The notes below the pieces were generated by a model that was not told the DNA's origin, searched no databases, and saw nothing but the letters and a program-made list of their open reading frames with translations. A stretch of 33,885 nucleotides of DNA from Desulfosoma sp. (GTDB taxonomy: Bacteria; Desulfobacterota; Syntrophobacteria; Syntrophobacterales; DSM-9756): the NCBI GenBank assembly GCA_037481835.1, contig JBBFKW010000022.1:1-33885 (forward strand), read 5' to 3'. The position numbers and the translations under genes are program-made. Shown here in pieces: positions 1 to 33,885 of the stretch. Every line of letters begins with the position of its first letter. Position 1 is the stretch's first letter.

Positions 1-394
1 CACAGCCGGCCACATGTGAGCAATGACAATCCTTACTCGGAGGCCCATTTTAAGACCCTCAAGTATTGTCCGCAGTTTCCAGGACGTTTCGGTTCGATCC
101 AAGACGCCCGATCCTTTTGCCGGGATTTTTTCACTTGGTACAACCAGGAACATCGCCACTCAGGCATCGGACTGGTCACGCCGGAGCAGCTCCACTATGG
201 ATTGGCGGCTCAGGTGGTAGATCAACGCCGCCAGGTCCTTAAGGCTGCCTTTGAAGCCAATCCTGCCCGTTTCAAAGGCAAGATGCCGCAGCCTCCGGCT
301 TTGCCAACCGCCGCTTGGATCAACAAGCCGGCAAGCGATGGCCTAAGAGTCTAATTCTTCCCCGGAGGTGTCTCATTTCCATTGACACATTCCG
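1..394 (+). mobile_element. IS3-family element, 3' part (OrfB integrase-core C-terminus plus right end), cut by the window start
   Basis: Frame reads HSRPHVSNDNPYSEAHFKTLKY...WYNQEHRHSGIGLVTP (integrase-core catalytic Glu region), stop at 354. Similarity to the second copy ends at ...CATTGACACATTCCG (394). Confidence 0.85.
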
Positions 395-1066
395 AGGGGC
401 TCTTCTGCGCCGGGAAGGTCTCGACTCCTCCAACCTGACCGCATGGCGAAGACAGAGAGAGGAAGGGCCATTGGAGGCCCTTTCTTCCCGGAAAAGGGGG
501 CCTAAGCCCACACCGGTCGATCCCCTCGCAAGGCGGGTCGCCGAGCTGGAACGTGAAAACCAACAGATTCGTGACCGGATCAAGAAAGCCCAAACCATCA
601 TCGAAGTTCAAAAAAAATTTCAGAACTCATGGGAATTCCCGAAACCAGCGGGGACAACTCATGAGCGCGGCAATCCAATGGCGAACCGAGGTGGGGACCA
701 TCCAGGCCTGTGATGCCTTTTTTAAGACCCTCAAGTATTGTCCGCAGTTTCCAGGACGTTTCGGTTCGATCCAAGACGCCCGATCCTTTTGCCGGGATTT
801 TTTCACTTGGTACAACCAGGAACATCGCCACTCAGGCATCGGACTGGTCACGCCGGAGCAGCTCCACTATGGATTGGCGGCTCAGGTGGTAGATCAACGC
901 CGCCAGGTCCTTAAGGCTGCCTTTGAAGCCAATCCTGCCCGTTTCAAAGGCAAGATGCCGCAGCCTCCGGCTTTGCCAACCGCCGCTTGGATCAACAAGC
1001 CGACAACCGATGGCCTGAGAGTCTAATTCTTCACCGGAGGTTTCTCATTCCCATTGACACATTCCG
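395..1066 (+). pseudogene. Internally deleted IS3-family remnant: OrfA C-terminal half, A8 frameshift site, about 20 codons of OrfB fused to the OrfB C-terminus, right end
   Basis: GALLRREGLDSSNLTAWRRQ...RVAELERENQQ...IIEVQKK is OrfA-like (HTH plus coiled coil). A-run at 610-617. ATG661 MSAAIQW...ACDAF joins directly to FKTLKY. 720-1066 repeats 48-394. Confidence 0.8.
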
Positions 1067-2167
1067 CGTCGATACTTGGGTATGGCGACAATCCATGAGG
1101 GCCATCATGCGTTGAACAAAAACCCCAAGGTCGAAATTTTGGGCTCTTGCCTCACAATCTCCACGCAAAGCCCGGGCTTTTTCTGGCGTCATATTTTTTA
1201 CCGCATCCATGAGAGTTTCCACAGACGAATCAGGCTCCAAGAGCAGGCCCGTTTGCTCGTGGATGACACTTTCGGCCACGCCTCCCTCACGAACGCCGAT
1301 CACGGGTTTTCCGGAAGCCATGGCTTCCAAGGGAACCATGCCGAAATCTTCCTCTTTGGGGATATAAATCACGGCGATGCAAGTGCCTAAAAGTTCAAGC
1401 AGGACGTCTTCACCAACAGTGCCGAGAAAAACCACGTTGGGCAAGCCTTCACCCAACCGACGCAGGTGTTTTTCTTCCGGCCCTGCAGAGACGACCACAA
1501 GGCGCTTTTCCGGCATGCGCCTGAAAGCCTCAATGATGCGATCTACGCGCTTGAGCCGATCCAGGCGGGCGACGGAGAGATAAAAGTTTTTTTGGCCGCG
1601 ATATGAATAAAGGCTGGTTTCACACGGAGGGTATATAACTATGGCATCGCGATGAAGATATCGGCGAATGCGGCGGCGAACGGTTTGACTGTTGCAAACG
1701 AGAACATCCATGGAGGTCACGGCAGCTTCAAATTGTCGGCGATACCAATTTAGGAAGACGCGGAAGAAAGCTCTTAATGGCGCCGGGACGGACCGCGTGA
1801 AAAATGCGCTTTGATCATAGGCAAAGCGAGGTGGGGTATGACAATAGAGAATGTTGCGATGGGCTACGCCCGAGAGCACGGCAAGGGGGGCGTATGAGCC
1901 GCTGAAGACGACCGTTTCATATTTTGCAAGCCTTTTTCCTTTTGACAAGAACACAAAGCACAGAAAAAGCTGTCTTAGAAAAGGAACGGATACCCTGGGA
2001 GCTAAAGGAAACAGGGGCCCCGAAAAAACTCTGGGGAAATACGGGTGTGCAGCTCGGGCGTATCCGCACACCAGATGTGACGCCGCCTCTCGAGCAAGAA
2101 GGCATGAAAGTTTACCCCCTCCGTCTGCGGTTTCAAAATAGTCGTGAACTACAGCCGTCTTGCCCAT
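1031..2167 (-). CDS. Glycosyltransferase family 4 (WbaZ/ExpE7-like); last ~11 codons and stop supplied by the IS end
   Basis: VVHDY..GG, YCHTPPRFAYD, ARLDRLKRVD and EEDFGMVPLEAMASGKPVI (GT4 EX7E motif). Confidence 0.9.
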   Translation of the reverse strand: MGKTAVVHDYFETADGGGKLSCLLAREAASHLVCGYARAAHPYFPRVFSGPLFPLAPRVSVPFLRQLFLCFVFLSKGKRLAKYETVVFSGSYAPLAVLSGVAHRNILYCHTPPRFAYDQSAFFTRSVPAPLRAFFRVFLNWYRRQFEAAVTSMDVLVCNSQTVRRRIRRYLHRDAIVIYPPCETSLYSYRGQKNFYLSVARLDRLKRVDRIIEAFRRMPEKRLVVVSAGPEEKHLRRLGEGLPNVVFLGTVGEDVLLELLGTCIAVIYIPKEEDFGMVPLEAMASGKPVIGVREGGVAESVIHEQTGLLLEPDSSVETLMDAVKNMTPEKARALRGDCEARAQNFDLGVFVQRMMALMDCRHTQVSTRNVSMGMRNLR

Positions 2168-2301
2168 TTCCTGCCTCGCCTTGACCCAAGTTCGTTTTAT
2201 GTTTTTTCAAATTTACACATGATCCAGCTTCTTGCAAGTTCAGAATATGTCACACATGTTGGATGCGCTCCATGACATCTTGCCCTCACTCGACAATAAG
2301 G

Positions 2302-2329
2302 TTGACAGGATGTCCCCACTCGCTATAGT
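2302..2329 (+). promoter_or_regulatory. Putative sigma70 promoter for wzm-wzt
   Basis: TTGACA (2302-2307), 16-nt spacer, TATAGT (2324-2329). Confidence 0.6.
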
Positions 2330-2437
2330 CGCAAAACAGCGGTGGCCGGCCTGATTTTTTTGCCGGATAAAGCAAGCTTTTTGTAGGGGCGGCACTTTTC
2401 CTTGACGGCCAAATGGAGGAGGTTGCGTTCGAAATTC

Positions 2438-3205
2438 ATGCGAGCTTTTCACACATACTGGGATTTGCTTTTCTACAAAGCTTTAGCCGATCTTCGATCT
2501 GAGGCGCGCAGGTATTATATAGCGTATTTGTGGTGGGTGATAGAACCCGTACTAGAGATGCTGGTCTTCTACCTGGTGTTTGCCGGGCTTCTAAAACGCG
2601 GTGGCCCCAACTTTGTTCAGTTTCTCCTTGTCGGTCTAGTGGTTTGGAAGTGGTTTGAAATCACGGTGAAACATTGCGGGTTCGCCATCATCAACAGTTC
2701 CGGGCTTATCCGGCAAGTGGCCATCCCTAAGATCCTTTTCCCACTCGTAGTCATCCTGACGGACACCTTCAAGGCGATGTTCGCCTTTGGTGTGGTTTTT
2801 CTCTTTCTTCTTGTCAGCGGTTTCGGACCCAGCAAAGCTTACGCCGCGCTGCCGTTATTGTTCGTCGTTCAGAGTCTTATCATTGCTGCAGTAGGTTGCC
2901 TTTTTGCCGCCATCACACCTTTTTTCCCTGACTTCATGCTTATTGTTTCTCATATCCTGCGGCTCATCTTCTACCTATCGGGAATCTTCTATGACCCGAT
3001 AAAAATTCCCGAACCGCATCGCTCTTTGTTTTTTCTTAATCCATTGGCTCGTCTTGTGTCAGATTACCGGAGAGTCCTCATCGAAGGGTTATGGCCAGAT
3101 CCTTTGCCTTTAATTATCCTCGGGCTTCTGTCGCTCCTTGTCTTTCTCTTGGTGTTCCGATTCATGGGGCGTTATGAGACCATTTACCCGCGCATTGTCA
3201 GGTGA
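2438..3205 (+). CDS. wzm: Polysaccharide ABC transporter permease (ABC-2, Wzm-like)
   Basis: Multi-TM protein, DLRSEARRYYIAYLWWVIEP, FYLSGIFY, LNPL; overlaps the ATPase start. Start uncertain (TTG 2423 is an alternative). Confidence 0.88.
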   Translation: MRAFHTYWDLLFYKALADLRSEARRYYIAYLWWVIEPVLEMLVFYLVFAGLLKRGGPNFVQFLLVGLVVWKWFEITVKHCGFAIINSSGLIRQVAIPKILFPLVVILTDTFKAMFAFGVVFLFLLVSGFGPSKAYAALPLLFVVQSLIIAAVGCLFAAITPFFPDFMLIVSHILRLIFYLSGIFYDPIKIPEPHRSLFFLNPLARLVSDYRRVLIEGLWPDPLPLIILGLLSLLVFLLVFRFMGRYETIYPRIVR

Positions 3206-3948
3206 CGCCCATGGACAATCTGTCCCCCGTCATTGAGCTCAGAAATGTGGCCTATTACTATCTGAAAAGAACAGGATATTTTTCCAAAGAGAAATTTTGG
3301 GCGCTCAAGGACGTTTCCTTTACCCTTTACAAGGGAGAGAGCCTGGGCGTGATCGGACGAAACGGGTCCGGGAAGACAACGCTTCTTCAGCTTCTCGCTG
3401 GCATCACATCGCCGGATAAAGGAGAGGTCATAAATTACGGCCATACGGCATCGCTCTTATCTCTACAGGCAGGATTTATTCCGTACCTCACGGGCAGGGA
3501 AAACACGATCCTCAACGGGCTGATTCTTGGTATCGGGCTTGGCGCAATTCGTGAGAAGATGGAGGAGATCCGAGAGTTTTCTGGTTTGGGCGAGTTTTTT
3601 GATCAGCCAATCAGCAGCTATTCCTCGGGGATGCGCGCCCGCCTGGGCTTTTCCATCGCCTTTCAGCTGGATCCGGATGTACTTTTGGTTGACGAGGTTC
3701 TTGGCGTCGGAGACGAAGTTTTCAGGGAGAAATCATCCGCCAAGATGAAGGAAAAAATCCGTTCGAACAAGACGGTTGTTCTCGTCTCCCACCAGCTTGC
3801 TTCAATCCAAGAACTATGCGGGAGGACCGTGTGGATTGAAGGAGGGGAGAGTCGCGCCGTGGGAAAGACGGAGGACGTGCTTAAGGAATACAGGGCTTTT
3901 TTAAAAGGCAACGGACACGGTCGGCCGAGCCGATTCACGAAAAACTGA
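3202..3948 (+). CDS. wzt: Polysaccharide ABC transporter ATPase (Wzt/KpsT-like, no C-terminal carbohydrate-binding domain)
   Basis: FWALKDVSF, GRNGSGKTT, YSSGMRARLGF, VLLVDEVLGVGD; 248 aa. Confidence 0.9.
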   Translation: MTPMDNLSPVIELRNVAYYYLKRTGYFSKEKFWALKDVSFTLYKGESLGVIGRNGSGKTTLLQLLAGITSPDKGEVINYGHTASLLSLQAGFIPYLTGRENTILNGLILGIGLGAIREKMEEIREFSGLGEFFDQPISSYSSGMRARLGFSIAFQLDPDVLLVDEVLGVGDEVFREKSSAKMKEKIRSNKTVVLVSHQLASIQELCGRTVWIEGGESRAVGKTEDVLKEYRAFLKGNGHGRPSRFTKN

Positions 3949-4001
3949 AAACGTAACCGTTCCAAATGGTGATCCGAGGACCAGGCGTAAGAACGGAAAA
4001 A

Positions 4002-5009
4002 TCACTTTGAGCGGGCTCGATGAATCGGTCGAGGACTAACGAAATCCTCAAAGGCCTTCATGAGCGCGCGCATGAGGAGAGCGGGTTTTTTTTGGGCAAC
4101 GAGGACAACGACCTTGCTGAGCAGACGGAAGGTCATGACCCAGGGGAGGAAAGCCGGGTGATGCAATCGGGTGTAGTGGAGCGTGCTGAGCGTTTCAAAA
4201 TATGTGACCCAGGCAGCGCTCACGGGCGTGGAAGGCCCGATTCCACTGAGACTGGCGCTGCCCTTATGAAGGACGATGCTGGGACGACACCAGGCTAGAT
4301 CGTACCCTGCGCGCCGGGCTCGACGGCAAAAGTCCATTTCTTCATAAAAGAGAAAAAAATCTTCATTGAGGAAACCCACCTTCCGAAAAACGTCAGTGCG
4401 CGCAAAGAAGGAGGCCCCGAAAACATAGTCCAACCGGGGTTCGGGAAGATAAGCAATTTCGTGGAGCCCCCGACCCCCATAAAGGGGCTTGAAGACGGTG
4501 GATAAAGGGAAATAGCGGCACCCTCCCGCGCACTGAAGACGGAATGGATCGTCCATGTGCACAACCGTCGAGCCGAAGACGCCGGCACTTTTTTTTTGGT
4601 CGGCACAGCGCAGCAGTGCACCCAAAGCGTCGGAATGCACCAAGGTGTCATTATTCAAGAGCCAAACGAAATCGCTTCCCCACTCAACGGCCACCCGGAT
4701 GCCCGAGTTGTTTCCCGCTGCGAATCCCAGGTTGGCATTATTCTTGATTAAAACGAAGGGCGCGGAGGACGCCCCAGGCGATGGGGAGCCCTCTCCGAGA
4801 ATGGAAATGCGCTTTTCTGGGAAGCGCGTTCGTGCCCAGTTGAGTATATGGTCTGTAGATTTGTCCGTGGACCCGTTGTCGCACACGATGATGCGGCGGG
4901 GAAGCGATTTGCTTCGAATGAGAGATTCGAGGCACGGGACCGTAAGGTGAGAGCCGTTCCAATTAAGCACGATAACGGAAACGTCCGTTAACGAAGTGCG
5001 ATGTTCCAT
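4002..5009 (-). CDS. Glycosyltransferase family 2 (WbbL/rhamnosyltransferase-like)
   Basis: VIVLNWNG, CDNGSTD, NLGFAAGNN, LLNNDT, FFLFYEEMDFC. Confidence 0.88.
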   Translation of the reverse strand: MEHRTSLTDVSVIVLNWNGSHLTVPCLESLIRSKSLPRRIIVCDNGSTDKSTDHILNWARTRFPEKRISILGEGSPSPGASSAPFVLIKNNANLGFAAGNNSGIRVAVEWGSDFVWLLNNDTLVHSDALGALLRCADQKKSAGVFGSTVVHMDDPFRLQCAGGCRYFPLSTVFKPLYGGRGLHEIAYLPEPRLDYVFGASFFARTDVFRKVGFLNEDFFLFYEEMDFCRRARRAGYDLAWCRPSIVLHKGSASLSGIGPSTPVSAAWVTYFETLSTLHYTRLHHPAFLPWVMTFRLLSKVVVLVAQKKPALLMRALMKAFEDFVSPRPIHRARSK

Positions 5010-5047
5010 TAGTGATCCTTCCGCTTGGCTCCCTTTTCACCTTCCAA

Positions 5048-7069
5048 TCATTGTTTTCCGAGTATTTCAAGGAAAAAGGCCGCCGTTTCTCGTGCCTCCC
5101 GCTTGTGGCAATAATCTTGCGCGGTTCTTATCCCCTCTGTCGCGATCTTTTCTCGAAGCGAGTCGTGCTCGAGCAGATATAAGATGGCCTCCACCATGCC
5201 TGAGGGCTCTCCCGGCCTGACCAAGAGGCAATTTTCCCCGTGTCGCGCGTATTCACTGACGCCTCCCACTTCCGTCAAGACACAGGCTGTCCCGCATGCC
5301 ATGGCTTCCAAGGCGCAACGGCCGAACCCCTGAAAGTCGGAGGCGTCCAGGAAGACGTCTGCTTCAGAATAAATATGCGCAAGTCGATTCTGGTTTACCA
5401 CGATCCCCTCGTCGCGATAGGGGAAAGGAAGACCGTAGGAGGAAAGAAAGCGATCGCCGAAGAGCACGATTTCCACGTCCGGCCGGGCTCGATGAAGCAT
5501 GGAAAGGGCCTTGACCAGACGAGGAAATCCTCGTCGACGTGTTCTTGGTCGAGCCATAGCTAGCACTTTCGGGCGTTGACGGAGTATATCCCTCGGATAG
5601 AACATGGAAAGATCCATTCCAAGCCGGATTTTTCGAGGCCGGCACCCATGCCGAGCCAACATGTGGGCAAGCCAGTCGGACTTGACAATGTGGTGACGAA
5701 AACACTTATAGGTTTGAAGAACTTTCTCGCGGCTTGGCCGATCCGATTCTGGAAAAAACCATGGTTCGTAGTCTTGGAGAAAATACACTCCCTCTTTGGC
5801 TCTACCCTGGAGTACCAGCTCTCTTACGGGTTCAGCCGTGGTCCAAAGGGTGGCAACGGCGATGTCGGTTGGAGGCAGTTCAGAGACCAGTTCCTCAAAA
5901 TTTCGAAAAATCATGGGGCGCCCATACATTCGGGTCCAGTCGTAAACGGCGGGGTCCTCAAAGAGGGCGGCGATTTTAGCTTCGATGCCCATCAGGATGA
6001 GCTCGTTAACGATCTGGATGACACTCAGCACGCCACCGGCGACCACCAGATTGTGCAAGACATAGGTGACCTTTGTTGCCTCCGGCCGGAAAAAACGGGA
6101 ATTCCAGTGGGATCGAACTACCTCGCGCTTTGCCGCGGGGAGTTCCCGAATCCCCCGAATAATGCCCCGCCCAAGGGACTTAAGATCCTTGTTGCGCCAT
6201 GCTTCAAGAATGGTACGTGCCGTCTTCCATATGGTGGGTATGGGATCGGGACGGAGAGGGCCCCGCAAAGCTTCTCGCACTTCACGAAGGGGATTGGTTT
6301 GGAGGAAGGCACGATATTGTCTTGAGTATTCCGTTGCCCAAAGTTGGTCGAAAATACGGCGATTTTCTCGGTATCTTTGATCCCGATCTTGAAAAGAAGC
6401 ACGCCCTTTATGGTACACAAAAACATTTTCAGCCACGACGGTGCGATAGCCGTGCGAGGTGAGCCTCATGCAAAGATCTGAATCTTCGCAATATCCCCGA
6501 CCGTAGCGCTCGTCGAAAAAACCGACAACTTGCAGGGCCGATCTTCGCAGCAGCATGCAAAACCCCACACCGGTGACTACATCCGAAATCTTGCCGGCGC
6601 GGGTTCTCGAGAGCCAGGAATCCAAAGCGATAAAATCTGTTCCGGGAGGCATAGGGATGGAAATTTGCGACGCGTAATTGGTGAGCGGGTTTACGGAGGC
6701 GATTCGATTGTCGGAGGCGGCGCAGATCAACAACCTTTCCAACCATTCGGGTGGGACTACCACGTCGCTATTCAGAAGGACGATAAAAGGCGCATCGCCC
6801 ATCATCATCCCTTTGTTGCAGGATTTGACAAAGCCGAGGTTTTCTTGGTTTCTATGGACAGACACGTTGGCTCTGGAAAAGAGGAGAGCGTGAAGACGCT
6901 GCCGGGTGAAGGCATCGCTGCCGTCGTCGATGACGATAAGCCGATAGAGGTTTTCGGGTGTGTGGGCAAAAAGGGAGAGCAGACAATCCGTGACGTATGT
7001 AAGATTATTACAGATGGGGATGATGATGTCGCATAGAGACCGATCGAAATACTGACCGAGTAGGGGCAT
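5048..7069 (-). CDS. Bifunctional glycosyltransferase: N-terminal GT2 plus C-terminal WsaF-like GT4
   Basis: GT2: IDDGSD, NLGFVKSCNKG, LLNSD, GYCEDSDL. GT4: AVATLWTTA, YFLQDYEPWF, QGFGRCALEAMACG. Confidence 0.85.
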   Translation of the reverse strand: MPLLGQYFDRSLCDIIIPICNNLTYVTDCLLSLFAHTPENLYRLIVIDDGSDAFTRQRLHALLFSRANVSVHRNQENLGFVKSCNKGMMMGDAPFIVLLNSDVVVPPEWLERLLICAASDNRIASVNPLTNYASQISIPMPPGTDFIALDSWLSRTRAGKISDVVTGVGFCMLLRRSALQVVGFFDERYGRGYCEDSDLCMRLTSHGYRTVVAENVFVYHKGRASFQDRDQRYRENRRIFDQLWATEYSRQYRAFLQTNPLREVREALRGPLRPDPIPTIWKTARTILEAWRNKDLKSLGRGIIRGIRELPAAKREVVRSHWNSRFFRPEATKVTYVLHNLVVAGGVLSVIQIVNELILMGIEAKIAALFEDPAVYDWTRMYGRPMIFRNFEELVSELPPTDIAVATLWTTAEPVRELVLQGRAKEGVYFLQDYEPWFFPESDRPSREKVLQTYKCFRHHIVKSDWLAHMLARHGCRPRKIRLGMDLSMFYPRDILRQRPKVLAMARPRTRRRGFPRLVKALSMLHRARPDVEIVLFGDRFLSSYGLPFPYRDEGIVVNQNRLAHIYSEADVFLDASDFQGFGRCALEAMACGTACVLTEVGGVSEYARHGENCLLVRPGEPSGMVEAILYLLEHDSLREKIATEGIRTAQDYCHKREARETAAFFLEILGKQ

Positions 7070-7376
7070 GTATCTCCTTTCCTGAGGGGCTCAACTACCG
7101 TGTTGTGATGCCTGCTGCCGCGCCATGGCACCACTTGTTGACAATACAATCTCGTTGCAAAGCGAATCCATTGCCGTCACTGGGATCAAGAAATCAGAAG
7201 GTGCCATTCAGCATGACCGTTTTGCTCACCCCAGAGAATTCAAAAAATTATATCATGCAAGAAAGAAAAGGAGCAAGACAGGCTGTGACACTGATGGCAG
7301 AAGGTTTAGCTTCTTAACGCCTGAAATGGAAAAGCAGAGGATAAGATGCAGTGACGTTTCGTGTGGGAGAGCCTAA

Positions 7377-8294
7377 ATGGTGAAAGGTGATGACGTCAGA
7401 TCGGGTTTCGTCGTTTTGGTGGGGGCGCCCAACGTGGGAAAATCCACGCTCATGAACCAGGTGCTCAAGGAAAAGATCAGCATCACGTGCCCCAAACCCC
7501 AGACGACGCGAAACCGGATTCTCGGCATCTACAACACGGCTCGCTGCCAGATGGTTTTCGTGGACACGCCGGGTATTCATCGAGCGCGCGACAGCTTCAA
7601 TAAAATCCTTGTGGAGACGGCGTTAAGCGCCTTGGCCGACGTGGATGTCATCGCCTTTATCGCGGATGTGACGGCCAAGGGAACGGACCTGGACCGGTTC
7701 GTCCTCCAGGCCATGGAAAAACTCACCGTCCCGGTGGTGCTTGTGCTCAACAAGGTGGATCTTCTCAAAGACAAAGGGGCCCTGCTGCCGCTGATCCAAC
7801 GCTTTGCGGAGATGCGTGATTTTGCCGCCGTCGTGCCCGTATCGGCCCTCAAGGGCCATGGGGTGGAGGAGCTGGTGGCGGAGTTGGAAAAGCTTCTTCC
7901 CGAAGGGCCCCGCTATTACCCCGAAGATGCCGTGACGGACCAGCCGGAACGGTTCCTTGCGGCCGAAATCGTTCGGGAAAAGGTGTTTCATCTGACCGAG
8001 GAAGAAGTTCCCTACGCGACGGCGGTTACGGTAGACGTGTTCAAGGACGAGCCGGAACGAAACCTGGTGCGCATCGAAGCGACCATCCATGTGGAGCGGG
8101 ATTCCCAAAAGGGGATCGTCATCGGCAAGGCCGGGGCGAGGCTTAAAGAAATCGGCCGGCAGGCCCGGGAAGGCTTGGAACGGCTCTTGGGATGCCGGGT
8201 ATACTTGGGCCTTTATGTGCGCGTGCAGAAAAACTGGCGGCGTGACCGGCGGGTGCTGGGGGAGTTCGGCTACCGGGTGCCGCGGAAAGGGTAG
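7377..8294 (+). CDS. era: GTPase Era
   Basis: GAPNVGKSTL, PQTTR, DTPG, NKVD and KH domain with SQKGIVIGK. Confidence 0.97.
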   Translation: MVKGDDVRSGFVVLVGAPNVGKSTLMNQVLKEKISITCPKPQTTRNRILGIYNTARCQMVFVDTPGIHRARDSFNKILVETALSALADVDVIAFIADVTAKGTDLDRFVLQAMEKLTVPVVLVLNKVDLLKDKGALLPLIQRFAEMRDFAAVVPVSALKGHGVEELVAELEKLLPEGPRYYPEDAVTDQPERFLAAEIVREKVFHLTEEEVPYATAVTVDVFKDEPERNLVRIEATIHVERDSQKGIVIGKAGARLKEIGRQAREGLERLLGCRVYLGLYVRVQKNWRRDRRVLGEFGYRVPRKG

Positions 8295-8343
8295 GGGGAA
8301 GGCGTCGGGCGGGCTGAAGTGCAGGGGACGGCTGGTTGAAAAA

Positions 8344-8461
8344 TCACCGCAGAGACGCAGAGGACGCTGAGGCGGGGTGCACGAAAATCGTGCGGCCCGT
8401 TTTGTTTCGGGCCGGTGCGCTGAGAGGCCGCCGCGGCCCGAGGCCGCGCCCCTTCGGGGCG
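8344..8461 (+). repeat. Structured repeat copy A (CACCGCAGAG family), solo, downstream of era
   Basis: Head TCACCGCAGAGACGCAGAGGACGCTGAG 8344-8371; hairpin 8372-8400; stem-loop 8407-8441 with loop CTGAGAGGC; CGCCCC-TTC-GGGGCG 8447-8461. Confidence 0.85.
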
Positions 8462-8620
8462 ACTGGGATGGCCGGGGCCCGCATCAATTCGTGATTTCGA
8501 CGAGAAGAGGATCGTCCCCCACCCGCCGAGCGTTCGGGATAGAGAATCTCGGCGGGCGAGGCCCCCCCTTCCAAGATGCGGCACTGGCGGCATCATTCCG
8601 GGACTCGGGCCGTGTCAGGA

Positions 8621-10582
8621 TCAGCGCTCCTGGAGGAGGCGGTCCACGGGGAGGTAGACGGCGCCCATGCGGCGGGCGATTTCATAGGCGCAGCCGCCGG
8701 CCATGGGATCCAATTCCGTGTCCACGAAGACGGCCTGGATGCCGTGGCGCCGGACTTCTCGGGCGTAATGAAAGGTTTCGTCCACGGGATCCGCCCCGAA
8801 GGCGCTCATGTTGGGCCGCCCGTCGGAAAAAAGGAGCATGACGGGGACGGTTTCCGGGTTCTTGCGCTTTTCCTGCACGAGGAGCCGAAGGCCGAGATGG
8901 AGCCCCAGGGCGAGGGGCGTTCGGCCCCCGACGGGCAGCGCGTCCACGGCCGATGCGGCATCGCGGATGTTGTGGGTGATCGGCAGCAGGACTTCCGCCG
9001 TCGTGTGCCGGAAGGTCACAATGCCCAGTTTGTCCCGCCGCAGGTAAAGATCGCGAAGGAGGGCGTCGATCACCCCTTTGGTGATGGACATGCGGTCGTT
9101 ACTGCGCATGCTGGCGCTGGAATCCACGACCAGGACCAAGGAAAGGCCCGTCTTGCGCGAGCGCTTCCGAAGCCGGATGTCCTGAGGCAAAAGAATGGGC
9201 CGGCCGTTTCCGTTTCCGTGATGCCGAAAAGGCTGATAGGGGGCGGCGGCCCGAAGGGTTCCCAGAAGGGAGAGGTGGGCGGCGTCTTCCCCGGATGCGG
9301 GGTGCCGAACGCCGTAAACCGTTCCCGAATGCTTGGAAAGCGGAAGCGAAAACCGCCGGCCGGGATGGGTGCCCGGATCGATCCGGTGCCACGGCATGGA
9401 GGCGATCACGGTGCGGCTCGTGGGACAAAGATGCGTCACGCATTCCACGGGCGATGCGTACGTTTTTCCGGTGCCGGAGCTTTTCGGCACATTGTGATGC
9501 ACGGGGACCCAGGGCTGCACGTCCCCGGATCCCGCGCCCGTTTCCGACTGCAGGAGATCCTTCAGTTTTCCTTCATCCAGATCCGCCTTTTCCAAGGGGG
9601 TTTTCTTCACCCGGTGCGGGAGCACGAGCCGGGCGGCCAGGTGGAGGTCATCCGCACAGACGGACTCCCGCCCTTCCAGAGCGGCGTTGGCGCGCGCCGC
9701 CTTGATCATGGCGATGTCCGCCCGATGGCCGTCCGTGCCCATGGCCAGGGCGATGCGGGAGGCGAGCTGGAGGAGCTCTTCCGTAAACCCGATGGTCAGG
9801 AGACGTTCCCGGGCGCATCGGATGCGTTCGGCGAGGGCGCGGTCTTCGGCGGCCCATCGGGATCGAAATCCTTCCGGGTCGGCTTCGAATTCCAGCCGGC
9901 GTTTCACGATTTCCACGCGGTCTTCCACCGAGTCGATCCCCCGGATGGTGACCGACAACCCGAAACGGTCCAGGAGCTGGGGCCTAAGGTCCCCTTCTTC
10001 GGGGTTCATGGTGCCCACGAGGATGAATCGGCTGGCGTGGCTGAAGCTGATCCCTTCCCGTTCCACCACGTTTCGCCCCGATGCGGCGGCATCCAAGAAG
10101 AGATCCACGATTTGGTCGTTCAGGAGGTTGACTTCGTCCACGTAAAGGATGCCCCGGTGGGCGTCGGCGAGCAGGCCCGGTTCGAAAGCCTTCTTTCCGG
10201 TTTTCAGGGCCTTTTCGATGTCGATGGTGCCGAGCAGGCGGTCTTCGGTGGTGCCGATGGGAAGATTGACGAGCCGAACCGGGCGTTCCACGACGGGAAG
10301 GGTTTCGCCGGACTCGGCCCGATCCCGGCACGACGGGCACCACTCGTCGGGGGCGTCCGGATCGCAGCGGAACGGACAGTTTTCCACGACCCGGATCGTG
10401 GGCAAGAGATCCGCCAGAGCGCGCACTCCCGTGGATTTGGCCGTGCCCCGTTCCCCCTTGATGAGGACGCCGCCGAGGGACGGGTCCACTACGTTGAGGA
10501 GCAGGGCCCGCTTCATGAGGTCTTGCCCGACGAGGGCCGAAAAGGGGAAAGTCCGTTCCGCTGCAGAGAGTCGTTTCGTCAT
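8621..10582 (-). CDS. Chelatase subunit, ChlI/BchI-type AAA+ domain fused to a vWA domain (ChlD/BchD-like; possibly cobalt chelatase)
   Basis: [58 protein letters not shown]; v[22 protein letters not shown]. Confidence 0.9.
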
Positions 10583-10603
10583 GGTGCCCGGGGCTCTATC
10601 CTG

Positions 10604-11014
10604 TCAATGGTCGTCGCGTTGGCACAGTTCCACGAGGACGCCGCCGGTGGCCTTGGGGTGGAGGAAGGCGATGCGGGCGCCTCCGGCCCCTTTTCGGGGC
10701 GTCTGGTCGATGAGCAGCACGCCCTTCGCTTTCAGTTCTTCTAAGGCCGCGTCGATGTCGTCCACGCGGAAGGCGATATGATGCACCCCTTCGCCCTTTT
10801 TTTCAATGAACTTGGCCACGGGACCGTCGGGGGCGGTGGATTCCAGGAGTTCCACTTCCGTGTCGCCCACGGGGAAGAAGGCCGTGGTGACCTTTTGTTC
10901 TTCCACGGTTTCCCGGCCGTGGTCGGGCAGGCCCAGGAGGCCGTGGTAGATCTTGGCTGCTTCGTCGATGGATTTTACGGCGATGCCGATGTGGTCCACT
11001 TTGAGTACTCTCAT
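10604..11014 (-). CDS. mce: Methylmalonyl-CoA epimerase
   Basis: VDHIGIAV, VELLE, GEGVHHIAF, FLHPK..GGVLVEL; mutase operon context; SD GGAGG. Confidence 0.93.
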   Translation of the reverse strand: MRVLKVDHIGIAVKSIDEAAKIYHGLLGLPDHGRETVEEQKVTTAFFPVGDTEVELLESTAPDGPVAKFIEKKGEGVHHIAFRVDDIDAALEELKAKGVLLIDQTPRKGAGGARIAFLHPKATGGVLVELCQRDDH

Positions 11015-11072
11015 GGGGATCCTCCTTGGTGAGTGGGTTGGTGGTTGGTTGATCGTTCGAAAAAAGAAAATT

Positions 11073-11721
11073 CACCGCAGAGACGCAGAGGGCTCAGAGG
11101 CAGGGGCGCACGGTCCGTGCGCCCCTGCAGGCGCTGTGGCGCTGAGACGCCGCCACAGCGCCCGGCCCCGCGCCTTCGGCGCAATCCGGCTTTCCCCGGC
11201 AGGGGAGAGCGCGGCCCCCGCCTGCGCCTTAGCCCCGGGTGGGGGTGAGCACGATGCGGTGGATCCCGTCTTTCAGCACGGGGGTGTTGAAGTTGATCAA
11301 AAGGCCCACGGGGCAGCCCGTGAGCCGCAGGTACGTGAGCACCTGGGCCGTGTGGATGGGTTCGATCCTTTCGCACGCTTTGAGCTCCACGATGACCGTC
11401 TCTTCCACCAGAAAGTCCAAGCGGTAGCCGCAATCCAGGGTTCGTCCCTTGTAGGCGAGGGGGAGCGGATGTTGGCGCCTGTAGGAGACACCCCGGAGGT
11501 TGAGTTCATGGGCCAGGCATTCTTCGTAGGCGGATTCCAGAAGGCCCGGTCCCAAGTGCCGGTGCACCTCAATGGCCGCACCGATGATCGCCGAGGTGAT
11601 TTCGTTGACTTCCATGGCGCCCCCTCTAACGGGAGGCGTGCGCGAAGCGCCGGCGCTTTGGGGCGCGGCGGCGTCTCAGCGCCGCGCCCCAAGCCTCTGC
11701 GGCCTCTGCGCCTCTGCGGTG
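11073..11721. mobile_element. Candidate GxxExxY nuclease cassette bounded by inverted structured repeats (copy B 11072-11182 +, copy C 11640-11722 -)
   Basis: Inverted 28-nt heads, conserved internal hairpins, AAATT direct repeat at 11068-11072 and 11722-11726; interrupts meaB-mce. Confidence 0.6.
11229..11615 (-). CDS. GxxExxY protein (PD-(D/E)XK nuclease superfamily)
   Basis: IIGAAIEVHRHLGPGLLESAYEECL (GxxExxY), YRLDFLVEETVIVELKA (D...ExK), QVLTYL, GLLINF; 128 aa; SD GAGGGG. Confidence 0.95.
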   Translation of the reverse strand: MEVNEITSAIIGAAIEVHRHLGPGLLESAYEECLAHELNLRGVSYRRQHPLPLAYKGRTLDCGYRLDFLVEETVIVELKACERIEPIHTAQVLTYLRLTGCPVGLLINFNTPVLKDGIHRIVLTPTRG

Positions 11722-11725
11722 AAAT

Positions 11726-12679
11726 TTATTCCTTGAGCCACCGAGCCAGCACGCCCTGCACGGCCCGGTAGGGGCTTTCCCGCTTTTCCGCGATGGCTTC
11801 CACCAGCGCGTCCAGTTCCCCGTCGGCTTTGAGCCGATCCCGAATGCGCCGGAACAGTTCCCCGTGGATCATCTGGAGCGTCTCTTCCCGGGCGCGGCGC
11901 CGCCTCTTTTCTTCAAGGGCGCCCGATTCTTCCAGAAACCGCCGGTGGGACCGGATTGCGTCCACCAGGTTGTCAATCCCTTGGTCTTCCACCGCCACCG
12001 TTTTCACCACGGGCGGGGTCCAGGGCCGTTCCCGAATGTGGGCGTCCTGTTCCACGCGGGTCGTCACTTCCGCGTAGAGCTGGTCCGCACCGGGCCGATC
12101 CGCCTTATTGATCACGAAAATGTCGGCGATTTCCATCACGCCGGCTTTCATGCTCTGGATCGTATCGCCCAGTCCGGGGACCAGGACGAGGCAGGTCGTA
12201 TCGGCCAGCCGAATGATGTCCACTTCGTCCTGGCCGACCCCCACCGTTTCGATGATGATGACGTCTTTTCCGAAGGCGTCCAGCACCTTGACGACTTCGC
12301 CCGTGGCCTTGGCCAAGCCCCCGAGGAACCCCCGCGTGGCCATGCTCCGGATGAACACCCCCGGGTCCGTGGAAAGGCGGCTCATGCGCACCCGGTCCCC
12401 CAGGACCGCACCGCCCGTAAAGGGACTGCTGGGGTCCACGGCGATGATCCCCACGGTGAAACCTTCGCGGCGCAGGGCGAAGGTGAGCTTGTCCGTCAGG
12501 GTGCTCTTTCCCGCTCCGGGCGATCCCGTGATCCCCACGATGTAGGCCCGGCCCGTGTGGGCATAGAGCCGTTCCATCTCCTTCACGGCGCGCTCGTCTT
12601 CGTCTTCCAGCCAGCTGATGAGGCGCGCCGCGGCTCGAGGCGATCCCGCCAAGACTTGTTCTGCGTAATCCTGACCCAT
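11726..12679 (-). CDS. meaB: Methylmalonyl-CoA mutase-associated GTPase MeaB/ArgK
   Basis: GITGSPGAGKSTL, AVDPSSPFTGGAVLGDRVRM, ETVGVGQDE, NKAD; SD GGAGGGG before ATG 12679. Confidence 0.95.
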   Translation of the reverse strand: MGQDYAEQVLAGSPRAAARLISWLEDEDERAVKEMERLYAHTGRAYIVGITGSPGAGKSTLTDKLTFALRREGFTVGIIAVDPSSPFTGGAVLGDRVRMSRLSTDPGVFIRSMATRGFLGGLAKATGEVVKVLDAFGKDVIIIETVGVGQDEVDIIRLADTTCLVLVPGLGDTIQSMKAGVMEIADIFVINKADRPGADQLYAEVTTRVEQDAHIRERPWTPPVVKTVAVEDQGIDNLVDAIRSHRRFLEESGALEEKRRRRAREETLQMIHGELFRRIRDRLKADGELDALVEAIAEKRESPYRAVQGVLARWLKE

Positions 12680-12689
12680 GACCCCTCCG

Positions 12690-13097
12690 CTAGTCGCGGC
12701 GGCGGACGTTTTGTTTGATGAATTCCACGATCTTGGCCGTGGGTGTTCCCGGGCCGAAGATTTCCGCCACACCGGCCTTTTTCAGCTCCGGGACGTCTTC
12801 CGACGGGATGATGCCGCCGCCGACGACGAGCACGTCGTCCAGGCCTTTTTCCTTCAGGAGCTGCACGACCCGGGGGAAGAAGTACATGTGCACCCCCGAA
12901 AGGCTGGACAGGCCCACCACGTCGGCGTCTTCCTGCAGGGCGGTTTCCACGATCATTTCCGGGGTTTGTCGAAGGCCCGTATAGACCACCTCCATGCCGG
13001 CTTCGGCGAAAATGCGCGCCAACAGCTTGGCGCCGCGGTCATGGCCGTCCAAGCCGGGTTTCGCCACGATGATCTTGATCTTTCTTTGTTCCGTCAT
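12690..13097 (-). CDS. Methylmalonyl-CoA mutase small (cobalamin-binding) subunit
   Basis: [11 protein letters not shown] (DxHxxG), SSL, GGGIIP, FGPGT. Confidence 0.95.
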
Positions 13098-13136
13098 GGC
13101 TGTCGCTCCTCCACTTTATTGACGCGAAACGGCACA

Positions 13137-13230
13137 GCGCTTCGCGAAGCGCACGTTCTTGGGGCTCGGCGGCTTATCAGCACCGCACCCCAAAGGAAGT
13201 TTCTCTGCGATCTCCGCGCCTCTGCGGTGA
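13137..13230 (-). repeat. Structured repeat copy D, solo, between the two mutase subunit genes
   Basis: Minus strand: TCACCGCAGAGGCGCGGAGATCGCAGAG (13230-13203); TTGGGGTGCGGTG-CTGATAAGC-CGCCGAGCCCCAA (13193-13159); GCGCTTCGCGAAGCGC (13137-13152). Confidence 0.85.
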
Positions 13231-13237
13231 ATATTCC

Positions 13238-14917
13238 TTACACGAATTCCTTCGGCCGGTATTCCCCGAAGATGTCCCGCCACACGTCGCAGATTTCGCC
13301 GATGGTGGCCCGCGCTTTCACCGCTTCGATGACGGCCGGCATGACGTTTTCATCGGATTGGGAGACTTCACGCAGTTTGTCCAATGCCGCCTTCCACTTG
13401 GCCTGATCACGTTCGGCGCGCAATTTCTTGAGCTTGGCCGCTTCGATTTCCCCCACCTTCATGTCGACTTTCAGGAGGTTGGTGGGTTCCGGTTCTTCCA
13501 TGGTGTACTTGTTGATCCCCACGTAGACCCGTTCCCCCGTTTCGATTTCTTTTTGGAACCGGTAGGCGCTGTCCTGGATTTCCTTCTGGATGTATCCCTG
13601 TTCGATGGCCGCCAGGGTTCCGCCCATGGCGTCGATCTTCTTGATGTATTCTTCGATGTCCGCTTCGATCTTGTCCGTCATGGCTTCCACGAAGTAGGAC
13701 CCGGCCAGGGGATCGATGGTATCCGTTGCGCCGCTTTCTTCCGCTACGATCTGCTGGGTGCGCAGGGCCACCGTAACGGCTTCCTGGGTGGGCAGGCACA
13801 GGGCTTCGTCGTAGGAATTGGTGTGGAGCGACTGGCAGCCGCCCAAGGCCGCCGCATAAGCCTGCAGGGCCACCCGGACGATGTTGTTCAGGGGCTGCTG
13901 GGCCGTGAGGGTCACACCGCCCGTCTGCACGTGGTAGCGCATCATCATAGATCGCGGGTCCTTGGCGCCGAAGCGTTCCTTCATGATGCGCGCCCACACG
14001 CGCCGCCCGGCCCGGAACTTGGCCACTTCTTCCAGGACGTTGGTAAAGGCGTTGAAGAAGAAGCTCAGGCGCGGGGCGAAGCTATCCACGGCAAGACCGC
14101 GGTCCACGCAGGCCTGCACGTAGGCGATGCCGTCGGCGATGGTGAAGGCCATTTCCTGGGCCGCCGTGGATCCCGCTTCCCGGATGTGATAGCCGCTGAT
14201 GGAAATGGTGTTCCACTTCGGCACGTGCTTGAAGCAGTAGTCGATCAAATCCACCGTGAGGCGCATGCTGGGTTTGGGCGGGAAGATGTATTGGCCGCGG
14301 CAGATGATTTCCTTGAGGATATCGTTTTGGACCGTGCCACCCACCTTGTCGAAGGGCACGCCCTGTTCTTCGGCGATGGCGAGATACATGGCGAGAAGCA
14401 CGGTGGCCGGCGCGTTGATGGTCATGGAGGTCGTGACCTTATCCAGGGGGATGCCGTCGAAAAGGATTTTCATATCGTCCAGGGAATCGATGGCCACCCC
14501 CACCTTGCCCACTTCGCCCATGGACAGGGGATGGTCGCTGTCGTATCCCGCCTGGGTGGGCAGGTCGAAAGCCACGCTCAGGCCCGTCTGACCCTGTTCC
14601 AAGAGGTAGCGGTACCTCTTGTTGCTTTCCCGGGCGTTTCCGAACCCGGCGTACTGCCTCATGGTCCAGAACCGGCCGCGGTACATGGTAGGCTGCACCC
14701 CCCGCGTGAACGGAAACTGGCCCGGGTAGCCCAGGTCCCGTTCGTAGTCCAGACCCTGGACGTCCAGCGGCGTGTAGAGCCGTTCGATGGGCGTTCCCGA
14801 AATGCTCGTGAAGACCGACTTGCGTTCGGGCGCCTTGGGCAGGGTTTTGGCCAGGATGGTTTTTTCCCAGTTGTCTTTTCCGGCCCGGATACGTTCCAAT
14901 TCCTTGTCGTCAAACAT
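13238..14917 (-). CDS. Methylmalonyl-CoA mutase large (substrate-binding) subunit
   Basis: PGQFPFTRG, WTMRQYAGF (Tyr typical of methylmalonyl-CoA mutases), GLSVAFDLPT, QNDILKE, ISISGYHIREAG, QSLHTNSYDEA; SD GAGGAGG. Confidence 0.95.
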   Translation of the reverse strand: MFDDKELERIRAGKDNWEKTILAKTLPKAPERKSVFTSISGTPIERLYTPLDVQGLDYERDLGYPGQFPFTRGVQPTMYRGRFWTMRQYAGFGNARESNKRYRYLLEQGQTGLSVAFDLPTQAGYDSDHPLSMGEVGKVGVAIDSLDDMKILFDGIPLDKVTTSMTINAPATVLLAMYLAIAEEQGVPFDKVGGTVQNDILKEIICRGQYIFPPKPSMRLTVDLIDYCFKHVPKWNTISISGYHIREAGSTAAQEMAFTIADGIAYVQACVDRGLAVDSFAPRLSFFFNAFTNVLEEVAKFRAGRRVWARIMKERFGAKDPRSMMMRYHVQTGGVTLTAQQPLNNIVRVALQAYAAALGGCQSLHTNSYDEALCLPTQEAVTVALRTQQIVAEESGATDTIDPLAGSYFVEAMTDKIEADIEEYIKKIDAMGGTLAAIEQGYIQKEIQDSAYRFQKEIETGERVYVGINKYTMEEPEPTNLLKVDMKVGEIEAAKLKKLRAERDQAKWKAALDKLREVSQSDENVMPAVIEAVKARATIGEICDVWRDIFGEYRPKEFV

Positions 14918-14951
14918 GATGACCCTCCTCGATCGCTTTCCGCGTTGGCCC

Positions 14952-15004
14952 AAAAAACGCCCGGGGCCGCCGAAGGGAAACGCCCCTTCGGGCCGGCGGG
15001 CGTT
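14952..15004 (-). terminator. Terminator-like hairpin plus U-tract in the leader of the mutase operon
   Basis: AACGCCCG/CGGGCGTT outer stem and CCGAAGGG/CCCTTCGG inner stem; T6 on the minus strand overlapping the stem base. Confidence 0.45.
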
Positions 15005-15191
15005 GAAAACGGTATCGGCGTGGAGACGTATTGACAAGAAAGGAAGACGACGCTACGGGCAAGGCAAGGCTAAGGGTGTGCGGCGTTTGGGGAGGAAAGG
15101 AGAAGCCCGTCACGTCTTTTGTCCCATCGTTTGCGCGGGAAAGGGAATCGACCGCTGGATAAGCCGCATGAACCTGCGCAGGAACGATTTT

Positions 15192-15220
15192 CTTATACCT
15201 TTTGATGCCGGGGGATGCAA
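15192..15220 (-). promoter_or_regulatory. Putative sigma70 promoter of the mutase operon
   Basis: Minus strand TTGCAT, 17-nt spacer, TATAAG. Confidence 0.55.
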
Positions 15221-15310
15221 GGGCCCACCGCGGGCAACGGCTCGAAATATCCCCGACTCTTACCCTGAAACCCATTTTTCATATCGACAGTTCTACGGAA
15301 GGAGACCGCC

Positions 15311-15670
15311 ATGGCAACGCTTCAAGGGATGATCGACGATCTCAAAAAACGGCTCGACCCCGCCGCAGTGGGCATGTTCGCGTGCCACAACGGGGTGGTG
15401 CGGGCGACGAGCCGCGACGGCCGTCCGGCCACGGCGCTGGATATCGACTGTGACCGGGACGCCTGGGACCGCGTACTGGCGGACGTGCGCTCCCGGCCGG
15501 GGATCGCCGCCGTGGAAGCCTACCTCCACACGGGCCGCCGGCAGGTCGGGGAGGATGTGCTCCTGGTGGTGGTGGCCGGGGACATCCGGGAAAACGTCTT
15601 CCCCGTGCTGGAAGAGGCCGTCAACCGATTGAAAAAGGAAGCCGTGAAAAAGAAGGAGTGGTTGGCCTAA
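15311..15670 (+). CDS. moaE: Molybdopterin synthase catalytic subunit MoaE-like protein
   Basis: GMFACHNGVVR, GRRQVGEDVLLVVVAGDIRE..F, LK...KKE; SD AAGGAG. Confidence 0.8.
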   Translation: MATLQGMIDDLKKRLDPAAVGMFACHNGVVRATSRDGRPATALDIDCDRDAWDRVLADVRSRPGIAAVEAYLHTGRRQVGEDVLLVVVAGDIRENVFPVLEEAVNRLKKEAVKKKEWLA

Positions 15671-15947
15671 CCCTTGAGGATCGGGCGAGCTTCCTTTCGG
15701 GCCGGAGGCCCCGCCCTTCCAGGGTTCCCCATCCCCCCGGCCGTGATGGCGAGAGACTCCAATGCTCGCGCCTTCCTGGAGAGACTTTCATACAAAATGT
15801 AGCGGCTGCGGCCCATTCGACTGGAGGGCCCGGCCGTCTTGAGGGAAAAAAGGGCCGGTTGGCGAAGGATTGAACCGGTTGGAACCCGCTGTCCCGTCAG
15901 GGGCGGACAGACGCTGGGAGTGGCCGAAGAAATCGAGGTCCCCAAGA

Positions 15948-16074
15948 GCCCTCTCCCCCCCGCAGGGAGGAGGCCGGCGTTAAGACCTGCCCTCTCCACC
16001 CCGCAGGGAGGAGGCCGGCGTTAAGAACTGTCCTCTCCCCCCCGCAGGGGGGGAGAGGGTGGGGTGAGGGGGGG
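15948..16074. repeat. 41-bp tandem repeat (x2) ending in a full CCTCTCCCCC-GGGGGAGAGGGTGGGGTGAGGGG palindromic element
   Basis: Units start at 15948, 15989 and 16030; same family as the repeats inside the UDG gene; abuts the mdh stop. Confidence 0.85.
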
Positions 16075-16076
16075 CC

Positions 16077-19146
<3,070 letters not shown>

Positions 19147-19192
19147 TTTGTGTCTCCTTTTGATTCGAGAAGGGGTCGCGAGGGGGACGTGG

Positions 19193-19402
19193 CTATCGGA
19201 CGAGGCGCATCTGCCACAGGCGCCTCATTTCCATCATGGACTGGCGTCCCGAAAGCGCCCAGGCGCTGAAGGGCGCCGTCGGTTTCGGGGTTTCGACTCG
19301 GGTGAGCGGCGGGGCTTCCGCCGCCGCCTGAGCCGCTTGGGCCTGGAGGTAATAAGCGACGGCCGCCGTGATGGCGGCGACGACTTTGGGCTGCACGTTC
19401 AT
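19193..19402 (-). CDS. Small carboxylase/decarboxylase accessory subunit (OadG C-terminus / epsilon-like)
   Basis: 69 aa, VVAAITAAVAYY...SAWALSGR; SD AGGAG; directly upstream of the carboxyltransferase. Confidence 0.65.
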   Translation of the reverse strand: MNVQPKVVAAITAAVAYYLQAQAAQAAAEAPPLTRVETPKPTAPFSAWALSGRQSMMEMRRLWQMRLVR

Positions 19403-19646
19403 GAGGGCTCCTTCTCTTGCGGCCGCGGCCGCTCCACCAATCCGTTTTCCAGGTTCGCCGCAAAAAACCTCAGGTCGGATCCTCGGGGTCGGCACCGCAG
19501 GTTGGGGTGAACGCCGCGAACCCCGTCACCCGGGCCTTCAACCGACACCCTCAGGCTCTCACCAATCTCAAAGACCCGGCTCGTAAGAACCGTGATCGCC
19601 ATAGGCCAAGGTCGTCACAAACCCGGGCCGCCCAACACCCGGTGCC

Positions 19647-20201
19647 TCAAAGACCCAAATCGGACGCAATGCCCGCCATTGCCGTCAAACTCAGGGCGAT
19701 GAACTCATCCAGCGGCACATCGATCCTTTCGCACAGCCGGATGTGATCCCGGTTGACGGATCGGGCGAAATCCTTGCTCTTCATCCGTTTCTTGACCGAT
19801 TTGACTTCCACGGCCGCGATTCTTTTTTCCGGATGGACCAAAGCCGCCGCCACCAAGAGGCCCGTTATGGTTTCCGCGCAGGTCAGAGCGTAATCCAAGC
19901 GGGTCACCCGTTCCAGGCCAAGGGCTTCGGCGTTGTGGCGCACGATGGCGTCCTTCACCTCGTCCGGGCAATCGGTGCCGTCCAAAAGTTCCAGCGTTTT
20001 CTTGCCGTGTTGTTCCGGAGTGTCCTTGGTGAGCTCGTAGTCCAGATCGTGGAGGAGGCCGGCCACGGCCCAGGTTTCTTCATCTTCCCCGAAACGCCGG
20101 GCCAGCTCCCGCATAATGGCCTGTGTCGCCAGGCAATGCTTCTTGAGAGTGTCCGTGTGGATATGCCTGTTGAGGAGTGAGAAGGCTTGATCGTACGTCA
20201 T
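19647..20201 (-). CDS. HD (HDIG-type) domain phosphohydrolase
   Basis: KKHCLAT, AGLLHDLDYE, HG, AIVRHN, KDFARSVNRD. Confidence 0.88.
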   Translation of the reverse strand: MTYDQAFSLLNRHIHTDTLKKHCLATQAIMRELARRFGEDEETWAVAGLLHDLDYELTKDTPEQHGKKTLELLDGTDCPDEVKDAIVRHNAEALGLERVTRLDYALTCAETITGLLVAAALVHPEKRIAAVEVKSVKKRMKSKDFARSVNRDHIRLCERIDVPLDEFIALSLTAMAGIASDLGL

Positions 20202-20225
20202 GGGTCGGTCCGAACCACAACCGGG

Positions 20226-20555
20226 TTAGGCCGCCCGGCGTGTCTTTTTCTTGAGGTTGCTGATGCGGCGGCGGAAAGCATCCACCAGCTTGTTGTTGCC
20301 CGCTTCCTTGGCTTCATCCCTTTTGCGGCGCAGTTCGCGGATCTTGGCCTTGAGGGCCCGCACATCCACCGCCTTTTGCTTGGCGGTCTGATCCACGATG
20401 CCCTTGGCTTCCTTGATGGCGGCGATGAGTTCGGCCTTGTTCATGGCGTGAACCCCCACGATCCCTTCCAGGGTGAGGGCCAATTCGCGCAATTCCTTGG
20501 CCGTCATTTTATCCAGAGGTTTTTCCTTCGCCTGCTTTTCCTTCTTCTTACCCAT
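20226..20555 (-). CDS. Small basic Rho N-terminal-domain protein
   Basis: [14 protein letters not shown]...[15 protein letters not shown] plus a Lys/Arg-rich coiled coil. Confidence 0.75.
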
Positions 20556-21336
20556 TGTCCGACTCCTTCTTCGCTTTCACCGTCGTCGCTGCCGTTTCCG
20601 AGAGAAATGGCCTGATCAGGTCAATGGGAACGGGAAAAATCGTGGTGGAATTGTTCTCCGAAGCGATTTCCCGCAACGTCTGCAAGTACCGAAGCTGCAT
20701 GGCCATGGGGTTTTCCTGAATGATCTGAGCGGCTTCCCGAAGCCGATCCGCCGCCTGGAATTCCCCTTCAGCATGGATCACCTTGGCCCGCCGCTCTCGT
20801 TCGGCTTCGGCCTGCCGGGCCATGGCCCGCTGCATCTCCTGCGGCAAATCGATGTGCTTCAGTTCCACCACCGTGACCTTGATGCCCCACGGGTCCGTGT
20901 GCCGATCCAGGATGTCCTGAAGATGGGCGTTGATCTTTTCCCGTTCGGCCAAGAGTTCGTCCAGTTCCGCCTGGCCGCACACGCTGCGCAGCGTGGTCTG
21001 GGCCAGCTGGCTCGTGGCGTAGAGGTAATTTTCCACGGAAATGACCGCCTTGACAGGATCCACCACCCGGAAATAGATGACCGCGTTGACCTTCACCGAC
21101 ACATTGTCCCGGGTGATCACATCCTGGGGCGGCACATCCGCCGCCACCAACCGCAGACTCACCTTCTGCATGCGATCGATCACGGGGATCAGCAGGATCA
21201 GCCCCGGTCCCTTGGCGGCAATAACGCGTCCCAGCCGGAAGACCACGCCCCGTTCGTATTCGTTGAGGACACGGATGGCGTTGGCGAGAAAAAGCACCAC
21301 CAGGACGACCACGGTCGCCAGACCGTAAAGGGACAT
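20548..21336 (-). CDS. Slipin / SPFH (stomatin-like) protein
   Basis: [58 protein letters not shown] before ATG 21336. Confidence 0.93.
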
Positions 21337-21389
21337 AAAAGCCTCCGATATTTCAAGGAAAATCAAACCCATGCCCGGGGCAGCGGTCC

Positions 21390-22736
21390 CTATTTATCAT
21401 TGATCCTCGTGACGTGCAACTTCAAATTCCGGACGGAAACCACGCGCACGCGTTCCCCTTGCGGGATGGGCTCATCGCTTTCCGCGTTCCACAGTTCCCC
21501 CTGGACGAAGACCTTGCCTTCGGGATTGAGGGCCTGGGTGACCACGCCTTCCGCCCCCACCAGCGCTTCCAGGCCCACCTGAGGCCGCCGCATCTGGGCT
21601 CGAAACGCCAAGGCGGCCACCCCGGCGAAGAAGGCGGACACGGTGACCACCGTGGGGATGAAAACGGGCAGGGCCACGCGGAAGGGTTGGCCCGGCACGT
21701 GGAAGAGCATGAGGGATCCCAGGATGAGGGAAAGGGTTCCGGCCAGGCTCAACATGCCGTAGCTGGCCACTTTGATTTCCAGGATGAAAAAGATCACGGC
21801 AAGGAGGATCAGAATGAACCCGGCGTAATTCACGGGGATGGTCTGCATGGCGTAAAAAGCCAGCACCAGGCTGATGGCGCCGATGACGCCGGGAAGCACC
21901 ACCCCGGGTTGGGACAGTTCGAAATACAGGCCCGCCAGGCCGATCATCAGCAGGATGTATGCGATGTTGGGGTTACTGATGGCGCGAAGGACCTTGTGAC
22001 GCCAGCCGGGTTCGATGACCTGGACGGCCTTGCCGTGGGTGCGCAAGGTGCGCTGGTACCCTTTGCGGTGCACTTCCCAGCCGTCCAGGTGGTTCAGGAG
22101 ATCCGGAAGGTCTTGAGCCACCAGGTCGATGACGTTTTGGGCGAAAGCCTCTTCGGCCGTGGCCGACACGCTCTTGCGCACCGCCTCTTCAAGCCATTTG
22201 GCGTTTCGCCCTCGTTCCTCGGCGAGGCTCTTGACGAAGGCCACCAGGTCGTTGACCACCTTTTCGTTCATGGTTTCGGGCACATCTCCGCCCGTGGCGG
22301 TCACAGGATGGGCGGCCCCGATGTTCGTCCCCGGGGCCATGGCCGCCACGTCCGCCGCAGCCGTGATGAAAACGCCTGCGGACGCCGCCTGGGCGCCGCT
22401 GGGGGAGACGAAGACGACCACGGGAATCTTGGCGTTCATCATGGCTTTGACGATCCCGCGCATGGCCGTAACCAATCCCCCCGGCGTGTCCAATTCGATG
22501 ATGAGGCATTCGGCGGTGGCTTCTTCGGCTTTTTCAATGGCGTACTCGATGAAATCCTGAAGGCCGGGATTGATCGTGTCATGAACGTGCACGAGGTAGA
22601 TGGGCCGCTCCTCGGCCGCCTCAGACGTTGCGGCCGAAGCCCAGGCCCCGCTGCACGCGATGAGGGCTGCACACATGAACCCCATGGCGATCACCCCCAC
22701 GGGGCGGGATCGCCGAACACGGAAAAACACGGTCAT
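21390..22736 (-). CDS. nfeD: NfeD membrane-bound serine protease (long form)
   Basis: [26 protein letters not shown] region, C-terminal OB fold [12 protein letters not shown]; next to slipin. Confidence 0.93.
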
Positions 22737-22750
22737 GGAGATTCTCCTCT

Positions 22751-22868
22751 GAGCTTGTCCGAGAATGGCATATTCCTGGGAGCGCGGGCGTCTCGCCCGC
22801 TTCTCGTGCGGGCCGGAGGCCCGCGCTCCCAGGAGAAGAGGCCTTCGGGTTCATTCTCAGACAGCCTC
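22751..22868. mobile_element. MITE-like 118-bp unit carrying a REP-like doublet
   Basis: 17-bp imperfect TIRs GAGCTTGTCCGAGAATG / CATTCTCAGACAGCCTC (14/17 match); flanking CTCT repeat; internal CCTGGGAGCGCGGGC...GCCCGCGCTCCCAGG at 22775-22833. Confidence 0.6.
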
Positions 22869-23030
22869 CTCTGAGGCTTTCCCTCTCTTTTCCTGTGGCG
22901 TCCGCGCGGCCTCCGCCGCGATAACCCCTCAGATCGACAGGAACGGATGCGTTCGCCGATCGGGCCGGCGCCAAGGCGGCTTCACCACCAACTTCATCAT
23001 CCGTCGGGGTGCCGCGGGACGGCCTTGTCC

Positions 23031-23969
23031 TCACCCATGCAACACCGCCATGACGTCCAGGAGATCCTTCCACGTTTCGGCTTTCTTGGCGCTGTTGCGC
23101 AGCAAATAGGCCGGATGATACGTGGCGATCAAGGGGATGCCGCGCCACAGGTGGATCTTTCGCCGAAGCTCCCCGATGGGGGCCGTGGTTCTCAAAAGCG
23201 TCTGGGTCGCGCAGGCTCCCAAAGTACAAATAACCTGAGGCCGTATGGCTTCCAACTGGCGGATGAGAAAAGGGGAGCAGGCGCGGATTTCTTCGGGTTC
23301 GGGCACCCGGTTTCCCGGCGGCCGGCATTTGACCACGTTGCAGATGTAAACCTCTTCGCGCTGCAGCCCGATGGCTCGGATCATCTTGTTGAGGAGTTGG
23401 CCTGCTTGGCCCACGAAAGGGCGCCCCAGCCGGTCTTCGTCGGCGCCCGGCCCTTCGCCCACGAAGACGAGCCGGGCCGCAGGGTTGCCTTCGCCGAAGA
23501 CGATGTGTGTGCGGTTGCGGTGGAGCGGGCAACGGCGGCAATCGCCCAGATCGTGGCGGATGATTTCCAGGAGGCGGGCGGGGGATTCGGTGGCCCCCTC
23601 ACCCCGGCCCTCTCCCCCTAAAGGGGGAGAGGGGGATGGAGGTACGCGGGGGGAGAGTTCCGGTTTGTGGGGTCGGCCTTCGGCCCCCTCACCCCGACCC
23701 TCTCCCCCTGGAGGGGGAGAGGGGGATGGAGGTACGTGGGGGGAGAGTTCCGGTTTGTGGGGTCGGCCTTCGGCCCCCTCACCCCACCCCTCTCCCCCTA
23801 AAGGGGGAGAGGGGGGTGCTGGGGGAGAGGAAGTGTCCGGGGGAAGGGGGGTCGGCGGCTTGGACCGATGGACGTCCCGAAGTCCCCACAGGCGCAACTG
23901 GGAAAGGAGCGCGCGGAGGTTTTCCACGATTTCGCGGAATTCGGCGTTTTCCGAGGCACTGTGCGTCAT
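23031..23969 (-). CDS. Uracil-DNA glycosylase family 4 (Fe-S) with a repeat-derived Pro/Gly linker
   Basis: CRRCPL, VFGEG, VGEGPG, PFVGQAG, NVVKCRPPGNR, TYHPAYLLR. Confidence 0.93.
   Translation of the reverse strand: MTHSASENAEFREIVENLRALLSQLRLWGLRDVHRSKPPTPLPPDTSSPPAPPSPPLGGEGWGEGAEGRPHKPELSPHVPPSPSPPPGGEGRGEGAEGRPHKPELSPRVPPSPSPPLGGEGRGEGATESPARLLEIIRHDLGDCRRCPLHRNRTHIVFGEGNPAARLVFVGEGPGADEDRLGRPFVGQAGQLLNKMIRAIGLQREEVYICNVVKCRPPGNRVPEPEEIRACSPFLIRQLEAIRPQVICTLGACATQTLLRTTAPIGELRRKIHLWRGIPLIATYHPAYLLRNSAKKAETWKDLLDVMAVLHG
23592..23815. repeat. 90-bp tandem repeat (x2.5) with three palindromic elements, in frame in the UDG gene
   Basis: Units start at 23592, 23682 and 23772; each contains CCCCCTCACCCCNNCCCTCTCCCCCT-NN-AGGGGGAGAGGGGG. 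Confidence 0.95.
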
Positions 23970-24038
23970 GGGATCAACCGTGGAAGAAAGGCTCGCCCCC
24001 GCCAGGGGGAAGAGGGGCGGGCTGAAGGGGATGCTCCC

Positions 24039-25265
24039 CTACCGGGAACCCGACCCGGGATTCTCCGGCCTCATCAAGGCTTCGATGCGATCCAGGATCC
24101 GCCGGGCGGTCTCTTCCTTGGACAGGCATGGCAAGGGTTCCACGCCGCCGGAGCGATCCAGGATTTTCACCACGTTCGTGTCGCAGCGAAATCCTGCGCC
24201 GGGTTGCGTGAGGTCGTTGGCCACGATGAGGTCCAGGTTTTTTTTGCGGAGCTTTTCCGCGGCGTTTTCCAGGAGCTGTTCCGTTTCGGCGGCGAATCCC
24301 ACGAGGATCCTCCCGGGGCGTTTTTCGGCGCCGAGTCCCGCCAAAATATCGGGGTTGCGCACCAGCCGGATGACGAGATCGTCGTCCGCCTTCTTGATTT
24401 TTTGCGGGGCTGCTTCTTCAGGGCGATAGTCGCTGACGGCAGCCGCCATGATGACGGCCTGAGCGTCCCGGGCCAGCGCCTTGACGGCTCGCTCCATGTC
24501 CCGCGCCGTGGTCACGCGATGCGTAGTCACGAGAGGAGGATCGGCCAGGGTTGTCGGGCCGGTGACCAAATCCACATGGGCCCCGCGCCGGGAGGCTTCC
24601 AGGGCCAAAGCGAAGCCCATCTTCCCCGACGACGGGTTGGTGATGAACCGCACCGGATCGAAAGGTTCCCACGTGGGCCCGGCGCTGACGACGATCCGAG
24701 TGCCGGAAAGGGTCTGCGGGGTCAGGGCCCGGCAGACCGCGTCCACAATGAGGGACAGATCGGCGAGACGCCCCTGGCCTTCTTCGCCGCATGCCAGAGA
24801 GCCCGACTCGGGTTCGACCACAGCGACGCCGCGCCGCCTGAGCACGCTCAGGTTGTCCTGGGTGGCGGCATGAGCGTACATTTTGGCGTTCATGGCGGGA
24901 CAGACGATGACGGGAGCTTCCGTGGCCAAGAGCACCGTGGTGAGGTAATCGTCGGCGATGCCCGCGGCCATCTTGGCCAAGATGTTGGCCGTGGCCGGCG
25001 CCACGATCACGGCGTCGGCGGATCGGGCGGCCTGAATGTGGCCGATTTCCGACTCCAGCCCCAAGTCGAAGAGATCGGTGAGCACCGGTCGGCCCGACAG
25101 GGCTTGCAGTGTCAAAGGCGTGATGAATTGCTGGGCGGCCCGGGTCATGACGACTTGGACGCCGGCTCCCGATTTCACGAGCAGGCGCACCAGTTCGGCG
25201 GCCTTGTAGGCGGCGATGCCGCCGGTTACGCCCACGAGCAGGGTTTTTCCGCGCAGTCTTTCCAT
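24039..25265 (-). CDS. coaBC: Phosphopantothenoylcysteine decarboxylase/ligase
   Basis: GVTGGIAAYKA, APATAN, PAMN, LACGEEGQGRL, DPVRFITNPSSGKMG, GFAAET. Confidence 0.97.
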   Translation of the reverse strand: MERLRGKTLLVGVTGGIAAYKAAELVRLLVKSGAGVQVVMTRAAQQFITPLTLQALSGRPVLTDLFDLGLESEIGHIQAARSADAVIVAPATANILAKMAAGIADDYLTTVLLATEAPVIVCPAMNAKMYAHAATQDNLSVLRRRGVAVVEPESGSLACGEEGQGRLADLSLIVDAVCRALTPQTLSGTRIVVSAGPTWEPFDPVRFITNPSSGKMGFALALEASRRGAHVDLVTGPTTLADPPLVTTHRVTTARDMERAVKALARDAQAVIMAAAVSDYRPEEAAPQKIKKADDDLVIRLVRNPDILAGLGAEKRPGRILVGFAAETEQLLENAAEKLRKKNLDLIVANDLTQPGAGFRCDTNVVKILDRSGGVEPLPCLSKEETARRILDRIEALMRPENPGSGSR

Positions 25266-25271
25266 GGGGGG

Positions 25272-25811
25272 TCACGGAAGGTTTCGGGACTTGATGGAAG
25301 AGCCTTCGGCCCGTTGCACATCCGTTCCTGATTCCAAAGCGCCGGAACGCGTTCCCGCTGCCGTCGGCACCACGTAAAGTTCCACGTATGTGTAGTAGCT
25401 GGACTCGCGGATACTGATGATGCAGAACCGGTCGGGTTTTTCGAACAGGAGGACCGACTTTCGATACCGGATGTCTCCGCGGTGTTTCCAGTTTTCTCGA
25501 GCCAGCGCCACCATGAAGAAGTTGACCACCGAACTGGGTTCCACACGCCCTTTGAATGTGAGCATGCCCCCTTTGACGGCGCCGCCCTGAAACACTGTGG
25601 ATTCTTTGGTCACCAGAGACAGTTCGCTGGGGATGGGAATATCCTGAAAGTCATAGAAACTCGGGGTGGCGGCTGCGGTCGTCGCCGCAGGCTGGGCGGC
25701 AGATCCCGTCCCGGGCGAGGGGGATGTGTTGAACCAGGCGCACCCGCCAAGGGACACCATGAACGCGCCCGCCATCATGAGCCTTCCCGCCGATAGCCAT
25801 CGTCGTCGCAT
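25272..25811 (-). CDS. Putative lipoprotein of unknown function
   Basis: Signal peptide with lipobox LGGC; FQDIPIPSEL. Confidence 0.75.
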   Translation of the reverse strand: MRRRWLSAGRLMMAGAFMVSLGGCAWFNTSPSPGTGSAAQPAATTAAATPSFYDFQDIPIPSELSLVTKESTVFQGGAVKGGMLTFKGRVEPSSVVNFFMVALARENWKHRGDIRYRKSVLLFEKPDRFCIISIRESSYYTYVELYVVPTAAGTRSGALESGTDVQRAEGSSIKSRNLP

Positions 25812-25844
25812 GAGCCGCCTCCTCTTGTGCCTTGTGCCTCACGG

Positions 25845-26474
25845 TCAAAAGAAAGGATTGGTTCGCTTTTCCCTTCCCACGGTCGTCTCCGGCCCGTGGC
25901 CCGGCAGGACCCGTGTGGCGTCGTCCAGGGTGAAGATCTTTTCCTTCACGGATCGGATGAGCTTGGGATAGGACCCGCCGGGAAAATCGGTGCGTCCGAT
26001 GGATCCGGCGAACAGGGTATCCCCCACGAAAAGGATGCCGGCATCGGCCATGTGAAAGGCCACATGACCTGGGGTGTGGCCCGGCGTTTCCAACACCGTG
26101 AGCCGGATATTGCCGAAGCTGAGTTCTTCGCCGTCTTCCAGCCACTCGTCCACTTTGCCCTGGGGTGAGCGCGCCGTGGCCGTAAAGAGGGCCCCCAGCC
26201 CCACCTTGTGGTCCATGAGCAGGGGTTCGTCCTTGGGATGGAGAAAGATGAGACCGCCCAAGGCTTCCTTGAGGGTCCAGGCGTCCAGAACGTGATCGAA
26301 GTGGCCATGGGTGTTCAGGACGGCCACCAGTTCCAAGCCCAGCTGTCGGATCCGTCCGATGATTCGGGACGCATCGCCCCCCGGGTCGATGACCACCACC
26401 TGGCGGGTCTCTTCGTCCCCCAGGAGATAGCAATTGGTTTGCAGCATGCCCACAACGAGCTGTTCCAGGATCAT
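25845..26474 (-). CDS. MBL-fold metallo-hydrolase (glyoxalase II / YcbL-like)
   Basis: TNCY, IDPG, THGHFDH, TPGHTPG, GDTLFAGSIGRTD, PGHG. Confidence 0.92.
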   Translation of the reverse strand: MILEQLVVGMLQTNCYLLGDEETRQVVVIDPGGDASRIIGRIRQLGLELVAVLNTHGHFDHVLDAWTLKEALGGLIFLHPKDEPLLMDHKVGLGALFTATARSPQGKVDEWLEDGEELSFGNIRLTVLETPGHTPGHVAFHMADAGILFVGDTLFAGSIGRTDFPGGSYPKLIRSVKEKIFTLDDATRVLPGHGPETTVGREKRTNPFF

Positions 26475-26557
26475 GAGAGCTCCTCGGTATCGGGCGGATC
26501 CGTCGCGGGGAAGCCCGCTCCTGCGGAACGGAAGTGGAAGAGCCGGCGACGCTCCCT

Positions 26558-27082
26558 TTATCGTTCGAAGACGATGAGTTCTTCCACGGGACGGCGATGG
26601 GATTGTTGCTTGCGATGGGCCGGGTGGCCCAGAGCGATCACGGCCATGAGTTCCAAGCGCTCGGGAAGGCCCAAGCGGTCCCGCACGGCATCCTTGTTTT
26701 TCAATATTTCACCGATCCACACCGCCCCGAGGCCCAGAGCGTGGGCGGCCAAAAGAAAATTCTGAATGGCCGCGCCCACGGCCTGGCAGTCTTTGACGTA
26801 ATCGTAAGACGTTTCCTTGTCGAGAAAAACCGGGACGAGCACGGCGGCGGCTTTGAGGGTGGCGCTGTAGCGCGTCAGGCTCGCAAGGCTTTCTTTGACC
26901 GCCGGGTCCCACACGACGGCGAAGCGCCACGGCTGATTGTTCAAGCCCGAGGGAGCCCACGAGGCGGCGCGCAGCAGTTCCATGACGGTTTGTCGATCCA
27001 CGGGGGCATCACTGAAATGGCGCACACTGCGCCTTTCGTAAATCGCCGTGAGCACATCGGGAAGGGACGGGTCTTTTTCCAT
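26558..27082 (-). CDS. Nitroreductase family protein
   Basis: RRSVRHF, APSGLNNQPWRF, QNFLLAAHALGLGAVW. Confidence 0.92.
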   Translation of the reverse strand: MEKDPSLPDVLTAIYERRSVRHFSDAPVDRQTVMELLRAASWAPSGLNNQPWRFAVVWDPAVKESLASLTRYSATLKAAAVLVPVFLDKETSYDYVKDCQAVGAAIQNFLLAAHALGLGAVWIGEILKNKDAVRDRLGLPERLELMAVIALGHPAHRKQQSHRRPVEELIVFER

Positions 27083-27279
27083 GAAAGCTCCTTGAGCCGG
27101 CTGATTCTATCGTCGGAAGCGTTTGGCTTTATGGCTTGCGTTTTCCGAAACGGCACACCAATATATTCGCAACGAACGGAGCGGGTCAAGGAAAGCCGTG
27201 ATCGGCTTTTGCAGGGTTATCCCGTGCCGGGGGGCTGGCCGTGCCTGAAAGGCCGGAAGGATCGAGAAGGGAAGGAAAG

Positions 27280-27591
27280 GTGCCGTTGACGGTGTCGTGG
27301 GAAGAAGGCGGATCGGTTCGGATTTCTTGTGACGGGGTCTTGGATCGGGATACGGTGCCGGATCTGAGCCGAAGGCTTTTTCGCGATGTGCTGAAGAAAC
27401 GGCCGAGGCATCTACGACTGGATCTTTCGGCCGTGGAGCGCATGGACACGGCCGGATTGGCCTTTGTCTTGGAGCTGCGGAACGCCCTTAAGAGCCAAGG
27501 GGCCGGGTTTCGCCTGGAGGGGGTCACGGATTCCATACGGCGGCTTGTGGCTTTGGCCCGATTGGAAAACCTCCTGTTCGAAAATTCCTAG
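27280..27591 (+). CDS. STAS domain protein (MlaB-like)
   Basis: LDLSAVERMDTAGLA; first gene of the mla operon; start approximate. Confidence 0.75.
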   Translation: MPLTVSWEEGGSVRISCDGVLDRDTVPDLSRRLFRDVLKKRPRHLRLDLSAVERMDTAGLAFVLELRNALKSQGAGFRLEGVTDSIRRLVALARLENLLFENS

Positions 27592-27685
27592 AGGCAAGGA
27601 AGGTGGACTGTGCGGGAGGAACGGCGAATCAAGCGGGCCTTCCAGGCCATGCGGCCGTGAGGGTCGAGCTGCGGGGATGTTCCTC

Positions 27686-28519
27686 ATGAACGACAGAGGC
27701 GGCCCAAAGGTTTTCACGGATGGGATCATCGAGGTGAAAAACCTCAGCAGCGGCTACGGCCGGCTGCAGATCCTCCATGACGTCACCTTCGCCATCCCGT
27801 CGGGCAAAGTCACCGTGATCATGGGAGTGAGCGGCTGCGGCAAAAGCACGCTCCTCAGGCACCTCATCGGCCTCAAAAACACCCCGCCGGGCCACGTGTT
27901 CGTGGACGGGTCCGACATGGCCCTTTTCGGCCCTCAGGAATGGATGACGTACCGAAAGCGCATCGGGGTGCTCTTCCAGGGCGGAGCCCTTTTCAGTTCC
28001 CTGTCGGTTCGGGACAACCTGGCCGTCCCGCTCAGGGTGCACACCCGCCTTGCCGAAACGACCATCCGCATCATTGCGGACATCAAGCTCCACCAGGTGG
28101 GGCTTACGGAATTCGGGGATTTCATGCCGTCCCAGCTGAGCGGGGGGATGCGCAAGCGGGCAGGGTTGGCTCGGGCCATGGTCATGGACCCGGAAATCCT
28201 TTTCGTGGATGAACCGTCGTCGGGCTTGGACCCCATCACTGCCGCAGGGCTGGATGAGCTCCTCGTGGACCTCAAGGACGCCATGGGCATGACCCTCGTT
28301 GTGGTCACCCACGAATTGGAAAGCGCCTTCCGCATTGCGGACCAAGTCGTGGTCTTGGATGCCGGGAGGGTCCTGGCGGCCGGCTCCCCCGAAGCGGTGC
28401 GTTCCAGCCCGGACCCCAGGGTCCGTCAATTCCTGGAACGGCGGGCGGATGAGCGGACGGTGGACCAAGAGCGCTACGAAAAGCGCCTAACGGGGGTCGG
28501 AGTCAAGAGGCGGGCATAG
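27686..28519 (+). CDS. mlaF: MlaF-like ABC ATPase
   Basis: GVSGCGKST, LFQGGALF, LSGGMRKRAGLARA, DEPSSGLDP, VTHEL; start approximate. Confidence 0.88.
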   Translation: MNDRGGPKVFTDGIIEVKNLSSGYGRLQILHDVTFAIPSGKVTVIMGVSGCGKSTLLRHLIGLKNTPPGHVFVDGSDMALFGPQEWMTYRKRIGVLFQGGALFSSLSVRDNLAVPLRVHTRLAETTIRIIADIKLHQVGLTEFGDFMPSQLSGGMRKRAGLARAMVMDPEILFVDEPSSGLDPITAAGLDELLVDLKDAMGMTLVVVTHELESAFRIADQVVVLDAGRVLAAGSPEAVRSSPDPRVRQFLERRADERTVDQERYEKRLTGVGVKRRA

Positions 28520-28528
28520 GAGCGAAAC

Positions 28529-29323
28529 GTGTCGGGAGTGTTGACTTTCTTGGATCGCGTGGGCCGCTGGGGCCTGAACCACGTGCGGGGCACGGGACGA
28601 TCCGGCATCTTCCTCTATGACGCCCTGCGCGGCGTTTTTCGTCCGCCTCGGAAATTCCATGCCGTGATCCGGCACGTGTATTTCATCGGAACAAAATCGT
28701 TTTTTGTCATAGGCTTTACGGCCGCCTTTACCGGCATGGTCCTGGGCTTGCAGGGCTATTACTCCTTGTCCAAGTTCGGCTCGGAAGGGGCTCTGGGGGC
28801 TGCCGTGGCGCTGAGCCTCATTCGTGAGCTGGGACCGGTCCTTTCGGCCCTCATGGTCACGGGGCGCGCCGGATCGGCCATCTGCGCGGAAATCGGCATC
28901 ATGCGCATTGAGGAGCAAATCGACGCCCTGGAATGCATGGCCATCGATCCCCATGCCTACTTGGTCTCGCCGCGGTTCGTGGCCTCCCTCATCGCCCTGC
29001 CGCTGCTCACCGCCTTTTTCGATGGGGTGGGCATCATCGGCGGCTACCTCGTGGGCGTGTCCCTCTTGGGCGTCAACCCCGGCGCCTACCTGGACGGCAT
29101 GGAAAAATCCGTGGAATGGGTCGATGTGTCCATGGGGATTGTCAAATCGTTCCTTTTTGCCGTGCTCTTCATTTGGATTTGCACCTACAAGGGGTTTTAC
29201 GCCGGAGTGGACGAGGGCCGTTTCGGGCCGGAAGATGTGAGCCGAGCCACGACGGACGCGGTGGTGCTTTCCTCGGTGGCCATTTTGGTGAGTGACTACG
29301 TGGCGACCTCGCTGCTGCTCTAA
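28529..29323 (+). CDS. mlaE: MlaE lipid-asymmetry ABC permease
   Basis: FTGMVLGLQ, RELGPV, GRAGSA..AEIGIMRIEEQIDAL, ATTDAVV. Confidence 0.93.
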   Translation: MSGVLTFLDRVGRWGLNHVRGTGRSGIFLYDALRGVFRPPRKFHAVIRHVYFIGTKSFFVIGFTAAFTGMVLGLQGYYSLSKFGSEGALGAAVALSLIRELGPVLSALMVTGRAGSAICAEIGIMRIEEQIDALECMAIDPHAYLVSPRFVASLIALPLLTAFFDGVGIIGGYLVGVSLLGVNPGAYLDGMEKSVEWVDVSMGIVKSFLFAVLFIWICTYKGFYAGVDEGRFGPEDVSRATTDAVVLSSVAILVSDYVATSLLL

Positions 29324-29393
29324 GAGGACGCCGAAGCGGCGGGACATCTTCAGCATGGGGGCGGGGAGCCGAAACGCGCATGGAGAGGTGTCG

Positions 29394-29849
29394 ATGAATC
29401 GCCAATCGTGGACGGTGGAAACGGGCGTCGGCCTTTTTATTCTCATCGGGTTGGTGTGTGTGGCCTATTTATCCCTCAAGCTCGGTGATGTGCGGTTGCT
29501 GGGCGGCAATGAATACACGGTCTACGCCAAGTTTTCCAATGTCTCGGGCCTTAAGAAAAAGGCTGCCGTCACCATGGCGGGCGTGGAAATCGGCCGGGTG
29601 GAAGAGATCCGGCTTGAGGACGGTGCCGCCGTGGTGGCCATGCGCATCGCCAAGAACGTCAAGCTTGAGGAAGACGTCATCGCCAGCATCAAGACCATGG
29701 GGATTATCGGCGACAAGTACATTGCCGTGAGTGCCGGGGCTTCCGAGCAATGGATTGCCCCCGGCGGCTGGATCAGGGAAACCCAGCCGCCTTTGGACGT
29801 GGAGGAGTTGGTGGGGAAGTTCGTTTTCGGAACGATGGAAAAGAAATAG
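29394..29849 (+). CDS. mlaD: MlaD (MCE domain) protein
   Basis: ETGVGLF, FSNVSGLK, AGVEIGRV, ASIKTMGIIGDKYI; SD GGAGAGG. Confidence 0.92.
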   Translation: MNRQSWTVETGVGLFILIGLVCVAYLSLKLGDVRLLGGNEYTVYAKFSNVSGLKKKAAVTMAGVEIGRVEEIRLEDGAAVVAMRIAKNVKLEEDVIASIKTMGIIGDKYIAVSAGASEQWIAPGGWIRETQPPLDVEELVGKFVFGTMEKK

Positions 29850-29867
29850 CCATCCAACGGGGAAAAA

Positions 29868-29902
29868 GAAAAAGCCGGCACGGTGAAAACGCCGGCTTTT
29901 TC
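29868..29902. terminator. Bidirectional intrinsic terminator
   Basis: GAAAAAGCCGGC / GCCGGCTTTTTC inverted repeat between convergent genes. Confidence 0.8.
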
Positions 29903-29931
29903 ATGAAAACCAAAGAGAGGAGTGCAGGGAC

Positions 29932-30192
29932 TTACTTCTTCATGTGTTTCATGAAAATGGATTCGCACTTGTTGGCCATCTTTTCAGCGCGATCGGCGGC
30001 CGCTTCGGCACGACGGGCGGCGTTTTCACACGCCTGCACATTGCCGGCCTGAGCCTTTTCCAGCGCGTCCAACCTTTGCATCATCTGATCCTGTTGCGCC
30101 TGGAGCTTATTGACGGCGCTTTGGCTGGCGCAGCCGCCCAGGACCGACGTGCACAGTGCGAGAACGAAAACAACTGCCAGTACCCTTTTCAT
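29932..30192 (-). CDS. Lpp/OprI-like alanine-zipper lipoprotein
   Basis: Lipobox LGGC, coiled coil AARRAEAAADRAEKMA, C-terminal Lys; SD AGGAGG. Confidence 0.8.
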   Translation of the reverse strand: MKRVLAVVFVLALCTSVLGGCASQSAVNKLQAQQDQMMQRLDALEKAQAGNVQACENAARRAEAAADRAEKMANKCESIFMKHMKK

Positions 30193-30264
30193 GACTCTTT
30201 CCTCCTTTTGAAGTTTTTAAAGACCTACAGAAACCCAACTCCTCGCACTTCCAGTTTCCGAATT

Positions 30265-31287
30265 TTAGAAAACGCTTCTGCCGAAATCAAGACGATTCTT
30301 GGGCCGATCCCTCTCTTCCACCAAGGTTGTCGGCGGGGCGTCATCAATGGTGCCCACGTCGGTGGGCACGCCGTTTTGGAGCCGAACGGCCAGAGCGAAC
30401 CGTTTGCGGTCGATTTTGGCCGCCCACGGTGAGCGGTTGAGTTTTTCCGTGGCGTAGAGGGTGTAGTCCCCGATTTTTCCGTAGACATCCGGGTGGGCTT
30501 CCACGTACACCCGGCCGTTTTTCACCCCGAGTTTTACGGGCTCATAAATGATTTCCAGCCGAGTCCCCACGGCGACCTGGGGATAGAGGATGCGGATGTG
30601 TTCCGGATAGCAGCGAATGCAGCCGTGACTCACGAGCCGCCCCACTCCCCAGGGCATGTGCGTTCCGTGAATTCCGTAGGGGCCGAGGGAGAGCTTCATC
30701 ATGTATTCCCCTAGGGGGTTTTCCGGACCGGGCGGCATGACCTTCATGCCGTACTTGGCCTGCAAGGATTCGGGGATGTACCAGGCGGGATTAGGTCGCT
30801 TTTCTGCGATATGGCCCACACCCAGAGGGGTTTCCCAACCTTCGTCGCCGATTCCGATGGGATAGGTCTGCACGGTTCGGCTCTTTTTGTCGAAAAAATA
30901 CAACCGAAGTTCCGGGATGTTGATCACCAGTTCCTCGAACCGCGTGGGAGGCAGCACCCATATTGTCGGCACGATCAAATGCTTTTGTCGAGGCGGCAGC
31001 CAGGGATCCATGCGGGGGTAGAGAAGGGCCATTTCGTTGTAGCCCAGACCGTAAGCCCGGGCGATGTCCAAAAGGCTTTCCCCGGGCTTGACCTCGTGGC
31101 GCCGAGGCGCCCCGACGACAGTGTCGGACTCCAGGGTGTAAGGGTACTTGACGACTTGGGCGGTGTAAGTCTTGTCCTCGGCGTGGGCCAGGCTCGTCAG
31201 GAAAAGAAGAACCGCGACAACCCACGGGGCCGCTGCGTTTCGGCTGTGCGGCGTCTTACGAGGGGGCGTATGGTGTGCAAAGTTCAT
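30265..31287 (-). CDS. L,D-transpeptidase (ErfK/YcfS/YnhG family, LysM plus YkuD)
   Basis: LysM GESLLDIARAY, INIPELRLY, YPIGIG, GPENPLG, IHGT...VSHGCIR. Confidence 0.93.
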   Translation of the reverse strand: MNFAHHTPPRKTPHSRNAAAPWVVAVLLFLTSLAHAEDKTYTAQVVKYPYTLESDTVVGAPRRHEVKPGESLLDIARAYGLGYNEMALLYPRMDPWLPPRQKHLIVPTIWVLPPTRFEELVINIPELRLYFFDKKSRTVQTYPIGIGDEGWETPLGVGHIAEKRPNPAWYIPESLQAKYGMKVMPPGPENPLGEYMMKLSLGPYGIHGTHMPWGVGRLVSHGCIRCYPEHIRILYPQVAVGTRLEIIYEPVKLGVKNGRVYVEAHPDVYGKIGDYTLYATEKLNRSPWAAKIDRKRFALAVRLQNGVPTDVGTIDDAPPTTLVEERDRPKNRLDFGRSVF

Positions 31288-31363
31288 AAGCGCTTTGGCG
31301 ACCTCTTTTCATAACGGCATTCGGCCGGCACACGGCCTGACCGAACCGCTCTCATAGTCCAAT

Positions 31364-32098
31364 TCACGAGACCCCGCAAGAAAAAGACGCGTTTTTTTCA
31401 CCTCTCAGAAAGAAAAGGACATCGTTTCTGCGAACGGCCTTGTCGTCGAGCCGCTCCCAAGCGATGGGGGGCCTCGGCGGTTCGTTCCAGGTCGTTTTGA
31501 GAAGGCTCTGCGCGGTGAGAATCCAATGGACATGAATGTCTGTGGATTTCATGGGAATCGTTTCCAGGATCCGGTCCGGTGAGACCACCCCGACCACGAT
31601 CGTTTCGTCGTGGATCCATCCCAGGGCGTTCAGGCAGGCGACCTGGAGGTCCCCACGGCCGGATCCGTCCGCCAGGCGGCCGCCGTCGCGCGATGCGGCG
31701 ACGCACGGCACGACGATCATATCGATACGCCGTTTTTCCCCGGATCGATGCGCCACCTTGCGAGCCCACGCGTTGGGGGTGCGAAACGAAGCCGCCGCGG
31801 CTTTTTGGGCGGGAGGGATTTTGGAGGGATCCACCCCGAAAAAGCCCTTGTGCATTCCAGGGGAGGGATAGACCAGATTTTTCCCGTCCAGGAGGATATT
31901 GAGGGCCGTCTGGCGGTAGAAAGCGGTCGGAGGCACCATGACGCAGCGCGCGGTGCGATAGGCTCCGAGACGCCGAAGCCTTTCGGCGATTTTTCCGGCC
32001 TCTGAGGGCTCAAGATCCCCCGGGGTTTGGGCGGGACGTGCGTTTCGGAGCTGCTCCCGGAGTTTTCCTTTCAAGGCCTCGATGATTGCATCTTCCAT
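31364..32098 (-). CDS. 5-formyltetrahydrofolate cyclo-ligase-like protein (divergent)
   Basis: IDMIVVPCVA..DGGRLADGSGRGD and DIHVHWILT resemble the 5-FCL/MTHFSD fold. Confidence 0.65.
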   Translation of the reverse strand: MEDAIIEALKGKLREQLRNARPAQTPGDLEPSEAGKIAERLRRLGAYRTARCVMVPPTAFYRQTALNILLDGKNLVYPSPGMHKGFFGVDPSKIPPAQKAAAASFRTPNAWARKVAHRSGEKRRIDMIVVPCVAASRDGGRLADGSGRGDLQVACLNALGWIHDETIVVGVVSPDRILETIPMKSTDIHVHWILTAQSLLKTTWNEPPRPPIAWERLDDKAVRRNDVLFFLRGEKNASFSCGVS

Positions 32099-32118
32099 GG
32101 GCTTTCTTCCGGCAAAAC

Positions 32119-32147
32119 TTGCACTTTCACGGCCGATTTTTTATAGA
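32119..32147 (+). promoter_or_regulatory. Putative sigma70 promoter of the aldolase gene
   Basis: TTGCAC, 17-nt spacer, TATAGA. Confidence 0.45.
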
Positions 32148-32194
32148 GAAGGCAATGTTCCCACGACAACGTCATCAGAAAAGGAGCGTGCGTC

Positions 32195-33337
32195 ATGGCA
32201 TGGAAAGATTATCGTCCTGAAAACGTCAAGAAAAGGTTCCCCCAATCCATCGTCCCCTTGGTCAACGGGAAGGCGCTTCTTCGGGCGGCCAAGAAGCACA
32301 AAGGCATGATCATGGCCACGAACATCCGATGCCGCCTGCCCGTGGAAGGGATCATCCGAGCGTCCATGACCACCCGGGCACCGGTGATGTATGAAATCGC
32401 CAAATCGGAATTGACCTACACGGAATTCACACCGGCATCCTTCGTGGATTTCATTGTCAAGGAAAACGAACGTCTGGGCAACACCTCCGTGCCGTTTGCC
32501 ATCCATGGGGATCATATCACGGTCAAGAAAATGGACGACAGGGATTCCGTGCGGGCGCTCATTGCTGCCGAAATGGAAGCAGGCTACACGTCCTTTGCCA
32601 TCGATGCCTCCCACATGGAAAACGAGCTCAACCTGGCGGCGACGACGGAATTGGCGCGCCCCATCATCGAGGCGGGACTGAGCCTGGAGGTGGAATTGGG
32701 AGAGATCGGGGCCAAGAGCGGGTCCGCCGAGGGCTTCACCCGACCCGATGAGGCGGAATGGTTCATTGGCAACTTGGTGAAAAACGGCGTCCATCCGGAC
32801 CTTTTGGCCATCAACAACGGGTCCATCCACGGCACCTACTTCGGCACGGCCCAGGAGGGCATCCAGTTGGATCTCACCTTGGAGATTTGGAAAGCCATCC
32901 AACCGTGGAAAGTGGACATCGCCCAGCACGGCATCACCGGGACGTCCTTGGAAAAGATCACATCGTTTATCCACTACGGCATCCGCAAAGGCAACGTGGG
33001 AACCCTGTGGCAGAACGTGTCCTTCGGTTTTGCCATGAACCAGAACGGCAACGCCATCACTACGCCGGACAAGGGCTACGTGAAGCGGCCCTATCGTGGA
33101 ATCCCCGATGAACTGTGGCAGCAGATGTGGGCTTGGGCCGTGGAAACGGGCAACGTGGGCGGCAACATCAAGAACGCCAACAAGGTCTTCGCCCCCCAGC
33201 TCAACGCCATTGGGGCGGAATACAAGGAACGCATCACGGCCCATGCCTACGAAGAGGCCGTGCGGTTGTTCGAAGCGACCCATTCCATCGGGCTGGCCGA
33301 CGCCGTCTGGGAGGAGCTGGAGACCATGAGCGCCTAA
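32195..33337 (+). CDS. Class II fructose-bisphosphate aldolase family protein
   Basis: AIHGDH, GYTSFAIDASH, LEVELGEIG, NNGSIHG, AQHGITG, KGNVGT. Confidence 0.9.
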   Translation: MAWKDYRPENVKKRFPQSIVPLVNGKALLRAAKKHKGMIMATNIRCRLPVEGIIRASMTTRAPVMYEIAKSELTYTEFTPASFVDFIVKENERLGNTSVPFAIHGDHITVKKMDDRDSVRALIAAEMEAGYTSFAIDASHMENELNLAATTELARPIIEAGLSLEVELGEIGAKSGSAEGFTRPDEAEWFIGNLVKNGVHPDLLAINNGSIHGTYFGTAQEGIQLDLTLEIWKAIQPWKVDIAQHGITGTSLEKITSFIHYGIRKGNVGTLWQNVSFGFAMNQNGNAITTPDKGYVKRPYRGIPDELWQQMWAWAVETGNVGGNIKNANKVFAPQLNAIGAEYKERITAHAYEEAVRLFEATHSIGLADAVWEELETMSA

Positions 33338-33452
33338 GGCGGGGCGGCATTGCAGGAAAGGAACGGGGGTGCCAGGGGCGGCGCGGCGGCCATGGGCTCA
33401 CGGCCGAGGCCGCCCTTGGGGCCCTGCGGCATGCGGGACCGGCACCGTGGTC

Positions 33453-33872
33453 ATGATCGTGGAACACATGAAGGACAAAATCCGAGGGGTCTTGTTCCGA
33501 TACCCGGAAGTGGCGGCCGCGTACGTCTACGGGTCCACGGCCACGGGACGACGACGCCGGGGAAGCGACGTGGACGTGGCGGTTATGATCCGCGGGGCGT
33601 CGGATCCGTGGCGGCGTATGGACATGGAACGGGACCTTTCAGTGGCCCTGGGCGCGGACGTGGATCTCGTAATTTTCGCCAAGGGCACGAGTCTTCTGCA
33701 GCACGAAATCCTGCGCACGGGCATCCTGATCTATGAAAAGGATCCGCAAGAACGGATCCGGCAGACAGTCATCGGGCGGCGCCGCTACCTGGACGAACAG
33801 CGCCTTCCCAAGTGGATCCATTACGCCGATCCGGATGGCGAGACCCCGGTTGCCGACGAGGTTTCGCCATGA
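33453..33872 (+). CDS. Minimal nucleotidyltransferase (MntA-type antitoxin)
   Basis: AAYVYGSTATGRRRRGSDVDVAV (GSx10DxD), VDLV, EILRTG; start may be 33468. Confidence 0.85.
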   Translation: MIVEHMKDKIRGVLFRYPEVAAAYVYGSTATGRRRRGSDVDVAVMIRGASDPWRRMDMERDLSVALGADVDLVIFAKGTSLLQHEILRTGILIYEKDPQERIRQTVIGRRRYLDEQRLPKWIHYADPDGETPVADEVSP

Positions 33873-33885
33873 CCCCGGAGGTCAT
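33869..33885 (+). CDS. Start of the next gene (MTPEV...), probably the HEPN/DUF86 toxin partner; truncated by the window
   Basis: ATGA overlap with the MNT stop and upstream GAGG; product inferred from context only. Confidence 0.4.

Follow-up and report, generated by a model that had tools for sequence, protein, structure and literature searches.

A GxxExxY nuclease gene enclosed by inverted word arrays and hairpins at a meaB–mce junction of Desulfosoma: a candidate repeat-and-nuclease element

The cassette in the meaB–mce spacer

The window, that is, the whole 33,885-nucleotide stretch of Desulfosoma sp. DNA analysed here, carries a compact unit in the spacer between meaB and mce. The host operon is a vitamin-B12 enzyme operon. 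The unit has a simple design, in which a PD-(D/E)XK protein of about 125 residues (GxxExxY) is enclosed by inverted ends; each end is built from an A+T-rich edge, three words of 8–9 nt (RCRRAG plus 2–3 nt) and GC-rich hairpins with a conserved loop. The features are listed in Table 1. The heads start with CACCGCAGAGACGCAGAG at 11073 (+) and with CACCGCAGAGGCGCAGAG at 11721 (−), and the bracketing of the gene by these inverted heads, described in the first-pass annotation, was recovered both by direct reading and by a pattern search. The head pattern has four matches in the window against 0.18 expected, and none of 100 shuffled sequences reached four. The longest inverted repeat joins 11064–11106 with 11688–11730, over 43 nt and with 84% complementarity.

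Table 1. Features of the meaB–mce cassette, its host genes and the solo ends (positions in the window).
Feature	Position	Strand	Basis or remark
Solo end, head and three hairpins, no gene, between era and a Mg-chelatase-like gene	8344..8470	+	Head at 8345
Downstream host gene mce (methylmalonyl-CoA epimerase, glyoxalase fold)	10604..11014	-	
A+T-rich flank AAATT, outside the gene-distal head	11068..11072	.	Direct reading
Gene-distal (3') head, three 8-nt words CACC-GCAGAGAC-GCAGAGGG-CTCAGAG	11073..11099	+	
Hairpin 1, perfect 14-bp stem	11100..11128	.	Compensatory variant in one relative
Hairpin 2, conserved CTGAGA loop module	11130..11162	.	Covariation
Small hairpin GCGCC-TTC-GGCGC	11170..11182	.	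Module also in the 8345 solo and in gene-less copies
GxxExxY / PD-(D/E)XK protein gene, 128 aa	11229..11615	-	AGAGGGGG upstream of ATG; profile matches, model, dN/dS
Hairpin 2', gene-proximal (5') end, 13-bp stem, loop CTGAGA on the - strand	11658..11692	.	Covariation
Gene-proximal (5') head CACC-GCAGAGGC-GCAGAGGC-CGCAGAG	11695..11721	-	
A+T-rich flank AAATT; the meaB stop codon ends at 11726	11722..11726	.	
Upstream host gene meaB (mutase-associated GTPase)	11726..12670	-	
Solo end, head and hairpins, then the ribosome-binding site of the mutase small-subunit gene	13100..13230	-	Head at 13229

The same hairpins had been reported inward of both heads. This holds for the CTGAGA-loop hairpin, which is present at both ends, but not for hairpin 1, which is unpartnered here; a partner at the opposite end exists in two relatives and is missing from this genome. 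Across 29 copies, 95.1% of the cells of the CTGAGA hairpin are paired, compared with 73.9% in shuffles, and 9 of its 12 pairs have changed on both sides. An Rfam scan of positions 8000–14000 gave no match at E values up to 1. A terminator scan found 6 sites where 6.1 were expected, and a terminator role is therefore unsupported.

Excision of 11073–11721 would leave about 62 nt between meaB and mce, slightly more than the 57 nt or so first estimated; a normal spacer of this kind fits the 23 cassette-free junctions, in which about 30–100 nt separate the meaB and mce protein matches. The AAATT flanks lie on both sides of the unit, the right one overlapping the meaB stop codon, in the positions originally given. 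Their interpretation as a possible target duplication found no clear support: the stop codon overlapping AAATT is also present in relatives that lack the head, the cassette flank reads AATTT in one relative and such a flank is missing in two others, and around seven gene-less copies in a relative the sequence is A+T-rich but holds no consistent direct repeat. The junctions and gene-less copies compared included no near-identical pair of a filled and an empty site that would delimit the ends, the target and any duplication.

The encoded protein and the age of the insertion

The product of the open reading frame matches PF13366 (PDDEXK_3) over profile positions 1–117 of 117, with an E value of 1.1e-45 and 155.2 bits (cut-off 22), and TIGR04256 (GxxExxY) with an E value of 1.9e-47 and 160.4 bits (cut-off 35). 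The GxxExxY motif is formed by G24, E27 and Y30, and the D...E-x-K triad (D67, E77 and K79) is invariant in an alignment of 75 relatives, in agreement with the intact D...ELK motif noted at first pass. PF13366 is the only Pfam match of the unit; a recognised transposase domain, or the HUH Y1 tyrosine transposase characteristic of RAYT, is absent, as the first-pass annotation had stated for the transposase. The structure is predicted with a pLDDT of 94.8 to adopt a restriction-endonuclease-like fold. In a wide structural search the top matches of the model were restriction enzymes and Cas4, at Z scores of 6.5–7.9 that are not decisive for any subfamily. A Foldseek comparison of the model with the PDB returned nothing at E ≤0.001, a sequence search of the solved structures gave no match at E ≤0.01, and the sole PADLOC match was a weak one to Cas4 (E 0.009).

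The dN/dS values of the gene, 0.08–0.14, indicate purifying selection. No sigma-70-like promoter was found within the cassette, which is co-oriented with the operon, and expression probably occurs by read-through of the host operon. GxxExxY / PDDEXK_3 proteins form a large cross-phylum family, whose function is listed as unknown in the available portion of a 2012 superfamily survey (PMC3424549); a literature search found no functional study of these proteins.

The cassette was followed at 30 meaB–mce loci, of which 3 hold it intact, 4 hold a decayed or truncated form and 23 hold none. The three intact cassettes come from genomes of two genera, and the outgroup genera lack the unit at the junction, which supports the earlier view that the gene and its inverted ends make up one discrete unit. 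The dS of the cassette (0.41) lies within that of the neighbouring genes (0.34–0.68); having diverged together with the operon, the copy is no recent insertion. Sequence comparison indicates that it entered the spacer before the two genera split; from then on it either passed down vertically, kept by purifying selection, or decayed. A 45%-identical match at a congener's meaB–mce junction was considered as an independent insertion; this was rejected because the match proved to be a pseudogene in the same place, frameshifted and bounded by degenerate heads. The locus is useful because a single insertion can be traced as intact, pseudogene, truncated and remnant forms in seven related genomes.

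Copies, derivatives and repeat arrays

Gain and loss affect the unit as one block; it is also copied within genomes, and its truncated or gene-less derivatives keep its ends. A 605-nt unit is found at two unrelated loci with 95% identity. One relative carries three copies of a truncated derivative that have a common deletion junction and are 90–91% identical to each other and 69–71% identical to the cassette of this window. Seven gene-less units of 133–203 nt, bounded by the same heads, are present in 27 kb from one relative, and one of the seven occurs in 2 genomes and is missing from the short spacers of 2 others. The candidacy as a mobile element proposed at first pass is partly supported by the existence of these duplicated, truncated and gene-less derivatives; that the nuclease is the mover is a step that we infer.

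The derivatives bear directly on one possible mode of spread, in which the gene-less hairpin would be the target of a homing-type nuclease and repair from a filled copy would insert the gene. PD-(D/E)XK homing endonucleases are known, and the outer ends are common to gene-less and filled units, as this mode would have it. However, no single locus yielded a filled and an empty allele whose ends match, and gene-less copies exceed filled ones by about 20 to 1 instead of having been converted. We consider homing very improbable.

All four GxxExxY genes of this Desulfosoma genome are flanked by heads or arrays. Genome-wide there are 50 word arrays, compared with 13 in a reversed-genome control, and 14 of the 50 lie within 300 nt of the four genes, a region that makes up 0.1% of the genome. 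Across phyla, an inverted repeat with a score of at least 14 flanks the gene at 63 of the 74 loci that could be tested. Among the shifted controls, which lie partly in coding DNA, where inverted repeats are scarcer, 2 of 140 have one. The first-pass annotation had suggested looking for repeat enrichment beside GxxExxY genes, and both comparisons reveal a strong one.

There are far more gene-less arrays than genes, and the genomes rich in them nearly all carry the gene family. The 41 genomes compared hold 1312 arrays (88 control hits) and 66 genes or fragments; the median number of arrays is 27 in the 27 genomes with a PF13366 match and 1 in the 14 without, the genomes being mutually related and not independent samples. 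Exceptions are five gene-bearing genomes with two arrays or fewer, and one gene-free genome with 22. In a complete relative genome 153 arrays were counted (control 2), with the word type of the heads of its single intact gene.

In a rival reading the cassette would be passive. The repeats would then be recombination or insertion sites of other machinery, for instance an unlinked enzyme or the host's own recombination acting on palindromes, and GxxExxY would be their usual cargo with a job of its own, for example as a defence or addiction nuclease. The generic restriction-endonuclease fold and the weak Cas4 match would suit such a cargo, and the heads show tandem arrays and partial duplications that look like products of recombination. 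Protein similarity and word type are also only weakly coupled (61.9% versus 60.2% identity, a value reached in 11 of 2000 permutations). Against this, gene-free genomes have few arrays, the loci read show no further conserved gene alongside the unit, and another small-gene family, the PF05635 four-helix bundle, has no arrays, with none within 400 nt of its 6 genes in three relatives. This family was tried as an alternative cargo of the heads and rejected; the present genome has no such gene, and heads stand at each of its four GxxExxY genes. A passive cassette is in our view unlikely.

Comparison with known systems and the proposed mode of action

The organization of the unit recalls the REP/REPIN repeats and their RAYT transposase, as far as these are described in the available text of PMC3116915. 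In both systems one small gene stands between inverted copies of a repeat that is short and structured, and gene-less inverted doublets are scattered between genes in far greater number than the gene itself. The REP repeats are largely confined to gene-bearing genomes, and the arrays here tend the same way, with the medians, the exceptions and the relatedness of the genomes given above. In both systems the gene has long been inherited vertically under purifying selection. The differences lie in the enzyme, a PD-(D/E)XK fold of about 125 residues in place of a HUH Y1 tyrosine transposase, and in the repeat, a tandem array of 8–9-nt words with hairpins in place of a single REP palindrome. Unlike RAYT, the GxxExxY gene is multi-copy in some genomes, and its relatives are 60–72% identical across phyla, which indicates horizontal spread.

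Insertion sequences and MITEs provide a second comparison, with terminal inverted repeats, internally deleted non-autonomous derivatives that keep the same ends, and presence/absence polymorphism. The cassette differs from them in that a recognised transposase family and a demonstrated target-site duplication are lacking, and in that its ends are word arrays with subterminal hairpins.

We regard it as an evenly balanced proposition that the unit at 11073–11721 is the resident copy of a widespread repeat-and-nuclease element, similar in build to REP/RAYT and served by a different enzyme. The nuclease would, by analogy, recognise the word arrays or the hairpins of its own ends and nick or cut there; host replication or repair may then copy or delete the unit, and gene-less copies would be served in trans. 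The working mode would resemble that of REPINs with RAYT, with another enzyme fold. The broader claim, that GxxExxY is the sole enzyme of a widespread class of mobile or replicative DNA, maintaining its own cassette together with gene-less hairpin copies that number from tens to hundreds in each genome, is put forward tentatively and falls a little short of even. Literature searches found no description of such a repeat-and-nuclease element and no paper that combines a PD-(D/E)XK enzyme with repetitive extragenic palindromic elements, and the STRR literature held nothing relevant to it.

Several results weigh against the repeat-and-nuclease reading, among them the failure to find filled and empty pairs, the exceptions to the link between arrays and genes, and the weak coupling of protein similarity with word type. 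The meaB–mce copy shows no movement since the genera split, and its head type is scarce in its own genome, where gene-less copies of the gene's own type amount to three solos besides the two cassette ends, compared with the 153 arrays of the complete relative. If the broader claim is correct, it describes a second, independent invention of the REPIN–RAYT way of life and assigns a function to a very large protein family so far without one. Action of the nuclease on its own repeats would add a second enzyme fold to the few known to sustain long-lived repeat populations. It would also explain the patchy distribution of the GxxExxY family, and would account for intergenic repeats of a class that troubles assembly and annotation and for additional sequence in otherwise tight operons.

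A different reading places the function of the unit in RNA, as in the intervening sequences of 23S rRNA. In the operon transcript the heads would pair into a long stem around the ORF, RNase III would cut, and the insert would be released or destabilised; the words and hairpins would act in the RNA as signals that govern its processing, its stability or the loading of ribosomes, and the nuclease would be a cargo or an RNA-acting enzyme. The Coxiella intervening sequence is a precedent: it is 428 nt long, contains an ORF, is cut out by RNase III and has been maintained by vertical descent, according to the part of the source available (PMC4990558). The same source describes intervening sequences with an S23p / four-helix-bundle ORF, and the likeness extends to a small ORF of unknown role within stem-capable terminal inverted repeats, to acquisition in a single event followed by vertical descent, and to decay of the ORF in some lineages. 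Here, the sense RNA of 11060–11735 is predicted to fold with its ends paired around the ORF at -366 kcal/mol (z = -9.3 relative to 20 shuffles). Of the window's four heads, three are sense-oriented and stand immediately past a stop codon, and solo ends are retained within operons across two genera. The orientation of the cassette and its lack of a promoter-like site would also fit.

Such folding is, however, expected of any inverted repeat, and the arms give no sign of selection for RNA pairing, which sets them apart from the intervening sequences. Mismatches between the arms show no G·U preference on the sense strand (78 of G·U type and 92 of A·C type, with 133 transversions), changes in the orthologous arms of three genomes do not appear compensatory by eye, and G·U is nearly missing from the covarying CTGAGA hairpin (2 of 348 cells). 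A crude classing of arm columns, used to see whether mismatches fall in the spacers between words, gave rates of 13.8% against 12.7% and is uninformative on this point. The host site is an mRNA operon spacer (meaB–mce), where the intervening sequences occupy rRNA helix 45; the ORF is of a different family, and many loci hold gene-less or duplicated copies. Copying to new loci and the hundreds of gene-less copies would be left unexplained, and an RNA-level element seems to us improbable.

The two solo ends of Table 1 could have a host-level role, as such ends are conserved inside operons, and this also counts against the repeat-and-nuclease reading. Their heads, at 8345 and 13229, had been overlooked in the first-pass annotation. 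The second solo sits between the genes for the large and small subunits of methylmalonyl-CoA mutase, and the same spacer holds a head or a degraded remnant in all 7 genomes of the two genera, the other 21 loci read having none. At the era/Mg-chelatase-like site, one relative carries a tandem pair of truncated cassettes.

The GxxExxY protein and the ends of its cassette

The 128-aa protein encoded between meaB and mce matches PF13366 (PDDEXK_3) over its full length (E 1.1e-45) and also TIGR04256 (GxxExxY; E 1.9e-47). Across an alignment of 75 relatives, residues D67, E77 and K79 never vary, and G24, E27 and Y30 vary little or not at all. AlphaFold modelled the protein with confidence (pLDDT 94.8), and the nearest structural matches, at Z scores of 5-8, are to restriction enzymes, Cas4 and Hjc; the predicted fold is that of a generic restriction endonuclease-like protein, and the matches name no subfamily. 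A 2012 survey of the superfamily (PMC3424549) gives PDDEXK_3 as a family of unknown function. Apart from that survey, literature carrying either family name mentions it only in passing, and a search of main texts found no report linking PD-(D/E)XK proteins to extragenic palindromes.

Operon members and head arrays in the window
Feature	Position	Strand	Remarks
Methylmalonyl-CoA mutase large subunit	13238-15037	-	operon member
B12-binding small subunit	12690-13097	-	operon member
meaB	11726-12670	-	operon member
128-aa ORF, GxxExxY	11229-11615	-	operon member; PF13366, TIGR04256
mce	10604-11014	-	operon member
Gene-distal head CACC-GCAGAGAC-GCAGAGGG-CTCAGAG	starts 11073	+	read from sequence
Gene-proximal head CACC-GCAGAGGC-GCAGAGGC-CGCAGAG	starts 11721	-	read from sequence
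Solo head, same hairpin modules, no gene	8345	+
Solo head, same hairpin modules, no gene	13229	-

Re-reading of the sequence bore out the positions at which the first-pass annotation had placed the two heads, the arrays of three 8-nt words at the cassette ends. The longest inverted repeat joining these ends spans 43 nt (84%), and the head pattern is matched 4 times in the window against 0.18 expected. Exact CACCGCAGAG has 12 copies in the 3.63-Mb genome and is extended into arrays only at the window's four heads; in a fifth array of this type, upstream of a csrA-like ORF on contig C9, one word is altered. GC-rich hairpins sit inward of each cassette head. The claim that both ends carry the same hairpin modules holds for the hairpin with a CTGAGA loop (on the inward-reading strand), present at each end, and fails for the 14-bp hairpin at 11100-11128, whose partner at the opposite end is absent here and present in two relatives.

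The AAATT pentamers reported on both sides of the cassette were confirmed. AATTT occurs on both sides in one relative's cassette and does not in two other relatives. Around the seven gene-less copies, where the A+T-rich flanks read GAAAWTT / AATTYTC, no consistent direct repeat was found. AAATT is compatible with a target preference or with a terminal sequence alike. The meaB stop codon is native, by comparison with relatives.

A 722-aa open frame at 8576-10744 (+), antisense to a 653-aa Mg-chelatase-like gene (8621-10582, -), most likely reflects the high GC content of the DNA and not a real gene.

Descent and copying

Of the 41 genomes searched, 30, counting the window's own, supplied a meaB region for comparison. 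Three of these, from two genera, have an intact cassette at the meaB-mce junction, with a protein identity of 92-94% compared with 87-90% for MeaB. One congener has a pseudogene with stops, frameshifts and degenerate heads, another has a gene truncated after about codon 58, and two further genomes keep remnants. The remaining 23 junctions, from two further genera of the same family and from 21 sister-family genomes, have a short spacer with no trace of the cassette. An insertion at this site had been proposed, and these outgroup junctions support it; the copy is an old one, intact or decayed in two genera. Among the three intact copies the cassette gene has a dN/dS of 0.08-0.14 and a dS of 0.22-0.41, comparable with its neighbours (dN/dS 0.11-0.16 for meaB and 0.13-0.22 for mce; dS 0.17-0.68). 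Given the shared junction, the intact, decayed or absent pattern and the neighbour-like divergence, sequence comparison shows a single old insertion, inherited vertically under purifying selection or decaying.

All seven genomes of the two genera keep the solo head between the mutase subunits, as such or as a degraded remnant; it is missing at the 21 other loci in which the spacer was read. In sister-family relatives (loci L015-L033), 140-480 nt of non-coding DNA separate the small subunit from meaB, a spacer that the window's family, with about 20 nt there, does not have.

Copying is seen elsewhere. A 605-nt unit of hairpin, gene and hairpin occurs at two unrelated loci of the window's genome, 95% identical, and the homology ends at the unit edges. 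In a congener, a pair of truncated cassettes stands in tandem in the era-chelatase spacer, where the window has only the solo end at 8345. Since the pair shares its deletion junction with that congener's own meaB-mce copy, and the three truncated copies are 90-91% identical to each other and 69-71% to the window's cassette, a defective derivative was copied or converted between loci. In this spacer two relatives (L116, L124) have an additional gene, missing from the window, for a protein of about 180 aa with repeated FEQIDKR-like heptads and a hydrophobic segment.

Seven gene-less units of 133-203 nt were found in 27 kb of a sister-genus genome, each laid out as head, hairpins, hairpins and inverted head, that is, two cassette ends minus the gene. 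One of them lies between two transporter genes and is present in two genomes; in two others, the window's included, the same spacer is about 50-85 nt without the unit, at a divergence too high for an exact empty site. In a complete relative genome the 3' head of the sole intact GxxExxY cassette is directly followed by a repeat of the 3' half of the gene, which has a hairpin and head of its own (L146, about 1150-2050); this is a partial tandem duplication at the head.

Arrays and GxxExxY genes across genomes

The window's genome has four GxxExxY genes. The other three likewise lie within inverted three-word arrays of different sequence (GCAAAG and CACAGAG types), which are full palindromes on both sides. 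The array pattern has 50 matches in this genome against 13 in the reversed-sequence control, and 14 of the 50 lie no more than 300 nt from one of the four genes, in intervals that make up 0.1% of the genome. The predicted enrichment of inverted repeats beside GxxExxY genes was borne out in 80 relatives whose named genomes span many phyla: among the 74 with enough flank, 63 have a bracketing inverted repeat scoring at least 14, compared with 2/140 shifted controls, a contrast that is somewhat flattering because the controls lie partly in coding DNA. Word periods were 9 (31 loci), 8 (19), 11 (8), 10 (4) and 7 (1), and the most frequent words were ACAGAG (22 loci) and GCAGAG (16). Word type weakly tracks protein similarity (61.9% vs 60.2% identity; 11/2000 permutations as high).

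With a strict word pattern and a backwards control, the 41 related genomes gave 1312 arrays and 88 control matches, and they contain 66 genes or gene fragments. Where PF13366 matches (27 genomes) the median number of arrays is 27, and where it does not (14 genomes) it is 1 (Mann-Whitney p 1.3e-5, which overstates the case because related genomes are not independent). The exceptions are five gene-bearing genomes with at most 2 arrays and one gene-free genome with 22. The complete relative genome has 153 arrays against 2 in the control; ACRRAG, the word type of the heads at its single intact GxxExxY gene, is the first word in 95 of the 100 arrays listed. As a specificity control, 0/6 four-helix-bundle (PF05635) genes of three relatives have word arrays within 400 nt, and the window's genome has no such gene. 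Genome G021, with 22 arrays and no PF13366 match, has one four-helix-bundle gene, without arrays. A reading in which the GxxExxY gene is a passive cargo of the repeats is unlikely, to about the same degree as the RNA-level element considered below.

A single GCAAAG-type head array lies, apparently in frame and outside any spacer, in the C-terminal part of an ORF resembling DegT-type aminotransferases (...QPVFGASRKDAKAQRGG...VAEGLFERGLCLPSG; L002:2982-3007, contig C1 of the window's genome, 91438-91463). Solo TCGCGCAAAG arrays in the same genome outside the window (C2:262145, C3:164368, C15:68222, C17:68731) have in common a following block, a few hundred nt long and containing a palindrome of the form GGTTGGGGT...ACCCCAACC, which looks like a second repeat family joined to heads.

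DNA or RNA, and known systems

Folded as RNA, the cassette pairs its ends around the ORF (z -9.3), as would be expected of any inverted repeat. This agrees with an RNA-level element modelled on 23S rRNA intervening sequences, a reading that we nevertheless consider unlikely. Arm mismatches in 63 loci (G.U-type 78, A.C-type 92, transversions 133) have no G.U bias, and the arm differences among the three intact orthologous copies are uncompensated, as judged by eye; both speak against selection for arm-arm RNA pairing. In 29 copies of the CTGAGA hairpin, 95.1% of cells are paired, compared with 73.9% when shuffled and 35-45% when partner columns are slid, and both sides have changed in 9/12 pairs, a strong covariation. 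The hairpin is held by Watson-Crick pairs, with G.U in only 2/348 cells, and fits a DNA palindrome, read from either strand, better than it fits single-strand RNA. No promoter-like site was found within the cassette, and terminator-like sites are about as frequent as expected by chance.

Sequence comparison establishes that the unit is gained and lost as a block, that it is copied, that defective and gene-less derivatives of it exist and that arrays are associated with the gene. The best-supported reading, to which we give roughly even credence, is a partnership of repeat and nuclease, working like REPIN/RAYT with a different enzyme fold, in which the GxxExxY nuclease would act on its own cassette ends. 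A homing nuclease gene is less probable than either the RNA-level element or the passive cargo. The unit has no HUH enzyme, which defines REP/RAYT, does not lie in rRNA as 23S intervening sequences do, and encodes no known transposase as insertion sequences do; it resembles all three systems and is a member of none.
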